From the NCBI GenBank assembly GCA_946220865.1, contig CAMJYM010000003.1:28428-92427 (forward strand): a stretch of DNA of 64,000 nucleotides, written 5' to 3'. A program made the position numbers and the translations under genes. The stretch is from an uncultured Clostridia bacterium. Lineage in GTDB: Bacteria > Bacillota > Clostridia > Saccharofermentanales > DTU023. This document shows positions 1-64,000 of this stretch, piece by piece. The notes below the pieces were generated by a model. The model was given only the letters and a program-made list of their open reading frames with translations. It did no database searches and was not told the origin of the DNA. How positions within the stretch are numbered: position 1 is the stretch's first letter; the number at the start of each line of letters is the position of its first letter.

Positions 1-103
1 TCATAATGCTCGGAACCCCATCACGGATAAGGGTGCCCTTGACGGGATCCAGGCGAACTTCATTGGTATCGGGAACTTGTTTGACACAAACAATAATATT
101 CAT
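1..103 (-). CDS. etfB: Electron transfer flavoprotein beta subunit, N-terminal fragment (gene runs off the window start)
   Basis: Reverse-strand translation from ATG at 103-101 reads [34 protein letters not shown], the canonical EtfB N-terminus. It lies immediately downstream of an acyl-CoA dehydrogenase, as in bcd-etfBA operons. Confidence 0.75.
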
Positions 104-116
104 GATTTCGCGCCTC

Positions 117-1274
117 CTATTTCAGCATGTCGCCGGAGATAACCATCTCCATGACTTCCGATGTTCCTTCGTAGATTTCGGTAATCTTGGCATCACGCAT
201 CATGCGCTCAACATCGTAATCCTGCATATAGCCGTAGCCACCGTGCAGCTGGACGGCGCGATCCGCAACATATTCGGCCACGCGCGAAGCCTTGAGTTTA
301 GCCATAGCCGCCTCAACACTGAAGCGCTGAGGTTTTCTGGCCTTATTGGCCGCATCCTTGGCGAGAGCCGCACGATACACCAGATAGCGCGCTGCTTCTA
401 CTTCGGTCTTCATCTGCGCCAGGGTAAACTGGGTGTTCTGGAATTTCGCGATGGGACGGCCAAACTGTTTTCTTTCCTTGACATAGGCGACAGTCTTGTC
501 GAGAGCCCCCTGAGCAATGCCCAGAGCCTGAGCCGCGATACCAATACGTCCGCCATCCAGCGTCGTCATGGCAATACCGAAGCCCTTGCCCTCTTTGCCG
601 AGGAGATTTTCTTTGGGAATTTTGCAGTCGATGAAAATGAGTTCACGAGTCGATGAACCGTGGATACCCATCTTCTTTTCAGGAAGGCCAAAATCAAAGC
701 CCGGTGTCCCTTTTTCGACGATGAAAGCCGAAATGCCGTGCGTGCCCTGGCTCTTGTCGGTCATGGCAAAAACGACGTAGACATCGGCTTCGCCGGCGTT
801 AGTGATAAAGATTTTACTGCCATTCAGGAGGTAGAAATCACCCTGGAGTTCCGCTCTTGTCTGCGTTCCTGCCGCATCGGTGCCTGCTTCCGGTTCTGTC
901 AGCGCAAAGGCACCGAGCTTTTCGCCCTTGGCCAGAGGGATGAGGTATTTTTCCTTCTGCGCATCTGAGCCAAAATGATTGATGCAGTCCGCACAAAGCG
1001 AAGTGTGCGCGGAAACAATGACGCCCGTCGTCGCGCAGACGCGGGAAAGTTCTTCCACGCAGAGAACGTAGGAAAGTGTATCGCAGCCCTGGCCGCCCCA
1101 CTTTTTATCGAAAGGAATGCCGAGAAAACCATTCTTCTTCAGCTTCTCGACGGTCTCGCGGGGAAAGCGATGCGTTTCATCGACATCCTGCGCAAGGGGT
1201 TCTACTTCGCGTTCAGCGAAGTCGCGAAAGAGGTCACGCATCATGCTGTGCTCTTTGCTTAATGTAAAATCCAT
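117..1274 (-). CDS. bcd: Acyl-CoA dehydrogenase (butyryl-CoA dehydrogenase type)
   Basis: 385 aa from ATG 1274, with AGGAGG 8 nt upstream. The listed ORF start at 1298 is probably an over-extension. ACAD hallmarks are present: [17 protein letters not shown] and [33 protein letters not shown]. Followed by etfB. Confidence 0.9.
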
Positions 1275-1350
1275 GCCAAATACCTCCTGATCAAGCAATA
1301 ATAATGATCAACTCGCCACATTTTAGCAGAAAATTTCGGGCGCTACAAAC

Positions 1351-1436
1351 GTTTCCGGTAAAAAATGGCAGCAGCGTTTCCGCTAAAAAACAGCAGCCGT
1401 GTTTCCGGAAAAAAGGCCAGCAGCTTTTTTCGGTAA
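1351..1436. repeat. 25-bp tandem repeat, 3 full copies plus a partial one (GTTTCCGS-W-A5-6-N-GCAGCAGC)
   Basis: Copies at 1351-1375, 1376-1400 and 1401-1425, with a partial copy from 1426. Read directly from the sequence. Lies 77-160 nt upstream of the bcd start, on the opposite strand. Confidence 0.8.
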
Positions 1437-1536
1437 CAAGGCATGCCGAAATAAAATGCAAAGACTATTTAAATCTTTGCTGCAAAATCCCGGGAAGCGC
1501 CGCTGAGTTGGACACTAACCGTAAACGATAAGGTGC

Positions 1537-1875
1537 CTATGGTAATGGCTCGTGATCTTTTTGAATGTGACCTTGAATATCCCTTCTACCATAAAAGATT
1601 CGAAGCACATTTACTGAGAAATCTTTATCCGAAACTGTATAAAAAACAATAAAATGATCCACCGACATTTGATGCATTCCGATGCTGTGCCAGGGTTCCC
1701 ATTCTACTGCTTTGTTTCGAGCTGGAAAAATATCAAGGCGGCGAATACTGTCGCGAATCCTCCTGGTCTGAGCAATCGCTATACCAAACTCTTTTAGCTC
1801 AAAAGCAATATATTCATAGATATCTCTCAAATCCTGAACTGCGTCTTCTGAATAACTGACCTGATATTTTTCCAT
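1537..1875 (-). CDS. relE: Type II toxin, RelE/ParE family
   Basis: 112 aa. Overlaps the upstream antitoxin ORF by 1 nt. RelE/ParE-like C-terminal pattern FIVFYTVSDKDFSVNVLRIFYGRRD. The region is visibly AT-richer than its flanks. Confidence 0.7.
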   Translation of the reverse strand: MEKYQVSYSEDAVQDLRDIYEYIAFELKEFGIAIAQTRRIRDSIRRLDIFPARNKAVEWEPWHSIGMHQMSVDHFIVFYTVSDKDFSVNVLRIFYGRRDIQGHIQKDHEPLP

Positions 1876-2180
1876 CAGATTCCGTAGTCTCTTTTCATCA
1901 TTTCATCGACCTCGCGGACAGAATGAACTTTTCCGGCCTGCATGGAATCATATCCCTTTTGCAGTTCGACATTCAGCTCTTCCGTGCTGAGTTCGTCAAG
2001 GGAAAGGACTTTGCCTGCGGGAAGTTTGATCCCGAAGGGAATACTTTTCGTCAGCCTGATTTGCTTGTACAGCATTTGCACAAGCGAAGATGGAGTAACA
2101 CCTAGTTGTGAAAGGATGTTTTCTACGTCCTCTTTAAGCTCCGGGTCAATGCGAGCGTAGACTGTAGCCGTATTTGCCAT
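1875..2180 (-). CDS. relB: Type II antitoxin, RelB/DinJ family
   Basis: 101 aa from ATG 2180, with a GGGGGGG Shine-Dalgarno-like tract just upstream. The ORF-track start at 2282 is an over-extension. N-terminus ATVYARIDPELKEDVENILSQLGVTPSSLVQMLYKQI matches the RelB/DinJ ribbon-helix-helix pattern. Confidence 0.7.
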   Translation of the reverse strand: MANTATVYARIDPELKEDVENILSQLGVTPSSLVQMLYKQIRLTKSIPFGIKLPAGKVLSLDELSTEELNVELQKGYDSMQAGKVHSVREVDEMMKRDYGI

Positions 2181-2205
2181 AAAATTCCCCCCCTTTTTTC
2201 TTTTA

Positions 2206-2245
2206 ATCATAACGCAGAGGCCTGTAATTTGTAAATCGATTTGCA
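2206..2245 (-). promoter_or_regulatory. Putative relBE promoter (TTACAA-17 nt-TATGAT) overlapped by the 16-bp palindrome TGTAAATCGATTTGCA
   Basis: On the minus strand, -35 is at 2234-2229 and -10 at 2211-2206. The near-perfect palindrome lies at 2230-2245. Type II antitoxins typically autoregulate through such operators. Confidence 0.45.
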
Positions 2246-2274
2246 TACAATCGCATTCAACAGCACATGGGCTG

Positions 2275-2353
2275 GGGCTCACGGGCAGCTAAGCCCTTCG
2301 GCGGAGTATGCCCAGCTATCTGCCTTTAGCCGGGCTCACTGGCAGCTAAGCCC
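2275..2353. repeat. Pair of 22-bp direct repeats GGGCTCAC(G/T)GGCAGCTAAGCCC, 57 bp apart
   Basis: Copies at 2275-2296 and 2332-2353, differing at one base. Each can fold as a GGGCT/AGCCC mini-hairpin. Confidence 0.8.
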
Positions 2354-2357
2354 CCTG

Positions 2358-2750
2358 CTCTCATTTCGGTTTTTCTGAATTTCGTACAAAATTTCAAGTT
2401 GTGGGTGGTTAGTCAAAGCAAACTAAGTTCAAAGCCATCCATAACTTGAGAACTTGCACGGCCAAACCATCCACAACTTGCAGACTTGCATTTGCGTCCA
2501 TCCACTACTTGCTAAGTTGCAATAAAATCAGAAAAACCAAAGCAAAACCATCCACAAGTTGCTATGTTGCAACAAAATATGGTGACCCACGAAGGTTAGA
2601 CTTGAAACCGGCGAACAAGTATTTGCCGGTTTCGCTAAGCCACTCATCAGTTGCTGTGGTGCACGAAAATCAGGTGACCCGCAAAAGTTGGACTTTCAAC
2701 CAGCGTGTAAGAATTACCGGTTTTGCTTAGACCACCCATGTGTTGGGGGA
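2358..2750. repeat. Degenerate iteron-like array: one inverted unit facing six direct units with core CCATCCACAACTTGCAGACTTGCA
   Basis: Direct copies start at 2435, 2467, 2498, 2548, 2640 and 2732, giving spacings of 32, 31, 50, 92 and 92 bp. An inverted copy (CCACCCACAACTTG) lies at 2408-2395 with a tail matching unit 3. The 92-bp units carry an AAACCGGC/GCCGGTTT hairpin. Confidence 0.85.
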
Positions 2751-2806
2751 GCGTCAAATATGCTGGATCCTTCTTACATAGCATAAATATCTTCATAAAG
2801 TAAAAT

Positions 2807-2840
2807 AAAGCAAAAGCCGCCAAGTGGCGGCTTTTGCTTT
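2807..2840 (-). terminator. Intrinsic terminator downstream of the ferredoxin gene (palindromic, potentially bidirectional)
   Basis: Perfect 14-bp stem AAAGCAAAAGCCGC / GCGGCTTTTGCTTT with a 6-nt loop, followed by a T-rich stretch on the minus strand. Confidence 0.75.
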
Positions 2841-2949
2841 GCCCGATAACTCAGGCTAATTTGTAAAATACAGCTTATTCCTGAGAATTAGTACTGGTAG
2901 GCAAAACAGCTGGCTTGCCATGAGTCAAACTTGTTTGCCCGAAATTGGT

Positions 2950-3138
<189 letters not shown>

Positions 3139-3263
3139 TTAATCATGTCGGCTTTGCGCCGAAAGTATTCTTGAAAGCGGCTCTGACCGCTTGCAGACAG
3201 CTTTGTGCGTCATGCCTGTTTATTCAAACATTGCCCCACGCTGTTAGTCAAGATTAACCACTT

Positions 3264-3308
3264 AAAAAATGGGTGAGATGCAGTGCAAACGAACTGCATC
3301 CCACCCAT
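3264..3308 (-). terminator. Intrinsic terminator of the LPXTG gene
   Basis: On the minus strand, ATGGGTGGGATGCAGT-loop-ACTGCATCTCACCCAT is followed by TTTTTT, about 45 nt after the stop at 3351. Confidence 0.8.
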
Positions 3309-3350
3309 AAAGGCTTCAAGTCAATCAGCAACCGTAAAAGAGTGCAGGAC

Positions 3351-4415
3351 TTATCTCATTTTTCTGCGGAGCAGGAACAAGGCGGAAGCGCTGAGAAGGA
3401 AGAAAAGGCTCAGAGGCTGAGTACTCTTCTCACCTGTCTTAGGCAGCTGAATCGGAGCCTGAGCAGCATCGACATTTTGCACCGGAGCCTGCGGCATCGG
3501 CTGCACTTGCTGAATCACCTGCGGCGGATTCCACATCGGCGGCACCTGGCAGGGATAAGGGCAGGGAATGAGAATATCCTGTTCTTCTTCTGGTGTAGGC
3601 GCAGGTTTCACAGTGACGGTGTAAGAAATAGTCTTATTATCATCAGCTGGGAGATTATAATCCTTGCCTTTAGGATCTTGCTCTGATTCCCAACTAAATT
3701 CAAAATCCATTGACATGCCCATAAAAGTAGCTGTTGCTTTGAAATGCCCTTTAACTATACCAGTTGCTTGTAATTCTTTACCTGCAAATTTGGCATCAGC
3801 CACAATATTTCCAGCATCTAATCTCAAAGTTGGGCAAGCATTAACATTCTCCCATAAGGTCTTAAAATTATCATATTGAGATTCATTATTTAATTTCATT
3901 TCAACGTGAAGGTCTTTTTTGGGATCTTTATCATAATTCGTGGCAGCGGCATAAAAAAGAGAGTTATCATAAAATTTTGCATTGTCGTAAGAATCGGTTT
4001 TAAATTCCAGACCATCCGGGAGATACAGAAAGGTCTCAAAAGTGCACTCCAAATCTGATATTTCAATCAGACTTAAATATTTTTCACCATCTGCATAACC
4101 CTCTTCTTTAGCAGCTTGCACAAACCAATCTTTTAGTCCATTAATCTGATTCTTAACAGGTTGTACGCCTATTATCCCTGTTAAAGTAAAGGGTACACCA
4201 GGCTCCACAATATGAGGAGCTGTGCCCGAATCTTCACCAATAAGGAGATCTCCCGGCACTGGAGTAATTATATTCTCCGATTTGAAAAGAGGCTGGGGGG
4301 GGGGGGTAGAGGTATCTTCGCTTGCACAAACCGGCAGTGAAAGCGTTGTCAATGCGAATACTGCGACGAGGCAGATGGCAAAGAAGCGATGTTTTTTCCT
4401 TTGTTGTAACTTCAT
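3351..4415 (-). CDS. LPXTG cell-wall-anchored surface protein, function unknown
   Basis: Has an N-terminal signal peptide (MKLQQRKKHRFFAICLVAVFALTTLSLPVCA). The C-terminus has an LPKTG motif, a hydrophobic segment and an RRKMR tail. A Pro/Gln-rich stalk precedes the anchor. The central domain DNA is markedly AT-rich. Confidence 0.85.
   Translation of the reverse strand: MKLQQRKKHRFFAICLVAVFALTTLSLPVCASEDTSTPPPQPLFKSENIITPVPGDLLIGEDSGTAPHIVEPGVPFTLTGIIGVQPVKNQINGLKDWFVQAAKEEGYADGEKYLSLIEISDLECTFETFLYLPDGLEFKTDSYDNAKFYDNSLFYAAATNYDKDPKKDLHVEMKLNNESQYDNFKTLWENVNACPTLRLDAGNIVADAKFAGKELQATGIVKGHFKATATFMGMSMDFEFSWESEQDPKGKDYNLPADDNKTISYTVTVKPAPTPEEEQDILIPCPYPCQVPPMWNPPQVIQQVQPMPQAPVQNVDAAQAPIQLPKTGEKSTQPLSLFFLLSASALFLLRRKMR
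4295..4306. repeat. G12 (coding-strand C12) homopolymer inside the LPXTG CDS
   Basis: Counted directly: 12 consecutive G at 4295-4306. They encode T-P-P-P-Q just after the predicted signal-peptide cleavage site. Confidence 0.95.
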
Positions 4416-4570
4416 ACACTTGTCCTTTCATGACCCAGCTCTGGCCGGGTATAACCGGGATTATTCTAGCACCTGAGAGACTGAACGAACAGGTGTGGCA
4501 TCGGCAAAACATTTGTCACACAAATTCAATATTAAATTTTATATCGAATTATTGAATTTTAACCTTCGTG

Positions 4571-5473
4571 TCAGCGACCATGTGCTTCAAGCAAGCTGAA
4601 GAGCCTTGCTGCGAGGAGGCCGAGGCCAAAGAAGAGCAGGCAGAGGAGGACGGCTGCAAGAGGACTGAGACCCATGGCTTCGAGCTTGGTGGGCTGGAGT
4701 CCGGGAAAAACGACGGCGGGGAAAATACCGATGGAGGAGCCGATGACAAGCCCAAGAATAAGGGCATAAAGGCTGCTGTAATGGCGATTGAGCAGTCGGT
4801 TGATAGCTTTGGCAAGGAGCAGGATGCTGGCCGCCGCACCCAAAACAAGCGGCAGCACCGCCGGGATGTTGAGATTTTTTATGGCATCACTCATGGGTTT
4901 ATAGAGGCCAAAGTAGATGAGAAAGTTAGAGGGCGAGAGTCCCGGCACGATAAAGCCCATGCCGATGATCGCTCCGGCCATAAGCCAGACAGGGAAACTG
5001 GGATTGATCTGCGTGAATTTCTGGCCGCCCAGCAGCATGAGGGCGATGATCAGCGCGGTAGAGCAGAGCATGAGAGGAAGGTCGCTTTTTCTTCTTCCCT
5101 CTTTGCCGGCTTCTTTGAAGAGCGAAGGCAGGGTTCCGACGACCAGCCCGATAAAGAGGCAGGTAAAGAAAGCTTCGTAAGAGCCGAGGGCCGCTGATAC
5201 GACAAAGGCGAAGAGCAGAATGCCCGTGCCTCCGCCCAGAATGGCCGGAAGAAAATAGAGCAGATTTCGGCCGAAGTGAAAAAAAGGCCGGGCCAGAAAG
5301 CGCATGATGGGATCATAGAGCTTGAAGATAACGGCCAGGACGCCCCCGGAAAGACCCGGAAGAATGGCGCCGATACCGATGAGCAGCCCTTTGAAATACC
5401 AGAGGATGCGATCTTTCCAGCTTTGTTCCGGTGGAATATAGCCCTTCTCGGCTTGCGATGTGCCAGGTTCCAT
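4571..5473 (-). CDS. DUF368-family polytopic membrane protein (family recently linked to undecaprenyl-phosphate recycling)
   Basis: 300 aa with many TM segments and a duplicated PGLSGG / PGLSPS motif typical of DUF368. Assigned by pattern recognition only. Confidence 0.65.
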   Translation of the reverse strand: MEPGTSQAEKGYIPPEQSWKDRILWYFKGLLIGIGAILPGLSGGVLAVIFKLYDPIMRFLARPFFHFGRNLLYFLPAILGGGTGILLFAFVVSAALGSYEAFFTCLFIGLVVGTLPSLFKEAGKEGRRKSDLPLMLCSTALIIALMLLGGQKFTQINPSFPVWLMAGAIIGMGFIVPGLSPSNFLIYFGLYKPMSDAIKNLNIPAVLPLVLGAAASILLLAKAINRLLNRHYSSLYALILGLVIGSSIGIFPAVVFPGLQPTKLEAMGLSPLAAVLLCLLFFGLGLLAARLFSLLEAHGR

Positions 5474-5577
5474 GATGCTCCCTTCTTTTTCGAGAAGCTT
5501 CGCTCCTTATGCAGCAAGGCTGATATCCTGCTAAAATATTAAAGTTCAGAAATGTATTTTACTATGAGGAGAGTCGC

Positions 5578-7251
5578 GTGAACATATTCAGGGAGAAAAT
5601 CAGAGAAGTCGTGGCCTCGGTGTTTCCGGTTGCAGGCTTCGTGCTTATCCTGCAGCTGCTCTTTCGACCGATGAGCGGCCTGGAGACGGGGCGTTTTATC
5701 TTCGCCAGCCTGCTGATTATCGGCGGCCTTGCGCTTTTTCTCCTGGGCATCGATCTGAGCATCACCCCCATGGGCAATTCCATGGGCCGCGGTCTGGTCA
5801 AAAGCCGCAATATACCGATTATTCTGTTCGCCGCTTTTATTCTCGGCTTTCTCATCAACGCGGCCGAGCCGGATTTGCTGATCCTCGCTCAGAGTATTGA
5901 CGCGGTCAGCGGTGGCCAGCTCCCCTATCTGCAACTCATCATCACCGTTTCGCTCGGGGTTGGCCTCATCGTCATGGTCGGCTTTGTGCGCCTGCTGCGC
6001 AGCTTGCCGCTGAAATATCTCTTTGCTGTGATTTACGGCCTTATTTTGATTCTTGCCCTGCTCGGTCCGGGCGAATATCTGGCCATCGCTTTCGATGCCT
6101 CCGGGGCAACGACAGGCGCCATTACAACGCCCTTTCTGCTCGCCCTTTCAGCCGGTCTGGCCGTGCTCTCGCACCGCTCGTCCGAGGCGGGTGTCGGAGA
6201 AAGTTTCGGCATGGTGGGACTTGCTTCCAGCGGGGCCATTCTGGCTGTCCTGCTCCTCGGCTTAATTCGAGGCGGCGGCGCTCTCCAGGGAGGGTCCATC
6301 GAACTCAGTCAAGCTGGCGAGAGATTCTTCGATCCTTTTGTACAAATCATCCGTCCCCATGTCAAGGATGCTCTACTGGCCATCTTGCCTCTTACCCTGA
6401 TCTTCCTCTTCATCAATAAACTCACACGTGACATGAAACGCCGCCAGTTGCGGAGGGTTTATAAAGGCCTGATCTATTGCATCCTCGGCCTCAGCATTTT
6501 CACAGTGGCGGTCAACGGGAGCTTCATGGAGGCCGGGCAGCGGGTAGGACAGACCATGGCCAGTCTGGACAAACCTTACCTGCTTGTGCTCATCGGCTTC
6601 TTTCTGGGCATGACCGTAGTTCTGGCTGAACCGGCGGTCCATGTACTCACTCAGCAGATCGAAAAGGAAACCGGCGGCTTTATTCCCCGAAAACTCGTTC
6701 TTATCTTTCTGAGCGGAGGCGTGGCTATCGGCGTTTCCCTGGCCATGCTGCGCCTGATTCTGCCAGGCCTGCAGCTCTGGCACCTGCTGCTTCCCGCCTA
6801 TGTGGCAGCACTCATCATGAGCTGGTTCTCCGACGAGCTTTTTGTCGGCATCGCCTTTGACTCCGGCGGTGTAGTCTCCGGACCCATGACTGCAACTTTC
6901 GTCCTTGCCTTTACCCAGGGTGCCGCTTCCGTAAGCCCTGGAGCCAATGTGATTCTCGATGGTTTTGGCGTCATCGCCCTCGTCGCCATGACGCCACTGC
7001 TTTCATTGCAAATTCTCGGTCTCATCTATCAGCAGCGCTCAGCCAGGTCGAGACGGATGGCAGCAGCTGAGCATCAGGCGCTCGAAGCGGCTAACGAGAA
7101 AAAGGATCGTTCCACGCTCAGCGAGTCTCAGACAACGACGCCGGGTGAAATTGAAACTCCCGATCAAACCGCTGTGAAGCAGCCTGGCAAGACCACGACT
7201 CAGTATGAAACCGTACCCCAGCAGGAAGAAGAGAAAGGAAATCCCTCATGA
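5578..7251 (+). CDS. Fused double DUF1538 integral membrane protein with a hydrophilic C-terminal tail
   Basis: GTG start with a GAGGAG Shine-Dalgarno. Internal duplication is visible: AAEPDLLILAQSI vs LAEPAVHVLTQQI, and AFDASGATTGAITTPFLLA vs AFDSGGVVSGPMTATFVLA. Its stop overlaps the start of the next gene (ATGA). Confidence 0.7.
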   Translation: MNIFREKIREVVASVFPVAGFVLILQLLFRPMSGLETGRFIFASLLIIGGLALFLLGIDLSITPMGNSMGRGLVKSRNIPIILFAAFILGFLINAAEPDLLILAQSIDAVSGGQLPYLQLIITVSLGVGLIVMVGFVRLLRSLPLKYLFAVIYGLILILALLGPGEYLAIAFDASGATTGAITTPFLLALSAGLAVLSHRSSEAGVGESFGMVGLASSGAILAVLLLGLIRGGGALQGGSIELSQAGERFFDPFVQIIRPHVKDALLAILPLTLIFLFINKLTRDMKRRQLRRVYKGLIYCILGLSIFTVAVNGSFMEAGQRVGQTMASLDKPYLLVLIGFFLGMTVVLAEPAVHVLTQQIEKETGGFIPRKLVLIFLSGGVAIGVSLAMLRLILPGLQLWHLLLPAYVAALIMSWFSDELFVGIAFDSGGVVSGPMTATFVLAFTQGAASVSPGANVILDGFGVIALVAMTPLLSLQILGLIYQQRSARSRRMAAAEHQALEAANEKKDRSTLSESQTTTPGEIETPDQTAVKQPGKTTTQYETVPQQEEEKGNPS

Positions 7252-7949
7252 ATGCAGAACAACACACTTCCCCTCTTAATGAATGGGCTCCCGATGAAGC
7301 GCTGGAACTGTTGGTCTTTATTGTGAATCATGGCCGTGGAGAGGCCATTTTACAGCATTTGCGCGAGCATTTTGACACCGGTGCAACACTCATGCCGGCT
7401 TATGGCACAAGGCCAAATAAAGTCCTGAGATTTCTCGCACTGGACGAAGTGCGGAAGGATGTGCTCCTGCTGATTTGTCCTGAGGCACGCAGCACAGAGA
7501 TGATTCGGTCGGTGAAACAGGTCTTTCATCTGGAAAAAGCGAACAGCGGCATCGGTTTTACCATCCCGCTCAGTGAGGCACTGGGGCTGCACCAGCAAAA
7601 GGAGCGCTCGGCAAAGCTCAGTATCCCTGACGACAAGATCCACTATGTCGCTCTTTGCACGATCCTTGAGCGGGGGCTGGGCGAAGAAGCGGTTGACGTC
7701 GCCCGGGAGGTCGGCGCCAGGGGAGCTACCGTGATTGAAGCCCGGGGCAGTGCGCAGCGAATCAGTCAGGATTTTGCTTTTGAAATCGAAGATCAGAAGG
7801 ATTTTCTTCTGATGATCCTCAGAAAAGAGCAGCTGGAAACCGTACAAAAGGCCCTTTCCAACCATTTCAGCATGTCAGAAGCCAACAGTGGCATCACTTT
7901 TTCTTACCCTCTCAACAAAGTCATCGGCCTTTACGGACAGGAGGACTGA
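7248..7949 (+). CDS. Tandem (two-domain) PII/GlnB-like signalling protein
   Basis: 233 aa with two homologous halves, ending EKANSGIGFTIPLSEALGL and SEANSGITFSYPLNKVIGL. Shows a ferredoxin-like beta-alpha-beta pattern. Translationally coupled to the DUF1538 gene. Confidence 0.6.
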   Translation: MNAEQHTSPLNEWAPDEALELLVFIVNHGRGEAILQHLREHFDTGATLMPAYGTRPNKVLRFLALDEVRKDVLLLICPEARSTEMIRSVKQVFHLEKANSGIGFTIPLSEALGLHQQKERSAKLSIPDDKIHYVALCTILERGLGEEAVDVAREVGARGATVIEARGSAQRISQDFAFEIEDQKDFLLMILRKEQLETVQKALSNHFSMSEANSGITFSYPLNKVIGLYGQED

Positions 7950-7989
7950 AAAGCTTCCGAGCAGCTGCTTTTAAAAAAGGAGGACGACA

Positions 7990-8295
7990 ATGTATCAGGC
8001 CATTCATCTTATTATTCAACCCCACGACCTCGACAGGGCTCTGGCCATCGCTCATGCTGCAGGCGCTAACGGCGCCAGCATTATTCCGGCACGTGGAGCC
8101 GGGCGACATCAGGCGGGCAAAATTCTCTCCGTCCCTGTAGACGAACGCATGCTCTTTGTTCTCATTATTGTCCCCGAAGAACGTGTGGAGGCCATCGTGC
8201 ACAATCTTCATGAGGAACTGAAGATTGATGAGCCGGGACAGGGCGTTATTATGGTGAGCCCTCTCTGTTCGGTCAGTGGACTTGTTGAGTCCTGA
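7990..8295 (+). CDS. Single-domain PII/GlnB-like protein
   Basis: 101 aa with AGGAGG upstream. The pattern IIQPHDLDRALAIAHAAGANGASIIPARGAG...LFVLIIVPEERVEAIVHNLHEEL resembles the PII fold. Confidence 0.6.
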   Translation: MYQAIHLIIQPHDLDRALAIAHAAGANGASIIPARGAGRHQAGKILSVPVDERMLFVLIIVPEERVEAIVHNLHEELKIDEPGQGVIMVSPLCSVSGLVES

Positions 8296-8376
8296 GGCAG
8301 GTCAGAGTTTTCATTCAGTCCTGAGGCCGTACTTGTTCAAACTGAAAAGCTTTCGACTTCAGTCCTGAGGCCGGAT

Positions 8377-8405
8377 TTGCACAGGACAGAAAAAAGTTTT
8401 AGAAT
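8377..8405 (+). promoter_or_regulatory. Sigma-A-type promoter for the FMN riboswitch and ribU (TTGCAC-17 nt-TAGAAT)
   Basis: The hexamers were read at 8377-8382 and 8400-8405. The riboswitch P1 region begins a few nt downstream. Confidence 0.6.
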
Positions 8406-8579
8406 AGGACTGTTTTCGGGGCAGGGTGAAATTCCCTACCGGCGGTGAAGCCTCAGGGCTAAGTCCGCGAACCTCCGCAAGGAGGCCGAGAGGGTGCAAT
8501 TCCCTCACCGACGGTACAGTCCGGATGAAAGAAAACAAAACAGCTAAGCTGTGTCGTGCCCCGTTCGGGGCTTTTTTTA
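8404..8579 (+). promoter_or_regulatory. FMN riboswitch (RFN element) with expression-platform terminator
   Basis: Conserved RFN blocks are present: TTCGGGGCAGGGTGAAATTCCCTACCGGCGGT, AGTCCGCGA, GGTGCAATTCC and CCGACGGTACAGTCCGGATGAAAGAAAAC. A GCCCCG-TTC-GGGGC hairpin plus T7 follows at 8558-8578. Confidence 0.93.
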
Positions 8580-8605
8580 TGCCCAGAGAAAGGAGATCTG
8601 TTTCC

Positions 8606-9283
8606 ATGTTGAACAAAAGTAACGAGCAAGTCATTTGCGAGAGTAAAAACGTGAGCCAGGAAGGTTTTACGGCTGAAGACAGTTCGGTCATGCAGAGTCA
8701 TCAGCTGCACGTTAAATGGATCGCCAAAGTGGCTTTGCTCTCAGCCATTGCCTATGTCCTCATGATGCTGGAATTCCCTCTGCCGCTGATGCCGGATTTT
8801 CTCAAGTTTGACTTCAGTGAAATCGCTTCGCTGCTCGCCGCCTTCAGCATGGGGCCTCTGGCCGGCGTGATGGTCTGCCTGCTGAAAAACCTGCTGCATC
8901 TCCCTTTCAGCAATACCATGATGATTGGCGAGCTGGCCAATTTTCTGATAGGCGCTGCCTTTGTGGGCACGGCCGGTCTCATTTACAGCCGACATAAGAC
9001 AAAAAAAGCGGCCATGCTGAGTATGGCCGCCGGAACCGTTGCCATGACGCTTGTGGGTTCTCTCTTTAATTTATGGATCAACATTCCCTTTTACGTTCAG
9101 GTGATGGGCTTTCCCCTCGAGGCCATCATTGGCCTCTCCCAGGCAGCTGGTAATACCCTTGTTCACGATATGAGCAGCCTGATTCTCTGGGTCTTTGTCC
9201 CGTTTAACCTTTTTAAGGGCGGCCTCATTTCTGTCCTGGTCAGTCTGATGTACAAAAAAGTCAGCCCGCTGCTGCACAGCTGA
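8606..9283 (+). CDS. ribU: Riboflavin transporter RibU (ECF S-component)
   Basis: 225 aa from ATG 8606, with an AAAGGAG Shine-Dalgarno. The ORF-track start at 8426 reads through the riboswitch. Polytopic membrane protein directly behind an FMN riboswitch. Confidence 0.85.
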   Translation: MLNKSNEQVICESKNVSQEGFTAEDSSVMQSHQLHVKWIAKVALLSAIAYVLMMLEFPLPLMPDFLKFDFSEIASLLAAFSMGPLAGVMVCLLKNLLHLPFSNTMMIGELANFLIGAAFVGTAGLIYSRHKTKKAAMLSMAAGTVAMTLVGSLFNLWINIPFYVQVMGFPLEAIIGLSQAAGNTLVHDMSSLILWVFVPFNLFKGGLISVLVSLMYKKVSPLLHS

Positions 9284-9429
9284 AAACCACGTGACCCTCA
9301 ACGGATGTCACCGCCTTACGGCACAAAATTTCTAAGCCCTGCTGCAAAGTCAACAGGGCTTAGGATTCTGATGAATGTGGCACAGAAAAAAAGCATTTTC
9401 GGCGGCGACTGCTGCAAAGTGAAGAGGGC

Positions 9430-11004
9430 TCAGGCTCCTAATTGCCGGATCACCCGAGCTGCATAAAGGGCTAAATCCGCTGAACGGACACTGGCACTGC
9501 CCTTCTTGGCCGCAGCCTGAACCGCAGCTTTACCATGGACATAAGCGCCCAGAACAGCCGCCATGGCCAGGCTCATCCCACGGGCGGCAAAACCTGAGAT
9601 AAGCCCTGTTAAGACGTCACCACTTCCTGCTCGGGAGAGCGCCGCAGAGGCAATGGGCAGAACAAAAGCCCGTCCATCCGGCAGGGCTATCACGGTACAG
9701 GCCCCTTTCAGCAGCACGATGGCCGCGAAGCGTGCGGCCATTTCCCGGGCTGTTTCCACGCGATCGTGCTTCATCCGGGGAAGCAGATCCGGGCAGAGAC
9801 GAGCGGCTTCTCCAGGATGTGGTGTCAGAAGGACGGAGCCTTCTCCAAGTCGTTCAGCCCTCTTTCTCAGAAGGCCCGCAGCATCAGGGCAGGCGGCGAG
9901 CACATTAATGGCGTCGGCATCGAGCACCAGAGGCTTGTCCCCCTCGATAAGCTCAAGGAGCTTCGTCATGCGGGATCGCCTCTGTCCCCAGGCCGGGCCA
10001 GCAGCCATCACTGTGGCTGCAGCGGCCGCATCCTTTCCGGTGATCGTTTCCGGGAAATCGCAGATGATCGAAGGCTCAAGCTCTTTATCCGTACTCAGGT
10101 AGAGATAGCCTGGTCCCGTCACGAGGGCTGCTTCCAGACAGAGGCGCAGGCCTCCGGGCATCTCAGGGCAACCCGCGAAAAGGGCAAGCCTTCCCCGCTC
10201 TCCTTTATGGCCAAAATTGTTTTCCTGAGGCAGGAGCGCTTTCGCCATAGCTAAATTGATGAGGCGCAGGTGATTTTCACTTAGAGCGAGCGCTTCTTCC
10301 GTCAGAGGCAGGCCGATCGGCAGGACTTCAACGCGACCGGCAAAGGCAGCTCCCGGCATATTGCAGAGGCCCGTTTTCGTCAGCACAAAAGAGAGAGTCA
10401 GATCGGCTTTGACGACGGCAGGATCCACACCACCGCTCGTTGCCTCCACCCCGGCAGGGAGATCCAGGGAGATCACGCGGCTCCCCTGCTTCTGCCACGC
10501 TCTGAGCTGGACGGAGGCCTGAGCCATCGCAGCATTTAAGGGTCGTTCGAGGGTAAAACCCGTGCCAAGCATCCCTTCAATGATGAAATCAGGACGTTCC
10601 AGCTCGTTCCAGAAGTCAGCAGATTCTTCAGCGGGAAAAATGGGCAGGCCCATACGGGCCGCCGCCGACCGCATCGTTTCAGCTTCTTCGCCCAGAGACT
10701 TCTGCGGGCAGAAGTCAATCACGGTGATTTGCGAGCTGAGACTTAAAAGCTGCCGGGCAAGCGCCCAGGCGTCTCCTCCGTTCATGCCGGGTCCTGCAAG
10801 CAGGAGAATCTTCGATTCAGGGTGAAGAACCTGCAAGCGTAAAAAATGAAAAGCGGCTGCCGCTGCCTGTTCCATGAGGAGCAGGAGGGGCAGGCCGCTT
10901 TTTTCGACCCAGTAATGATCAAGCGCGCGTTGTTCCTGACGACCCAGGGCACGCTCTCCAAGCTGGAAAATATCTTCCGGAAAAATGGTTTCTGTGGACG
11001 TCAT
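9430..11004 (-). CDS. nnr: Bifunctional NAD(P)H-hydrate epimerase / ADP-dependent dehydratase
   Basis: 524 aa. YjeF N-terminal motif LAGPGMNGGDAW and C-terminal kinase-fold motif GSGDVLTGLISGFAARG. Confidence 0.88.
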   Translation of the reverse strand: MTSTETIFPEDIFQLGERALGRQEQRALDHYWVEKSGLPLLLLMEQAAAAAFHFLRLQVLHPESKILLLAGPGMNGGDAWALARQLLSLSSQITVIDFCPQKSLGEEAETMRSAAARMGLPIFPAEESADFWNELERPDFIIEGMLGTGFTLERPLNAAMAQASVQLRAWQKQGSRVISLDLPAGVEATSGGVDPAVVKADLTLSFVLTKTGLCNMPGAAFAGRVEVLPIGLPLTEEALALSENHLRLINLAMAKALLPQENNFGHKGERGRLALFAGCPEMPGGLRLCLEAALVTGPGYLYLSTDKELEPSIICDFPETITGKDAAAAATVMAAGPAWGQRRSRMTKLLELIEGDKPLVLDADAINVLAACPDAAGLLRKRAERLGEGSVLLTPHPGEAARLCPDLLPRMKHDRVETAREMAARFAAIVLLKGACTVIALPDGRAFVLPIASAALSRAGSGDVLTGLISGFAARGMSLAMAAVLGAYVHGKAAVQAAAKKGSASVRSADLALYAARVIRQLGA

Positions 11005-11028
11005 CGCAGGACTCCGAAAAGAATAAAC

Positions 11029-11352
11029 TCAGGCTTCCAGCACCTGCTTGAGAGCTGCTTCGAGTTCCTCATAGGGACGAGCTCCCACCAGTTTATTCAC
11101 GACCTCTCCGCCTTTGAAAATGTAGAGCGTGGGAATGCTCATCACACGAAACTTTTCCGCGAGACCGGACTGTTCATCAACATTGATTTTGCCAACATCC
11201 ACCTGTCCCTCAAAGGTCTCAGAAAGTTTATCCACAACCGGGGAAACCATGCGGCAGGGACCGCACCAGCTTGCCCAGAAATCAACCAGAACGGGCTTCT
11301 CATTTTTTTCCACGAATTCGCTAAAGTTTTTTTCAGTAATTTCAGTCGTCAT
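11029..11352 (-). CDS. trxA: Thioredoxin
   Basis: 107 aa from ATG 11352, with a GGAGGG Shine-Dalgarno. WCGPC active site in VDFWASWCGPCRM. Confidence 0.92.
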   Translation of the reverse strand: MTTEITEKNFSEFVEKNEKPVLVDFWASWCGPCRMVSPVVDKLSETFEGQVDVGKINVDEQSGLAEKFRVMSIPTLYIFKGGEVVNKLVGARPYEELEAALKQVLEA

Positions 11353-11549
11353 TTTTCCCTCCACGTGATGCATCAGCCGGACCTGGCGTCTCAGATAAGA
11401 GAGGCGGTTCCTAAGTCCGTGACTGTATGGACTTTTGTCCAAGTCTTTTGCTGCGCTTATTATAGATGCCAAAGCTTGAAAACACAGTAACAATAGATAC
11501 CTGTCCTTTAGCCCTGAAGAGCAAAGTGAATGTAAGGTTAAAGAAGAAA

Positions 11550-11586
11550 AGCAGTTTCGGTCAGCCTTGCCGAAACTGCTCTTTTG
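11550..11586 (-). terminator. Intrinsic terminator (palindromic) about 220 nt downstream of the zinc-ribbon membrane protein gene
   Basis: 11-bp stem AGCAGTTTCGG / CCGAAACTGCT with T-rich flanks on both strands. Confidence 0.6.
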
Positions 11587-11808
11587 GAGGAGAAAGTATG
11601 AAAGAAGGACTTGCCTTCATCAGCTCTTCGAGATGATTATAAAGGTTGAAAATGACGAAGGTGCTAAGAAAGTGTAAACGATATGAAAACAAACAGAAAA
11701 GCAGAGAAAAACAGCAGCGTTGGGAAAGCTTGATTTCAGGCACAGAATCTTAGCTGGATCTCGCGGATCTCGTGCACAGATTTTTAAAGGAAAGAAAAAA
11801 TCGAGAGC

Positions 11809-12621
11809 TTATTCTGAAGCCCTGGCTGCGCTCGTCTCAGAGCTGTCGCTGTTCCCTTCAGGGCTTTTTTCATCTGCCGGGGCTGCTGATGGCGTTGCCT
11901 CACGATAAGGCAATTCTTCAAGGTTCAATTCAGCACTTCCGTCCTGCCCGGAAATGTTCCAGCCACCCTGGGGGGTTGCAATGTGCAGTTTCACTGCTTT
12001 TCTTCCTGCATCGTCCTCTGACAGCGCCATGGTTTTGGCCCGGGAGCTGCAGTAGTCCTCAAAAAGTTTCTCCGCCTCTTTTTGCTCAATCGCCTTCGGC
12101 AGTGCAAGATAAACCTCATTATTATTCAAATTCTGAATATTGAAGTTTTCCCCCAGCTTCAGTTTAATATCATCTCTTGCCGCAAAATCCTCAGCGATGG
12201 CCAGACGATAGCGGTCTCGGTGCAGAGTAAAGGGCAGGCAGAGAACCAGCGTCAGAAGAATGACACCCGCAAATAGCAGGGTAAGCAAGAGGATCTTCCG
12301 CGGGCCGAGATCAAGGCTGGGGACTTTCGTTGTCGGCCTGACATAAACGGGCGCTGGATCAGCTGAAGCTGTACTGGAGGCTGTTTTTTGCGGAGCAGAG
12401 AGATGAACATGGGAACGGCTGGGCACCGGGTCAAGACAGGGCCCCTCGTATTTTGGCTGAGGAAGATTCGGAAAGGTATATTCTCCAGCATCCTTATAAA
12501 GTTCAAACGCTTTGGCGTTATCAAAAACCGCGTCACAATAGAGGCAATGTCCTTTTTCCTGCTCAGAATCCAGGATGAGAATGGAGCCGCAATTCGTGCA
12601 GCGGCCTTCTTGAAGCGCCAT
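11809..12621 (-). CDS. Membrane protein with an N-terminal zinc ribbon, function unknown
   Basis: Likely start is ATG 12621 (GGGAGG Shine-Dalgarno). CTNCG-x14-CLYC zinc ribbon, one TM segment (ILLLTLLFAGVILLTLVLCL) and an extracytoplasmic domain. I did not recognise a family. Confidence 0.6.
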   Translation of the reverse strand: MALQEGRCTNCGSILILDSEQEKGHCLYCDAVFDNAKAFELYKDAGEYTFPNLPQPKYEGPCLDPVPSRSHVHLSAPQKTASSTASADPAPVYVRPTTKVPSLDLGPRKILLLTLLFAGVILLTLVLCLPFTLHRDRYRLAIAEDFAARDDIKLKLGENFNIQNLNNNEVYLALPKAIEQKEAEKLFEDYCSSRAKTMALSEDDAGRKAVKLHIATPQGGWNISGQDGSAELNLEELPYREATPSAAPADEKSPEGNSDSSETSAARASE

Positions 12622-12760
12622 GGCGAGTACCTCCCTTTGAGCTTTCCTCAAGCTCTTTCACGTTGTATTATCATAATAAAAATGTCAGCGTCCTGCAAGC
12701 GACAAAGCTCGTCGGCAAGCCACAGGGAAGCTCACATAAGTCAGGTATTCATGGTGAAAG

Positions 12761-13360
12761 ATGTGCCGTAAAGAAGATGAAAACATGCTGCGTCTCGCCC
12801 TGAGTGCAGCCGAAAAGGCCAAAGCTGCCGGAGAAGTGACCGTCAGCGATGAAAACATGATGCAGCTCGCTCTGAGTGCAGCCGAAAAAGCCGGCGCTGC
12901 CGGAGAAGTCCCTGTCGGCGCGGTCATTTGCCTTGACGGGCAAATTCTCGCCTGCTGTGGCAACCAGGTGGAAAGTACACAGGATCCTTCGGCTCATGCG
13001 GAGCTTTTGTGCATTCGCGAGGCCGCAGGCAAACTGCATAGTCGCTATCTGGATCGCTGCACTCTCTACGTGACTCTTGAGCCCTGTCCGATGTGCGCCG
13101 GAGCTATTTTACAGAGTCATCTTCCGCGTCTCGTCTACGGCGCAGCCGATCCCAAAAGCGGAGCGATTCATTCTCGCCTGGCCACTTTTGAACTTGGCCT
13201 TCCCCATCACCCCGAGATCTGCAGCGGAGTTTTGGAGGAAGACTGTTCAAATATGCTAAAATCATTTTTCAGGACTAAGCGGCGTATCAACAAAGCCGAG
13301 GGCAGTCGGAGTGTCAGAAAAGCACGCGCCATTGCTCTGCAGCAGGCCAGGGAAGAATAA
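12761..13360 (+). CDS. tadA: tRNA adenosine(34) deaminase TadA with a duplicated N-terminal segment
   Basis: Deaminase motifs HAELLCIREA and LEPCPMCAGAI. The start codon is ambiguous: 12761, 12785 or 12857/12860. Confidence 0.85.
   Translation: MCRKEDENMLRLALSAAEKAKAAGEVTVSDENMMQLALSAAEKAGAAGEVPVGAVICLDGQILACCGNQVESTQDPSAHAELLCIREAAGKLHSRYLDRCTLYVTLEPCPMCAGAILQSHLPRLVYGAADPKSGAIHSRLATFELGLPHHPEICSGVLEEDCSNMLKSFFRTKRRINKAEGSRSVRKARAIALQQAREE
12776..12919 (+). repeat. In-frame 72-bp tandem duplication at the 5' end of tadA
   Basis: Copy 1 (12776-12847) encodes DENMLRLALSAAEKAKAAGEVTVS. Copy 2 (12848-12919) encodes DENMMQLALSAAEKAGAAGEVPVG. About 12 of 72 nt differ. Confidence 0.9.
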
Positions 13361-13408
13361 AAGCACAGGTCCTGGTTTTCCGGGGCGAAGCAGGAACAGG
13401 AAGAGAGC

Positions 13409-14131
13409 ATGGCAACAAAGACCAGCTTTGAAACAGCAAGTAAATCACAAAAGAAGAGCCGGAGCGGTCATTATGTCCCGCCCAGACGCTCCCTTACCGG
13501 TCGTTTCATTCTCTGGCTGGGCCGCCTTATTGCCCGAAGAAAGCTGCTGGTTGAGGTCAGCGGTCTTGAGCATCTGCCCTCTGAGGCTCCTTACGTGCTC
13601 GCTGCCAACCATGTTTCTTATGTCGATGGTCTCTGGATTCTTAACGCCCTGCCCCGCAAAATGCTCCCCCTTACCTGTGTCATGGTCGGCGCCGACATGC
13701 CTTCGGACTACGGTTTAGTTGGTAAAGCCGCTACATTGGCCGCCCGCGCCATTCTCGTCGAGCGCAAAGGTAACCCTGTGCGGGGACTGATCATAGCTAA
13801 AAATGCCATGCTTGCGGGCAACAATGTGCTGATACATCCGGAAGGCACGCGCAGTCATGATGGGCGACTTGGCGATATCCACAGCGGAGCAGCTTATCTG
13901 GCCGCCAAAACAGGGCGTCCCCTGATTCCGGTCTATCTGAATGGCGCCTATGAGATATGGCCGCGCAGTCAGAAGTTCCCCAGCTTCAAGGACGAGCAGG
14001 GTCAGAAACGCCGACTGGAACTCATCTTCGGTGAAGATCTCAATGCCGATCAGAATCCTGAGCGCGAAGCCTTGAATGAGCGCTTAAAAGCCTGGCTCAA
14101 AGAGATGCAGGCGCAAAAGCTGGATGGTTGA
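13409..14131 (+). CDS. plsC: 1-acyl-sn-glycerol-3-phosphate (lysophospholipid) acyltransferase family
   Basis: HxxxxD motif (ANHVSYVDG) and PEGTRS motif. Confidence 0.8.
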   Translation: MATKTSFETASKSQKKSRSGHYVPPRRSLTGRFILWLGRLIARRKLLVEVSGLEHLPSEAPYVLAANHVSYVDGLWILNALPRKMLPLTCVMVGADMPSDYGLVGKAATLAARAILVERKGNPVRGLIIAKNAMLAGNNVLIHPEGTRSHDGRLGDIHSGAAYLAAKTGRPLIPVYLNGAYEIWPRSQKFPSFKDEQGQKRRLELIFGEDLNADQNPEREALNERLKAWLKEMQAQKLDG

Positions 14132-14231
14132 CAGACAAGATGTCCAGGGCGTCAGGCATCTTGAGCATCAGCCTTTAACGAGAAAGAATTTTTTGCTTTC
14201 TGCCGCTACCCTTTTTCTCTTCGGCTCGCCT

Positions 14232-16124
14232 CTACTCCTTGCCCTCTATTTCGTCCTTTTCTTCTTCCTCACCGTCATTTTCGTCTTCAAGTTGATCCAG
14301 ATTACGGCCGATCAGCTCGCGCCAGCCGATTTTTTTCTTCTCCAGTAAATCCCTGAGCTGCTGTATTTCAGCCCCGCGTTTAATCTTCAGGGTCGTCGTC
14401 TTCAGCATTTCGGTGAAGCTGTAGGCATAAGAACGAATGCCCTTGAACGAGGGCAGCGCTTCGTTGGTCTTTTTAACCGTGTTCTCCAGCAGACGCTGGA
14501 TGCTGCTTTTGTCCAGCGGCTGTCCGTCCTGACTCATGGCCTCTTTGTCGAGCACGATTTTGGCGCTGAGAACAAGATCTCCGTTGACATCGGCCTGTTC
14601 AAAAAGCAACGATTCCTTGACGTAGGGGCGCTGATTGAGCAGAGTCTCTATTTCCTCGGGAAATACTTTCTTGCCGGAGGGCAGAACGATCATCGACTTG
14701 GTGCGTCCGGTCAGATAAAGGGCTCCTGTCTCAGGGTCCATGCGGCCGATATCTCCGCTGTGAAACCAGCCGTCTTTGCTGAAACATTCTTCGTTAAGCT
14801 CGTCATTCTGATAATATCCGAGCATGACCATATCGCCCTTTACCAGGATTTCTCCTGGTTCGCCATCTTTTTCATTGTCGATAGCAAGGGTTACACCAGA
14901 GAGCGGAAAGCCACAGCTGCCGCGTACATTGATCTGCGTATTGCAGCCGGCAACCACAGGGGCCGTTTCGGTCATGCCGTAGCCCTGAAGAATGTCTACA
15001 CCGATATCGTGAAAGAAATCAATAATCTTTTTATCCAGAGCCGCAGCCCCGGAAATGGCAATGTAAAAATTTCCGCCCATTTCATCAAGTATGCTTTTAA
15101 AGATTTTTCTGCGGAGATCAATGCCCAGGGCCATCAGGCCGCGCGAGAGCTTTAAGCCGAATTTGAGTTTTTTCAACTGGCCGGTCTTTTCTGCATTCTG
15201 CAGAATTTTGCGGTACATCAGCTCAAAAACGGTGGGCACGCTGATGAGCATATGAACCTGGTACTCTTTTAAGTTTTTGCTGATATAGCGCAGACCGTCG
15301 TAGAGATGAATACAGCCGCCGAGCGAGAGCACGGAAAGAAAGCCGCAGGTATTCTCAAAGGTGTGGTGCAGGGGCAGAAAGGACAGGCTCTGCAGGGGAT
15401 CTTTGAAGCGCACGGTTTCCAGCAGAGCGCGGATATCGGCACAGATATTGGCATTGGACAGCATAACCGCCTTGGAACTGGCGGTAGTCCCAGAGGTGAA
15501 AAGCAGGACAGCCAGTTCATCCTTATCCAGGGACTGCATTTCGACAAGCTGACCCGCGGCCCTGCGTGAACGTCCAAGCTCAAGAACGTCTTCAAAGAAA
15601 AGGCATGTTTGCCCGCAGGCTTCAACCTCAGCCGAAAAAGCCGCGAGCTCTTCCTTTTTATGCAGGCGCTGCTGCTGCATGACAATCCAGCGCTGGACTC
15701 CAGGACATGCCTTAATAAAAGGTCTCAGAGATTCGACCATGCTGGCATCAAGGACGAAAGTGGTGACTTCTCCCCTCTGCAGGAGGCTGGCCAGTTCTTC
15801 ACCGGGCAGCAGTCTGTCCAGTGGGACAAGCACCGAATTGCCTTCCACGACTGCCAGATAAGTGAGCATCCAGGGATAACTGTTATCCCCTACAATGGCC
15901 ACACGTCCACCCTGTTCCCCTTCGGCGATCAGGCCCTGCTCCAGATCCGCCGCATCCTCAGCAAATTGTTTGTAGCTGATCTTCTGGAGCTGCTGATCGG
16001 AAGGCCGCTCGCGAAAAACAAGAGCCGTCCTGTCCGCATACTTTTGGGCCCCCTGCCTGAGGATATCGCTCAGGTGGAAAATCGGAGGCGCATCAAAATA
16101 TTTTATGCCATGACAGATTTGCAT
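14232..16124 (-). CDS. Long-chain-fatty-acid--CoA ligase (AMP-binding superfamily)
   Basis: Likely start is ATG 16124 (GGAGGA Shine-Dalgarno). AMP-binding motifs LFTSGTTASSKAVMLSNANI and GYGMTET, with an acidic C-terminal tail. Confidence 0.85.
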   Translation of the reverse strand: MQICHGIKYFDAPPIFHLSDILRQGAQKYADRTALVFRERPSDQQLQKISYKQFAEDAADLEQGLIAEGEQGGRVAIVGDNSYPWMLTYLAVVEGNSVLVPLDRLLPGEELASLLQRGEVTTFVLDASMVESLRPFIKACPGVQRWIVMQQQRLHKKEELAAFSAEVEACGQTCLFFEDVLELGRSRRAAGQLVEMQSLDKDELAVLLFTSGTTASSKAVMLSNANICADIRALLETVRFKDPLQSLSFLPLHHTFENTCGFLSVLSLGGCIHLYDGLRYISKNLKEYQVHMLISVPTVFELMYRKILQNAEKTGQLKKLKFGLKLSRGLMALGIDLRRKIFKSILDEMGGNFYIAISGAAALDKKIIDFFHDIGVDILQGYGMTETAPVVAGCNTQINVRGSCGFPLSGVTLAIDNEKDGEPGEILVKGDMVMLGYYQNDELNEECFSKDGWFHSGDIGRMDPETGALYLTGRTKSMIVLPSGKKVFPEEIETLLNQRPYVKESLLFEQADVNGDLVLSAKIVLDKEAMSQDGQPLDKSSIQRLLENTVKKTNEALPSFKGIRSYAYSFTEMLKTTTLKIKRGAEIQQLRDLLEKKKIGWRELIGRNLDQLEDENDGEEEEKDEIEGKE

Positions 16125-16255
16125 GAAATCTTCCTCCACTACAACTATGTTAAAATATGGTTCAGGAATGACCCTGCCTGACCGCCTTCGATTCCGCCCG
16201 CATAAAACTTTGTCCGGAGTCCGGCAGGTCATGATTTCAGAGGACAGGTTAAGGC

Positions 16256-16672
16256 ATGAATGAACCCACGTTATGGAGTCCCAAACAGGCTTCCCGCTCC
16301 CGTTATGATTTTATCAGAAGCTATTATGATGGAATTGAGACGGATATGCAAAAGTTTTGCGGCTCTTACCTATCCAGACTGCGCAAACGGAGCGGTAAAA
16401 CTCAAAATTGTCTGGCAGAGCAACTGCTGTGCTCAGTGAACGCGATATCCCAGGTCGAAAATGGTGCTGTCTTTCAGCACATGGATTTTTTTTGCAAACT
16501 CTGTCATGAATTGGGCTGCCAGCCCACGGATCTTCTACAGCAGGCCCGCAGCTCCTGTCTCCTGCAGCAGGGATCTCAGACAGCTGTTTATCCGGATAAG
16601 TCAGGCACAACAAGTCCGCTGAACACATGTCGGCCAGACAAAGATGACTGCGCTCAAAGAGATGAAAGCTGA
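16256..16672 (+). CDS. XRE-family helix-turn-helix protein
   Basis: The HTH-like segment LRKRSGKTQNCLAEQLLCSVNAISQVENG. Overlaps the next gene by 29 nt. Confidence 0.5.
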   Translation: MNEPTLWSPKQASRSRYDFIRSYYDGIETDMQKFCGSYLSRLRKRSGKTQNCLAEQLLCSVNAISQVENGAVFQHMDFFCKLCHELGCQPTDLLQQARSSCLLQQGSQTAVYPDKSGTTSPLNTCRPDKDDCAQRDES

Positions 16673-17927
16673 ATCACTGGCACTGCTCATTGTAGGAGCC
16701 GGCCCGGCCGGCCTGGCTGCGGCTCTGGCGGCTGCGGAAGAAGGCTGTCCGGCGCTTCTTCTGGAGAGCAAGGGCGAGGCAGGACAGAAACTCCGCCTGA
16801 CGGGTGGAGGTCGCTGCAATATCAGCAATTTAGCGGCCGATGATTTTACCCACGATCACTATTTTGGCCAGGCAGCTTTCCTGCGCCCGGCCTTCAGAGT
16901 TCTGTCTCCTGAAGTTCTCCGGGAGCGCTGCCAGCGCCAGGGCCTGCCATTAATTTGCGAGGAAGGCGTTCGCCTCTACCCGCGTGATGGTGGAGCCGAA
17001 GCCGTGCGCAACTTTCTTCTGCGGCGGGCCAGAGAACTGGGTGTGCAGCTGCGCTGCCGCCAGAAAGCTCTGGCGCTCAAACCCTTGCCGGAGGGTATTC
17101 TGCTGCAAAGCGAGAAGCAGGCTTACCTTGCCCGCGCTCTGATTCTTTGCGGAGGCGGAGCTTCCTTTCCTCAGACAGGTTCAGATGGTTCTGTCCTTGA
17201 GCTTCTTGCTTCTTTTGGCTGCAGCTTCCGTCCGTTTACCCCCGCCCTGACCGGCTTGCCTTTGAAAAAGGCCCCAGGCTCTGACTTACAGGGTCTGGTC
17301 TTTAAGGACGCGGAACTGCGCTTCAAAGCGGCATCTTCGCGAAGCAGGCGGACTGCAGCAAGCTTTCGCGGTGACATACTGCTGACGGCCAGCGGCCTGA
17401 GCGGAACTCCCGTGCTCAACCTCTCGCGGGAACGGAGTGAGGAGGGCGGCTCCTTTTTTCTATCGCTATTGCCCGACGAAACGGAAAGCAGCCTTATCCC
17501 CCATCTCCTCAACCTTGCTCATGACAATGGTCGTTCGCTCTGCCGGAACCTTCCCTGGCCCGCGCTGCCCAGAAAACTCCGTGCAGCTGCTCTGCAGCAC
17601 TGCGGCATAGATCCCGACAAACAGGGCGCAAATTTCAGCCGTGAAGAGGCCGCCCGCCTGGCCTCATCGCTGCTCGTAAAAAAGCTGGACCTGGGGAACA
17701 GCCCCCCGCTCCGCAGCGCTATGCTGAGCCGCGGTGGCCTCCTTCTGGAAGAGCTAAATCCCCGTACCATGTCTCTGCGCAAAGATCCCCGCATTTTTGC
17801 CGCAGGCGAATTGCTCGATATTGACGGCGAATGCGGCGGCTTTAATCTCCAGGCTGCTTTCGCCAGCGGATTCCTGGCCGGAAAGAGCGCTGCGGCCCTG
17901 CTGAAAGGCAGCTCATATCAGGAATAA
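16644..17927 (+). CDS. NAD(P)/FAD-dependent oxidoreductase, HI0933/YhiN (BaiN-like) family
   Basis: Dinucleotide-binding motif IVGAGPAGLAAALAAAEEG and family motif LTGGGRCNISN. Confidence 0.75.
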   Translation: MTALKEMKAESLALLIVGAGPAGLAAALAAAEEGCPALLLESKGEAGQKLRLTGGGRCNISNLAADDFTHDHYFGQAAFLRPAFRVLSPEVLRERCQRQGLPLICEEGVRLYPRDGGAEAVRNFLLRRARELGVQLRCRQKALALKPLPEGILLQSEKQAYLARALILCGGGASFPQTGSDGSVLELLASFGCSFRPFTPALTGLPLKKAPGSDLQGLVFKDAELRFKAASSRSRRTAASFRGDILLTASGLSGTPVLNLSRERSEEGGSFFLSLLPDETESSLIPHLLNLAHDNGRSLCRNLPWPALPRKLRAAALQHCGIDPDKQGANFSREEAARLASSLLVKKLDLGNSPPLRSAMLSRGGLLLEELNPRTMSLRKDPRIFAAGELLDIDGECGGFNLQAAFASGFLAGKSAAALLKGSSYQE

Positions 17928-18086
17928 TCCTGAAAATCCTTCTGCGCGCATTTCGCCCCTCCCTTGAAAAAGCAAGAATGCCCGTGATCGCCAACACTTT
18001 AATTGGATCTGGCTGGGTCGAAGCTCTGCTTGCGGGCGTTGCATGTTAAAATAAAGAAAAACAGAAAATACAGAAACTAGAAAAAA

Positions 18087-19463
18087 ATGAAGCGTTTTGA
18101 TGAATTTGACCTATCCCCTGAGAGCCTGCGCGCTCTCCAAGAACTCGGTATTGAGGAATGTACCAGCGTCCAGGAAAAAAGCCTTGGCCCCATGCTGGCC
18201 TGGCGCGATACGATCGTCCAGGCTCCGACAGGAACCGGAAAGACTTTTGCCTACGGTTTGCCCATTGTTGAACACTCTGTGGGTCAGGGCGATGGCCCTC
18301 TGGCCCTGATTCTCTCGCCGACCCGTGAGCTGGCCATTCAGATTGACGCAGATATCAAAAGCCTCTGTGTAGAGCGTCCGGAGGTTCGAAGTCTGGTGCT
18401 TTATGGAGGCCAGCGCCTCTCCGCTCAGAGTCGCGCGCTGCGAGACCATCCTCAGATCGTCATTGCCACTCCGGGACGCCTGATCGACCACTACAAGCGA
18501 CGCAACATTGATTTTTCAAAGCTGCGTACGCTTATCCTGGATGAAGCCGACCGCATGCTGGATATGGGCTTTATCGACGACGTCCGCTACATCATGGGAC
18601 TGCTCCCCGGAAACATTCAGATCGGGCTCTTCAGTGCGACGCTATCGCGCGAGGTTCTTGATATTTCCTGGATTTATCAGAAAGATCCCGTAGAAGTCGT
18701 CGTTGAGGCCGAAAATCAGGATAAACCTAAAATACACGAATATTATGTCATCGCCAACGGCATCGAGCGCGTCGAAGCAATTGAAGATATCCTCCGAAAA
18801 GAAGACCTGCGGCGTTCGCTTGTCTTTGTCAACATGAAACAATCCGCCGATATCTGTGCGCGTAAATTGGAGAGTAAAGGTTTGAAAGCGGGCGCCCTGC
18901 AGGGAGATATGGCTCAGGCTCAGCGCAACCGCGTCATGGAGAGCTTTCGTTCGGGTGAAATAGATATCCTCGTGGGCACGGATGTTGCCGCCCGCGGCCT
19001 CGATATTGATGACGTTGAAGTCGTTTTTAACTATGATCTTCCCCCGGAGAGTGAGAATTATATTCACCGTATCGGCCGCACCGGCCGGGCTGGCCGGGAA
19101 GGTCTGGCCTTCACCTTTGTGGCTCCGGGAAGTGAAGCGGAATTTGACCTTTTCTGCCGCCGCCTGCACATCCACCCCGAACTTTATGTCTGGGAGCGTC
19201 CGGCCAAAACATCTGAAAGGCTGAGTGCCGAGGCAGAAGCCGCGCTGGTCGAACGCATCCGCGCTCAATCCCAGTGGCTGAAAAAGCCTCACGAGGAGCG
19301 CTATGACCCCCTGGCTTCCTCCCGACAGGGCCAGAGAGGCCGCAGGGGCAGCCGCCGTGACAAAGGCTTTGGTTCACAGGGGAATTCTGAACGGAGACCG
19401 TCGGGGAAAAGGCGCAGCGGACAGGGTCGTCGCAGCGGTGAAAGCCGTCCTTCGTCAAAGTAA
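18087..19463 (+). CDS. DEAD-box ATP-dependent RNA helicase with an Arg/Ser/Gly-rich tail
   Basis: Motifs AQAPTGTGKT, DEADRMLDMGF, SAT and HRIGRTGRAG. Confidence 0.92.
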   Translation: MKRFDEFDLSPESLRALQELGIEECTSVQEKSLGPMLAWRDTIVQAPTGTGKTFAYGLPIVEHSVGQGDGPLALILSPTRELAIQIDADIKSLCVERPEVRSLVLYGGQRLSAQSRALRDHPQIVIATPGRLIDHYKRRNIDFSKLRTLILDEADRMLDMGFIDDVRYIMGLLPGNIQIGLFSATLSREVLDISWIYQKDPVEVVVEAENQDKPKIHEYYVIANGIERVEAIEDILRKEDLRRSLVFVNMKQSADICARKLESKGLKAGALQGDMAQAQRNRVMESFRSGEIDILVGTDVAARGLDIDDVEVVFNYDLPPESENYIHRIGRTGRAGREGLAFTFVAPGSEAEFDLFCRRLHIHPELYVWERPAKTSERLSAEAEAALVERIRAQSQWLKKPHEERYDPLASSRQGQRGRRGSRRDKGFGSQGNSERRPSGKRRSGQGRRSGESRPSSK

Positions 19464-19475
19464 GACGCGCGTCTT
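19462..19475. terminator. Short perfect palindrome AAGACGCGCGTCTT between the convergent helicase and murJ stops
   Basis: It is the only structured element in the 16-bp gap between the convergent stop codons. There is no clear T-run. Confidence 0.3.
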
Positions 19476-19479
19476 CAGA

Positions 19480-21177
19480 TCAGCGCACGATGCGTTCCAG
19501 TTCTTCGACCGGGGGCAGATGGAAAAAGCGGCGCAGACGGACTTGCAGCCTGACGGCCTCACGCAGTTGCAGGCTGAGTCCGGCCACATAGTAGGTAAAC
19601 ACACCCAGGCCCATTTTGCAGGCATACCAGATCAGCTGCAGCAGCTTCCTGCCCGGATAAAGGGGAATCTGCTTCAAGCCCAGCAAAACCAGGGCAGCTG
19701 CCCCGGCACAAAAGCTCAGGCGCAGCATAAAGGGCAGAATGCGTGCAGGGCGATAATCATAGCGATGCCGCTTGTAGAGCTGGTAAAGCATGAGCGCCGT
19801 GACCACACTGTAACACGCATGGGCCAGGCCGATGCCTTCCAGCCCCAGGCCCATAGGTCCGGTAAAAATCCAGGAAAAAATGGGAATCAGGATCAGGGAA
19901 AGCAGCCCTGTAAAGAGAGCAAGGCGTGTGATTTTGCGGGCGTAAAAAGCCTGATTCGTGAGAAAAACCACTGTTTGCGCCAGCATGGTCACACAGAACC
20001 AGCGCAGGGCCGAGGCTGTGAGCGCCACCTGAGCATTGCTGTAGGTATCCGTGTTCCACTGAAAGATCGCCTGTATGGTCTCGAAGTTCAGGAGACCAAA
20101 GCCCAGGGCAAAGGGCAGAACATAAAAGAGCGCACGGCGCAGACTGGAACTGTAGAGGCTGCGTACTTTACGCGCGTCCTTCTGCGCATAAAAGCCGGCG
20201 AGATTAGGCAGCATGACATTGCCGATGGAGACAGCAAAAATAGCATAAGGGAGGCTCCAGCTCGTGATGCATTGACGTATTCCGGTCACAGATCCGGGTA
20301 TATTCAGACCATTGGCAAAACGGTTCATGATGATGGCGCTGAGATGCAGAACCGAACCTGAAAGCAGCGTGGGAATTGCCAGTTGAAGAAGACGCCTGAA
20401 GCCGGGATCCTGAAAATCCGTGTTCCAGCTGAACCAGTGCCACTCGTGGCGGCAGGCCAGGAACTGATAAAGAAAATAGATCAGAGCAGATCCCACCACG
20501 CCCAGGGCCACTGAGCGCAAACCTTTTTCCGAAGGCACGCCAAAGGCCAGAAGAACGGCCATATAACAGAGGTTATAGAGCGAAGGCCCAAGAGCCATGG
20601 GGGTAAAGCGCTTGTAAGCCGAAAGTACCCCGTGGGCGAGGGCAATCAACATCATGAAAAAACTCTGAATAAAGAGAATGCGGGTGACCGGAATGGACAT
20701 GGCCGTCATCGCTTTAAGATTTTCTGAGGCATCTGGCCCTGCACTGCCGGTAATCAGGCTCATGAGCGCAGGAGCAAGGAGCTCTGCCAGAAGAAGGCAG
20801 GCCGCCATGGCCAGAATGGCCGCGCTCATAAAGATATTGACACTTTGCCAGGCTTTTCCTTCACGTCTGCGCTCGATGCCCGAAGACAGAGTGGGCGTCA
20901 GAACGGCAGCCACAACGCCGCCGATGAGCAATTCGTAGATAAAGTCAGGTATCTGAAAAGCATTGATGTAAGCGTCAGAGAAGAGACCGTAACCAAACTT
21001 GGGGACAATCAGGAGTTCTCTCACAAAACCCGTTAATTTACCGAGAATCATCCCCGCCATATATATCAGGGTTGCCCGGCCGATGGTCGCCGCATCACCG
21101 GCACGAATATTGTGCCGCTCATTTTTAGTCCTGAGGCTGGAACCCCGCCTCGGCTGATCTTCCAAAGGAAACTGCAA
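19480..21177 (-). CDS. murJ: Lipid II flippase MurJ (MviN family)
   Basis: 565-aa polytopic protein. The N-terminal signature LGKLTGFVRELLIVPKFGYGLFSDAYINAFQIPDFIYELL is typical of MurJ. The exact start is uncertain. Confidence 0.85.
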   Translation of the reverse strand: MQFPLEDQPRRGSSLRTKNERHNIRAGDAATIGRATLIYMAGMILGKLTGFVRELLIVPKFGYGLFSDAYINAFQIPDFIYELLIGGVVAAVLTPTLSSGIERRREGKAWQSVNIFMSAAILAMAACLLLAELLAPALMSLITGSAGPDASENLKAMTAMSIPVTRILFIQSFFMMLIALAHGVLSAYKRFTPMALGPSLYNLCYMAVLLAFGVPSEKGLRSVALGVVGSALIYFLYQFLACRHEWHWFSWNTDFQDPGFRRLLQLAIPTLLSGSVLHLSAIIMNRFANGLNIPGSVTGIRQCITSWSLPYAIFAVSIGNVMLPNLAGFYAQKDARKVRSLYSSSLRRALFYVLPFALGFGLLNFETIQAIFQWNTDTYSNAQVALTASALRWFCVTMLAQTVVFLTNQAFYARKITRLALFTGLLSLILIPIFSWIFTGPMGLGLEGIGLAHACYSVVTALMLYQLYKRHRYDYRPARILPFMLRLSFCAGAAALVLLGLKQIPLYPGRKLLQLIWYACKMGLGVFTYYVAGLSLQLREAVRLQVRLRRFFHLPPVEELERIVR

Positions 21178-21239
21178 GATCTCTTCCCCCGCCTGTCTTT
21201 TCCGTTATTTTAGCACGAGATACCGTCAGACGTCTGCGT

Positions 21240-22829
21240 TTATTCCACTTCCAGAAAATCAAAAAAGCGAGTCAGGGCAAGCTGATCCGCCGCACCTCCG
21301 GGAGACAGACCCTTACGGCAAAGTTCCTGATTCCAGAGGCAGCAGGCCTCGGATCGCTCTTTTCGTGGCAAATTTAAAATTTCTGCGGCCCTCTTCTGCA
21401 TTTGGCAAAGCTCGTTCTGCGCACGTGCATGCTGACGTAAAGCAGCTCGACGCAGAATATTGCTGTCCTCAATGCGACTCATCAAATAGAGCAGGGCGGC
21501 AAGGGAGCTCTCATCTTCATCGCCCCCTTCGGCGCGCTCACGGCGAAGTATCGTGAGGGCGGATAAAGATTCACGATAGCCGCTCAGCACCGCTGCCCTC
21601 GCTCCCCTCTTTCGACTTTCTTCACTATCTCCCCGCCAGTCGAGAAAGGCGGTGGCCAATGCAGAGGCCCCGGTGGCAAGCTCTGTCGCCGTCGGGAAAA
21701 GAGCTTGTGTCACGTCTTGATGTAGCTCTTCTGACTCTCTTTGTTCAAACGCTCTGTCCAGAGCCTCCACTCGCTCCCTGAGCCTCTGACCAGCTGCAAA
21801 CAGCAAAAAGCCCAGGCTGAAGATCAAGCCCTGCTGCGTATTGACCTCGCCGCTGGCTCTGAACATGCTCCGTTCGGCTTGCTGTCCCAGTACTGCAAGG
21901 GTTTTGAAGGTTCCTATCTTGTCTGAATTATCCCTGTTTACGGAGCTGGCCATTCCGGCTTCTATAAACTTCCTCAGAGAAGGTCCGAGGGCGAGGGAGG
22001 AATCCACAAAACTGTAGATATCCATATCGGTATGCGCCCCCTGATCCAGTCGATCCACAAGGCCCGCTTTGGGTGTCGCGAGGGCTTCGTAAAACAGCGA
22101 TTTTTCGGCAGCCAGCCAGAGCGCATCTGCCGCTTCACTTAGCAAAGCCTCTTTCATCAGACGGCGGCTTTCACGTTCCAGCTCCTGCCAGCTATGAGCA
22201 CGCGAACGGGCACAAAAGCTAACTTTACGGCCGCAGATCAGGCAGGGCCTCTCGGCCCATCCCAGCGTTGAACGGCTGAGCTTCTGGCCAGTCTCAGGAA
22301 CATAAACATCGAGGTCCCAGAGGAGGCCTGCGGGCAGCCCATCTTCCAGTTCCAGGCAGAACGCTTTACAGCTCTGCGCATCCGTGGGGACCTCCAGCAG
22401 CGCCCAGGCTCCCGCTCTTCCCGCTCGGATCAGTGGTTCTTTCAGCTTACCGAAGCGGCGACTCAGCTCATCTACGAGCAAGGTCAGAGCCGCAGCGAAG
22501 AAAAAATCGGCAAGTGGACCTCTTTTATGGGGTCCGGCAAGATTAAGTGAAAAACTGAGCAGCGAATAGTGTGCTGCTCGGGCAGAATTGGAAGAACCTG
22601 AAATGGCACTGCTCAGAGAATCTCCCCTGCACAGCTGCTCTCGCCACGCTTCTCGTTGAGCCGCCTCCGTCTCTCGCTCGCTGAGGCTTTGCCTGAGCTG
22701 ATTTCGCAGCGCTTCCCGTTGAGCCACCCGGGTTTCGCGCTCTCTGAGGACATCGTCCAGCGAGGCTGCCTCAATACAGGCATCCAGCTGAAAACGGGGG
22801 TGGAGAAAAGAGGAGTGAAAATGCGGCAT
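21240..22829 (-). CDS. citXG: Fused CitX-CitG: holo-ACP synthase plus triphosphoribosyl-dephospho-CoA synthase
   Basis: The N-terminal ~190 aa are CitX-like (LSFSLNLAGPHKRG, LWDLDVYV). The C-terminal part is CitG-like (EALATPKAGLVDRLDQGAHTDMDIYSF). No obvious Shine-Dalgarno at the annotated ATG. Confidence 0.75.
   Translation of the reverse strand: MPHFHSSFLHPRFQLDACIEAASLDDVLRERETRVAQREALRNQLRQSLSERETEAAQREAWREQLCRGDSLSSAISGSSNSARAAHYSLLSFSLNLAGPHKRGPLADFFFAAALTLLVDELSRRFGKLKEPLIRAGRAGAWALLEVPTDAQSCKAFCLELEDGLPAGLLWDLDVYVPETGQKLSRSTLGWAERPCLICGRKVSFCARSRAHSWQELERESRRLMKEALLSEAADALWLAAEKSLFYEALATPKAGLVDRLDQGAHTDMDIYSFVDSSLALGPSLRKFIEAGMASSVNRDNSDKIGTFKTLAVLGQQAERSMFRASGEVNTQQGLIFSLGFLLFAAGQRLRERVEALDRAFEQRESEELHQDVTQALFPTATELATGASALATAFLDWRGDSEESRKRGARAAVLSGYRESLSALTILRRERAEGGDEDESSLAALLYLMSRIEDSNILRRAALRQHARAQNELCQMQKRAAEILNLPRKERSEACCLWNQELCRKGLSPGGAADQLALTRFFDFLEVE
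22634..22759 (-). repeat. In-frame 63-bp tandem duplication near the 5' end of citXG
   Basis: Units at 22634-22696 and 22697-22759 encode ERETEAAQREAWREQL and ERETRVAQREALRNQL. Roughly three quarters of the bases match, by eye. Confidence 0.8.
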
Positions 22830-22847
22830 AAATTTCGACCGCTGTTA

Positions 22848-23768
22848 TCAGAGCAGGAGTGTATTCAGATCGGCAAGGTCCTGCGTGTCTACCGCAATAA
22901 TGCCGACCAGAAGATAGCGGCCACTGATGTTCTCGCGCAAAAAGCTATGGTGCAGACGGAAATGCAGGATTTCACCTGTGCTTTTGACATGCATACGCGG
23001 ACCTGTGCAATAATGGCGTATTTCCCCGATAAGGATATGCGTATCATCCAGGTAGTTGATGGGAATATCCTTCTCAATCAGCGACTTGACTTCGGCCTCC
23101 AGTCCGGCAATATCAAAATCCGGTTCTTCCGCAAAGCTCAGAACAAAGCCGTGGCGTACATCATCGTGACTATACTGGAAAATATTGCGCCGACCCAGAC
23201 AATATTCCACCAGGTCTTCTGCGCTATGGGCCATGCGCCTGAATTTAAGCGAAGAAAAGACGATGTCCGTCACATCTTTAGGTTCCGGCCCGAAAAGGCT
23301 GGGGCGAGTCACGATAATTTCCTCACCTACGCCGATTAAAAGATCTGCATTGCGCTTGAGCACAGGATAAACCAGATCAAAATGTTCGACGATGACTCTT
23401 TTCCCTCGTTTCAGAGCTTCCTCAATGGCTGTCGCCAAAACGTGGAGCTGGGTAAAGCCCATTTCGAAACGCACATCCAGATGATAGGTGTGCGGCTCAA
23501 AGAAGCCGCTGCTCTCGAGATCCAGAAGCGGCAGGGGGCGTATATTGACCCCTTCATCATCATTGGTCAGCTCCAGACCGGGAAACATGCCCTTGATGAG
23601 GATGCTTTTACCGGATCCGGCTTCACCCACAACACCAATCAATTGATCGAAGGGGGAAAGGTACATCTGGGCGATCTGCGCCCCGGTATCGGCAATACGC
23701 ATCCGCCCACGCGGGGCCAGCAACACACTGTAGAGCTGGTTTTTCTGCATTCTTGCGGAATAGGACAT
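22848..23768 (-). CDS. P-loop NTPase fused to a His/Cys-motif C-terminal domain, function unknown
   Basis: 306 aa with a strong AAGGAGGAG Shine-Dalgarno. Walker A is GEAGSGKS (res 48-55) and a candidate Walker B is RVIVEHFD. C-terminal motifs MAHSAEDLV and YCTGPRMHVKSTGEI. Confidence 0.8.
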   Translation of the reverse strand: MSYSARMQKNQLYSVLLAPRGRMRIADTGAQIAQMYLSPFDQLIGVVGEAGSGKSILIKGMFPGLELTNDDEGVNIRPLPLLDLESSGFFEPHTYHLDVRFEMGFTQLHVLATAIEEALKRGKRVIVEHFDLVYPVLKRNADLLIGVGEEIIVTRPSLFGPEPKDVTDIVFSSLKFRRMAHSAEDLVEYCLGRRNIFQYSHDDVRHGFVLSFAEEPDFDIAGLEAEVKSLIEKDIPINYLDDTHILIGEIRHYCTGPRMHVKSTGEILHFRLHHSFLRENISGRYLLVGIIAVDTQDLADLNTLLL

Positions 23769-24007
23769 TTTCTCCTCCTTAGTGGGCCAGTCCAGACGGC
23801 CAGGCCTGTCACGGCAGGACTTCTGCCGCAGCGAGTCCTCTGTGGCCGCTGCTCATGCCATCATAGCCATAAGCCTGGCGGAAATAGCGCTCATATCTCA
23901 GATATAGATATCAGGCTGCCTGCTTCGACGGAAACAGACAGCCTGAATGAACCTTTTCCGTTTATACGGAGGCTCTGCTCTTTTCCTTTTGACAAGCTGC
24001 TTTCAGC

Positions 24008-25249
24008 TTACTTGGCCGCGAGGCGGGCGAGCACGCGCTGCATCTCGTTGTTTACGATCATATAACCTTCATCGACCCCCATACCCGGTTTGGCGAGAAT
24101 CTGATCGGGCTGTGTGGCCAGCGCAATGTCCGTGCAGACCTGCGCCGAGCGGTCGGTTTCGTTACAGGTTCCGCCCTGATAGGCGCCAATGCCGACCTTT
24201 TTGCAGTAGAGCACGGCCTCGATGGTATTGTTGACGCCGCCGAGATCCGGGGTCTTGATCTGAATCATATGACCAGCTTTTTCATCTGCGAAAAGTTTAA
24301 TATCTTCCCAGGTATTGCACCATTCATCGGCCACGATTTCCACGTGAATCTGACGCGCATCCAGTTCTTTGCGCAGTCCGGCCAGACAGCGAATCTGAGC
24401 TTCCCTGCCGCCCGCATCCATGGGACCTTCAATGCGCAGGTGGAAGGGTTTGGCCGCTTCTTCCAGGGTGGCCATATAGTCGGCCATGGCGGTGTAGTTA
24501 TCGTCACCGAAAACCATGCCGATGGTGCCGTAGCAGTCAATGTGCAGCACCGGCTGATAGTTTTCGTCACGGCGCATCTCGCGGATGCGATGAGAGAGCC
24601 ATTTGACATAATCGAGAAGGATTTCACCCTTGTGCCCGAGTTTTTCTTCGACGTTATTGATCAGAGCGTGGGGCAGTACCTGAGCCTCTTTAATGATCAT
24701 TTTTTCCGTATTCTCATAACGGTTGTCGCCGGACTGGGTAAAGATAGGAATGGGCTTCTTTGAAATGCTGCAGTTGTATTCACGGGCCACGGTTTCCGTA
24801 ATCAGCTCTTTATGGGCTTTTGCAACAGCATCAAGCAGCGCCTGAGACACACCGTAACGGATGGCTGTATGCAGGGCTTTGCCATTGACGCGGATGGCTT
24901 CAAGCTCAGCGGCCAGTTCTTTGAAAGAATGCAGCTCTTTGCCGATAAAATGAGGTATCACCTCAGATTCGATCAGGGGAATATAATCGGCGGCGAGGAA
25001 AAGCGGGTCGCGTCCGCCGGCTCCGGAGTATTGGACGGCGGCGCAATCGCCGAAAGCCCATTCTCCATCCTCGAGTTGAATCTGCACGGAGATGCTTTCA
25101 CCGGCCTGACGGATCGATGTAAAACCGGGAGTCACGGCTTCTCCTACATAATTAAAGCCATCGTGTCCTGCGCCCTGTTTGATGGCCTTCTGGTCATCAA
25201 AGTAAAAGCCGGTTTTGCCTGCAGAGTAGATCATTTTCTGAATTTTCAT
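24008..25249 (-). CDS. mal: Methylaspartate ammonia-lyase (beta-methylaspartase)
   Basis: 413 aa. The N-terminus MKIQKMIYSAGKTGFYFDDQKAIKQGAGHDGFNY and the enolase-superfamily body match clostridial MAL. Adjacent to glutamate mutase genes. Confidence 0.9.
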   Translation of the reverse strand: MKIQKMIYSAGKTGFYFDDQKAIKQGAGHDGFNYVGEAVTPGFTSIRQAGESISVQIQLEDGEWAFGDCAAVQYSGAGGRDPLFLAADYIPLIESEVIPHFIGKELHSFKELAAELEAIRVNGKALHTAIRYGVSQALLDAVAKAHKELITETVAREYNCSISKKPIPIFTQSGDNRYENTEKMIIKEAQVLPHALINNVEEKLGHKGEILLDYVKWLSHRIREMRRDENYQPVLHIDCYGTIGMVFGDDNYTAMADYMATLEEAAKPFHLRIEGPMDAGGREAQIRCLAGLRKELDARQIHVEIVADEWCNTWEDIKLFADEKAGHMIQIKTPDLGGVNNTIEAVLYCKKVGIGAYQGGTCNETDRSAQVCTDIALATQPDQILAKPGMGVDEGYMIVNNEMQRVLARLAAK

Positions 25250-25296
25250 AAGATTCCTTTCCTGGCGCCTTCCGCGCCACTGATATTTTTATCTCT

Positions 25297-26754
25297 TTAA
25301 TGTTTGGGACGACCCACCAGACGGCCTTTACTGATCGCATAAACGTCGTCGATCACCATCTGGAAGGAAGCCTTACGTTTTTCAAATCTGGCCCGTTCTT
25401 CAATTTTTTTCCTGTGGAAGTCCTTCAGTTCCTGAGTAAAGGGCACTGCACCCATGGCAAAGACGCGCACCGCCCCGTCATTATCGCGGGCGGGCAGCAT
25501 TTTGCCGGCATTGTAGCGGCTGGGCGCAAAGGGAATATCGATGACACCAGCCTGAATGCCGCGAATAGCGCCCTGGGCAATATCGCCATCCCCGAGTTCG
25601 ATACACTTGTCCAGGACACAGCGCGTCTCTTCTTCAATGATACGCTTTTCTTCCATAAGGCTGTGGGGATCGAGGAACTGATCGCCCACCATGTTAATGA
25701 CCTGCTTCGTGCAGCGCAGTCCCTCAGCATTGGCCTCTTTGGTCGGAACACCTACAGCTTCGTGCGGGGTTTTGACAATGACCTTGGTGGCGTGCGAAAG
25801 CGCCGCCACAACCGAGCCCCAGGAAATGACAGCGAAGGCCTTGGCTTCATCCTGTGGGAAGCCACCCATCCACTGGTGCAGAACGGTCGTCACATAGACA
25901 TCATTGTAACCGAAGCGCCGCAGGTATTCCTCTGTAAGTGTCTGCAGCGTGTTGAGGGCAGCCACATCCTGAATCAGGTTGCCACACTGACCATAGCCTA
26001 CCGTGATGTTTTTAACCCCCTGCTCAGCCGCAAGCAACGCTTCGATGATGGCAACGGCATGCGAGACAAAGGGCGGGACAAGCGTCCCGGTCAGCGGTCC
26101 GTAAGGTTCACGATTGATGATCGCCCCTGCTTCTCCATAAATGCCGGTGAGGCGGTCAACATACTGCCAGTCATAAATGGTTTTCTCCAGTGATACATTT
26201 TTAGCGTAGGGAATATTGTAGGAAATACCGCCCCCCTCATAGCTGGTAAAGCCGCCGGCAAAGGCGATTTCCGTCAGCAAACGGGCGTCCGGTGTACCGT
26301 GGCGCACCTGGATCGGCACATCGACGGAAGAGGTCACCTGGCGGCAACCGGTCACCCCATGATTAACCGCCGGAAAACCGTTCAGCATGGACTTGCCGGT
26401 TTTAATGGATTCCTGGATGCCCACTTCGGCTTCCTGGAAGCGCTTCTGACGGGTATAGCTGTCGATGGTCGTCGGCAGCAGATCAGCTTCACCCTCATCC
26501 TGCAGGAAACGCAGGAGTTCTATGTGCTTATCAATCAGCGCAACGCCGGCACGGGGCTGAATCAGTGTATGTCCGCTCTCCTTGGCCAGGCGCAGCTTGC
26601 TGCTGAAGTTTTTCTCCGCCGGGATCGTTTTCTGATAGTCTACGCCGTCCTCAAGCCGGGCGACGTCCTTTCCTGTCTCCCAATGCTGCAGAACTTCATT
26701 TCTGAGACGGTAGAACTCGTCATCACTCAGGCGTTTGTTGCGAACTTCACTCAT
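25297..26754 (-). CDS. glmE: Glutamate (methylaspartate) mutase epsilon subunit
   Basis: 485 aa, the canonical GlmE/MutE length. Placed between glmL and mal in the typical order. Confidence 0.88.
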
Positions 26755-28129
26755 GACTTAACTCCTTTTTCATGATTTTCAGGGCCAGTTCCGGCCGGCT
26801 CTGCGCCAGCACTCCCATGGCCGATAAAATATATTGGCGATCCACCAGAATATGGAAGCGTTCCGGTCTCAGCGAAGTGGGCAGGCTGGGCGTCCACTGG
26901 GCGTGGCGCACGATCTCAGCCGTATGCGGGCTGCGCACGAGAGCTCCCCCGGTAACAACCATCTGTTCAACACCCCGCAGATCTTTGCCGTACTGTGCAT
27001 AAGTCAGACCAACCGGGGTATAGACCTGTTCAACTCTGCCGCAGTGTCGGGTCACCGCAATCTCCACCGCCCAGGAGGCGAGGGCATCATCAAGGCGCTG
27101 CAGCTTATCATTATCCGGCAATTTATCCTTATGTTTCATGAGCTCCGCACTCAGCGAGAGCACTTCGTCTTCGGACAGTCCGGCACGCTCTGCCACTTTG
27201 TCACAGCCCGCCGCTTCGAGAATACCACCGAGGCTGTAGCGCATGCCGATATCCCCCTCTACGGTTCTCTTTTCACGAGGTTCCGGCAGTCCTTTGAGGA
27301 CGGTGGTCATATCGCGCGGCGCTCCATCGGAAATGGAATAAACGTCCGTGGTCGCTCCTCCTGGATCGACGGCAATGAGATCGCCAATGCCCGCCTCCCC
27401 GGCCGTTCCCTGAGACAGCAGCTTGACTGCCGCCAGCACAGCCGCCGGAGTAGGCATCACAATATCGGAAATCATGCTGCTAACTGAACTGAGACCCTTG
27501 GCCTTGACAATCTCCCGGAGAAAAATCTCCCGGATCAGATCCTGCACGGGTTTAATATTCAATTCGTCCAGCCGTGGCATGACATTGGGGCAGAGAGTAA
27601 ATTCTTTTCCGGCAGCGCTCAGGATCTTCTTGATTTTCCTTCCGGCAGAACGATTGCCGGCTACAAGGATCGGAGCCGTCATCGAGCTTTCAGCAAGGAC
27701 CTCGGCATTTTCAAGGATACAGGCGCTGTTACCCCCGTCTGTCCCTCCGGTCAGCAGAAAAATATCCGGTTTCAGGGCTTCCAGCTCTTCCCTGTCCTCG
27801 TCGGTCATCTCATGGTCGAAAACGCGAATGACTTTAGCCCCTGCTCCCAGAGCCGCCGTGCGCGCCGCTTCGGCTGTAAGCTCGGGCACCAGACCGGAAA
27901 CCGCCATACGCAGGCCTCCAGCTGCACTGGAACAGGCTTTAATCTCTGCAATCTCAAGCTCGTTGACCTGAGCTTTCAGCCGTTCCAAAGCAAGCTTAAA
28001 GCCGTCGTTAATGTCGCTTTCCACCGTCGTGAAAGCTGAGGCGGTACCGATCAGCTCTTCCTTTTCCGGATCGACTGCCGTGACTTTGGTAAAGGTGCTG
28101 CCAAAATCGCAGAGCAGAATAGCCTTCAT
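26747..28129 (-). CDS. glmL: Glutamate mutase accessory/reactivating protein GlmL (MutL)
   Basis: 460 aa with an ASKHA-like N-terminus [19 protein letters not shown]. Lies between glmS and glmE with overlapping stop and start codons. Confidence 0.8.
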
Positions 28130-28614
28130 CAGAGCTTTTCCTCCATCATGGCTTCAAGATCTTCTTCGCTCATGCTGCCCTCATCCGGGCCGTCATCCTG
28201 AACACCGAGATCCAGTTTAAGACAGCGAATGGTTTCTTCGGGTGGAGTGCTCGGCGGGAAAACCCGGTTAAAGCCCATGGCATGGAAGCGGGCTTCAACA
28301 TCCTTAAAATCCTGTTTGCCTACAACAATGTTCCCGCCACAATAGAGCAGGATATCTCCCAGGCCGGCCTCATCGCATTTTTCCCGGAGACCGCGGCAGT
28401 CCAGTTCTCCGTGGCCATAGAGTGAGGAAATGACAATCGCATCGGCGGCCGTTTCGACCGCTGCTGCAATGTATTCCTCCTGCGAAACCATGACGCCGAG
28501 ATTCGTGACATCAAAGCCAGCTTCCCGGAAGGCGAAATCCAGAATGCGGATACCCACAGCGTGGACATCCGCTCCGATGACCCCTATCACCAGTTTTTTT
28601 CCATTGTGTTTCAT
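28129..28614 (-). CDS. glmS: Glutamate (methylaspartate) mutase sigma subunit, B12-binding, with an acidic C-terminal extension
   Basis: DxHxxG cobalamin-binding motif (GADVHAVG). Collinear with clostridial MutS up to about residue 137, then has an extra [22 protein letters not shown] tail. Confidence 0.88.
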
Positions 28615-28639
28615 GCTTGCTTCCTTTCAAACGGGTGTA

Positions 28640-29737
28640 TCACCCTTTGCTGGAGTCCTGACACTGACGTCTCTGTTCTCCCATAGCTTCAAGCTCCTCG
28701 CGAATGCGGGTGAGTGACGCGCGTTCACAATCCATACGGAATAGGATCAGCTCCCCTCCCCGACGGACAAATTCCTTCAAGGCCGCATTCAGCTCCTGCT
28801 GAATAAAGCCCATATACTCCGCAGGCACCAGGATAACCTCCCTGTCCTGAATGAAGTTAAAGATATCTTTATCATGAAAAAGTTTAAGTTCAGGGTGCTG
28901 ACTCAGGTGGGCATAGTTGACACAGGCTTCCATGAGCTCACCGCCGTACGTCCGCGACAAGCTGAGAATGCCGACCTTGCGGTCTTCTGGCAACCGGGCC
29001 AGACTGATCAGACTCAGGGGACTGGCGCAGAGGCCCAGCAAAAAAAGACGCGAACGACTATCCCTGCTTGTCTCCTGGAGTTTTATGGCACGATAGACTT
29101 CCTCCGTGGCAACCACAGCATCAAAATCTTCTGTAGAAATCCGGCCTGCCAGCAGGTCATCAAAGGGATAGGCGAATAATTCAAGATCCGGCAGCGCCGA
29201 AAAGGCATTGAGCATGATCGAGCGTTCTTCCGGGCTGTTGGCCACGAGCATGATGGAGAGATCTTCGCTGTGCTCATCGCGCTCACGCAGTTTAAGTTCA
29301 AGAAAAATTTGAATTTCCCGGCGCCGGAAGCCCATTTCATTCAGCTCATCCAGCATCCGGTCGATGGCGCCCATGGCCTGCTCTTTGCGGGAAAGTTCCA
29401 CAGACCCTTTATCGGGAAGATAAGTTACAAAGCTGCCCTTGCCCTGAGTGAGGCTCACCAGACCTTGCTGCTCCAGCCGATTGTAGGCGTGCTTCACTGT
29501 ACCCCGGGACAGGCTGAGACTCGCGGCCAGTTCACGCACCGTGGGCAGACGGCTGCCATCCGGCAGTTTTTCGCTTTCGATTAACTGCCCAATACCTGTC
29601 GCCAGCTCCATATAGATGGGCTGGGATCCACTCAGCACAGAACGGGGCGGGAGCATATCCCGGATCAGGCTCAGATTTTCCTTTGGAGAAACTCGCTGCA
29701 CAGTCTTCCTCAGCTCTCCTGTTGCTCTTTCAGCCAT
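28640..29737 (-). CDS. GntR-family transcriptional regulator with a large C-terminal effector domain
   Basis: Winged-HTH signature LPTVRELAASLSLSRGTVKHAYNRLEQQGLVSLTQGKGSFV. The start may be the downstream ATG at 29656, because the annotated start overlaps the upstream gene by 28 nt. Confidence 0.8.
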   Translation of the reverse strand: MAERATGELRKTVQRVSPKENLSLIRDMLPPRSVLSGSQPIYMELATGIGQLIESEKLPDGSRLPTVRELAASLSLSRGTVKHAYNRLEQQGLVSLTQGKGSFVTYLPDKGSVELSRKEQAMGAIDRMLDELNEMGFRRREIQIFLELKLRERDEHSEDLSIMLVANSPEERSIMLNAFSALPDLELFAYPFDDLLAGRISTEDFDAVVATEEVYRAIKLQETSRDSRSRLFLLGLCASPLSLISLARLPEDRKVGILSLSRTYGGELMEACVNYAHLSQHPELKLFHDKDIFNFIQDREVILVPAEYMGFIQQELNAALKEFVRRGGELILFRMDCERASLTRIREELEAMGEQRRQCQDSSKG

Positions 29738-30273
29738 TTTTCGGGACCTTCTGCGTAAAGATTATGGCCTTCACAATCGATGAGCACGAGCAAAGGCATC
29801 TCTTCAACACGAAGTCGCCTGACCGCCTCAGCCCCAAGGTCAGGATAGGCAATGATCTCCGCTTCCTTGATGGATTTGGCCAGAAGCGCACCCGCACCGC
29901 CAACTGCACCAAGATATACGGCACCAGCCTCTTTCATCGCTGCAATGACTTCGGCATTGCGCTTGCCCTTGCCGATCATCCCGAGCTGACCCAGCTTCAG
30001 TAAAGCCGGCGCATAAGCGTCCATGCGGTAGGAGGTGGTGGGGCCGGCAGAACCGATGACATGTCCAGGGGCAGCCGGTGTCGGCCCAACATAATAGATG
30101 ACTGAACCCTCGATGGGGAAAGGCAGCTCCCCGCCCTGCTCAAGAGTCTCAACAAAGCGCTTGTGCGCGGCGTCACGCGCCGTGTAGATGGTGCCGGAAA
30201 GATAGACCCGATCGCCGCATTTCAGCTGGCGCGTCTGCTCTTTTGTCAAAGGTGCAGAAATATGATGTTCCAT
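29710..30273 (-). CDS. Fe-S hydro-lyase beta subunit (class I fumarase/tartrate dehydratase type), probable mesaconase small subunit
   Basis: 187 aa. Signature GTIYTARDAAHKR...GPTTSYRMD, typical of the FumA C-terminal / TtdB family. Context is the methylaspartate pathway. Confidence 0.8.
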   Translation of the reverse strand: MEHHISAPLTKEQTRQLKCGDRVYLSGTIYTARDAAHKRFVETLEQGGELPFPIEGSVIYYVGPTPAAPGHVIGSAGPTTSYRMDAYAPALLKLGQLGMIGKGKRNAEVIAAMKEAGAVYLGAVGGAGALLAKSIKEAEIIAYPDLGAEAVRRLRVEEMPLLVLIDCEGHNLYAEGPEKWLKEQQES

Positions 30274-31112
30274 CAGAGAACCTCCGTGACGTGGCGAGTC
30301 GCATGACAGTTGATATTCACAGCAACCGGCAAACCAGCGATATGCGTGGGCAGCACTTCGATATGGACGGCCAGGGCCGTCGTTAACCCACCGTAGCCCT
30401 GAGGACCGATGCCCAGGCGATTGATGCTTTCGAGAAGCTCCCGCTCAAGTTCAGCATAGTAAGGATCCGGATTGTGCTGACCAAGCTCTCGCAGCAGCGC
30501 TTCTTTGGCCAGCAGGCAGGACTTATCAAAGTTACCGCCGATACCCACGCCCACAACCGTCGGTGGACAGGGGTTAGGTCCGGCCTCCCGTACCGTCTCC
30601 AGAATAAAAGCTTTGACACCTTCGAGACCATCCGAAGGTTTCAGCATTTTCTGGCGGCTCATATTTTCGCTGCCAAAGCCCTTTGGCGCGACCGTCAGTT
30701 TGATTTTATCGCCGGGCACAAGTTTAAGGTAGAGCATCGCAGGCGTATTGTCGCGCGTATTCTCCCGGCGCAGCGGATCGCGTACGATGCTCTTGCGCAG
30801 ATATCCCTCCGCATAGCCCTGACGCACGCCCTCATTGACCGCTTGCTCAAGATCGCCGAGTAGATGAACCTCCTGCCCCAGCTCCACGAAAACAAGCGCC
30901 ATGCCTGTATCCTGGCACATCGGAACCTGATCGTCTTCGGCAATTTTCATGTTCTGCAGGATATCGTCCAGCGCTGCTGCTCCGATAGCTGATGTCTCGC
31001 AGGCCCGCGCTGTTTTGAGGCATTTGCGCACATCCTCAGGGAGAACTCGGTTGGCCTTTATGCACATCTCTCTGATTGGAGCCACAAGCTCACTTACTGG
31101 AAATTCTCTCAT
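30273..31112 (-). CDS. Fe-S hydro-lyase alpha subunit (class I fumarase type), probable mesaconase large subunit
   Basis: 279 aa with the motifs PMCQDTGMALVF and GVGIGGNFD of class I fumarase N-terminal domains. Confidence 0.8.
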   Translation of the reverse strand: MREFPVSELVAPIREMCIKANRVLPEDVRKCLKTARACETSAIGAAALDDILQNMKIAEDDQVPMCQDTGMALVFVELGQEVHLLGDLEQAVNEGVRQGYAEGYLRKSIVRDPLRRENTRDNTPAMLYLKLVPGDKIKLTVAPKGFGSENMSRQKMLKPSDGLEGVKAFILETVREAGPNPCPPTVVGVGIGGNFDKSCLLAKEALLRELGQHNPDPYYAELERELLESINRLGIGPQGYGGLTTALAVHIEVLPTHIAGLPVAVNINCHATRHVTEVL

Positions 31113-31271
31113 TCTTTGTCCTCCCTGTACTACCGCGATTCTCCAAACAGGGTCTTCTCCTGTCCACGGACCGGTGTTGAGCCTCTGGCGGATCAGACTG
31201 TGAAAGCTATGGCTCTGCAGGCAGAGCCCCGGCGATGTCCTTTGCGAAGCAAATTACCGTCCTTCATGCAC

Positions 31272-31318
31272 TTGTATTGATACAATATATCAATTTGTAC
31301 CACTGTGCAATAGTACAA
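31272..31318. promoter_or_regulatory. Two GT..AC-type palindromes (candidate GntR operators) upstream of the hydratase/glutamate-mutase operon
   Basis: TTGTATTGATACAA at 31272-31285 and TTGTAC-N12-GTACAA at 31295-31318. They lie 160-205 nt upstream of the operon start at 31112. Confidence 0.45.
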
Positions 31319-31356
31319 GTTATTTTTTCTTGTCCTCGCGGCAGGAGAAGACGCTC

Positions 31357-31400
31357 AAAAAAAGCGTCCGGCCTCCCATGGAAATACTGGAGCCGGACGC
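31357..31400 (-). terminator. Intrinsic terminator of htrA
   Basis: 9-bp GC-rich stem GCGTCCGGC / GCCGGACGC followed by T7 on the minus strand. Confidence 0.75.
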
Positions 31401-31459
31401 CCTTTGGCCTGAAATGGCATCAACTGGACTTCATATGGCGTTAACTTTCCGTAGCTGTT

Positions 31460-32932
31460 TTACTGCGGATCCGTTTCTGAGCTTTCAGGCAGGTCTGGAG
31501 TTTCGTCGTCGGCATTTTGTTCCGCCGGATTCTGCTCATCGGGATTTTGTTTGCCGTTCTGATGTTCTTCAGCTTTTAGCTTCATCGTGCACTCTGCTTT
31601 TTTACCGAAGCGATAGTAGACCACTTTAACCTCGTCGCCAACGTGCATCTCCTGTTTGAGCAGCTGAATGGCAGAAATCGTATCAACGCTGTGGCCGTCG
31701 ATCTCGACGACGAAGTCATTAGCCCTGAGGCCCGCTTCGTCTGCTGAACTGCCTTTCACCACATTGGTCAGCAGAACGCCCGGACGGTCCGCCAGCTTGT
31801 AATAGCGGGCGTAGTCGGAATCGAGGCCCTGGCCGCTGAAGCCGAAGAATACCCGATCCTGAACATAGCCAACTTTCATGAGGGATTCGAGTACGGGGCG
31901 GGCCACATTGGAAGGAATAGCAAAGGCAATGCCATCAAAGCTCTGACCGCCGCCATCATTATTAAGTTTAGCGGTGTTGATGCCGATGACTTCGCCAAAG
32001 CTGTTAAAGAGAGCTCCACCGGAGTTGCCGCTGTTAATGGAGGCATCCGTCTGCAGCACCTTGAGCTGCGTTCCGCCGACATTGATATCGCGTTCCAGCG
32101 CTGAAATAATCCCCGCCGTCACGCTGCCTTCGAGAATCCCTGCAGGGTTACCGATCGCCACAGCGAGTTCGCCCACAACCAGTTTTGAAGAATCTCCCCA
32201 TTTCGCGTAAGGGAACTTCTCGCCATCCTTGGCTTCAATTTTGATGACAGCAAGATCAGAAAGAGGATCCCGGCCGACAATTTTGGCATCATAAAATTTA
32301 TCGCCATCCAGGCGGACCTGAATATTCCGTCCGTTTTCGATAACGTGGTTATTTGTGGCAATATACCCGTCTTCAGAGATAAGAAAACCGGAACCTGCAA
32401 CCGGCATGGATTGTGTGAAAAAGCCGAAGTTCTGCCTTTGTTCCGTCGTAATGGCCACCACAAAAGGTTTGCCCACTTTGGCAATATCCATGATGGAGAG
32501 AGGTTCTTTGTTCTGCTCTGAACTCTTGACAGCCGCAGCATAAACCGACATGTGACGCTGATTGCGAGCAGCTTCATTCGAATAGGGTTTTTGCAGCGCT
32601 CCTTCTTCGTTGATTTTCAGCGCTTCATTTTCCCGTGCGGCAGGCTTCGCTGCCTGCTCTTGCGCCTGTTCCCGACCATTCTGGGCGAGCATCAGGCTGC
32701 GCATGCCGAAAGCTCCGATAAAGGCAAAGATCAAAGCAACACTGAGCAGGCTAGCGATAAGTCCGAGGCTGTGGCTGTGGCGCTTTTTTCTCCGGACAAG
32801 GGTGCTCGCTTTTTCCCGGTCATCCGGGACCCAGGAATAAACTCCTCCGCGGCATTCAGTCGAATAGCAAGTGGGCTCTTCGTCCTGACCGTTTGCATGA
32901 AATGAATACGATTGATAACGTTCATTTTCCAT
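31460..32932 (-). CDS. htrA: HtrA/DegP-family serine protease with a PDZ domain, membrane anchored
   Basis: Catalytic Ser motif GNSGGALFN, His region ATNNHVIE, an N-terminal TM segment and a C-terminal PDZ-like segment. Confidence 0.88.
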   Translation of the reverse strand: MENERYQSYSFHANGQDEEPTCYSTECRGGVYSWVPDDREKASTLVRRKKRHSHSLGLIASLLSVALIFAFIGAFGMRSLMLAQNGREQAQEQAAKPAARENEALKINEEGALQKPYSNEAARNQRHMSVYAAAVKSSEQNKEPLSIMDIAKVGKPFVVAITTEQRQNFGFFTQSMPVAGSGFLISEDGYIATNNHVIENGRNIQVRLDGDKFYDAKIVGRDPLSDLAVIKIEAKDGEKFPYAKWGDSSKLVVGELAVAIGNPAGILEGSVTAGIISALERDINVGGTQLKVLQTDASINSGNSGGALFNSFGEVIGINTAKLNNDGGGQSFDGIAFAIPSNVARPVLESLMKVGYVQDRVFFGFSGQGLDSDYARYYKLADRPGVLLTNVVKGSSADEAGLRANDFVVEIDGHSVDTISAIQLLKQEMHVGDEVKVVYYRFGKKAECTMKLKAEEHQNGKQNPDEQNPAEQNADDETPDLPESSETDPQ

Positions 32933-33156
32933 AGAAAAAAGCCTCCGCTTTTAAAAATATCGTTTCCTGTTGCCTGCTTGATTTCAGATGTTTCAAACAG
33001 GCTGAATGTGCTTTAGCAGCATACTCGCCACCTGAGGATCTTATCTTCCCCATAATCTGACTGCCATTTTAGCGAGTTAAGTTGAAAAGGAAAGCACAGG
33101 ATTGCGAAAGACTGCGATGGTTTTGTGAAATAATGTGAACTTTAGCGGCGGAGCGC

Positions 33157-33759
33157 TTAAAACTGAATGCGCTCGGGGTAAAAACGCCGGATAACAAAAT
33201 AATCGATCATGCGCTGCAGGCGTTTGATGAGATAAAAGTACAGCAAAGGCAGATAGATCAAGAGAAGAAGAAAAGCCAGGAGAGCGACACCGACGGTCAA
33301 AGCTGAGAAAACCACACTGGCCAGGGTAGCGGTTATTCCACCCAGGTAGCTGAAAAATTCTGCCAGACGATCAAGGAGGCTGTTCCCCACTTCGCCAAAA
33401 GTCCCTATCAAATCACCGGATTGCCCCCCACCGCGTTCAAAAAGCAGCTTCACTGGAAAGGCCCAGGCACAAAAATACTGAAGACCGTAAGCCAGCAGAA
33501 TAAGAATTTTAATGGGCAGCGGCCGCGACGGATAGCGCGCGGCGAAAAAAGGCAAAGCGAAGAGGAAAAGAAGACCTATCAGCAAATAAAGTACGGTAGG
33601 CAAAGGCAGCAGCAAATGCAGAGGCCTCGCGAAGAGGGCAAGAATTGCCGACGTTCCGGCAATAAAGCCTAAAAGCAGGTGAAATCCGACATGACTTCTA
33701 TCCTGATAATCGCTCTGAATCCACCAGGGGCCCAGAAAAGCTCCTTCCCAAAAATCCAC
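33157..33759 (-). CDS. Polytopic membrane protein, function unknown
   Basis: 200 aa with about 5 hydrophobic segments. I did not recognise a family. Confidence 0.55.
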   Translation of the reverse strand: MDFWEGAFLGPWWIQSDYQDRSHVGFHLLLGFIAGTSAILALFARPLHLLLPLPTVLYLLIGLLFLFALPFFAARYPSRPLPIKILILLAYGLQYFCAWAFPVKLLFERGGGQSGDLIGTFGEVGNSLLDRLAEFFSYLGGITATLASVVFSALTVGVALLAFLLLLIYLPLLYFYLIKRLQRMIDYFVIRRFYPERIQF

Positions 33760-33770
33760 TGGAGTCTCTC

Positions 33771-34292
33771 CTAAAACTCAAAACTGCGGCGGCCAACCCG
33801 CTCCAGCTCGCGGGTAAAAGTCTTCCAGAAGGGATCGTCTTCTTCTTCCCCGCAAAGTTCACAAAAGGGTTCTTTTTCGCCCTCAGAACCCAGACTGACA
33901 TGCCACACGGGGCGATAGTTTTCAGGACTGAGTTCTCCCTCTTCCCGCTTATTTTCAGAAATAAGAGAGAGCAGACCTTCTTTGAGCGCCAACATCTTGT
34001 CTTCGGGAACCGCCCGGACAAAATCGTTAACCCAGCGATTGCTCTCTTTCCAGATCAGGAGGTGACGGGAAAAGTCCAGACGAACCAGCAGATAACCGCG
34101 GCGAAAACGCGATAATTCACATTCAGCCCAGTCGATGCGCTTCCTTAGAGATTGTTTTTCATCCTGCACAGGCTCGGCGTCAGAAGAAGTCAACGCAGAC
34201 AAACAGGCACGAATAACCTCTGTGCTTCTCTCAAGCTGAACGGCCGCTGAACTAGCTAAACTCAATTCAAACCACCTTCCCACATCTAACAA
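33771..34292 (-). CDS. Cytoplasmic protein of unknown function (start codon uncertain)
   Basis: The frame is open for 173 codons, but the first in-frame ATG is about codon 100. A TTG or GTG start is needed, for example the TTG near 34265 behind GGAAGGTGG. Lies between whiA and a membrane protein gene on the same strand. Confidence 0.4.
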   Translation of the reverse strand: MLDVGRWFELSLASSAAVQLERSTEVIRACLSALTSSDAEPVQDEKQSLRKRIDWAECELSRFRRGYLLVRLDFSRHLLIWKESNRWVNDFVRAVPEDKMLALKEGLLSLISENKREEGELSPENYRPVWHVSLGSEGEKEPFCELCGEEEDDPFWKTFTRELERVGRRSFEF

Positions 34293-34320
34293 AATAAAGA
34301 TCGATAATGAAAACTGAGCC

Positions 34321-35268
34321 TTATTCTACCACAGTTTTGCCTCTCCTGATTTCCCCTTCAGGAGGCAAAGCCTCTGCACGGTCGAGCAGCTTTTTCAGAC
34401 GATGATTCATGCCGGATTTTCCAATCGGCGGGTCCATCAGGCGGCCCAGCTCCAGCAAAGACAGTTCGGGATGCTGGATGCGGGCCTCGGCTGCTTCTTT
34501 CAGAGCTTCGCTCAGAAGTTTATAACTGCTGTCCTGCATAAGGCGGCGAATAGCCTCCCGCTGTTGGGCCGAGCTGTCAGCCAGACGTTGAGCGTTAGCG
34601 CTGTCACAATTGACGACTCGATTCACCTGGTTGAGCACTGATTTCTCCACACGCCATTCCTCAAAGAGCAAAAGTTCCTGATCAGCCTGCGCGCGCAGAA
34701 GAAAATCGGAGATGGTCTGCGCATCTTTTCCGTAGAGCACCCAATACCCCTGGTGACACAGGCTTCTCAGGTTCAGACCAGCCGACTTGAAAAAAGTCTG
34801 AAAGAAATTGCGGGCTTTTCGGCTTTGCAGAGAAAATTCCAGATGATAAGCTTCACGCGGATCACAGAGGGCGCCACAGGCCAGAAAAACTTCGGCCAGA
34901 ACAATAGCGATATGCTGGTTACGAACGTCTTCACCCAGGCTGTTGTCAAAATAACGCCTGCCTTCTCTCGCAAAGAGATTCAGGTCTTCACGAATGCGCC
35001 GGTTGATGCTGCGCTCACTGAGGCAGAGGGTGCTTTGTTCTTTGCCCCTTTTAAATTCTGGACGAACGCCATAGAGCGTGCTGATCTGCTCCATAAGAAG
35101 TTCAACAAACTCGGCCTGGCGGCTGGCAAAACGAAGATCCTGGCCGCTGAAACGCAACGCAGCAAGTCCGGCAGCTGAAAAAGCAAGGTTCCAGAGGCTT
35201 TCCTCACTGCGAATTTTTTCAAGCAGGTGGCCACGGAGTTCGGAACTGAAAGAAGAAGCTGCTTTCAT
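34321..35268 (-). CDS. whiA: DNA-binding protein WhiA
   Basis: 315 aa with a C-terminal HTH signature GKSGMNHRLKKL and a LAGLIDADG-like body. Directly follows rapZ with an ATGA overlap. Confidence 0.85.
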   Translation of the reverse strand: MKAASSFSSELRGHLLEKIRSEESLWNLAFSAAGLAALRFSGQDLRFASRQAEFVELLMEQISTLYGVRPEFKRGKEQSTLCLSERSINRRIREDLNLFAREGRRYFDNSLGEDVRNQHIAIVLAEVFLACGALCDPREAYHLEFSLQSRKARNFFQTFFKSAGLNLRSLCHQGYWVLYGKDAQTISDFLLRAQADQELLLFEEWRVEKSVLNQVNRVVNCDSANAQRLADSSAQQREAIRRLMQDSSYKLLSEALKEAAEARIQHPELSLLELGRLMDPPIGKSGMNHRLKKLLDRAEALPPEGEIRRGKTVVE

Positions 35269-36149
35269 GAATCCCCCACGGCTTCACGTTGGATATCCCG
35301 ATGATCGACAAAGACGCGATAGCCCTCAGCAGCAATGCGTTCTCTCAGCTTTTCAGCAAAAAGCACCGAACGATGCCGCCCGCCAGTACAACCGACGGCA
35401 ATATTCAGGCGGACTTTACCCTCACGTTCATAAAAAGGCAGGAGAAAGCTCAGAAGGTCGGCCTGTTTTTTCAAATATTCGCCTGATTCAGGAAAAGAAA
35501 AAATAAAATCGTTCACCTCCTGGTCCAGGCCGGAGAGAGGGCGAAGTTCCAGCTGGTAATAGGGATTGGGAATAAAACGAACATCGAGAAGCAGATCAGA
35601 ATCGCTGGGCACGCCATACTTAAAGCCAAAACTCTGGAGCATGACAGTCAGGCGGCGCTGGCTCCCCGGACTGTGAAAGAGCTCATAGAGACGATCTCGC
35701 AATTCTGTCCGGTTCATGCCCGTCGTATCGATAATATCTGTCGCCATGGCTCTCACCGCAGCCAGATCCCTACGTTCCCTGCGAATGGCTTCGGAGAGGC
35801 TGACGTGACCAGCCAGTGGGTGATTGCGGCGGCTTTGTTTATAGCGCGAAAGAATGATCTCATCACTGGCCTCCAAATAAACGATACGAAGTCCAGGACT
35901 GCCCTCTTTCAGACTTTTCAGCGCCGGAGTGAGATGACCAAAACGCTTGACGCTGCGTGCATCCATAACCAGGGCAAAGCGTTCTTCCGACGGCTCAAGG
36001 CTGCGCGGCTTATCGCCGAGTGCGGTCAACATGGCTTTTAAAAGCTGAGGAGGCAGATTGTCGATGCAGTAAAAGCCCATGTCCTCCAGATATTGTGCTG
36101 CCGTACTCTTACCCGCACCGGAGAGCCCGCTGACTATGAGTAAATCCAT
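35265..36149 (-). CDS. rapZ: RNase adapter / nucleotide-binding protein RapZ (YvcJ)
   Basis: MDLLIVSGLSGAGKSTAAQYLEDMGFYCIDNLP from ATG 36149 (GGGAGA Shine-Dalgarno). Has the C-terminal GCTGGRHRSV motif. Confidence 0.88.
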   Translation of the reverse strand: MDLLIVSGLSGAGKSTAAQYLEDMGFYCIDNLPPQLLKAMLTALGDKPRSLEPSEERFALVMDARSVKRFGHLTPALKSLKEGSPGLRIVYLEASDEIILSRYKQSRRNHPLAGHVSLSEAIRRERRDLAAVRAMATDIIDTTGMNRTELRDRLYELFHSPGSQRRLTVMLQSFGFKYGVPSDSDLLLDVRFIPNPYYQLELRPLSGLDQEVNDFIFSFPESGEYLKKQADLLSFLLPFYEREGKVRLNIAVGCTGGRHRSVLFAEKLRERIAAEGYRVFVDHRDIQREAVGDS

Positions 36150-36150
36150 C

Positions 36151-37083
36151 TCAGTTCTCCCACTCCCCAAGGAAGCGTACCTCTGCTTCGAGCTGCACGC
36201 CGCTTTGTGCGAGAACGTCCCTCTTCACGGCTTCAAAAACAGCCTTTATCTCAGTCGCAGTGGCCTCTCCGTGGTTCACAATAAAACCGGCATGCTTCGC
36301 GGAAACGCCCGCCGGTCCCAGGGATTTTCCCTTCCAGCCGGCTTCTGAAATAAGTTGTCCGGCAAAATGACCTTCCGGTCGTTTGAAGGAAGAACCCGCA
36401 CTCTTTTCATTCAGCGGCTGACTTTGCCGCCTCCGCGCCTGAAATTCAGCAATGCGGGAGTAGATCTCCCGGGAATCTCCCGGGGTCAGACGAAAACTGG
36501 CTGCCAGAACAATCGCCTTGTGATCGCTGAAATAGCTGTGGCGATAGCCAAAATCCAGTTCCTCCGGGGAGGCTTCGCGCACTTGCCCATCTTCATCGAA
36601 AAAAGTGACCAGGCTGAGCTGATCAGAGAGCGTTCCACCATAGGCCCCGGCATTCATGCTCACGGCCCCGCCGAGCGAGCCGGGGATACCACAGCAAAAT
36701 TCCAGGCCGCTGAGGCTGTGACGGGCAGACGCAGCTGAAAGCTGAAAGAGACGCAGGGCAGCTTGCGCACGCAGGCCATCTTTGTTGACTTCCAGAGCGG
36801 CAGGTTCTTCGTCCAGAAGCAGAACAGCGCCTCGAATACCTTTATCCGCAATCAGGACATTGCTTCCCGCCCCCAGAACCGTGAAGGGGAAACGCTCTTG
36901 ATGGAGCCGTTCAAGCGCCCGGCGCAGGGCGTCTTCACTTTTGACCCGGATGAGCAGATCCGCCGGACCGCCGACGGCAAAGGTCGTAAAAGGGGCCAGA
37001 TTCGCCTGCAGGCGGCAATCACAGCCCGGTATTTGCATCAGAGCTTCGTTCATCTCCAAGGCCCACTGCTGATCTTGCCTCAT
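36151..37083 (-). CDS. murB: UDP-N-acetylenolpyruvoylglucosamine reductase
   Basis: FAD-binding motifs FAVGGPADLL and GAGSNVLI, plus the C-terminal motif SAGSSFKRPEGHFAGQLI. Confidence 0.9.
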   Translation of the reverse strand: MRQDQQWALEMNEALMQIPGCDCRLQANLAPFTTFAVGGPADLLIRVKSEDALRRALERLHQERFPFTVLGAGSNVLIADKGIRGAVLLLDEEPAALEVNKDGLRAQAALRLFQLSAASARHSLSGLEFCCGIPGSLGGAVSMNAGAYGGTLSDQLSLVTFFDEDGQVREASPEELDFGYRHSYFSDHKAIVLAASFRLTPGDSREIYSRIAEFQARRRQSQPLNEKSAGSSFKRPEGHFAGQLISEAGWKGKSLGPAGVSAKHAGFIVNHGEATATEIKAVFEAVKRDVLAQSGVQLEAEVRFLGEWEN

Positions 37084-38015
37084 ACCTTTGTTTTCCCCTT
37101 GCTGTTTTCGCCAAAGACTCTGTCGGCCAAAGCCTTAGCTGCGTTGTATCCCATCTGCTTCTGGCGGAAATTGATGGCGGCAACCTCGACGATCACCGCC
37201 AGGTTCCGTCCCGGCCGCACAGGTATGGTGATGGACGGGACCGCAATGCCCAGAATTTCCGTGCTTTCTTCATTGATACCAAAACGGTCGTAATTTTTGC
37301 TCTCATCCCAGTTTTCGAGATTGATGACAAAATGGATATTCTCCTGCATTTTGACCGACGAAACGCCGTAGAGCTCCTTGACGTCCAGAATACCCAGCCC
37401 GCGAATTTCAATCAGATGGCGGATGATATCCGGTGCTCGGCCCAATAAAGTGGTGTCAGAAACCCGACGGATTTCCACCAGATCATCGGCGATGAGGCGA
37501 TGGCCACGTTTGACAATTTCCAGAGCCGTTTCAGATTTGCCAACGCCGCTCTCCCCAAGGATCAAAATGCCTTCGCCGTAGACCTCAACGAGAACGCCAT
37601 GCATACTGATGCGTTCAGCCAGTTCAACATTGAGGTATTTGACCAGGGAACTGGTAAAGTTCGCTGTTGTTTCGTCCGTCCCAAAAAGCGGAACCTCATA
37701 TTTCTCCGCGGACTGGAGCATAATTTTGTCCGGCTTATGGCCCCTGGTTAGAATCATGCAGGGGATACCCGTGCTGAAAAGCGCATTCAGGCGCATACGG
37801 CGTTCATCCCTGGAGAGCGAGTCAAGATAGGCATTCTCCATGTTGCCGATCACCTGGATACGGTCAGGTCCAAAATGCTCATAATTTCCTGCAAGTTGCA
37901 GGCCCGGCCGCGTGACATCCGGGATCATGATTAAACGCTGGCCATAGCTCCCTGCGCCGCTTAAAACATGGAGTTTAAATTCCTGTACAACTTCCTGTAA
38001 AGAAATACTGTTCAT
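37080..38015 (-). CDS. hprK: HPr kinase/phosphorylase
   Basis: 311 aa from ATG 38015 (GGAGG Shine-Dalgarno). P-loop GESGVGKSETALE followed by GHRLIADD. Confidence 0.9.
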   Translation of the reverse strand: MNSISLQEVVQEFKLHVLSGAGSYGQRLIMIPDVTRPGLQLAGNYEHFGPDRIQVIGNMENAYLDSLSRDERRMRLNALFSTGIPCMILTRGHKPDKIMLQSAEKYEVPLFGTDETTANFTSSLVKYLNVELAERISMHGVLVEVYGEGILILGESGVGKSETALEIVKRGHRLIADDLVEIRRVSDTTLLGRAPDIIRHLIEIRGLGILDVKELYGVSSVKMQENIHFVINLENWDESKNYDRFGINEESTEILGIAVPSITIPVRPGRNLAVIVEVAAINFRQKQMGYNAAKALADRVFGENSKGKTKV

Positions 38016-38082
38016 AAGGCCTCCACGGGATATAATAAGCACAATGTCTGGCATGATTATAGCATGTGAACAGGAGGCCGCT

Positions 38083-38988
38083 ATGCAGGAAAAGCTCAAA
38101 AAATACAAGATTCAGGAAGGCAAAAAACACATCTCCCTGAAAGACTACCCCACCGATGCGGGGCCTGGGCGTCCCAAAAAAGAGCTGAAAAAAGAAATCC
38201 TTGAGCCTAATATGCAGGAACTGCGAGTTCTTCAGGAAAAACTCTATGCAGAAGATAAGCAGGGTCTGCTCATCTGCCTGCAAGCCATGGATGCCGCCGG
38301 TAAAGACTCTGCCATCGAACACGTGCTGAGCGGCATCAACCCACAGGGCTGCGTGGTCACTCCATTTAAGCAACCCTCCATCGAAGAACTCGACCACGAC
38401 TACCTCTGGCGGATCCATAAAGCCGTTCCGGCCCGCGGCATGATTGGTATTTTTAACCGTTCACATTATGAGGAAGTGCTGGTGGCCCGGGTTCATGATC
38501 TGCCCGAAAAACAACCTATTCCCGATAAACTCGTGGACGAAGAGATTTGGGAACGCCGTTTCGAGCAGATCAATAACTTTGAGAAATACCTCGCTGAAAA
38601 CGGCATCCGCTGCATCAAATTTTTTCTGCATCTCTCCCGCGAAGAGCAGCGCGACCGCTTTCTCCGCCGCATCGACCGGCCCGAAAAGAACTGGAAATTC
38701 TCACCCTCCGATCTGGCCGAGCGCAAACTCTGGGATCAGTACATGGCCGTCTACGAAGATATGCTGGCTAAAACTTCGACCAAAGTCGCCCCCTGGTATA
38801 TCATCCCCGCTGACAAAAAGTGGGTCGCCCGCTATCTGATTTCGGAAATCATCATTGAGACGCTGCAGGACATGAATCCACAGTACCCGGAGCTCTCCCC
38901 TGAAAGTAAGGCCCGTCTCGCTGAATACCGCGAACTTCTGCTCAAAGAAGAGGGGCTCAATGAAGCAGAAAACGAGGATGAGGACTAG
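38083..38988 (+). CDS. ppk2: Polyphosphate kinase 2 family (polyphosphate:nucleotide phosphotransferase)
   Basis: Likely start is ATG 38083 (AGGAGG Shine-Dalgarno). PPK2 motifs QAMDAAGKDS and DHDYLWRIHKAVPARGMIGIFNRSHYE. Confidence 0.85.
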   Translation: MQEKLKKYKIQEGKKHISLKDYPTDAGPGRPKKELKKEILEPNMQELRVLQEKLYAEDKQGLLICLQAMDAAGKDSAIEHVLSGINPQGCVVTPFKQPSIEELDHDYLWRIHKAVPARGMIGIFNRSHYEEVLVARVHDLPEKQPIPDKLVDEEIWERRFEQINNFEKYLAENGIRCIKFFLHLSREEQRDRFLRRIDRPEKNWKFSPSDLAERKLWDQYMAVYEDMLAKTSTKVAPWYIIPADKKWVARYLISEIIIETLQDMNPQYPELSPESKARLAEYRELLLKEEGLNEAENEDED

Positions 38989-39074
38989 TGTCCTCATCCT
39001 CGTTCACAAATTAAGAAGGGCGTACCTTCAATCATCGCAACGGATACGATCCCACTTAAAAGCTATTTCTCAGC

Positions 39075-40055
39075 TCAGGAAATGGGAACGACGGCGCCGT
39101 CATACTTCTGCTCAATGAAGTCGGCGATTTCCTTTGAATGGAGGACATCCATCAAGGCTTTCAGCGCCGGGTTTTCGGCGTTCTCTTTTTTGGCAGCAAT
39201 CACGTTGGCAAAGGTCTGAGCGGCTTCGGAGTCTGCGCTTTCGATATAGAGCGCATCCTTCCTCACGGAGATACCGGCAGAGAGGGCGACATTGCCGTTA
39301 ATCACCGCGTAATCCAGATCGTCAAGGCTGCGGGGCAGCTGCTCGGCAGCCAGTTCCTGGAATTTCAGCTTGTGTGGGTTTTCCTTGATGTCAAGCAGCG
39401 TTGTATCAAGTCCTGCCTTCCCTGCGAAGTCGATCCATCCGAGTTTTTGCAAGATAAGCAGGGCGCGCGCCTGATTTGAGCTGTCATTGGGCAGACCGAT
39501 GGTGGCCCCTTCTTTGAGATCGTCAATACTTTTCAGACGTCCACCGTAAAGGCCCATGGGTTCATAATGAACCTTGCCCAGGGAAACAAGATCCGCCTGT
39601 TTTTCTTTATTGTAGTTTTCGAGGTAGGGAACGTGCTGGTAATAATTGGCGTCGATATCGCCGCTCTGGCAAGCTTCATTGGGCAGGACGTAATCCGTAA
39701 ATTCAACAATTTCGAGCTTGATGCCCTGCTTTTTCAGGGGTTCAACACAGGCCTGAAGAATTTCCGCATGCGGCGTCACACTTGCGCCCACCTTAATGGT
39801 CTGTTCTTTTCCTGTGGCTTCTTTAGCCTCATCAGAGCTTTCCTCAGTGGCTTCTTTGGGTTGCTCAGAGCTTTGTTCTGAAGCTTCGGGTGATTTTTCA
39901 GAGCTTTTCTCAGCAGCCTCTTTAACTTCTTCCGAAGTCTTTTCAGCCGTTTCGTTCTTTTTCTCCGCCTTGTCCGAACCCTCTGGTGCGGCACAGCCCG
40001 CCAGCAGAGCGAGACAGAGCAGCAGAGTTACTAAGAGTGACAATGTTTTTTTCAT
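39075..40055 (-). CDS. metQ: MetQ/NlpA-family methionine-binding lipoprotein with a long Ser/Glu/Lys linker
   Basis: Lipobox LLAGC, then a low-complexity linker with about 30-bp DNA repeats, then an NlpA-type body (VGASVTPHAEIL...). Confidence 0.85.
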   Translation of the reverse strand: MKKTLSLLVTLLLCLALLAGCAAPEGSDKAEKKNETAEKTSEEVKEAAEKSSEKSPEASEQSSEQPKEATEESSDEAKEATGKEQTIKVGASVTPHAEILQACVEPLKKQGIKLEIVEFTDYVLPNEACQSGDIDANYYQHVPYLENYNKEKQADLVSLGKVHYEPMGLYGGRLKSIDDLKEGATIGLPNDSSNQARALLILQKLGWIDFAGKAGLDTTLLDIKENPHKLKFQELAAEQLPRSLDDLDYAVINGNVALSAGISVRKDALYIESADSEAAQTFANVIAAKKENAENPALKALMDVLHSKEIADFIEQKYDGAVVPIS

Positions 40056-40070
40056 AGAATAGTTCCTCAC

Positions 40071-40422
40071 TTTTTTATTTGAAGCAGGATTTTGACCAAA
40101 CCCTGTTTCTTACGATATTACGATAACAAATGCTAAGCCAAGGTGGGCGCGGTCGTTGACGCTCGCTTGCTCCGCAGCAGCCCCTTCTCGTCTCAGACAC
40201 GCTCTCTCTTCAGTGCAGCTCCTGAGGCCGCTGCACTGGGTACAGGATGCTCACTTTGCTGCGGAAGTGATCGCGAACTCGCTCGAAGGGACTCTGCTGC
40301 GCGTCTCGCTGGTTACTGTTAAGCCCGCCGGGTCCGCCGACCCGAGCGATTGTGAGCGAAGCGAACTTTTGAGCGAGGGCGACGGAGCCCGGCCGGGCGC
40401 AACATCTCGCGTGACGCTAGCC
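40071..40422 (-). other. GC-rich, structure-rich non-coding insert separating metI from metQ
   Basis: About 350 bp with no credible ORF. Contains a perfect 9-bp hairpin CAGTGCAGC-N10-GCTGCACTG (40211-40238). The segment CCGCAGCAG (40172-40180) can pair with either 40258-40266 or 40294-40303. TGACGCTNGC direct repeats lie at about 40155 and 40411. Confidence 0.6.
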
Positions 40423-41085
40423 TTAGCGCCGCCGCGCAGCCGAACGTTCGACCAGGCGGCCGCCGACCCCCTGAATAAGCTGCACCAGCAGAATCAGGAG
40501 AATCACTGTGACCGTCATAACCTCCGTGTTATAACGGTTGTAGCCATAATTGAGGGCAATCGCCCCAAGTCCTCCGGCACCGATGAACCCCGCCATGGCG
40601 GAATAGGAAAGAATGGTGGTCGCGGCAATGACTGCGCCTGAAAGTATGGACGTGCCGGCTTCCGGGAGCAGGACTTTCCAGAGGATCTGAGTTTTGCTCG
40701 CTCCCATGGCTTCCGCTGCTTCGCGCACGCCACGCGGCACTTGCAGCAGCGACGTTTCAACGAGGCGCGCTACGAAAGGTGCTGAGGCCACGGTCAGGGG
40801 TACTACGGCGGCACGTGCGCCGATGCCGCTTCCGGCAATCCAGCGGGTGAAGGGCGTGATGTAGACCATCAGAATTAAAAATGGGACAGATCGCAGAATA
40901 TTCACCACGGTACCCAAAAGCCCGTAGATCTGCTTTTGAGGCCGCAGTCCCTGCGGCGAACAGTGGTAAAGGGCAAGGCCAAGAGGCAGGCCCAGCACAT
41001 AAGCCAGCAAGGTGGTCATTCCGCTCATGCTGACACTTTGCCAGGTTCCATTGGATAGTAAGGTCCACCATTGATCAGCAGTCAT
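40423..41085 (-). CDS. metI: Methionine ABC transporter permease
   Basis: 220 aa with 5 TM segments and an EAA-like loop (GVREAAEAMGASKTQILWKVLLPEA). Overlaps the metN stop. Confidence 0.88.
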   Translation of the reverse strand: MTADQWWTLLSNGTWQSVSMSGMTTLLAYVLGLPLGLALYHCSPQGLRPQKQIYGLLGTVVNILRSVPFLILMVYITPFTRWIAGSGIGARAAVVPLTVASAPFVARLVETSLLQVPRGVREAAEAMGASKTQILWKVLLPEAGTSILSGAVIAATTILSYSAMAGFIGAGGLGAIALNYGYNRYNTEVMTVTVILLILLVQLIQGVGGRLVERSAARRR

Positions 41086-42269
41086 ACATTTTCCTCCCTT
41101 TCATCATTTTCTGATTTATCTTCGATTCTTGCGTTTTCTGTATTGTCGCTTGGGTAAGTCTTTTCAGAGCTGGTCTTTTCGACAGGCTGAAATTCATGTT
41201 GTATATCATGGGAGCGGAGCCAGTCTGAAATCTTGTTCCGAGCCTCTTCCCCATCGGGCAGCAGCACAAGCATCTGACCATAGGAAATCCCGTTGATTGC
41301 CGTGGAGTCCGCTGCAAGGATGCTGAGCGGCAGGCCGCTGGCAAGAATTAACTCGGCAAAAATGGCTTCCTCTGCTTTGTGTCCGTCAAAGGTGAGGCGG
41401 ACGGTCGGGCCGAGCTTTTCGCTTTCCAGCAGTTTCCCCTGAGGCAGGACCAGGCGGCGCGTTGTTTCGCTGCGTGGATTGCGGAAAAGCTCCGCAACCT
41501 CATTTTCTTCAATAATCTTCCCGTTCTCCATGACGGCGGCACGCTCACAGATGCTCTCCACTACCTTCATCTGATGGGTAATGAAAATCATGGCGAGCTT
41601 TCTTTCCTGCTGCAGGGATTTGAGCAAAGCCAGAATTTGTTCGGTTGTCTGAGGGTCAAGCGCAGATGTCGCCTCATCCAGTAAAAGCAGATCAGGGTCG
41701 TTCACTAATGCGCGGGCAATGGCTACGCGCTGCTTTTGTCCGCCGGAGAGCTGTTCCGGGTAAGCGCCCCATTTGTCCGGGAGGTCAACACGTTGGAGTA
41801 AGGCCCGGGCCTTCTTTTCCGCCTCGCTTTTTGAGCAGCCGGCAATGCGCAGAGGAAAAGCGATATTCTCGCCCACCGTTTTGGCTGAAAAAAGGTTAAA
41901 GTCCTGAAAAATCATACCGATCTTTCGCCGCGCCTGTCGAAGCTGCTCTTCGCTCAGAGCCTGCAGCTCGCAGCCATGGTAGAAAACTTTCCCCTCGTCC
42001 GGGCGTTCGAGCAGATTAAGGCAGCGAATGAGCGTGCTCTTCCCTGCCCCGGAAAGACCTATAATCCCGTAGATCTGGCCGGGGCGCACGCGGATATCCA
42101 CGCCCCGCAGAGCGTCCACCTCACCGTTTCGGCCCTGGAAGCGTTTTTTCAAACCCCGGGTTTCCAGGATGTACTCTTCCTCGCAGATAGAGCTTTCATT
42201 ATCAAAGCGCTCCACTTTACTCTCTTTGGGGGCTAGTCCTTGCTTCTCTTGCTTTGCTTTTGCTGCCAT
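41082..42269 (-). CDS. metN: Methionine ABC transporter ATP-binding protein with an NIL domain and terminal extensions
   Basis: Walker A GLSGAGKST, signature LSGGQKQRV and Walker B LLLLDEATSALD. Has a C-terminal NIL-like domain and hydrophilic N- and C-terminal tails. Confidence 0.9.
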   Translation of the reverse strand: MAAKAKQEKQGLAPKESKVERFDNESSICEEEYILETRGLKKRFQGRNGEVDALRGVDIRVRPGQIYGIIGLSGAGKSTLIRCLNLLERPDEGKVFYHGCELQALSEEQLRQARRKIGMIFQDFNLFSAKTVGENIAFPLRIAGCSKSEAEKKARALLQRVDLPDKWGAYPEQLSGGQKQRVAIARALVNDPDLLLLDEATSALDPQTTEQILALLKSLQQERKLAMIFITHQMKVVESICERAAVMENGKIIEENEVAELFRNPRSETTRRLVLPQGKLLESEKLGPTVRLTFDGHKAEEAIFAELILASGLPLSILAADSTAINGISYGQMLVLLPDGEEARNKISDWLRSHDIQHEFQPVEKTSSEKTYPSDNTENARIEDKSENDEREENV

Positions 42270-42550
42270 ATATCTGCTCCTTATTTCTGCTTATCCGCCA
42301 TTCACTCATCTTATCCTCACGGATCCTGACATAAAAAAAGGCTGTCCACCGGGGACAGCCTTTAAAAACTTCTTCTTCCGCTTCAGCGCAATTAAAAGTC
42401 GCTCGAAATCCACCGTCTTTCGAGCAAATTAAAAGCACACATGAGCATTCGCTGTGTACAAGTCTTTTGAACTTTGCCCGATTGAGTCATAAAAACGGTT
42501 TCCTTCGCTAAAGATGGGCTTATTCTGCGTCAAAAGAGGCAAGAGGTCAA
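42270..42550 (-). promoter_or_regulatory. metN leader: promoter (TTGACC-17 nt-CAGAAT), about 245-nt leader with a hairpin and an intrinsic terminator; class unresolved
   Basis: On the minus strand, -35 is at 42550-42545 and -10 at 42527-42522. Hairpin GCTCGAAA-N9-TTTCGAGC lies near 42401-42425. The terminator at 42333-42363 lies about 65 nt before the metN start. Confidence 0.55.
42333..42363 (-). terminator. Intrinsic terminator inside the metN leader (attenuator)
   Basis: GGCTGTCC-N5-GGACAGCC followed by T7 on the minus strand. Confidence 0.8.
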
Positions 42551-42621
42551 GCACTGAAAAAAATTTTAATCGTTTTAACTAAAGTCCACTCTCCTCTTTG
42601 GGGCAGCGGTCTCCTTTTTAG

Positions 42622-42660
42622 ATAAAAACTGCCGGCAGGAGCTTTCAGACCTGCCGGCAG
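42622..42660 (-). terminator. Intrinsic terminator of thrS
   Basis: 11-bp stem CTGCCGGCAGG / CCTGCCGGCAG followed by T5 on the minus strand, about 10 nt after the thrS stop. Confidence 0.8.
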
Positions 42661-42670
42661 ACGGCTCCAG

Positions 42671-44599
42671 CTATTTTTCTGCTTCCTCAAGCCAGTCACG
42701 GCGGGCGTTCTGCGCCAGCGCCATCTGCTTGAAAGCTTCAATGCTCATGGTCTCGTTCTCTGACCGGTCACGCTTCCGCACTGAGAAGCTGCCATCTTTC
42801 ACTTCCTGATCACCAAGAATGAGCATGTAAGGGATCTTATCCATCTGTGCCTCGCGAATCTTATAACCAATCTTTTCGTTGCGCTCATCCACCTCGACAC
42901 GCAGACCGGCCAGTTTAAGTTCCTGACAGACCTTGCGGGCATAATCGCCATGATTTTCCGAGGAAATGGGCAGGATGCGGGCCTGAACCGGAGCCAGCCA
43001 GAGCGGGAATTTACCGGCGCAGTGCTCTGTCAGTTCGCCGATAAAACGCTCTATGGAACCGAGAATAGCCCGGTGAATCATGATGGGGCGATGGCGTTCG
43101 CCATCCTGACCAATGTACTCCGCTTCAAAGCGCTGCGGCAGCTGGAAGTCGAGCTGAACCGTGCCGCACTGCCAGGTCCTGCCAATGGAGCCCTGAATAT
43201 AAAAGTCGATCTTCGGTCCATAGAAGGCGCCGTCACCTTCATTGATCTGATAGGCGATGCCTGTTTCATCAAGAGCCTGTTTCAGGCCAGCTTCAGCCTG
43301 ATCCCAGTCGGCAACCTCTCCCATAAAGTCCTCCGGGCGGGTGGAGAGGAAAACCTTATACTTGAAGTGGAACATGCTGTAGATTTCGTCAACCATGCTC
43401 AAGACACCCTTGATTTCGCTGGTAATCTGCTCGGGCGTCATAAAGATGTGAGCGTCGTCCTGAGTAAAGGCGCGGACGCGCATCAGTCCATGAAGCGCGC
43501 CAGATTTTTCGTGGCGGTGAACATGACCCATTTCGGCGAGTCGCAGGGGCAGATCACGGTAAGAGCGTGGCTCCGATTTATAGACGAGAAGGCTGCCGGG
43601 GCAGTTCATCGGCTTGATCGCATATTCCTGATCATCGATCATGGAGGTATACATATTCTCTTTGTAGTGAGTCCAGTGGCCTGAGGTCTCCCAGAGATGC
43701 TGGTTCAGCATCGTCGGCGTCTGAATTTCTCCATAGCCATATTTCACATGGACTTCGCGCCAGTACTCCACAATCGCATTCATCAGCGCCATGCCGTTCG
43801 GCAGCCAGAAGGGGAAACCGGGACCTTCTTCACTGAACATGAAGAGTTTCAGCTCCTTGCCGAGTTTTCTGTGGTCGCGCTGCTTCGCTTCTTCCATCAT
43901 GTGGAGATAAGCTTCGAGTTCCGACTTTTTGGGGAAGCAGGTTCCGTAAATGCGGGTCAGCATTTTATTTTTTTCGTCCCCGCGCCAGTAGGCGCCCGCG
44001 AGCGAGGTCAGTTTGATGGCCTTGACAGCGCGCGTGGACATCAGATGGGGTCCGGCACAGAGATCCGTAAAATCTCCCTGGGTATAGAAAGAGATGACCG
44101 CATCTTCGGGCAGGTCACGAATGAGCTGAACCTTGTAGCTCTCCCCTTTTTCTTCAAAATAGCGGATGGCCTCATCGCGTGGACGGGTAAAGCGCTCAAT
44201 GGGCAGATCTTCCTTGACGATCTTTTGCATTTCCGCTTCAATTTTAGGAAAATCTTCTTCACTGAAGGGGGTATCGCGGTCGACATCGTAATAGTAGCCA
44301 TCCTCGATGGCCGGGCCGATCGCCAACTGGGTCTCAGGATAAAGGCGTTTCACGGCCTGCGCCAGAATATGTGAGGCGGTATGACGGAAAGCATGGCGGC
44401 CGCCCTCGTCGGCAAAAGTCAGGATCGATAGTTTGCAGTCATGATCTACCAGGTCGCGAAGATCGTGCAGTTCGCCGTCGATTTCGCCGGCACAGGCTTC
44501 ACGCTGCAGCCCTGCAGACAATTGGCCGGCGATCTCGTAGATCGACAGCGGCTCATTCAATTCGTGGACATCCCCATTTTTTAATCTCACTTGGATCAT
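42671..44599 (-). CDS. thrS: Threonine--tRNA ligase
   Basis: 642 aa from ATG 44599 (GGGAGAG Shine-Dalgarno). The ORF-track start at 44755 reads into the T-box leader. Has a TGS N-terminus MIQVRLKNGDVHEL and class II core motifs. Confidence 0.93.
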   Translation of the reverse strand: MIQVRLKNGDVHELNEPLSIYEIAGQLSAGLQREACAGEIDGELHDLRDLVDHDCKLSILTFADEGGRHAFRHTASHILAQAVKRLYPETQLAIGPAIEDGYYYDVDRDTPFSEEDFPKIEAEMQKIVKEDLPIERFTRPRDEAIRYFEEKGESYKVQLIRDLPEDAVISFYTQGDFTDLCAGPHLMSTRAVKAIKLTSLAGAYWRGDEKNKMLTRIYGTCFPKKSELEAYLHMMEEAKQRDHRKLGKELKLFMFSEEGPGFPFWLPNGMALMNAIVEYWREVHVKYGYGEIQTPTMLNQHLWETSGHWTHYKENMYTSMIDDQEYAIKPMNCPGSLLVYKSEPRSYRDLPLRLAEMGHVHRHEKSGALHGLMRVRAFTQDDAHIFMTPEQITSEIKGVLSMVDEIYSMFHFKYKVFLSTRPEDFMGEVADWDQAEAGLKQALDETGIAYQINEGDGAFYGPKIDFYIQGSIGRTWQCGTVQLDFQLPQRFEAEYIGQDGERHRPIMIHRAILGSIERFIGELTEHCAGKFPLWLAPVQARILPISSENHGDYARKVCQELKLAGLRVEVDERNEKIGYKIREAQMDKIPYMLILGDQEVKDGSFSVRKRDRSENETMSIEAFKQMALAQNARRDWLEEAEK

Positions 44600-44885
44600 T
44601 TTTTTCTCTCCCTTTCGTGCACATCGGGAATAAAAAACACCCCCGACGCAGGTTTTGCTGTCAAGGGTGCAGAATGCACGGTTCCACCTTGGACTTTCAC
44701 TCAGAGATTTCAGCTCTTTCTGAAGAGCTTGAAATCGAACCCTTAACGCGGGCAACGGCGACGCTCTTCGCGTGCAGCTCGGGAGTGGTCTTCAACGGTT
44801 TTTGCTACGACAAAGCTCTCAGCCTGTGGCTCTGTCTCTCTGCTGAAGCAAGCATCCGCCTACTTTCTCCGTCTTCGCTTTGTTC
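44600..44885 (-). promoter_or_regulatory. T-box leader with a threonine (ACC) specifier
   Basis: On the minus strand, stem I has GCGAAGACGGAGAAAGTA and an AGAGAG box. The specifier context is GAAGACCAC, with ACC at 44789-44787. The T-box sequence AAGGTGGAACCGTG lies at 44690-44677. A terminator with a T-run lies at 44669-44631. Confidence 0.88.
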
Positions 44886-44888
44886 CTC

Positions 44889-44916
44889 ATTATGACGCGG
44901 AAAAAGCGTCTGTCAA
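44889..44916 (-). promoter_or_regulatory. thrS promoter (TTGACA-16 nt-CATAAT)
   Basis: The hexamers were read on the minus strand at 44916-44911 and 44894-44889, immediately upstream of the T-box leader. Confidence 0.65.
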
Positions 44917-44926
44917 GGTCTTTTTG

Positions 44927-45832
44927 TCAGGAATCGAGATCAATCGGCACAAAGCCCTCGCCGCGTACCTCGCTGTAATCGGTCACAATCATCAGCGAGC
45001 GCGGATCAACTTTGCGGACAATCTCTCTGACCTTCACCAGCTCCTTTTTGCTGCAAGCCAGCATAAGGACATTTCTCGGCTTTTTCGTGTAGGCTCCTTC
45101 CGCTTTCAGGAAAGTCGCTCCCCGCTCCAGCAGACGGTTTATTTCATCGTAGATTTCCTGCGGATGATCGCTGATGATGAGACTCATCTTGCCCATGGAG
45201 AAGCCGTTCATGAACTTGTCGATAATCAGGGTCGACACAGCAGTATAAATAATACCGTAGAGCATGGCATCAATGTTTTTGTAGACAAAAACGCCGCAGA
45301 GAATGATGGCTCCATCCGTCATCAGGGTAATCTGACCAATGGAAAAATGCGGCTTCACCTTGCGCACGGACATGATGACCAGATCGGAGCCTCCCGTGCA
45401 GGTTCCGGCCTGGTAGATGATCGCCAGACCCAGACCTGACAGGGCCCCTGCATAGAGTGCCGACAGCATCGTCGTCGTGCCCTGATATGTCCCGAAGAGA
45501 GGGGCCACGAAGTCCAGGAAAATGGCATTCATCACCAAGGTCTGGAACGTTCTCAGCATATAGCGGCTGCCAAGAAAACGGAAAGAGATAAGAACGATGG
45601 GGATATTCAGAATGAGGCTCATAAAACCGATGGGCTGCTTGAACAGGTAGTTCAAAATCAGTGCCATACCGGTGACGCCGCCTGGGGCAAAATCCGCATT
45701 GGAGGCAAAATAATAGACGCCCACCGCATAGATGAGCGAACCAATGGCATCCATAAGCAAATACCGGGGTTCGTTTTTCAGAAAATTCCAAAATTCCTCC
45801 CGGCTCATTGTCAATTTCGCGTATTTTTTCAT
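44927..45832 (-). CDS. YitT-family membrane protein (with a DUF2179-like C-terminal domain)
   Basis: Likely start is ATG 45832 (GGAGG Shine-Dalgarno). Signature FAPGGVTGMALILNYLF and a soluble C-terminal domain. Confidence 0.75.
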   Translation of the reverse strand: MKKYAKLTMSREEFWNFLKNEPRYLLMDAIGSLIYAVGVYYFASNADFAPGGVTGMALILNYLFKQPIGFMSLILNIPIVLISFRFLGSRYMLRTFQTLVMNAIFLDFVAPLFGTYQGTTTMLSALYAGALSGLGLAIIYQAGTCTGGSDLVIMSVRKVKPHFSIGQITLMTDGAIILCGVFVYKNIDAMLYGIIYTAVSTLIIDKFMNGFSMGKMSLIISDHPQEIYDEINRLLERGATFLKAEGAYTKKPRNVLMLACSKKELVKVREIVRKVDPRSLMIVTDYSEVRGEGFVPIDLDS

Positions 45833-45915
45833 TGAAGCCTCCTCACCGGCATAATGGCCAGATTTTTTTATCAAAGCATAGGGCAGAGGGAAAATCAAGA
45901 GGGTAACTGACCCAT

Positions 45916-46737
45916 TTAGCGGCCTTCACTGTAAGCCTGAAAGGCCGAGCTGACCAGCGCAGCAATTTTGGCCGCTCCGCTGCCGTTAGGGTGAATGCCA
46001 TCGTCATGGTCGGCCATGAAAGCCTGATCATCCTTGTAAGGGATCCCAAAAACATCTATGAAGCCACAGCCATAATGCTCCGCAATTGTACGACAGGCCT
46101 TTGCATAGTCCGCTGTCTTAAGCCCTGCCTGGTTGGGTTCTGCGCCTTTGAGCTGGAAATCGAAGTAGTTTTGCGGCGTACTCATGATAAAAATTTTGCA
46201 CTCTGGAAGAGCCGTCTGAAGACGTTCAAGCAGATAGGCATAGGCTCCAAGGAAGCAGTTTTTATCCTTTTCTTCTAGAGGCCGGCTGAGTTCTTCAGCG
46301 CTGCCGATGGGGTAAGCCGAGAAGAAATCATTCGTTCCGCCCATAATGGTGATGATATCAGGCTGATCAGCAATCAGTGCCGAGATACGTTCTTCGCTCC
46401 AGAAGGGATTGAGCCCAGGACCACAGACACAGCTGCCGGAGATGCCATGGTCGCGATGCTCAAGAGGGATAGCCTGCAATACCAGAGGCTGCCAGAAACC
46501 ATGGTCAGTAATTGAGTCACCAAAGCTGTCCCAGCTTTTGCCGCTGAGTTCAACGGGGCCTCTCAGACGCTGTGGCGCAGGAGAAAAATTTTTCCGGGTG
46601 AGTAACATTCCCATCAGTATACTGAATAAAATCAGCGCCAGAGCAAGCAAAACCCACAGGAGCGGATCCCGCTTCAGCAGCCTCGAAGAAGAAGCTTTCT
46701 GTTTTTGAAGTTTTACTTCGTGTTTTGGTTTTTCCAT
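45916..46737 (-). CDS. SGNH/GDSL-family hydrolase, membrane anchored
   Basis: Block I FGDSITDHG, block III GGTNDF and block V DDGIHPN, with an N-terminal TM segment. Confidence 0.8.
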   Translation of the reverse strand: MEKPKHEVKLQKQKASSSRLLKRDPLLWVLLALALILFSILMGMLLTRKNFSPAPQRLRGPVELSGKSWDSFGDSITDHGFWQPLVLQAIPLEHRDHGISGSCVCGPGLNPFWSEERISALIADQPDIITIMGGTNDFFSAYPIGSAEELSRPLEEKDKNCFLGAYAYLLERLQTALPECKIFIMSTPQNYFDFQLKGAEPNQAGLKTADYAKACRTIAEHYGCGFIDVFGIPYKDDQAFMADHDDGIHPNGSGAAKIAALVSSAFQAYSEGR

Positions 46738-46807
46738 ACTTAGATACCAGAACTGAGGAAAAGCTGGCGGGCAGGAAAAAAGCCTGTCTCCTTTTTATCC
46801 TCGCCAC

Positions 46808-48082
46808 TCATGGCTCACAGTAGAATTGAAAGCAGGCCCCCGCGATGGCGTCGGCGAGGCTTTCGCGAACTTCGTTCCTGACCAGAGTTTTCATGTCATT
46901 TTCGCTGCTGGAAAAGCCCAAATCAACTTGAACGGCCGTAACGTTTGAAAAGCGACCTGCAGGCAGGGCTTCCTCGCTGACCGCCTGACGATTTCCCTTG
47001 TAGCTGATCTCGGGAACGAGACTTCGGGCATTGCGTTCAATGAACTCGGCCAGACGCCGCCGTGAAGAGCTGCCGTAGGCCAGATAAGCCGGCTGATCGC
47101 CCGGGCGCTCCTGGCTGAGTTCAGCTGCCCCGGAACTGGCTGCCAGTGAATCACCAAAATAGAGCGCCCGCAAGCCATTTTCTTTGCCTTTGCTCTCACT
47201 CAGACGAAGGGAGAGGAAAAGCACATCTGTGTACTGCCGCTCGACGTCCAGGAGCAGGCGCAGCGCCGGACTTGCTCCATTGGCACTGAATACAGCACTG
47301 ACCGAAGCCTCCTGCGGGTGATTAACCGCCGACATCAGGGTAGGAATCAGGTTTTCTAAATCAGTACAGCGGAATTTTTGTTCCTGTAATTCCTGAACGA
47401 AATGCTGACTGATGTCCGAAGCCAGAACCGCTGCCTGAGACAGATCCCCCTTTTGTTCCGTGCGCGAGCGGGTTGTGATCACCTTGGCTCCAAGCGCCTC
47501 CAGCTTGCTCTGCAGCTGCTCAGAAAAAGCAGGAAGGATCTGAGATTTGGGAATATCCGGTTTTCCGCCCTTCTCCATGCTTTCATCTGTCTCATCGGAT
47601 TTTCCCTCTTCAGCCTGTGTACTGTAGGGAGATAAAGGGAACCCGGTCACAGGATCGGTCGCCGCAGCATCTTCCCTCTTTTTCAGAAGCGCCTCTCCGG
47701 TTTTTCCCGGGACAGGCTGCGCATCCTCCACTTCACTTTCTCCAACATCGAGAAAAATGCTGATGCCTTCCAGCGCTTTTTCATTGCGGCTACGACCTTT
47801 ATAGAGGCTCAGGTCTGCTTTGTGATAATCCGTCACCATGGAAGTATGAGGCCAGGAGAGAATACCGCGATCATTTTTTTTTGCCGCTGCCGTATCGTTC
47901 GCCGCCAGAGGAAGCTCTTCATAGGTCGACAGTTTGGCCATTTTAAGTTCATCTTCATCTTTTACAGTCGCTGCGAGATAAAGGTCGGGGCGAAAACGGC
48001 GCAGTAAAAAGCCTCCTGTGAGCAGCAGAACTGCAAGCAGGAGCAGCAGCTTTAAACTTAAAAACGCTTTACGTTGATTCAT
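46808..48082 (-). CDS. Membrane-anchored protein with a degenerate MurNAc-L-alanine amidase (Amidase_3)-like domain
   Basis: ATG 48082 sits behind GGGGAGAGG. One TM segment. The blocks are collinear with Amidase_3, but the metal and catalytic residues are replaced: ISIFLDVGES for DPGHGG, FLSLRLSES for SIHLNA, and VQVDLGF for IEVGF. Confidence 0.6.
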   Translation of the reverse strand: MNQRKAFLSLKLLLLLAVLLLTGGFLLRRFRPDLYLAATVKDEDELKMAKLSTYEELPLAANDTAAAKKNDRGILSWPHTSMVTDYHKADLSLYKGRSRNEKALEGISIFLDVGESEVEDAQPVPGKTGEALLKKREDAAATDPVTGFPLSPYSTQAEEGKSDETDESMEKGGKPDIPKSQILPAFSEQLQSKLEALGAKVITTRSRTEQKGDLSQAAVLASDISQHFVQELQEQKFRCTDLENLIPTLMSAVNHPQEASVSAVFSANGASPALRLLLDVERQYTDVLFLSLRLSESKGKENGLRALYFGDSLAASSGAAELSQERPGDQPAYLAYGSSSRRRLAEFIERNARSLVPEISYKGNRQAVSEEALPAGRFSNVTAVQVDLGFSSSENDMKTLVRNEVRESLADAIAGACFQFYCEP

Positions 48083-48094
48083 ACCTCTCCCCAA

Positions 48095-49447
48095 TCAGGA
48101 AGCAAACTTACTATTGATCAGATTGGCCAGACCTTCGGCGAGATCCTGAATCTCCTCATGATCCTCGCCTTCAAGCATCACTCGAACAAAAGGTTCTGTG
48201 CCAGAGGGACGGAGCAGGAGTCGACCTTTGTCTCCCAGCTTATCCCGGATGCGCTGTGAAGCTGCGAGCACGTCGGGATCCTGCATACAGCTGCTCTTCT
48301 TATCATCAGGAACCTTGGCATTGATGAGCACCTGAGGCAAGATGCGGATGATCTTGCGGAGTTCTGAAAGCTTCTCATTGCTGCGTTTGATGCTGTGCAG
48401 AAGTTTTAGTGCTGAAAGCTGGCCATCACCCGTTGTAGCATCCTGCAAAAAGATCATATGTCCGGATTGTTCGCCACCCAGGCTGTAATCATATTTCAAC
48501 ATTTCTTCCAGCACATAACGATCGCCGACTTTGGTCTTGAGCAGTTTGATGCCATTTTCCTTCGCAAAAATATCCACAGCGAGATTGCTCATCACGGTGA
48601 CAACCAGGGCATTATCGTGCAGTTCACCGTGTTTTTTCATATCCAGAGCCAGAACCGCCATCATCACGTCGCCATCGACGACTTCGCCTTTGTCGTCCAC
48701 GGCAATGAGACGGTCAGCATCTCCATCAAAGGCCAGTCCGAGATCAAGCTGATTCTTTCTCACCAGCTCCGCCAGATGCTCAATGTGGGTGGAACCCACT
48801 CCACGATTGATGTTCAGACCATCCGGTTCAACCCCTGTAAGCAAAAGGTCAGCGCCAAGTTCACGGAAAATTCGCGGCGCACTCTCAAAGGCCGCTCCAT
48901 TGGCACAGTCCAGACCAATTTTCATGCCCGAGAGGTCAAGTCCAAAATGCTCCAGAAGATTCTGGGCATAGGACCAGGCCAGCTCGTGCCGTTCGCTGCG
49001 GCGGCCGATCTCCTTGCCCACAGGACGCGGGGCCTCGTTCTTGAAGCTCCGGATGCTCGCTTCAATCTCATCTTCAACATCATCAGGACATTTATAGCCT
49101 TCACGGGAAAAGAACTTGATGCCATTATATTCAAAAGGATTATGCGAAGCCGAAATAACCGCTCCTGCGTCACAGCCCAGCGACCTTGTCAGCCAGGCAA
49201 CACCCGGCGTCGAAACGACACCCGCAACGATGGCATCTGCTCCTGCAGAGCAGAGACCCGCAACCAACGCCGACTCAAGCATTTCACCGGAAATACGAGT
49301 ATCCCGTCCGACCAGAACGGTTTTTTTAAGCGGCTTATCCTCCGCCAGCACATGCGCGGCAGCAAAACCCAGCTGGAAGGCCAGATCAGGTGTCAGTTCC
49401 TGGTTCGCCACCCCTCTGACTCCATCGGTTCCGAATAATCTTGCCAT
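48095..49447 (-). CDS. glmM: Phosphoglucosamine mutase
   Basis: MARLFGTDGVRGVAN N-terminus and active-site ISASHNP. Confidence 0.93.
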   Translation of the reverse strand: MARLFGTDGVRGVANQELTPDLAFQLGFAAAHVLAEDKPLKKTVLVGRDTRISGEMLESALVAGLCSAGADAIVAGVVSTPGVAWLTRSLGCDAGAVISASHNPFEYNGIKFFSREGYKCPDDVEDEIEASIRSFKNEAPRPVGKEIGRRSERHELAWSYAQNLLEHFGLDLSGMKIGLDCANGAAFESAPRIFRELGADLLLTGVEPDGLNINRGVGSTHIEHLAELVRKNQLDLGLAFDGDADRLIAVDDKGEVVDGDVMMAVLALDMKKHGELHDNALVVTVMSNLAVDIFAKENGIKLLKTKVGDRYVLEEMLKYDYSLGGEQSGHMIFLQDATTGDGQLSALKLLHSIKRSNEKLSELRKIIRILPQVLINAKVPDDKKSSCMQDPDVLAASQRIRDKLGDKGRLLLRPSGTEPFVRVMLEGEDHEEIQDLAEGLANLINSKFAS

Positions 49448-49504
49448 GCTATTCCTCCTGATACATGATAAAAACTGATATGTGAAAAAAGTGACCTGTA
49501 TTTT

Positions 49505-50803
49505 TTAATTTTCCGGCCGCACGCTGATCAGTACCTGGGCCGGCGATACGCTATCCGCTTTGGTATAGCGCTGACTGCTGGTACGTATTTCTACAGGCAG
49601 GCGCTGGATGCCCTCTTTTTCGACCTTGGCAAGGTCAATATAGGCGCTGATATCGAGATTATTGAGATGAGAGAGCGTCTGCTCCCGGCCCCGCAACGTC
49701 ACACGGATGGTCTCTATGCGGTACTGCGCGGTCAGGCTTTTTTTCTCAAGTTCTTCCTGATTGAGATAGGTGAGCTGGACTTGATAATTCTGACTGCGCA
49801 CGGGATTGACGGTAGTCTGGACGAAAAACCAGAATCCCAGAGCCAGCAGGAAACTCATCGTCATCAGGGCGACGCGCTGCTTGTGTGTCTGAACAATCTG
49901 CACGCCGGTCTTCCGCAGCTGGATCATGGGCAGACGCTTCTTATTCCCTTCTTCCTGAGGAAGCAGCAGGCGGTGCAGTTGCGTGCGCAGGGCGTCATCG
50001 TTATCCAGCATATAGAGACGGCCTTCCAGACAGATGGAAATGGTCCCGCGTTCTTCGGAGACGACAATCGCTACTGTATCGCCGATTTCACTGGCTCCGA
50101 TTGCGGCCCGGTGCCGAGTCCCCAGATCCCTGCGCAGATGATAGTTATCAGAAAGGGGGATATGCACCCGCGCCGCAGCGATACGTCCGCCGCGGACCAG
50201 CACGGCTCCGTCGTGCAAGGGGGAGCCGACATAGAAAATTTGTTTGAGCATGGTGGTGGTAATCGCCGCGTCAACCACAATGGCATTTTCCTGTTCTTCC
50301 AGATCGCCCAGAGGTGTCGAACGCTCAATGACAATCAGCGCACCCGTCCGCTTTTCCGCCATTTCCGAGCAGGCACGCACAATGGATTCAATAATCTGGT
50401 GCGTGTGGCTCGTCTCATAAGCATCCTCTGCCGAAATCATCTTAAAACCGGAACGTCCTACCGTTTCTAAGGCGCGACGAAGTTCCGGCTGAAAAATAAC
50501 CACAAAAGCGATGGCAAAAATGGAGATGGTGCGTGAAAGGAGAAAGCCCAAAGCCGTCAATCCCACGAGATCAGAGATCAGGCCAAGCGCCATAATCAGA
50601 AGAATGCCTTTCAGTAATTGCCAGGCACGAGAATCCCGCAGAAGTTTGAGAATAAAATAAAAAATAAAAGAGAGGACAATAACGTCCACAAAAGCAAAGG
50701 CAATATCTTTGGGGCTGCCTAAAAAGAGCAGGGCCTCCAGCAGACTCTGCCAGATGGCGGAAAAGAATTTGCCGATGCGCGTAAAGATATCCGTTTGCGG
50801 CAT
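49505..50803 (-). CDS. cdaA: Diadenylate cyclase CdaA fused to a TM segment and a single YbbR (CdaR-like) domain
   Basis: Three N-terminal TM segments. DAC motifs HDGAVLV and GTRHRAAIG. After about residue 275 comes a TM segment (VALMTMSFLLALGFWFFV) and a YbbR-type repeat (ISAYIDLAKVEKEGIQRLPVEI...VSPAQVLISV). Confidence 0.8.
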   Translation of the reverse strand: MPQTDIFTRIGKFFSAIWQSLLEALLFLGSPKDIAFAFVDVIVLSFIFYFILKLLRDSRAWQLLKGILLIMALGLISDLVGLTALGFLLSRTISIFAIAFVVIFQPELRRALETVGRSGFKMISAEDAYETSHTHQIIESIVRACSEMAEKRTGALIVIERSTPLGDLEEQENAIVVDAAITTTMLKQIFYVGSPLHDGAVLVRGGRIAAARVHIPLSDNYHLRRDLGTRHRAAIGASEIGDTVAIVVSEERGTISICLEGRLYMLDNDDALRTQLHRLLLPQEEGNKKRLPMIQLRKTGVQIVQTHKQRVALMTMSFLLALGFWFFVQTTVNPVRSQNYQVQLTYLNQEELEKKSLTAQYRIETIRVTLRGREQTLSHLNNLDISAYIDLAKVEKEGIQRLPVEIRTSSQRYTKADSVSPAQVLISVRPEN

Positions 50804-50937
50804 AGCTGCTCCTTTCCCGTATCATTTCGCCACGTTAAGAGGGTTGAGTCTATTATAACGCAAAACGCTTTTCCTGGCAGAAAAAGAGCGGGTCGCAAAG
50901 GACGATACCCGCTCAAAAAATAAGCACTCCGTGAAGC

Positions 50938-52128
50938 TTACCGGCCGCAGGCCTGAGCCAGCAAATCTTTGAAGAGAGGCAGGGCACGACGAATGCGGTC
51001 ATTGGGAACGCAGTAGGAAATGCGCACGTAGTCGGGACAACCAAAGCCATCACCTGGAACGATCAGAACGTTTTTCTCCATGGCCATTTCAGAGAAAGCA
51101 GAACCGTCGCCGTTGGGAGCTTTGACAAAAAGATAGAAAGCCCCGTCCGGGTGCACGCAGCTGTAACCCATCTCGCTCAGACTGCTGTACAGCAGTTGTC
51201 GATTTTCTTCATAAGGCTGCAGATCAGGGCGTTCTTTTATGCAGGTTTCGATCACTCTCTGGGCCAGTGCCGGGGCACAAACATAACCCATGGTTCTGGC
51301 CGCTCCGGAGATGGCCAGATAAATTTCCTTCGCATCTTCGGCTTCAGGCGGTACCAGGGTATAACCAATACGTTCGCCCGGTATCGAGAAGCTTTTAGAC
51401 CAGCTGTAGCAGACAATGCTATTCTTGTATATCGAAGGAATCCAGGGCACTTCAAGCCCGTCATAAGCAAGCTCACGGTACGGTTCATCCGAAATCAGGT
51501 AAATGGGATGGCCGAACTGCCGGCTCTTCTCTTCCAGCAGAGAGGCCAGCGCTTTAAGCTCTTCGCGGGTGTAGATCTTGCCGCCGGGATTATTGGGCGA
51601 ATTGATAATGACCCCCTGCGTCGACTCGTCGACTGCCTGCTTCAGAGCCTCCAGATTGACGCGGAAATCCGCCGCAGCCGGAACATAGTCGAATTTTCCT
51701 CCCTTACTCTCAACAAAGTTACGATATTCAGGAAAAAAAGGCGCCATGGCCAGAATTTTGGACTGATGATTGAGGGTAAGTGCTTTAAAAACTGCGCAGA
51801 GTGAAGCGGCTGCTCCGCAGCTCAGATATAAATCCCCGGGCCCGTAGTGCGTATGATAGCGTTCATTCAGATCATCGGCGATCGCCTGGCGAGCCTCGGG
51901 ACGTCCAGCGCTGACCGTGTAGGTGTGCAGCGCTACGGGGTCGATTTCACGATTCAGCTCCTCCCAGCATTGTGCAACTTTAGAAGGCATGGGGACAGAA
52001 GGGCTGCCCAGAGTAAAATCGAAAACATGATCCGGGCCGAGCTTTTTCGCCTGAATCTGACCATAGTTAAAAAGTTTACGTATAGGTGACGGCTGTGCGC
52101 CCAATTCATACATGCTTTTTGAAAACAT
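50938..52128 (-). CDS. Class I/II PLP-dependent aminotransferase
   Basis: 396 aa from ATG 52128 (AAGGAG Shine-Dalgarno). PLP-lysine context YSWSKSFSIPGERIGY. Confidence 0.85.
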   Translation of the reverse strand: MFSKSMYELGAQPSPIRKLFNYGQIQAKKLGPDHVFDFTLGSPSVPMPSKVAQCWEELNREIDPVALHTYTVSAGRPEARQAIADDLNERYHTHYGPGDLYLSCGAAASLCAVFKALTLNHQSKILAMAPFFPEYRNFVESKGGKFDYVPAAADFRVNLEALKQAVDESTQGVIINSPNNPGGKIYTREELKALASLLEEKSRQFGHPIYLISDEPYRELAYDGLEVPWIPSIYKNSIVCYSWSKSFSIPGERIGYTLVPPEAEDAKEIYLAISGAARTMGYVCAPALAQRVIETCIKERPDLQPYEENRQLLYSSLSEMGYSCVHPDGAFYLFVKAPNGDGSAFSEMAMEKNVLIVPGDGFGCPDYVRISYCVPNDRIRRALPLFKDLLAQACGR

Positions 52129-52239
52129 CAGCGGCTCCTTTGTGAAGCTTTCCCCCTGTCGACACAGAGGTCTGAGACAGGGCGCGGCAGGGTTTATCCC
52201 TCCCCGCACCGTCTGTAAAAAAGAATCAGTTCCGGCGTT

Positions 52240-52827
52240 CTATTGATGCGAAACCAGCTCGCGCCCTTTGCGGAAGGCGAGAAGGTTGATCTCCTTGAAT
52301 TTCGCCGGGACAACCCGTTCAATGACGCCTTCCCATTCGAGTTTTTGCAGAACCGGGAAGGCTTCGACCATTGCACCAAATAGGACGACGTTGGCCACCT
52401 TGGGATTGCCGATTTCCAGGGCCTCTTTCATGGCGTCAAAGGAATAAACTTTGAAGTTGGCCTGCATCGCCTCAAGCAGTCCCTGGGGATATTCGACCTT
52501 GCCGCTGGCCACGGGCAGCGGCACAATTTCCAGATTGTTAATGACCGCCACACCGTCCGGTTTGAGAAACTGACTGTTGCGGACCGCCTCCATTTTTTCG
52601 AAAGCTACGAGAACATCGGCTTCACCCGGCCCGATAATGGGGGAGTCAACTTGCTCGCCATAGCGAACCTGCGTGGAAACGCTGCCGCCGCGCTGAGCCA
52701 TCCCATGGATTTCACTCATCTTGACATCGTAGCCACCAGCCAGGAGCCCCTCCGTCAGGATCTTTGAAACCAGAATGGTTCCTTGTCCGCCAACTCCGGA
52801 AAGAAGAATACTGTGTACGTTTGCCAT
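52240..52827 (-). CDS. iorB: Indolepyruvate:ferredoxin oxidoreductase beta subunit
   Basis: 195 aa from ATG 52827. SGVGGQGTILVSKIL motif. Starts 4 nt after the iorA stop. Confidence 0.85.
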   Translation of the reverse strand: MANVHSILLSGVGGQGTILVSKILTEGLLAGGYDVKMSEIHGMAQRGGSVSTQVRYGEQVDSPIIGPGEADVLVAFEKMEAVRNSQFLKPDGVAVINNLEIVPLPVASGKVEYPQGLLEAMQANFKVYSFDAMKEALEIGNPKVANVVLFGAMVEAFPVLQKLEWEGVIERVVPAKFKEINLLAFRKGRELVSHQ

Positions 52828-52831
52828 AGGA

Positions 52832-54601
52832 TTAAGCCTCGACTTTCTTGATTGCCTGAACCGGACAAACCTGAGCACAGACTTCGCAGCCTACGCAGAG
52901 GGTTGCATCAATATTGGATTTTCCGTCTTTCATAAAGATGGCCGGGCAGCCTACTCTCAGACAGCTCTTGCAGCCGATGCAGGTGTCGCGGTCGACCTTA
53001 CACAGTCCCCTGTCATGCTTGATGCCCTTGATGAGCAGGCAGGGACGGCGTGTGATGATGGCCGGACGGCGACCCTCTTTAAGGAAGGCCACGGCATCAT
53101 CAATGGTTTTTTTCATGGCTTTCAGATCCTGCGGATCAACCACAAGAACGTCCGTAAAGCCAATGGCCTGAAGCAGTTTTTCGATGTCAATTCTGGCGGC
53201 TACTTCCCCGAAGAGATTCTTGCCCGTCCCGGGGTTGTCCTGCTGGCCCGTCATACTGGTGATGCTGTTATCCAGAATACAGGGAATCACACGGCCATCG
53301 TTATACATGATTTCGACTGCACCGGTAATGCCGCTGTGGAAGAAGGTCGAATCACCGATGACACCAAACACGACATACTGATCTTTGCGGCCGGAAAGCT
53401 CAAAAGCTTTGGCGTAACCGTGGCCTGCGGAGAGCGAAGCGCCCATGCAGATGACGCTGTCCATAGCATTCATGGGGTCGGCGCTGCCCAGGGTGTAACA
53501 GCCAATATCGCCTGAAATGACCGCATCTTTGCGACGCGAGAGCGTATAGAAGAAGCCGCGGTGAGGGCAGCCCGGGCAAAGCGCAGGCGGCCGTGCCACA
53601 ATCGGCGTGTTGAGTTCCTTGCGTTCCGCTCTGATGCCAAAGATACATTCGCGGACAATTTCCGTATTAAGCTCATGGCAGACAGGCAGTTTTTCCTTGC
53701 CGATGCAGGCGATGCCCATAGCTTTGATATGCATTTCCAGGAAGGGATCCAGCTCTTCGACGACATAGAGGGTTTCCACCGAAGCGGCAAAGTCCCGGAT
53801 CAGTTTTTCCGGCAGCGGCCAGGTCATGCCGAGTTTCAGGAAAGAAGTCCCCTCCGGGAATGCCTCATGAGCATAGTGATAGGCAACGCCGCTGCTGATC
53901 ACGCCAATCTTGCCGTCCCCCCTGATGACTTCATTGAGATCGGATTGATCGTTATATTCCGCCATGGCTTTCAGGCGTTCTTCAAGTTTCGGGTGATGAA
54001 CAAAGGCATTGGCCGGACTGGCAATGAATTTTTTAACCTGACGGCTGTAGGCACGGGCCTCATGTTCTTCGCGCTCGCCCAGCTCCACGACGCCCTTGGA
54101 GTGGCAGACACGTGTGGTCATGCGAAAAATGACCGGTGTATCAAATTTTTCCGAAATCTCGTAGGCCTTTTTAATGTAATCTTTGCAGTTTTGCGAATTG
54201 GCCGGTTCCACCATAGGAAGCTTCGCCGCTTCAGCATAATGGCGGTTATCCTGTTCATTCTGGGAGGAGAACATGCTTGGATCATCCGCAGAAATAATCA
54301 CCAGGCCAGCACCAACGCCGTTGTAGGCGGAAGTAAAAATCGGATCGGCCGCAACGTTTACACCGACATGCTTCATGGCTGCGAGAGCGCGAACCCCTGC
54401 AATAGAAGCCCCATAAGCCGCTTCAACCGCAACTTTTTCATTGGGGGCCCACTCTGCGTTCACTTGGTGCCCGTAATTCGCATTGGGAAAAGCCTCAAAA
54501 ATCTCAGTGCTTGGCGTTCCAGGATAAGCACTGCCAAAGACGACGCCAGCTTCCCAGGCGCCACGGGCCACGGCTTCATTGCCGCTCATCAGTTGTTTCA
54601 T
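52832..54601 (-). CDS. iorA: Indolepyruvate:ferredoxin oxidoreductase alpha subunit
   Basis: 589 aa from ATG 54601 (GAGGAGG Shine-Dalgarno). N-terminus MSGNEAVARGAWEAGVVFGSAYPGTPSTEI, a TPP region and a C-terminal 2x[4Fe-4S] motif (CIGCKSC...CVGCEVC). Confidence 0.88.
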   Translation of the reverse strand: MKQLMSGNEAVARGAWEAGVVFGSAYPGTPSTEIFEAFPNANYGHQVNAEWAPNEKVAVEAAYGASIAGVRALAAMKHVGVNVAADPIFTSAYNGVGAGLVIISADDPSMFSSQNEQDNRHYAEAAKLPMVEPANSQNCKDYIKKAYEISEKFDTPVIFRMTTRVCHSKGVVELGEREEHEARAYSRQVKKFIASPANAFVHHPKLEERLKAMAEYNDQSDLNEVIRGDGKIGVISSGVAYHYAHEAFPEGTSFLKLGMTWPLPEKLIRDFAASVETLYVVEELDPFLEMHIKAMGIACIGKEKLPVCHELNTEIVRECIFGIRAERKELNTPIVARPPALCPGCPHRGFFYTLSRRKDAVISGDIGCYTLGSADPMNAMDSVICMGASLSAGHGYAKAFELSGRKDQYVVFGVIGDSTFFHSGITGAVEIMYNDGRVIPCILDNSITSMTGQQDNPGTGKNLFGEVAARIDIEKLLQAIGFTDVLVVDPQDLKAMKKTIDDAVAFLKEGRRPAIITRRPCLLIKGIKHDRGLCKVDRDTCIGCKSCLRVGCPAIFMKDGKSNIDATLCVGCEVCAQVCPVQAIKKVEA

Positions 54602-54668
54602 TTTTTCCTCCTCTTGCCACAATCGGCTGGCCCTCATTGAGGGCACTCTTCTCAACAGATAAACGGGG

Positions 54669-55580
54669 CTAAAATTTTCCACTTCTGGCTGCCACGGCGG
54701 CCAGAGCAATGGAATTCAGTTTAGCCTCACTGGGGTCAGCTCGAGAAACCAGCAACACCGGAGCGTTTGCTCCGAGAATAATACCGCCGTTCATGGCCTG
54801 GCCAAAAAGGCTCATAGTTTTGCCGAAGGCATTGCCCACCTGATAATCCGGGACCAAAACAATATCAGCCTCTCCGGCTCCTTTTGCCTCATAATGCTTG
54901 TGCACACAAGCTTCGCGGCTGAGCGCAAGATCTAGGCCAACCGGACCGTACACATTCATCCCGAAAGTCTGCCAATGCTCTTTCATCGCAGCGATGGCTT
55001 CCGCATCTACCATATCCGGCTGTCTCGGATCCACCTTTTCGGCTCCACAGAGCAGGGCGGCGTTGATCTCTTCATAGCCCAGCGCCTGCATCAGTCTGGC
55101 CGCATTCTCCAGAATACCGACCTTCTGTTCGCGGGAAGGAAAAGTCAGCATTCCTCCATCTGTATTGTTGATAAATTTCGGGTAGGACGGCAATTCATAA
55201 AGCATACAGTGAGAAATGAGCTTTCCGCTGCGCAGGCCATATTCTTTATTAAGCACAGCATGCATGAGCTGAGCTGTTCCCAGAAAACCTTTAAGCAGCG
55301 CTCCGGCTTCTCCATCATGAACCAGCCGCACCGCATGTGCCGCCGCTTCTTCCGAGCTCTTTTCATCGATGATGCGAAAGTCCTGCGGCTGCCCTCCTGC
55401 CTGCTCAAGCAAGCTGCGAATCTTTTCCTCATTCCCCACAAGGATGGCCTCAGCAAGACCTTGCTCACGCGCCTGGATCACAGCGTCAATGACTGCTTCA
55501 TCCTGAGCCGCGGCCACGGCAATAGCCAGGCCACCAGCTGCAACGGCCGCTTTTCTTAAAGCAGCAAAGTTTTGAATCAT
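54669..55580 (-). CDS. ptb: Phosphate butyryltransferase / phosphotransacylase family
   Basis: 303 aa from ATG 55580 (AAGGAGAG Shine-Dalgarno). Ptb-like pattern AVAAAQDEAVIDAVIQAREQGLAEAILVG...LVSRADP. Confidence 0.8.
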   Translation of the reverse strand: MIQNFAALRKAAVAAGGLAIAVAAAQDEAVIDAVIQAREQGLAEAILVGNEEKIRSLLEQAGGQPQDFRIIDEKSSEEAAAHAVRLVHDGEAGALLKGFLGTAQLMHAVLNKEYGLRSGKLISHCMLYELPSYPKFINNTDGGMLTFPSREQKVGILENAARLMQALGYEEINAALLCGAEKVDPRQPDMVDAEAIAAMKEHWQTFGMNVYGPVGLDLALSREACVHKHYEAKGAGEADIVLVPDYQVGNAFGKTMSLFGQAMNGGIILGANAPVLLVSRADPSEAKLNSIALAAVAARSGKF

Positions 55581-55804
55581 GGACTTCTCTCCTTCTTCCT
55601 GCCTTGTCCCGACTCGTGTGCCGTGACTTATAAAAAGCAGGCACATGCAAAGGCCGGAGACAGTTCAGTCTCTTAAAATATTGCACGAAAACATCGCATA
55701 AAGTCATCTATATTATAGACGGAACGCGCGAAAAAAGAAGAGAAAATCAGATTTTTTCCGACGAAATTCACAAAGTCAATGTGCTGCTGCCGATGGCTCT
55801 CATA

Positions 55805-57427
55805 TCAGCCCTGCGGCTTTTCCCTGTCGCCCTCTTCCTGTTTATTTCCAGCAGGCTCTGAAGCCTGGCTTTCCGTCGCCGGGCTGAAAAGATCGCCGAG
55901 CAGTTCGGCAAAACTTTTGCTTTCATTTGCTTTGTCTTCTTCCGCCTGACTGTCAGCCTTCTCTGTGGACTTTTCCTTTTTGGGGATTTCTGCGGCCAGA
56001 ATGGTAAATTGTAAAGAACTCACATTCTTGTTTTTATCAGATACGAAAGATTGCGCTTTGACGGCCGGCGTCAGCGAATTAAGGTAGTCGCCAAGCTGAT
56101 CGTCGCGAATGGCCGCCATCAACGTTTTCAGGCTGTCAATGCTGCGCCTGAACGTCGTTTTGTTTTCAGAAAGCAGACCCTGAAGCTGACCTACTTTGGC
56201 CAGTGTTTCCTGCAGCTTAGCCAGGTCTGTCTCATCGAGACTGGCCGCAGCGCTAATGCTGGGCGCCAGCTCTCTGAACTTGCCCGCTGTCTGATTGACG
56301 ATCATCATCTTGCTGAAATAAGCATTTCTGAGCAGATCAAGATCCTTTTTCATACTTTCCGCCTGCCCGGCGGGTAAGGTTTCAGCCATTTTAGCCAGGC
56401 GATCCATAGCCTCATTGGCTGCTTTATCTTCGGCATCGAGTTTGCTTTGTTCCAGATTGCGGGAAAACATCTGGAGTTCAAGGGTTCCCGGCAATTTGAG
56501 GTCTTTCATCTGCTGCAGCAGAGGGGCAATTTTGCTTAAATCCTCTCCCATAACTTCGGAGGAGAGATCAAGAAATTGTCCGTATAGCTCTGCCGTTTTC
56601 CGGCTGTCAAAGTTCTTTGCTTCCTGTGGATTTTCACCAGGAGCAAGAACCATGCCGAACATTTTATCGACAGGAAGGTTCAATTCTGAAAGGTCCAGGG
56701 ACATGGGCATAGCCACAATCTGGGGACGGCTCATGGCAAAGTCGTTCACATCGGCCGTAAAGCGAAAACTGCTCTTTTCCCCGGGAAAAGCCAGCGCGGT
56801 AAGCATGGTATTCGCACCGGCAGCCGATTGGATAAAGCCAGGAGCCGATAAGTTTGTCACGCGTTGATTATCCAGAGTCAGATTGACCAGCAGCATGAAT
56901 TGATCCGCTAATTTACCTTTAGCCTGCGGATTGGGTTCCACGGACAGCTCCAGTTCCAGCTTGCCCTGGGCGCCGGAAAGCTCTTCTGCGCTCCGTTCCT
57001 GGCCATCCAGCGTCATGCGGAAATGGAAGTTCCAGGGGAGTTCCTTACGCAGACTTCCCTGGTAGTACCATTCTCCCGGGCCGGCAAGAGCGGTGATTTT
57101 ATCTCCCTCCTGGGTAAGTTCGCTTTCTCCAACCAGTCGTTTAATATCTTCATACGATCCGTAATCACAGATTTCCTGAGCCTGGTCAAGGCGATAGCGA
57201 TTGACCACGATAAGCGGCTGTTTGACCGCTCCGCTTTCATCCAGGAAAGCGTAAATCACTTCCTGTTTAGCCGGGGCTGCTTCCGCCTTTGAACTTTCTT
57301 TCGTTGCAAAAACCTGGGCTGATCCCAGGAGGGGGAGCAGGACAAGCAGCAGAGACAGCATAAAGGGGAGGAATCGCCGGCCTTTTCTTTGCGCGTACAG
57401 AAAACAAAATGAGTGAAACCTTTTCAT
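55805..57427 (-). CDS. Secreted protein of unknown function, encoded directly downstream of the MMPL transporter
   Basis: Signal peptide (FLPFMLSLLLVLLPLLGSAQVFA). A beta-rich N-terminal half, a helical, coiled-coil-like C-terminal half and an acidic tail. I did not recognise a family. Confidence 0.6.
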   Translation of the reverse strand: MKRFHSFCFLYAQRKGRRFLPFMLSLLLVLLPLLGSAQVFATKESSKAEAAPAKQEVIYAFLDESGAVKQPLIVVNRYRLDQAQEICDYGSYEDIKRLVGESELTQEGDKITALAGPGEWYYQGSLRKELPWNFHFRMTLDGQERSAEELSGAQGKLELELSVEPNPQAKGKLADQFMLLVNLTLDNQRVTNLSAPGFIQSAAGANTMLTALAFPGEKSSFRFTADVNDFAMSRPQIVAMPMSLDLSELNLPVDKMFGMVLAPGENPQEAKNFDSRKTAELYGQFLDLSSEVMGEDLSKIAPLLQQMKDLKLPGTLELQMFSRNLEQSKLDAEDKAANEAMDRLAKMAETLPAGQAESMKKDLDLLRNAYFSKMMIVNQTAGKFRELAPSISAAASLDETDLAKLQETLAKVGQLQGLLSENKTTFRRSIDSLKTLMAAIRDDQLGDYLNSLTPAVKAQSFVSDKNKNVSSLQFTILAAEIPKKEKSTEKADSQAEEDKANESKSFAELLGDLFSPATESQASEPAGNKQEEGDREKPQG

Positions 57428-57577
57428 GAAAAATGACCTTTCTGATAACTGTGATCAGATAGAACCAGTGTTGGAACTTCGGCTTAAACCAGCGCAGAAA
57501 CTGCTGCTGGATTTACAGAGACAGCAGGTACAGCTCTGGATCTGTAAATAAAATCTATCATATAAAAAATAAAAAAC

Positions 57578-59680
57578 TCAATCCTGCCTGGTGGGTCGCT
57601 CACATTTTCTCAGCCTAAAGGATGATGGCAGGTAGGTTCTGCGAATCAGCGGATCCAGATAGCGCAGGAAAGACGGCAGCAGAAAAATAACGGTTGCCAG
57701 GGAAAGCAGCGCTCCCTGTCCCAGCACCCGCCCCAGTCCGCTGACGACAGGAATTGTAGAAAAGTGAGCCAGAATGAAGCCCATGGCCGAGAGAATGAAG
57801 GCTGGCGGCGTAATCGCCGGCAAGGCCATGCTCACCGCCTCAACGGCTGCTTCCCTGGGATTCAGTCTCCTGCGAAACTCCTGATAATATTGGGCAGACA
57901 GGATGGCATAGTCGACGGTTGCCCCGAGCTGAATTGTCGAAATGACCAGATAGCCGATATAACTAAGCGATTCCTGCCGGAAATAAGGGATAGCCAGATT
58001 ACACCAGATGGCATATTCAATGCAGAAAATCAGGATGAAAGGCAAAGAAAACGAGCGGAAGGAAAAGAAAAGAACCAGGCCGATGGAAAGCAGAGCCAGG
58101 CCATTAACAATCACATCATCCGCCTGAATGGTGTCGCGCATATCAAGGAGAGAGAAAGGAGCTCCGGCCCAACGGGCTTCACCATCGTAGTATTTTGTGC
58201 TGAGGGCACGAAGCTCTTCTGCTGCCTGGAAGGTCTGAGGTCCTTCTTCCGGCAGAGCAGCGCGCACGATAAAACGACTGAGCTGCCCAGACTTAAGCTG
58301 GTTCAGCGCCTCTTTAGGTACTGCTTCTTCGGGAATCTGATAGCCGACCATGCCATCATAGCTGATCACAGATTTCACATACGGCAGTTTTTCCAGATCC
58401 TGATGCAAAAGCTGTTCAGAAGCAGCATCGCCCTGGGGAACCAGCAAAATCAAGTCCTGCATTTCACCAAAGTGTTCATTGATGATGCGGCGGTCCTCAT
58501 ACTCCTTGGATCCTTTAGGAAAACTTCCCATGCCATAGAGGAAATGGTTCGCATTTTTAGCTTTAATCAGCGGCAGTACCGTGATGAGCACAACAATCAT
58601 GAGCAGAGGGCCAAGCTTGACGGCAAAGCGCGCAAAAGAGCGAAGCGCTTCCACACGGGGCAGAAAAGAACGATGCGTCAGACGGTCAACCCACTTCAAG
58701 GAGAATAAGGTCAGTGAAGGGAGAAGAAAGAGCACCGAAAGCAAACTGAAGAGTATGCCTTTGGCAAGGACGATTCCTAAGTCCGGTCCGATGCGGAACT
58801 GCATGAAAACAAGAACGATAAAACCAAAAACCGTAGTCAGCGCCGAAGCTGTCACCGCTGAAAAGGACTTCGCTATGGCTTTGGCCATGGCATCTTCAAC
58901 CCCATCCCCTTCCCTGCGGAAACGTCCGAAATGATTCAGAAGAAAGATGGAATAATCCATGGAGACGGCCAGTTGCAAAATGGCTCCAACCGACTGGGTG
59001 ATGAAAGAAACAGAACCAAGAAAGATGTTAGTTCCAAGATTCAGCGGTATCGCCGCAAAAATCGTGAGCATGAAAAGAATCGGTTCGAACCATGATGAGG
59101 TGACCAGAAAAAGAATAGCAAAGGTCATCGGCACGGCAATCATGAAAACATGACTTACTTCACTGGACGCTGAAACAGCCGCCCGGGCAATACCCACGGC
59201 CTCGCCGCGCAGACGCACGGGTTTGGCAAGACTTTGATCAAGATTCCGGCGAATACGCTCAAGACTGTGTCGAAAATCTTTGCCTCCGAGAGCTACGACA
59301 AGTCTTGCCGTACCATTGTTATAAAAATTCTCAAGATAATCAGGGGAAAGTAGTTCCAGAGGCTGCGTCACATCAGCCACATCATCCAGCCACTGCACGC
59401 TGACGACATCGGGATCTGCGGCAATGAGCTTTTTGGCCGTAAGAACATCTGCCAGGTCACAGTCCTCAAGAATGATATCAAGATTGGGCAGAGCATCCCC
59501 GAAAAGGTCCTTAACCTCTTTCAGTGCCCGGGTTGATTCCGTGTTCTCAGGCAGATAGGTGCTTAAATCATAATTTACAGGAACTTTTAGAGCTAAAAAA
59601 GAGCCCAGCACAATGGCGATCACGAAAGTGATCAAGATCAATTTTCGATGGCGCAAGATGCCACGAGCGAAATCCAGCAT
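57578..59680 (-). CDS. MMPL/RND-superfamily transporter
   Basis: 700 aa with a two-fold repeat of TM bundle plus extracytoplasmic loop, typical of MMPL proteins. Confidence 0.8.
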   Translation of the reverse strand: MLDFARGILRHRKLILITFVIAIVLGSFLALKVPVNYDLSTYLPENTESTRALKEVKDLFGDALPNLDIILEDCDLADVLTAKKLIAADPDVVSVQWLDDVADVTQPLELLSPDYLENFYNNGTARLVVALGGKDFRHSLERIRRNLDQSLAKPVRLRGEAVGIARAAVSASSEVSHVFMIAVPMTFAILFLVTSSWFEPILFMLTIFAAIPLNLGTNIFLGSVSFITQSVGAILQLAVSMDYSIFLLNHFGRFRREGDGVEDAMAKAIAKSFSAVTASALTTVFGFIVLVFMQFRIGPDLGIVLAKGILFSLLSVLFLLPSLTLFSLKWVDRLTHRSFLPRVEALRSFARFAVKLGPLLMIVVLITVLPLIKAKNANHFLYGMGSFPKGSKEYEDRRIINEHFGEMQDLILLVPQGDAASEQLLHQDLEKLPYVKSVISYDGMVGYQIPEEAVPKEALNQLKSGQLSRFIVRAALPEEGPQTFQAAEELRALSTKYYDGEARWAGAPFSLLDMRDTIQADDVIVNGLALLSIGLVLFFSFRSFSLPFILIFCIEYAIWCNLAIPYFRQESLSYIGYLVISTIQLGATVDYAILSAQYYQEFRRRLNPREAAVEAVSMALPAITPPAFILSAMGFILAHFSTIPVVSGLGRVLGQGALLSLATVIFLLPSFLRYLDPLIRRTYLPSSFRLRKCERPTRQD

Positions 59681-59756
59681 AATACCTCCGCCGACAGAAA
59701 AGACACTCCAGACAATCAGCTTATTTTATCACAGCTTCCCCAGGCTTGATGAAGGG

Positions 59757-60602
59757 TCATGAAAAAGGAGCCGGGGACTTCGCCGAGGAAGCGATGCGGG
59801 CGTGAAGCTGCTCCTGCCATTCATAAAGAGAAATACTCACAGCTTCTGCGAGATTCAATGAATCGACCTCCGGACTCTGAGGAATCATGAGACAGGCATC
59901 AGCAAACTCACGGTAGTAAGAAGGTAGTCCACTGCCCTCATTGCCAAAAGCCAGGCATAACTCAGTTAGCTCTGCCGTACTCCGTCGGCCCAGCCAGCTG
60001 CGCGGACTTTCTGCAGTTTTATCGAGCATAAGGGCCGCCAGGAGCAGCTCTGAATTTCTTTCCCGCCAGGCTTCAAGAGAAGCATAAAACTGTGGCCTCA
60101 GGGCGAAAATCGCTCCCATGGAAGCACGGACCACGCGTGGATCCCAAAGGTCACAGCATTGCCCCAATAAATTGAGGCTAGGACAATCAAAGGCCAGGAG
60201 ACTTCTCAGAATCGTCCCCAAATTACCCATGTCGTCAATGTTTTGAAGTATGACCTGACGTCCTGATGTGTTCTTCTCTTTAGTCAGAGTATTTTGGGAT
60301 TTTCTCGCTGTGTTTAAGGACAGTGCTTTGCCCTTTTCCGATGATGGAAGCTCTTTCATGAAAACAGCCATCATATAAGTATTTGCTCTCTGAGAGAGCT
60401 TCTCTATCAAGCGTGGAGCATAGATAAGGGGCAGAGCTTTTTCAGCCGCCAGCGCCTCAACCTTCTCTTTTTCTTTGAATTTATCGGAAAGCAGAAGCGC
60501 CAGCACACGTTCCGGCGCTTCTTCCAGGAGGCGAAAGGAAGGGTATGGGCCAAAACAATAAGAATAAGGCAGTTCCTTGCGATATTTTTCCCATTTTTCC
60601 AT
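59757..60602 (-). CDS. SpoU/TrmH-family RNA 2'-O-methyltransferase
   Basis: SPOUT motifs NIDDMGNLGTILRS, LAFGNEGSGLP and VDSLNLAEAVSISLYEW. Carries a hydrophilic insertion of about 30 aa. Confidence 0.8.
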   Translation of the reverse strand: MEKWEKYRKELPYSYCFGPYPSFRLLEEAPERVLALLLSDKFKEKEKVEALAAEKALPLIYAPRLIEKLSQRANTYMMAVFMKELPSSEKGKALSLNTARKSQNTLTKEKNTSGRQVILQNIDDMGNLGTILRSLLAFDCPSLNLLGQCCDLWDPRVVRASMGAIFALRPQFYASLEAWRERNSELLLAALMLDKTAESPRSWLGRRSTAELTELCLAFGNEGSGLPSYYREFADACLMIPQSPEVDSLNLAEAVSISLYEWQEQLHARIASSAKSPAPFS

Positions 60603-60643
60603 GCTGTGCCCTTCCCTTTAAATGTATGTCCCCACAGGTCTTT

Positions 60644-61714
60644 TCAACGATTGCCGCACTGCCTTTCGGCCAGATATTTAGGCGTCAGCCAGGGTCTTGA
60701 ACTCGCTGGAGCCAGTTTCTGCGCCAGTTTAAAATCACCTGCTTTCAGAGCAGCGCGGATACGTCCTGCGGAAATAGGCTGTCCTTCCTCATCGACACTG
60801 CGCTGCACAATCTCACAGTTGATTCCTGCAGGTGGAAGCAAACGCTGAAGCTGGGCATTATATTGCCGTGTCAGCTCCGAAAAAGGCTCTGAACCTAAGA
60901 CCCGGCTCGTTAGATTCAGGCGTCTGGCCAGACGGATAAAAATTTTGGCGTCTAACTCTGCCTGGAGGGCCGTAGCTTCATCCTTGCTTTTGAGAAAATA
61001 GCTTGGAAAAGTCGAAGAAGAGATCAGGTAATCTCCTGTTTCATGCAGGCAGAGCCGGGGAATATCCCGAACTGCCGCCAGAAGCATGTCTTTTCGCTCG
61101 CGCGTGGTAAAGAAAGAGCGATCTTCGGACAACAGAAAAAGATGGGTTAAATCAAAACGGGCCACCGTCTCCTGAATGAGTCGCAGATGCCCTCTGCTTA
61201 TGGGGTTCAGATTCATGACCAGAGCCGCCTGCCTGAGGCCCTTCTGCTTCAACCCGGCTTGCGTCCACTGCAAGGCACAGGCCTCCGCCTCTTCTTCCTG
61301 CCTGGCCAGATAACGCTCAAAAGCGCCAGCCTTATTCTCCATAAAAAGCATGCGGTCAGAGGCGCTTTCAATGAGGAAGAAGCCAAAATTTCTGTAGAGC
61401 TCAAGGTATTCGGCTTTACCCCAGAGGAACACATGAAAGATGCCATGCTCAGCCAGACGCGAGATGAGAGCTGAAACCAACTGATTCATCAGACCTTCTC
61501 CGCGAAGATCTGCACGGCAGACCAGACTGCGCAGAGACTTTCCGCAGATCCCCCCTGCAGCCACAAGTTCAGCCTGTGCATTGCGCAGGGACAGAATCTC
61601 CTCCAGACCAGCATCGCGCCTGATGCCTGAGGCCTCACAGAGCGCATCATATTCCCTCAAGGCTCGCTGGTCGTGGGCAAAAACAGGGGCAAGAGTGTAA
61701 GCTTCCATAGCCAT
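60644..61714 (-). CDS. citC: [Citrate (pro-3S)-lyase] ligase-type acetate:SH-ACP ligase
   Basis: GNAT-like N-terminus plus the cytidylyltransferase-fold motif NLNPISRGHLRLIQ and YLISSSTFPSYFLK, as in CitC. Confidence 0.8.
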   Translation of the reverse strand: MAMEAYTLAPVFAHDQRALREYDALCEASGIRRDAGLEEILSLRNAQAELVAAGGICGKSLRSLVCRADLRGEGLMNQLVSALISRLAEHGIFHVFLWGKAEYLELYRNFGFFLIESASDRMLFMENKAGAFERYLARQEEEAEACALQWTQAGLKQKGLRQAALVMNLNPISRGHLRLIQETVARFDLTHLFLLSEDRSFFTTRERKDMLLAAVRDIPRLCLHETGDYLISSSTFPSYFLKSKDEATALQAELDAKIFIRLARRLNLTSRVLGSEPFSELTRQYNAQLQRLLPPAGINCEIVQRSVDEEGQPISAGRIRAALKAGDFKLAQKLAPASSRPWLTPKYLAERQCGNR

Positions 61715-62997
61715 CAGGGCTTTTTATCCTGCTGCGAAGTCGTTACCGAATTTTTCGTAGGGCTTTTCCTGCTGGAGGCAGAGCTTTCCGACGTCTGCGT
61801 AAGACCCTGAGCCTCAGCCAGTTCTGCTTCGCGTTTGGCATCTTCCTCTTCAAGTTCTTCACTTGGCCTGAAACCCTCCGGCAGTTCAAAGAGACTGTCA
61901 TCGCTGCGGTTCGACGCTTCGAAAATCTCAAAGGTCTCCAACACTTTTCCATCTTTGAAACTGCGGTGTCCCACAACCGCGTCCCCGATAAAGTAATAGC
62001 GAATATACGTAATGCCGTCTTCAGTGAACTCTTCAAAGGTCACATTACGTCCCATAAAAACAGCATTACCCTGGCCTGTGAGAATCAGGCGGTCGCCGTT
62101 TTCAGCTATTTTAGAGAAAGCCTCCATGCTGAGTTCTTCGTTATATTCCGTACCCGGGAGGATATCATAGCTGCCGCCGAGAAGATCCATTTGATAATAA
62201 AAGCTGGCCTCGGTCTGAAGAATACCCAGGACTGAGCGCTCCGTAGAAAGACGCATATAACTCTTCTTGCCGCTGAGAGCGATCAACACTTCCTGGATCA
62301 GCTCGTCACCCTTTGAGAAATCACCGGGATGCCTTGCGTAATGATAGTAAACCGGATCAGTCGAAAGGGTTTTAAAGAAACGCTCGACCTTTCGTCCGGC
62401 AATGCCCCGCAGCGAATTTTCCTTGGGGTAAGAGAGGGGAACGGGGGGTTCTTCATTGTTATTTTCATCACCGGTACGGAGGTATTTAGGCATGGAATCG
62501 CGCAGGGACTCTAATTCCCTGGGGCTAAAAGGTGCAAAACCCGCACTAATCCTCAGCTCATTCATCTCTTCAGCAATATCTTTTTTACCACTTGCCGCAG
62601 ACGCAGAAGATTCAGGTTCCCCAGGAAGCGGCTCTGTCTTTACTTCAGACTGTGTCGGCATTTCCCCGCTGTTTTCCGGTAAAAGATCTGAGGATACTGG
62701 CAAAAGCGGAGACGATCCAGGAGAAAGCACTTCTGCTTCATCTCCTTTGGCGCTGTCCGAAGCTCCTGCCTGCGTTCCCTGAGCCTGGTCCGGCGCAAAA
62801 TTAAAGGGATTCGTGCCCGATTCTTCCCGGGGCTGAAAGCTGCTGCATGCCGTCAGCGAAAAGAGGACAGACAGAAGCAAGAGGAACGATAGTCCCGGGC
62901 GAAGCCTGCCCATCCTGTTTGAGCTGCCTTGAAAAAATTCTGCAATAGATTTTACAGAAGACTTCTCTAAAGATAAATTTTTAATCAACTTAATCAT
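61714..62997 (-). CDS. Lipoprotein of unknown function
   Basis: Lipobox LFSLTAC, reached from the internal ATG at 62913. A disordered acidic linker is followed by a beta-rich C-terminal domain. Its stop overlaps the citC start. Confidence 0.65.
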   Translation of the reverse strand: MIKLIKNLSLEKSSVKSIAEFFQGSSNRMGRLRPGLSFLLLLSVLFSLTACSSFQPREESGTNPFNFAPDQAQGTQAGASDSAKGDEAEVLSPGSSPLLPVSSDLLPENSGEMPTQSEVKTEPLPGEPESSASAASGKKDIAEEMNELRISAGFAPFSPRELESLRDSMPKYLRTGDENNNEEPPVPLSYPKENSLRGIAGRKVERFFKTLSTDPVYYHYARHPGDFSKGDELIQEVLIALSGKKSYMRLSTERSVLGILQTEASFYYQMDLLGGSYDILPGTEYNEELSMEAFSKIAENGDRLILTGQGNAVFMGRNVTFEEFTEDGITYIRYYFIGDAVVGHRSFKDGKVLETFEIFEASNRSDDSLFELPEGFRPSEELEEEDAKREAELAEAQGLTQTSESSASSRKSPTKNSVTTSQQDKKP

Positions 62998-63014
62998 ATC
63001 TTCGACATTATACT

Positions 63015-64000
63015 CTATTCATCGCTTTGGTGATGCAGGGGGCGGTAGGCAGGAATTTCCTCAGTCGAATGGCGAACAGCAGCCTGGATTTCAGGCACCT
63101 GGTAAGGAGCCTGACGTTCGAGGTTTTCAAGGATATCGCCAAAGAGTTTCATGGCGAGTAAATCCTTTTCCTTTTCCGAATGAAAAAGGGTCAGACTCAT
63201 GACATAAGCGGGATGATCGGCGTTATAGCCGATAAACCAGCTGTCAATCCCCATCTCGCCTTTTTCATCCAGACCGAGCTCGGCCGTTCCGGATTTGCCC
63301 GCGATGCGAAAATTCTCTTTTTTCAGCTGTTTTGTGTAATTTTCTTCGACCACTCTTTCCATGGCTTTTTTGAGAACCTCACAGGACTCCGGGGAAAGCA
63401 GAACTCGCTTACAATCGCTCTCATTAGAAATAAGCAGCCGGGGATCCATAAGTTTTCCCTGATTCAGTACAGCCGCATAAATCGAAGTGAGCTGCAGCGG
63501 TGAGAGGAGAATTTCACCCTGTCCGTAACCGCTGTCGGCCAGTAAAACGCTTTGCTTTTCCCCGATTTCTCCCGCATTGGCAATCTGTGAAGGACGGAAA
63601 GGATAATCCCGACAGGGATTGTCTCCGATGCCCAGTGCTCTCATGCCACGGTTAAAGGAAGAAGCCCCAAGTTTACAGGCCAGACGGGCAAAGAAAATAT
63701 TATCCGAATAGGTGATCGCATCCGCCAGACTGAAATTCTGATCCAGTTCACGATAGCGCGTCACGGCGTAATCGCCCCAGGAATCGTCAAGCTGCCAGGT
63801 TTTTCCCTGAATAAACAGCTCTTCTTCGGGAGTGATGAGGCCCTGAGATAAAGCGATAATAGAAGTCAGAATTTTTTGTGTCGAACCAGGCGTATAGCTC
63901 AGAGCATACTTGCCCTGCAGGACCTGCCGCGGATCGTTCAACAGGGCTGTATAAGCATCATTGCTGATGCCGAGAACAAAATCCATGGCTTTATAAGAAG
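63015..64000 (-). CDS. Penicillin-binding protein, transpeptidase domain (N-terminus lies beyond the window end)
   Basis: SxxK (STQK), SxN (YSDN) and KSG (KSGTAE) motifs. The frame stays open upstream of the listed ATG through position 64000. Confidence 0.8.
   Translation of the reverse strand, partial: SYKAMDFVLGISNDAYTALLNDPRQVLQGKYALSYTPGSTQKILTSIIALSQGLITPEEELFIQGKTWQLDDSWGDYAVTRYRELDQNFSLADAITYSDNIFFARLACKLGASSFNRGMRALGIGDNPCRDYPFRPSQIANAGEIGEKQSVLLADSGYGQGEILLSPLQLTSIYAAVLNQGKLMDPRLLISNESDCKRVLLSPESCEVLKKAMERVVEENYTKQLKKENFRIAGKSGTAELGLDEKGEMGIDSWFIGYNADHPAYVMSLTLFHSEKEKDLLAMKLFGDILENLERQAPYQVPEIQAAVRHSTEEIPAYRPLHHQSDE

Follow-up and report, generated by a model that had tools for sequence, protein, structure and literature searches.

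Three divergent PII-like domains encoded with a duplicated DUF1538 membrane protein in an uncultured Clostridia bacterium: a candidate ion transporter cassette with its own regulators

Gene organization of the locus

The window, i.e. the whole stretch of 64,000 nucleotides analyzed here, originates from an uncultured Clostridia bacterium and carries on its + strand three consecutive genes for proteins of 557, 233 and 101 aa, just where the initial annotation had placed them. The following features were assigned:

5566..5571, + strand: Shine-Dalgarno-like GAGGAG, 6 nt 5′ of the GTG start of the DUF1538 gene (sequence reading)
5578..7251, + strand: fused double-DUF1538 membrane protein, 557 aa, GTG start (ORF, Pfam PF07556, AF2)
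5578-6267, + strand: DUF1538 half A, approximately residues 1-230
6331-7047, + strand: DUF1538 half B, approximately residues 252-490
7048..7248, + strand: hydrophilic C-terminal tail of the membrane protein, residues 491-557 (composition, AF2 pLDDT)
7248..7251, + strand: ATGA start/stop overlap of the DUF1538 gene and the tandem PII-like gene (sequence reading)
7248..7949, + strand: tandem PII-like protein, 233 aa (ORF, internal repeat, Pfam for the C domain)
7296-7604, + strand: N domain of the tandem, approximately residues 17-119 (limits by custom HMMs)
7629-7940, + strand: C domain of the tandem, approximately residues 128-231 (limits by custom HMMs)
7979..7983, + strand: GGAGG ribosome-binding site, 6 nt upstream of the single PII-like gene (sequence reading)
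7990..8295, + strand: single PII-like protein (S domain), 101 aa (ORF, Pfam P-II, PDB sequence match)

The call of the 557-aa gene agrees with database protein P0003 (557 aa, 99% identity). The ATGA overlap noticed earlier is real, and on this reading of the sequence the DUF1538 and tandem PII-like genes are translationally coupled through it. Between the tandem and the single PII-like gene there is a gap of 40 nt, which contains the GGAGG site. Junctions that overlap, as at this ATGA, or abut are seen again in most related loci. Sequence scans revealed neither a consensus promoter 5′ of position 5578 nor a terminator between position 8295 and the downstream riboswitch. This riboswitch is located 3′ of 8295, beyond the single PII-like gene.

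The DUF1538 membrane protein

Pfam DUF1538 (PF07556) was matched in two stretches of the 557-aa protein (E 3e-119, 396 bits; cutoff 22.6), and pairwise alignment of halves A and B gave 28% identity (E 2e-18), confirming that the protein is built from two homologous DUF1538 halves. With the NCBIfam models, half A resembles UmpA (NF041627; 141.4 bits, 2.7e-41; equivalog cutoff 490) and half B resembles UmpB (NF041628; 135.0 bits, 2.9e-39; equivalog cutoff 500); by these scores the protein is a member of the DUF1538 family and no UmpAB equivalog. More than 7,500 fused DUF1538 homologues were found at E<=1e-10 in a word-indexed search, and they occur in Bacillota, Synergistota, Actinomycetota, Chloroflexota and Pseudomonadota.

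The AF2 model of the 557-aa protein is all-helical (pLDDT 85.8, pTM 0.84). A Foldseek search with this model against the PDB returned nothing (best E 0.034, TM-score <=0.17), and the sequence search of the PDB gave no match either, so that the predicted membrane fold is without a PDB match. E97/P98 and D173 in half A as well as E351/P352 and D428 in half B are invariant in 92 homologues, and acidic residues of this kind in both halves would be compatible with cation/proton binding.

The initial annotation regarded the substrate of DUF1538 proteins as not established and thereby overlooked UmpAB of Halomonas zhaodongensis, a DUF1538 pair that functions as a two-component Na+(Li+,K+)/H+ antiporter (PMC5484666). 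UmpAB belongs to the same PF07556 family and, like the window protein, is made of a pair of homologous units, which are separate chains in UmpA and UmpB and fused in the window. Its antiport activity was shown without a co-expressed PII protein, and a PII partner is absent from its description (PMC5484666); the PII-like proteins would therefore act as regulators outside the transport machinery proper. By analogy, the window protein is most likely a monovalent-cation/proton exchanger; the substrate is extrapolated from UmpAB, and with 141 and 135 bits the window protein misses the equivalog cutoffs of UmpA (490) and UmpB (500) by a wide margin.

The hydrophilic tail, which had been pointed out as unusual, is indeed rich in E, T, Q, K and P (residues 496-557). 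In the AF2 model the last helix ends at residue 516, and residues 520-557 have a pLDDT <50, so the tail is predicted to be disordered. In relatives of the clade with the 'pp Dp' arrangement, its position is taken by a linker of ~27 aa and a fused PII-like domain.

Fold and ligand residues of the PII-like domains

The description of the 233-aa protein as two PII-like repeats was upheld, with N and C halves aligning to each other (31% identity, E 3e-13) and both aligning to the 101-aa protein (E 5e-9 and 1e-6). Pfam P-II (PF00543; cutoff 25) was matched by the C domain (40.2 bits, 4.7e-10) and by the 101-aa protein (39.5 bits, 7.3e-10), the latter being a single PII-like protein as proposed. The N domain submitted alone had no Pfam match and is seen as PII-like only via the internal repeat and the AF2/Foldseek analysis of the homologue P0126. 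For the 101-aa protein, the top PDB sequence match was the PII entry 7o4x (1.4e-5). An exhaustive HMMER search with the 233-aa protein yielded 740 clusters at E<=1e-10, nearly all of them tandems of 210-245 aa.

The fold comparison was made on P0126, a natural triple-PII homologue collinear with the window proteins. Its AF2 model (pLDDT 87.5, pTM 0.89), in which low confidence is confined to the linkers, consists of three beta-alpha-beta-beta-alpha-beta units. These domains matched GlnK1 (2j9e) and PII (4ush) chains with a Foldseek probability of 1.0 and target TM-scores of 0.65-0.74, in line with the earlier view that the small proteins are PII-fold domains. For the whole P0126 chain, Foldseek yielded nothing beyond matches to single-domain PII proteins; the multi-domain matches, at an rmsd of 17-20 Å, are meaningless. 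The pTM of 0.89 describes a rigid three-domain body in the model and does not specify the arrangement of the domains. Also, homo-oligomer contact signals can equally be met inside a chain of paralogous repeats, which is a caveat on this model.

For comparison of functional residues, the domains were aligned to the 1ul3 sequence. N, C and S all retain G27-x-T29 and the B-loop glycine motifs, and further features shared with canonical GlnB/GlnK (PF00543), besides the common fold and the Pfam matches of the C domain and the 101-aa protein, are G35 and the K58-equivalent lysine in N and C. In contrast, this lysine is Met in the S domain of the window, Ile or Val stands in place of Lys90 in N, C and S, Arg38 and Gln39 are not conserved in any of the three, and the Asp88 position is occupied by His or Asn. 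Counted between the equivalents of G37 and K58, the T-loop is 15-16 residues long, 5-6 residues shorter than the canonical one with 21; it contains no Tyr51 or Ser49 modification site, position 51 being Leu or Phe. Judged by these residues, the three domains are divergent from canonical GlnB/GlnK in both the ATP/2-oxoglutarate site and the T-loop modification site. Since neither Lys90 nor Arg38/Gln39 is retained in N, C or S, ligand sensing is probably non-canonical, i.e. not of the ATP/2-oxoglutarate kind.

Pairing of DUF1538 and PII-like domains across the family

A survey of DUF1538 neighborhoods in 80 species genomes showed that a PII-like gene adjoins the fused DUF1538 gene in 78 of 79 complete loci. 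Split DUF1538 pairs neighbor PII genes as well, mostly one single PII gene. The architectures seen were A B p, AB pp, AB pp p, AB ppp, Dpp and ppDp. DUF1538x2 fused to a tandem was found in P0260 (720 aa) and P0272 (709 aa), and DUF1538x2 with a single C-terminal PII domain and a tandem gene upstream in 10 loci. Locus L068 joins all five domains in a single in-frame ORF of 840 aa. These natural fusions, together with the adjacency in 78 of 79 loci, establish at the sequence level that the small PII-like proteins belong with the membrane protein. They further imply physical proximity of PII-like domains and DUF1538, with both termini of the membrane protein on the cytoplasmic side. Flanking-gene families were not enriched (at most 5 of 142), from which the cassette appears self-contained; amtB, glnA and other nitrogen genes were likewise not enriched near these loci.

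The gene trio itself is conserved elsewhere: relative L001 keeps it with 65%, 56% and 62% identity, the last value referring to the 101-aa protein. Moreover, the triple-PII chain P0126, whose gene lies directly 3′ of a DUF1538 gene, is collinear with the window tandem (E 1e-45) and the single protein (29% identity, E 6e-13), its third domain being the counterpart of the S domain in the window. P0198 and L052 are triple-PII chains resembling P0126. In the DUF1538 tree, three-domain systems form their own clades, the window grouping with L001 and the triple-fusion locus L052, and among the S domains, that of the window falls together with those of triple fusions.

The argument that two plus one domains give exactly three does not hold as a rule of the family. 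Three-quarters of the fused DUF1538 loci (60 of 80, ~75%) have only a tandem; the split pairs with mostly one single PII do not follow such a rule either. In the 51 tandem-only loci with >=600 bp on both sides, a third PII-like domain was not found within ~6 kb even at E<1. A two-domain partner evidently suffices in the tandem-only loci, in which, going by their gene content, a trimer cannot be completed. Mobiluncus loci have two DUF1538x2 genes, one with a tandem behind it and the other with a single PII, which suggests that either type can serve a transporter alone.

Comparison with known transporter-PII systems

The closest functional parallels are AmtB-GlnK and SbtA-SbtB, in which a small PII-fold protein is likewise encoded beside a secondary transporter, with presumed docking on the cytoplasmic face. 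The same co-encoding was found here at nearly all complete fused loci (78 of 79), at split pairs and in fusions, and the logic of a dedicated metabolic gate would be common to these systems and the window. In AmtB-GlnK and SbtA-SbtB, however, single-domain homotrimers act on homotrimeric transporters, whereas the PII-like domains described here are covalently duplicated (triplicated in relatives) and the transporter chain carries an internal duplication and has another fold. The locus is a variation on the transporter-plus-PII theme.

A precedent for different PII paralogues encoded side by side and acting as one hetero-oligomeric regulator is given by NifI1/NifI2 of methanogens (bioRxiv 10.1101/2025.09.09.675011; PDB 9p1x). 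Unlike the window proteins, the NifI proteins are single-domain nitrogenase regulators that bind 2-oxoglutarate and ATP, and the sequence similarity between both groups is marginal (E 0.14-0.15). The match to entry 9p1x, a nitrogenase-NifI complex, is weak and not informative.

Models for the assembly

We favor, with a probability of about one half, a self-contained cassette consisting of a secondary ion transporter of the DUF1538/UmpAB type and its own cytoplasmic regulators, whose three divergent PII-like domains form an N-C-S ring. The three genes would encode the transporter and its dedicated regulatory subunits, with N and C on the 233-aa chain and S on the 101-aa chain acting as one assembly in an N:C:S ratio of 1:1:1 with one transporter chain. 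A hetero-pseudo-trimeric PII ring is the geometry that we favor for the clade of the window; the initial annotation had suggested an obligate asymmetric pseudo-trimer. It would dock on the cytoplasmic face of the transporter, and transport would be gated by a small-molecule ligand bound in the inter-domain clefts. The disordered transporter tail, at the place of the fused S domain of relatives, could function as a tether or as an arm for docking. In favor of such an assembly, S has been fused to the tandem repeatedly, and three-domain systems are heritable as clades. More tentatively, the 233-aa and 101-aa proteins may form a natural ring in which the three positions are differentiated, fitted to one asymmetric duplicated DUF1538 protein, and a non-canonical ligand is sensed. 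In relatives, these domains are joined covalently in pairs or triples. The linkers in the fusions are ~25-30 aa long, a length that does not discriminate between quaternary models as a steric test and that is sufficient for arrangements other than a ring.

A rather unlikely arrangement, which nevertheless accounts for several observations, would consist of independent homotrimers: a DUF1538x2 trimer carrying coaxial N3 and C3 rings from three tandem chains, plus a separate S3 ring from three single chains. In the window, two kinds of regulator would then act on one transporter, analogous to AmtB3-GlnK3 or SbtA3-SbtB3. All chains would be equimolar in every architecture listed above, which fits the translational coupling, and both the tandem-only majority (60 of 80 loci) and the Mobiluncus loci, with single PII and tandem each after its own DUF1538x2, would be explained. 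Fusion linkers of 25-30 aa permit stacking, and a stacked rod would likewise yield a high pTM such as that of P0126 (0.89). Against homotrimers, UmpAB was reported as a heterodimer, with nothing to indicate a trimer (PMC5484666); the ORF of L068 tethers C and S domains to one membrane unit, a setting in which three coaxial rings would be awkward; and the heritable three-domain clades and the repeated fusion of S to the tandem suggest that the domains cooperate.

We consider it improbable that N and C instead pack as a two-domain unit, each touching one DUF1538 half and without a PII-type ring, with the S protein as an accessory or second sensor gained in few lineages. Ferredoxin-like folds frequently form pseudo-dimers after duplication. 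Tandem-only loci are the norm among fused DUF1538 genes, and split DUF1538 pairs occur mostly with a single PII and fused DUF1538 proteins with a tandem, which would fit a match of one domain to one half; yet this correlation may be purely phylogenetic (Proteobacteria vs Bacillota). Moreover, G27-x-T29 and the B-loop glycines, which line the inter-subunit clefts of PII trimers, are kept in N, C and S, and the triple fusion is modeled as one rigid body. The notion that the PII-like genes are ordinary GlnB/GlnK nitrogen regulators lying by coincidence beside an unrelated membrane gene could draw on RefSeq, where such genes are named 'P-II family nitrogen regulator', and on the Pfam P-II matches. 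It is hardly credible, given the near-universal adjacency and several independent fusions to DUF1538, the missing canonical ligand and modification residues with the shortened T-loop, and the lack of enrichment of nitrogen genes nearby; as far as gene sequences can decide, the DUF1538-PII fusions effectively refute it.

Significance

A search of the accessible literature retrieved no account of DUF1538/PF07556 with a PII partner, of tandem or fused PII proteins, or of a PII pseudo-trimer. DUF1538 transporters are widespread, with a single member assayed and no structure. Our analysis adds that essentially every DUF1538 system has its own PII-like partner, which comprises one, two or three domains and in some cases is covalently fused. 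For structural work, P0126, P0260 and the ORF of L068 are natural fusions that offer concrete constructs. PII biology gains a large family of tandem PII-like proteins, comprising 740 or more clusters, in which the ligand sites are altered, and with it a natural experiment on how the three-fold symmetry of PII proteins may be broken. If the N-C-S ring is true, it would be the first described PII-type regulator to abandon three-fold symmetry, and the tandem-only majority would be a further structural puzzle. For transport biology, the cassette suggests that anaerobic Gram-positive bacteria may control ion or pH homeostasis through metabolite gating.

Organization of the gene cassette

Re-reading of the sequence placed all three open reading frames (ORFs) of the DUF1538-PII cassette exactly where the initial annotation had located them. 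The 557-aa membrane protein is matched twice by Pfam DUF1538 (E 3e-119) and its halves are 28% identical (E 2e-18), in agreement with the double DUF1538 and the internal duplication described before. The proposed ATGA coupling is present, with the stop codon of the 557-aa ORF overlapping the ATG of the 233-aa ORF, and the two repeats claimed for the 233-aa protein align with each other at 31% identity (E 3e-13). Both repeats (N and C domains) can be aligned to the 101-aa protein (S domain), whose gene lies 40 nt downstream. The Pfam P-II model recognised the 101-aa protein and the C-terminal repeat; the N-terminal repeat searched alone gave no Pfam match. Since an FMN riboswitch opens the next, unrelated unit, the cassette comprises three genes.

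5578–7251: 557-aa DUF1538 ORF, GTG start preceded by GAGGAG (sequence reading)
8408–8540 (+): FMN riboswitch (RF00050), 115 bits
8558–8571: terminator-like hairpin between riboswitch and S-component gene
ORF end 9283 (+): ECF-transporter S component (PF12822), after riboswitch and hairpin

The S component is probably RibU-like. Because the start at 8426 of the listed 285-aa ORF falls inside the overlapping riboswitch, its true start is probably an ATG near 8607. Between the single PII-like gene and the riboswitch no terminator was found; three direct repeats are located at 8271–8298, 8300–8327, and 8344–8371, each ending in CAGTCCTGAGGC, and the first overlaps that gene's stop codon. Elsewhere in the window, 3351–4415 (−) encodes a protein of 354 aa that has a signal-like segment at its N-terminus and, towards the C-terminus, an LPKTG motif followed by a hydrophobic stretch and RRKMR; it is a putative sortase-anchored surface protein and points to a Gram-positive host.

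Membrane protein and transport

NCBIfam related the 557-aa protein to UmpA in its first half and to UmpB in its second, with scores far under the equivalog cutoffs. UmpAB of Halomonas zhaodongensis, composed of two separate chains, is the sole characterised DUF1538 member: umpA and umpB together, but neither alone, rescued E. coli KNabc, the pair conferred pH-dependent Na+(Li+,K+)/H+ antiport, and UmpA and UmpB co-immunoprecipitated, PII being unmentioned in that paper (PMC5484666). In view of this antiport, the earlier statement that DUF1538 proteins have no established substrate is out of date at the family level; any substrate proposed for the window protein itself would be an extrapolation from UmpAB. 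In a 2026 paper, DUF1538 is one of the ion-transport features predictive of growth pH.

Fused DUF1538 proteins of ~500 aa are common (7,546 matches at E ≤ 1e-10), the best 120 of these all being 472–613 aa long. The AF2 model of the 557-aa protein is confident and all-helical (pLDDT 85.8, pTM 0.84), with residues 520–557 disordered. Neither Foldseek against the PDB with this model (best E 0.034, TM-score ≤ 0.17) nor a PDB sequence search with the protein returned anything similar. Glu97/Pro98, Asp173, Glu351/Pro352, and Asp428 are invariant among 92 homologues, and these residues of both halves would be compatible with ion binding.

Distribution of DUF1538-PII architectures

Eighty species-representative genomes with fused DUF1538 were scanned using custom HMMs made from the tandem PII-like family.

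Table. Architectures of surveyed loci (D, fused DUF1538x2; p, one PII-like domain; space, separate genes)
D pp: 60 loci
pp Dp (tandem gene upstream; membrane protein carries one PII-like domain fused at its C-terminus): 10 loci
ppDp (five domains in one ORF, L068): 1 locus
D ppp: 1 locus
D pp D p (Mobiluncus): 2 loci
p D pp: 1 locus
p(−) D pp (the single PII gene lies on the other strand): 1 locus
D pp pp: 1 locus
D p p: 1 locus
D p (ended by contig end): 1 locus
D without PII: 1 locus

The fusions were independently confirmed by Pfam. When the tandem profile was searched exhaustively by HMMER, 740 clusters were obtained at E ≤ 1e-10. Almost all of them are tandems of 210–245 aa; the set also holds ~10 triple-PII chains (304–357 aa) and three DUF1538 chains with a C-terminally fused tandem (P0260, P0272, and the fragment P0251). 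After split DUF1538 pairs from Alphaproteobacteria and metagenomes there is usually one single PII gene, and in occasional cases two singles or a tandem. Flanking genes showed no enrichment (at most 5/142). From these architectures, fusions, split-pair neighbours, and unenriched flanks, the cassette is a self-contained module across the family. The fusions also argue that transporter and PII-like domains associate physically and that the transporter has its N- and C-terminus in the cytoplasm. The hydrophilic C-terminal tail reported for the window protein was recovered as residues 491–557, mostly disordered; in the 'pp Dp' clade its position is occupied by a ~27-aa linker and the fused S domain. 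Speculatively, it might serve as a tether or docking arm, unless it is a relic.

Several loci deserve individual mention. L068 (5227–7749, Candidatus Stramentimicrobium fermentans MAG) carries an 840-aa ORF of tandem PII, DUF1538x2, and single PII, which is in frame throughout when read by eye, comes from one MAG with assembly error possible, and would be a useful construct for structural work. In L015 (5962–7500, complete genome of Clostridium sp. FAM 1755), the only complete surveyed locus of this kind, the DUF1538x2 gene has no PII-like ORF within 6 kb. Two successive tandem PII genes occur in L014 (7484–9004). Where a split pair precedes two separate single PII genes, or a tandem (L100, 137–2267; L103, 20–2306; L112, L136, L141), the layout looks intermediate between one-domain and two-domain forms.

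Ligand-site residues

The N, C, and S domains were aligned to Synechocystis PII (1ul3). G27-x-T29, G35, and the B-loop glycines are kept in all three domain types, and the K58-equivalent lysine in 84% of N, 97% of C, and 63% of S domains, this position being Met in the window S domain. At the Lys90 position Ile or Val is found, conservation is lacking at Arg38 and Gln39, and the T-loop has 15–16 residues versus 21, without Tyr51 and Ser49. The domains are divergent PII-like domains; with the roles that the PII literature gives to these residues, neither canonical ATP/2-oxoglutarate sensing nor uridylylation is likely.

Three-domain forms and quaternary arrangement

The exact D, pp, p layout was encountered solely in the window and one relative (represented by L001 and L002), whose three proteins are 65%, 56%, and 62% identical to those of the window within syntenic flanks. 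Synteny with L001 includes YjeF (9430–11004), thioredoxin (11029–11493), and the gene at 4571–5473 (−), which is divergent from the DUF1538 gene and encodes a VCA0040-like/PopT-like polyprenyl-phosphate transporter (PF04018, 2e-33).

Triple-PII fusions are also present in the lineage of the window. In P0126 (346 aa), encoded directly 3′ of a 512-aa DUF1538 gene, residues 12–228 are collinear with the window tandem (E 1e-45) and residues 247–343 align with the single protein (E 6e-13); P0198 and L052 are further examples. The contig of P0126 (L086) also bears genes for a PII-like c-di-AMP receptor protein (PF06153) and for a membrane protein of the YitT/DUF2179 type (533–886 and 8232–9206), both PII-like-domain systems, whose proximity within a few kb is probably coincidental. 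Neighbour-joining trees, which lack support values and are indicative only, were built for the membrane proteins and for the PII-like domains. In the former, three-domain systems form clades of their own, one being 'pp Dp' and another comprising the window, L001, and L052 beside Mobiluncus; in the latter, the N domains form one clade, and the window S domain groups with those of P0126 and P0127.

For this clade we favour a ring of N, C, and S domains, at a probability of roughly 40–50%. The AF2 model of P0126, a homologue of the window proteins, computed from a 110-sequence alignment (pLDDT 87.5, pTM 0.89), contains three beta-alpha-beta-beta-alpha-beta units, each matching GlnK or PII chains; this pTM shows a predicted rigid three-domain body and does not tell ring and stack apart. 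Linker length was considered as an argument against stacking, and linkers of ~25–30 aa exclude nothing. At 51 'D pp' loci flanked by 600 bp or more on each side, no third PII-like ORF was detected within ~6 kb even at E < 1, so two domains evidently suffice in most of the family. Less probably, a trimeric transporter would carry a separate homotrimer of each domain type, with chains equimolar in every architecture. Such homotrimers would account for the Mobiluncus MAGs (L036, 497–4606; L053, 5974–10083), in which two DUF1538x2 paralogues in a row are followed by a tandem and a single PII, respectively, a layout suggesting that each regulator type could serve its own transporter. Because of the uninformative rigid body, the tandem-only loci, the homotrimers, and the long linkers, the N-C-S ring is favoured but not shown. 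The observation behind the initial annotation stands, and its interpretation is partly supported, the obligate asymmetric pseudo-trimer being a hypothesis.

Relation to known transporter-PII pairs

In the literature searched, no earlier description of a DUF1538-PII system was found. Transporters that have a PII partner of their own are already known, as in AmtB-GlnK and SbtA-SbtB. Compared to these, what is new is the partner family, DUF1538, the covalent duplication or triplication of the PII-like domains, and the occurrence of three-domain forms in particular lineages.

Follow-up and report, generated by a model that had tools for sequence, protein, structure and literature searches.

The gene considered here is a single open reading frame on the minus strand of the window, the whole 64,000-nt stretch of DNA that was analysed, and was identified from the ORF listing and its translation into 306 amino acids (aa). 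Table 1 gives an overview of the gene, its conserved motifs and its neighbours. Directly upstream is mal, encoding methylaspartate ammonia-lyase, and the citX-citG fusion begins 18 nt past the stop codon, which agrees with the preliminary description of a gene lying between mal and citXG. The sequence motifs named in that description are likewise all present, at residues 48-55, 124-131, 181-185 and 254-267 of the protein.

The spacer between mal and the gene is unusually structured, with a predicted RNA fold of -99.9 kcal/mol (z = -4.87 relative to shuffled sequences) and a 15-bp hairpin (23912-23945) found nowhere else in the window. A riboswitch or terminator at this position was considered and rejected, since an Rfam search matched no family in the spacer or anywhere in the cluster and no terminator-like site was found in the spacer.

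Table 1. Positions of the 306-aa gene, its domains and motifs, and surrounding features in the window
Feature	Residues	Position	Strand	Basis
Upstream pathway genes, mesaconase alpha to mal		24008..31112	-	Pfam and NCBIfam matches above curated thresholds
Mesaconase alpha		30273-31112	-	Pfam/NCBIfam
Mesaconase beta		29710-30273	-	Pfam/NCBIfam
GntR regulator		28640-29737	-	Pfam/NCBIfam
glmS		28129-28614	-	Pfam/NCBIfam
glmL		26747-28129	-	Pfam/NCBIfam; PF13941
glmE		25297-26754	-	Pfam/NCBIfam
mal		24008-25249	-	TIGR01502, E 1.7e-181
Structured intergenic region, mal to 306-aa gene (239 nt)		23769..24007	-	RNA folding
Shine-Dalgarno AAGGAGGAG, 3 nt 5' of the ATG; core AGGAGG (23774-23779) 5 nt from it		23772..23780	-	Direct sequence reading
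Start codon ATG		23768-23766	-	
Two-domain protein, complete CDS (306 aa plus stop)	1-306	22848..23768	-	ORF, translation, homologues 57-97% identical over full length, AlphaFold2 model
TsaE/YjeE-like P-loop ATPase domain (predicted)	1-155	23304..23768	-	Foldseek, hhalign, weak Pfam TsaE match
Walker A, GEAGSGKS	48-55	23604..23627	-	G48, G51, G53, K54, S55 invariant; aligned to TsaE GDLGAGKT
Nearly invariant loop GMFPGLELTNDDEGVNIRPLP, at the TsaE SPT switch position	60-80	23529..23591	-	Alignment, hhalign
YHLDVRFE, counterpart of TsaE YHxDxYR	95-102	23463..23486	-	Aligned to TsaE YHFDLYRL
RVIVEHFD, Walker-B-like strand, counterpart of TsaE ICLVEW	124-131	23376..23399	-	Alignment, hhalign, model
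Conserved interdomain linker TRPSLFGPEP	154-163	23280..23309	-	T154, R155, P156, F159, G160, P161, P163 invariant (57-sequence alignment)
AlaX-S/AlaRS-editing-like domain (predicted)	156-306	22848..23303	-	Domain-only model, Foldseek, tRNA_SAD
HSAED, counterpart of AlaX-S HSALH (HxxxH)	181-185	23214..23228	-	Equivalence by motif order and fold
CTGPRMHVKSTGEI, counterpart of AlaX-S CNKEHTKTTGEI	254-267	22968..23009	-	hhalign; two-residue insertion including R258
citX-citG fusion (holo-ACP synthase plus triphosphoribosyl-dephospho-CoA synthase)		21240..22829	-	PF03802, PF01874
CitC-like gene elsewhere in the window		60644-61714		

A TsaE-like ATPase domain packed on an AlaX-like domain

The 306-aa gene encodes a soluble protein of two domains, a TsaE-like P-loop ATPase domain packed on an AlaX-S-like domain, and the full-length AlphaFold2 model (pLDDT 87.8, pTM 0.85) presents them as two packed units. 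With the window protein as query, Pfam and NCBIfam gave nothing at E<0.01 and no model at threshold, and phmmer and profile hmmsearch against PDB sequences gave only Walker-A-level ABC matches, with neither AlaX nor TsaE among them. Homology was detected solely through structure prediction with Foldseek, Pfam scans of individual family members, and hhalign. Together, Foldseek, hhalign and the AlphaFold models support the earlier structural reading of a P-loop N-terminal half and an editing-like C-terminal half. Two of the three observations that the preliminary description had set against itself were not made: the C-terminal half does resemble AlaX/AlaRS, and no confident match to an unrelated characterised family was obtained from Pfam, NCBIfam or PDB sequences.

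TsaE, also known as YjeE or YdiB, is the ATPase of bacterial t6A tRNA modification. On comparison of models and profiles, the N-terminal domain is a predicted P-loop ATPase of the same fold. Its best Foldseek matches are the TsaE structures 1htw, 1fl9, 5np9, 6n9a_E and 6nak_D (E 2.6e-5 to 1.2e-4), and hhalign against TsaE returns E-values of 1.1e-5 (local) and 7e-6 (global), the helix-P-loop-helix element aligning at 82% probability. The Pfam TsaE model (PF02367) is weakly matched by 48 of 57 family members (best member E 4.6e-3) and by the window protein at 11.8 bits, below the gathering score of 26.6. The two proteins share a domain size of about 150 aa and four collinear motifs, consisting of Walker A, the V..P switch, YHxDxR and hhhhE-aromatic. 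The features of a P-loop NTPase are present as a Walker A of the form GxxxxGK[ST] and invariant D98 and E128 at strand ends. Within the 57 aligned sequences Y95, H96 and D98 never vary, R100 reaches at least 90% conservation, and an invariant E128-H129 pair ends the Walker-B-like strand, modelled at residues 124-128.

The N-terminal domain differs from TsaE in several respects. The SPT switch is not conserved and a longer invariant loop, LTNDDEGVNIRPLP, stands in its place; most positions of residues 60-80 are invariant or at least 90% conserved among the 57 sequences, and global hhalign sets V74...P78 of the loop on V58...P61 of TsaE. Model pLDDT is 60-70 across residues 61-90. Unlike TsaE, it shares its chain with an AlaX-like domain, and its conserved genomic surroundings are those of glutamate fermentation (glm, mal, cml and cit), whereas TsaE is functionally linked to TsaB and TsaD. 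Because of these neighbours and the sub-threshold Pfam score, the family should not carry the TsaE annotation with which some annotation pipelines mislabel its members.

Turning to the C-terminal domain, a domain-only AlphaFold model has a pLDDT of 89.3, and the 18 best PDB matches by Foldseek consist entirely of AlaX and AlaRS editing domains (E 3e-5 to 2.4e-3, TM 0.48-0.60). These are its sole confident PDB matches, with a probability of 1.0. The closest folds, at TM 0.55-0.60, are AlaX-S of Pyrococcus horikoshii (PH0574; PDB 1v4p, 1v7o, 1wnu), whose sequence was checked against 1v4p and 1v7o, and the editing domains of AlaRS and ThrRS. The Pfam tRNA_SAD model (PF07973) is matched by 38 of 57 family members below its gathering score of 24 bits, at residues ~245-277 of the homologues. 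Ten homologues scanned singly scored 12-18 bits, the best E-value in the family is 7.3e-5, and one member (P0314) carries a precomputed PF07973 match; the window protein itself gave no tRNA_SAD match even at E<=10. As judged from fold and profile comparison, the domain is homologous to AlaX and AlaRS editing domains. It has the size of the minimal free-standing AlaX-S (about 150 aa) and keeps the order of its elements, namely the H-S-A-x-x helix, 'F..KP...E..V...I....PI.Y', the Cys loop and H-[VT]-K-[ST]-T-G-E-I.

The zinc motifs of AlaX, HxxxH and CxxxH, are found only in altered form as H181xxxD185 and C254x5H260-VKSTGEI. By hhalign, C254 falls on C116 of AlaX-S, H260 on H120, and TGEI on TGEI. 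The preliminary description had already noticed the altered spacing and an Asp replacing the second His, and both hold: five residues instead of three separate Cys from His, with an invariant P257-R258 inserted, and D185 occupies the place of the second His in HxxxH. Among the 57 sequences C254, P257 and R258 are invariant, and H181, E184, D185 and H260 are at least 90% conserved; H181, D185, C254, R258 and H260, together with K54 and S55 of the ATPase domain, are conserved across Clostridia, Chloroflexota and Spirochaetota. The domain thus appears to retain a remodelled, putative metal or catalytic site composed of H181, D185, C254 and H260 plus the inserted R258. In contrast to AlaX-S, it does without ~25 residues between the 'PIKIY' strand and the Cys loop, is fused to a predicted ATPase and is encoded in a catabolic operon. 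It is also acidic rather than neutral or basic, with a median net charge of -9 for the domain and a pI of 5.0-6.0 for the whole protein across the family, compared with a pI of 7.8 for AlaX-S.

A family tied to methylaspartate-pathway clusters

At E<=1e-3, 3553 database proteins match the 306-aa protein, the best 120 of them being 58-97% identical over their full length. Relatives are encoded in at least 569 species-representative genomes, mainly of Clostridia but also of Chloroflexota and Spirochaetota, with Treponema and Sphaerochaeta among the carriers. Cultured carriers are Bittarella massiliensis, Hydrogenoanaerobacterium, Vallitalea pronyensis, Petroclostridium sp. and Clostridium sediminicola. 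Identity across phyla is 57-69%, a level of conservation on par with that of the pathway enzymes. A profile search of 1.84 billion representatives yielded 329 clusters, nearly all fragments of the same family, and no informative paralogous family. The family is therefore compact, isolated and strongly conserved, and has no characterised member; a literature search found no paper on it. Three apparent fusions (P0218, P0261 and P0148) have N-terminal parts that look unrelated by eye, one of them acetate kinase-like, and were treated as assembly or gene-call chimeras. The present analysis corrects the automatic labels TsaE, SAR1 GTPase and AlaRS-domain protein that family members carry.

As a dedicated accessory component, the family belongs to methylaspartate-pathway clusters, which serve glutamate fermentation. 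Neighbours were counted within 10 kb at the 40 loci flanked by at least 9 kb on both sides. At 36 of these, drawn from three phyla, glmS-glmL-glmE-mal lie in range, so that the synteny with these genes proposed as a check in the preliminary description is conserved. Even the divergent members P0124 and P0127 sit in the same type of cluster. A GntR-family regulator is part of most clusters. The gene is usually found at the far cluster end, after mal or cmlB, and never adjoins glmL, glmS or glmE; it is often the last gene, with variable downstream neighbours, and a CobO-type adenosyltransferase gene follows directly in 7 loci. All-against-all clustering of neighbouring ORFs returned only known genes and antisense shadow ORFs, with neither a recurrent uncharacterised gene nor a co-varying partner.

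The clusters differ in their citramalate lyase. Neighbours annotated as AtuA and DUF4387 were identified as CmlAB, an ACP-independent lyase reported to cleave citramalate directly and employed in E. coli on the basis of cmlAB alone. Nineteen of the 40 loci are of this type, with no CitD, CitE, CitF, CitG or CitX within 10 kb and the 306-aa gene directly after cmlB, and 15 are of the CitDEF/CitG type; the two sets of genes are mutually exclusive among the loci. CitG/X lies immediately downstream of the 306-aa gene in 13 loci and CitC immediately upstream in 4, and one locus (L006) keeps the gene with citG but has no glm or mal within 10 kb. Since the family occurs with both CitDEF/CitXG and CmlAB, it is most probably not a factor specific to one lyase, and its occurrence points instead to the common part of the pathway, namely glutamate mutase, methylaspartase and their intermediate.

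The E. coli O157-type cluster has no 306-aa gene, though glmL and cobO are present. A 314-aa hypothetical protein encoded upstream of its glmS was considered as a cryptic homologue and rejected by BLASTP and hhalign; it has no Pfam match. The gene is likewise missing from the cluster gene list that PMC4682846 gives for classical glutamate fermenters. From these absences it follows that the protein is no universal requirement of the pathway. The same list, to which the CmlAB lyase should be added, agrees with the earlier remark that the known steps of the pathway leave the protein unexplained.

Candidate functions

Characterised catalytic members of the AlaX fold, consisting of AlaX itself and the editing domains of AlaRS and ThrRS, hydrolyse mis-acylated tRNA. 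The reading preferred here, tentatively and with a probability of roughly 0.3, is that the 306-aa protein is an ATP-gated hydrolase that proofreads mis-activated 3-methylaspartate. The AlaX-like domain would be a metal-dependent hydrolase of an aminoacyl ester, and its target would be the non-proteinogenic intermediate of the pathway, (2S,3S)-3-methylaspartate. The substrate may be 3-methylaspartyl-tRNA or an adenosine-linked ester produced by an aspartate-type aminoacyl-tRNA synthetase, with its beta-carboxylate read by the metal and Arg258. No chemistry would come from the TsaE-like domain, whose role would be that of an ATP-driven switch controlling access or the binding of a partner. In favour of proofreading stand the two-domain architecture, the near-invariance of the putative active-site residues across three phyla, and the ties to pathway genes with either lyase.

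A precedent for proofreading is offered by CtdA, the canavanyl-tRNA(Arg) deacylase of Pseudomonas canavaninivorans, a bacterium that uses canavanine. The logic proposed here would be the same, with stand-alone editing in a host that catabolises a non-proteinogenic amino acid. However, the fold of CtdA (B3/B4 of PheRS) is unrelated, it has a positively charged tRNA-binding surface and no ATPase domain, and its function is demonstrated whereas that of the 306-aa protein is one that we infer. Literature searches found no report of 3-methylaspartate mis-activation by any synthetase and no biochemical evidence on the family. The acidic pI and charge are unfavourable for direct tRNA binding, a weak counter-argument. 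Known trans-editing factors need no ATPase, and TsaE is not known to bind tRNA. Also counted against proofreading were the ~25 missing AlaX-S residues, the altered HxxxH and CxxxH motifs and the absence from the E. coli cluster.

The main rival, judged rather unlikely, is a factor that maintains B12 or glutamate mutase, its TsaE-like ATPase docking on the ASKHA-fold protein GlmL. The ATPase would drive or reset either the removal of damaged cofactor from GlmS/GlmE or the loading of adenosylcobalamin, and the task of the C-terminal domain would be to hold the adenosyl moiety or, with its Cys/His site, to act as a cobalt ligand. TsaE itself docks onto the ASKHA proteins TsaD and TsaB, AlaX-type domains normally read a 3'-terminal adenosine, and P-loop ATPases in cofactor-enzyme operons are commonly chaperones or activases, such as MeaB. 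The TsaE-like N-terminal domain is consistent with such a role, as are the ASKHA-like character of GlmL (PF13941 plus weak hydantoinase A matches) and its presence in the clusters apart from L006. The invariant, low-confidence loop (residues 60-92) occupies the position of the TsaE switch that senses partner and nucleotide, which suggests that it folds on a partner, cobO is at times the adjacent gene, and the protein, like the mutase, is common to both lyase types. Against this, the gene is never next to the glm genes, L006 carries it with citG but apart from glm and mal, and glmL and cobO occur without it in the E. coli-type cluster. The hydrolase-type motif set and the inserted Arg are also not obviously needed for adenosyl binding, and neither in sequence nor in fold does the protein resemble MeaB/G3E chaperones or known cobalamin-binding domains; searches of Pfam, NCBIfam, PDB sequences and Foldseek gave nothing of the G3E/MeaB (SIMIBI) type.

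Among known reactivation systems, the protein is like MeaB, DdrAB, EutA and GlmL in being a predicted NTPase encoded with an adenosylcobalamin-dependent mutase, sometimes with CobO adjacent. It is unlike both G3E GTPases and ASKHA reactivases, and no NKxD motif was seen. One specific version of this rival, which we regard as unlikely, would have the 306-aa protein and GlmL form a TsaE-ASKHA-type pair borrowed from the t6A machinery to service glutamate mutase, with the AlaX-derived domain, which originally read the aminoacylated 3'-adenosine of tRNA, now handling the 5'-deoxyadenosyl/cobalamin cofactor or its breakdown products. In that case the protein would represent a new type of chaperone for B12 enzymes.

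An equally improbable alternative is a regulatory switch or sensor, in which the AlaX-like pocket would bind glutamate, 3-methylaspartate or mesaconate and the TsaE-like domain would be a small kinase or ATPase, the two together modulating an enzyme or the GntR-type regulator. An AlaX-S pocket does bind a free amino acid, as PDB 1wnu is AlaX with L-serine, and TsaE/YdiB homologues are reportedly protein kinases (work on 5np9). The GntR gene in most clusters and the frequent position of the 306-aa gene at the end, before variable neighbours, fit an accessory or regulatory role, and an acidic pI is in keeping with a function in binding proteins or small ligands. However, the protein lacks both a DNA-binding domain and any recognised signalling domain, and a specific co-varying partner was not seen. 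Whether TsaE-like proteins act as kinases is debated, and residues of catalytic type that are so strongly conserved are more usual in an enzyme.

A role in maturation or repair of the ACP-type citramalate lyase, as a deacylase for wrongly acylated 2'-(5''-phosphoribosyl)-3'-dephospho-CoA on CitD or in dephospho-CoA supply for CitG, is very unlikely: the proximity to citXG in the window, the CitG/X and CitC neighbours elsewhere, the retention with citG at L006 and a prosthetic group that is an acylated adenosine derivative reminiscent of aminoacylated A76 speak for it, but specificity for this lyase was largely rejected on the CmlAB-type loci, which carry the gene with no cit genes in range. 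Replacement of CitC was rejected as well, since CitC is encoded beside the 306-aa gene in several clusters (L007-L009, L013 and others) and the window has a CitC-like gene of its own at 60644-61714. Pfam and NCBIfam revealed no homology to CitC, CitX or CitG, and a literature search on citrate-lyase deacetylase found nothing relevant.

Whichever function applies, the protein unites two folds whose other known settings are the quality control and the modification of tRNA, and at least 569 species genomes, many of gut and digester anaerobes, tie a further gene to those of the pathway. Should the protein edit 3-methylaspartyl-tRNA, CtdA would be joined by a second known example of editing directed at a non-proteinogenic amino acid, and the protein would be the first enzyme of the AlaX type to combine an ATPase gate with a substrate whose side chain is acidic. 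If GlmL is its partner instead, it would help explain how glutamate mutase stays active. The gene is a concrete candidate to include in transplants of the pathway, for example in synthetic methylaspartate cycles.

The two-domain architecture of the target protein

In the target protein, an ATPase domain of the TsaE type that keeps its nucleotide-binding signature intact is fused to an AlaX-like domain whose putative metal site is conserved, though remodelled. It is encoded by a single ORF of 306 codons plus a stop that starts at an ATG with AAGGAGGAG 3 bases 5' of it, and every motif quoted in the preliminary description is found in its translation. Neither Pfam nor NCBIfam returned a model at E<0.01 on the window protein, Pfam at E<=10 gave Walker-A-level matches only, and searching PDB sequences with either the protein or its domain profiles yielded P-loop matches only. 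With a 57-sequence alignment as input, AlphaFold2 confidently predicts (pLDDT 87.8, pTM 0.85) two packed alpha/beta domains with the invariant linker TRPxxFGPxP between them.

The N-terminal domain comprises residues 1-155. Its top Foldseek matches in the PDB are TsaE/YjeE/YdiB entries (1htw, 6nak_D, 1fl9, 5np9 and 6n9a_E; E 2.6e-5 to 1.2e-4), followed in the same ranking by AlaX-M 2e1b (E 2.5e-4). Against a small TsaE alignment, whose sequences were checked against PDB entries, hhalign gave 82% probability and E 1.1e-5 across helix-P-loop-helix. The global alignment (E 7e-6) keeps four motifs collinear, pairing Walker A, the V..P switch, YHLDVR with YHFDLYR, and RVIVEH with ICLVEW. TsaE (PF02367) is also matched weakly in 48 of the 57 family members. 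The initial reading of this half as a P-loop NTPase is thus borne out, and Foldseek and hhalign sharpen it to TsaE-like.

Turning to the C-terminal domain (residues 156-306; pLDDT 89.3 when modelled alone), every one of the 18 top Foldseek matches is an AlaX-S, AlaX-M or AlaRS editing domain (E 3e-5 to 2.4e-3, TM 0.48-0.60), and a ThrRS-like mitoribosomal protein chain comes next. The Pfam family tRNA_SAD (PF07973) was matched in 38 of 57 members scanned separately (best E 7.3e-5); in ten individually scanned members the match lies at residues ~245-277 and is always under the gathering score. Aligned by hhalign with P. horikoshii AlaX-S (sequence confirmed as PDB 1v4p/1v7o), FVLSFAEEPD...IEKDIPINY falls on LIVKFDRKPS...VKENAPIKIY, C254 on C116, H260 on H120 and TGEI on TGEI, whereas ~25 AlaX residues between the PIKIY-type segment and the Cys are absent from the target. 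HSAED, from its order among the motifs and its place in the leading helix, corresponds to HSALH (9-13) of AlaX-S. Because H181, D185, C254 and H260 are conserved, the putative AlaX-type metal ligands appear to be kept as His/Asp/Cys/His in a site of inferred geometry, and an invariant Arg (R258) is inserted into the Cys-His loop. The C-terminal half therefore does resemble editing domains, as had been proposed, by Foldseek, tRNA_SAD matches and hhalign, and these searches gave no confident match to an unrelated characterised family. The combination of domains also explains why database names of homologues differ: some are labelled 'alanine-tRNA synthetase second additional domain-containing protein' by NCBI, and others TsaE or SAR1 GTPase by JGI.

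Conservation across the 57 sequences (invariant or >=90%) includes the Walker A Lys/Ser, most positions of GMFPGLELTNDDEGVNIRPLP (residues 60-80), Y95-H96-x-D98-x-R100, E128-H129-F130, the interdomain linker, H181/E184/D185, H201, G207-F208, C254, P257, R258 and H260. Loop 60-92 is near-invariant yet modelled at pLDDT 60-70, a pattern typical of segments ordering on a partner or ligand.

Family size and divergent members

Of 5.8 billion proteins searched, 3553 matched at E<=1e-3, and the best 120 of these are full-length (about 281-329 aa) at 58-97% identity. When each species was represented by one genome, at least 569 stretches encoding the protein were found. Among the matches listed, carriers are chiefly Clostridia (Oscillospiraceae, Saccharofermentanales and others); those in Chloroflexota/Anaerolineae, Treponema and Sphaerochaeta share 57-69% identity with the window protein. 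Only 329 clusters, nearly all fragments, came out of a profile search against 1.84 billion representatives clustered at 50% identity. The family is compact and isolated.

Two divergent full-length members, P0124 and P0127, retain the motifs and lie in the same type of pathway cluster. P0130 (locus L086) retains the AlaX-type His/Cys/His and has lost HxDxR and the E-H of the ATPase domain; P0139 (loci L090 and L091) lacks these and, in its AlaX-like domain, the His and Cys-His motifs as well. Both are possibly degenerate or neofunctionalised paralogues. Downstream of P0139 are genes for a cupin-HTH regulator and an AMP-binding enzyme, and no mal genes.

Linkage to the methylaspartate pathway

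The target gene and the pathway genes are tightly linked. In the window it lies between mal and citXG, in agreement with the preliminary description. The other members of this minus-strand cluster are assigned by Pfam and NCBIfam matches that exceed the curated thresholds.

Features of the target protein and of the window
Feature	Position	Strand	Basis or remark
Target gene	22848-23768	-	
Walker A motif GEAGSGKS	residues 48-55		read from translation
RVIVEHFD	residues 124-131		read from translation
HSAED within MAHSAEDLV	residues 181-185		read from translation
CTGPRMHVKSTGEI	residues 254-267		read from translation
Mesaconase-type class I fumarase, alpha	30273-31112	-	Pfam/NCBIfam
Mesaconase-type class I fumarase, beta	29710-30273	-	Pfam/NCBIfam
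GntR regulator	28640-29737	-	Pfam/NCBIfam
glmS	28129-28614	-	Pfam/NCBIfam
glmL	26747-28129	-	Pfam/NCBIfam
glmE	25297-26754	-	Pfam/NCBIfam
Methylaspartate ammonia-lyase (mal)	24008-25249	-	Pfam/NCBIfam
mal-target spacer	23769-24007	-	239 nt
Perfect 15-bp hairpin in spacer	23912-23945		no U-tract
citX-citG fusion	21240-22829	-	Pfam/NCBIfam; starts 18 nt past target stop
MurJ/MOP-type membrane protein	19480-21177	-	Pfam/NCBIfam
CitC-like ligase	60644-61714	-	37 kb from target
ORF, 427 aa	61714-62997	-	adjoins CitC-like gene; no Pfam family
ORF pair, 200 and 173 aa	33157-34292	-	no Pfam family
ORF, 352 aa	19303-20361	+	no Pfam family
FMN riboswitch RF00050	8408-8540	+	115 bits, full length; overlaps start of ORF 8426-9283

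The 352-aa ORF, which runs antisense across part of the MurJ-like gene, is unlikely to be a real gene. The MurJ/MOP-superfamily gene is also kept 3' of citXG in loci L005, L006 and L025 (48-59% identity), of which L006 lacks glm and mal; its product may be a cluster transporter, not a lipid II flippase. The mal-target spacer has an unusually stable fold (-99.9 kcal/mol, z = -4.87), no Rfam match and a hairpin that occurs just once in the window; it may act as an mRNA processing/stability element or as an attenuator between two expression units.

Pathway genes were located by tblastn in 84 fetched loci, 40 of them fully flanked (>=9 kb on both sides of the target gene). Synteny with glutamate mutase genes is conserved: in 36 of the 40, glm and/or mal lie no more than 10 kb away, usually directly upstream on the same strand, and 2 of the other 4 have citG, or citDEF plus mesaconase. 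The immediate upstream neighbour is DUF4387 (28 loci), mal (15), divergent citDEF (8) or citC (4). Downstream it is citG/X (13), mesaconase (8), cobO (7) or citDEF (5) and otherwise varies; no further recurrent neighbour was found among the examined loci. A few genomes carry an orphan target gene with no glm/mal gene within 10 kb. In L056 (7594-9322), the genes for two CoA-transferase subunits are ~1 kb upstream of it, separated from it by one for an iron-dependent repressor, and in L075 its flanking genes encode a cyclophilin and a glycosyltransferase-like protein.

An AtuA-family gene (PF07287, formerly DUF1446) and DUF4387 (PF14330) lie between mal and the target gene in 19 of the 40 loci, and citDEF and/or citG/citX are present in 15; the two types never occur together. 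The AtuA/DUF4387 pair, found at L002:8211-9911, in 30 or more other loci and in E. coli (L085:11499-13183), matches PDB 9erq/9evf (E 2e-162 and 1e-30), deposited as 'Citramalate lyase, subunit A (cmlA)' and 'subunit B (cmlB)'. PGAP names the pair 'acyclic terpene utilization AtuA family protein' and 'DUF4387 domain-containing protein'. Its identity as cmlAB settles the 'DUF1446' gene noted downstream of mal (PMC4682846). The cluster types are mutually exclusive because either an ACP-dependent CitDEF-type lyase or CmlAB is used, the two lyases being alternatives for the pathway's last step. The window has the citX-citG fusion and the distant CitC-like ligase as lyase maturation enzymes and none of citD, citE, citF or cmlAB, so the citramalate-cleaving enzyme of this organism must be encoded elsewhere.

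The E. coli O157-type cluster, ordered glmS-glmL-glmE-mal-AtuA-DUF4387-transporter-fumD-cobO, has no target homologue. In strain 118UI, two hypothetical proteins without Pfam match (314 and 140 aa; L085:4958-6405) are encoded directly upstream of glmS in the glutamate-fermentation island. The 314-aa protein was considered as a relative and rejected as unrelated on comparison, and the 140-aa protein is likewise unrelated.

Possible functions

Since the target accompanies both lyase types, its role should concern the shared part of the pathway: glutamate mutase, GlmL, methylaspartase or their intermediates. Our tentative best guess, at a probability of about 0.3, is that the AlaX-like domain acts as a hydrolase on an aminoacyl ester of 3-methylaspartate, a non-proteinogenic intermediate and aspartate analogue. 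The most plausible substrate would be a mis-charged tRNA; the metal and Arg258 may read the extra carboxylate of the amino acid, with the TsaE-like ATPase perhaps serving as a gate. Hydrolysis of mis-acylated tRNA is, to our knowledge, the only chemistry of the AlaX-type fold, which favours editing, as does the convergence of two independent lines, fold and genomic context. A precedent in favour is CtdA, an editing factor in a bacterium with canavanine as nutrient. Against editing stand the acidic character of the family (pI 5.0-6.0, vs 7.8 for AlaX-S), an ATPase domain superfluous for this task, an E. coli-type cluster that lacks the gene, and a literature in which no report of 3-methylaspartate mis-activation was found.

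TsaE partners the ASKHA-fold proteins TsaD/TsaB. The main rival, a doubtful one, is that the TsaE-like domain would similarly partner ASKHA-fold GlmL in exchanging the B12 cofactor of glutamate mutase; cobO next to the target gene in 7 loci and the partner-type loop support this, whereas gene order in the clusters speaks against it, as does L006, where the target gene and citG are kept and neither glm nor mal lies within 10 kb. That the target is a regulatory sensor or kinase is less probable still. A factor for the ACP-dependent lyase is the least credible of these readings; a role in lyase maturation is unlikely despite adjacency to citXG. The remaining probability belongs to something else.

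The protein is descended from AlaX-type and TsaE-type domains and would work like them. It should not be filed in either functional family, since it falls below both Pfam thresholds (tRNA_SAD in the case of AlaX), lacks the canonical HxxxH/CxxxH pattern of AlaX and has glm, mal, cml and cit genes as its conserved neighbours where TsaE is linked to TsaB/TsaD. A full-text literature search found no paper on the family. What is new here is the fusion of known folds together with a very consistent metabolic context.
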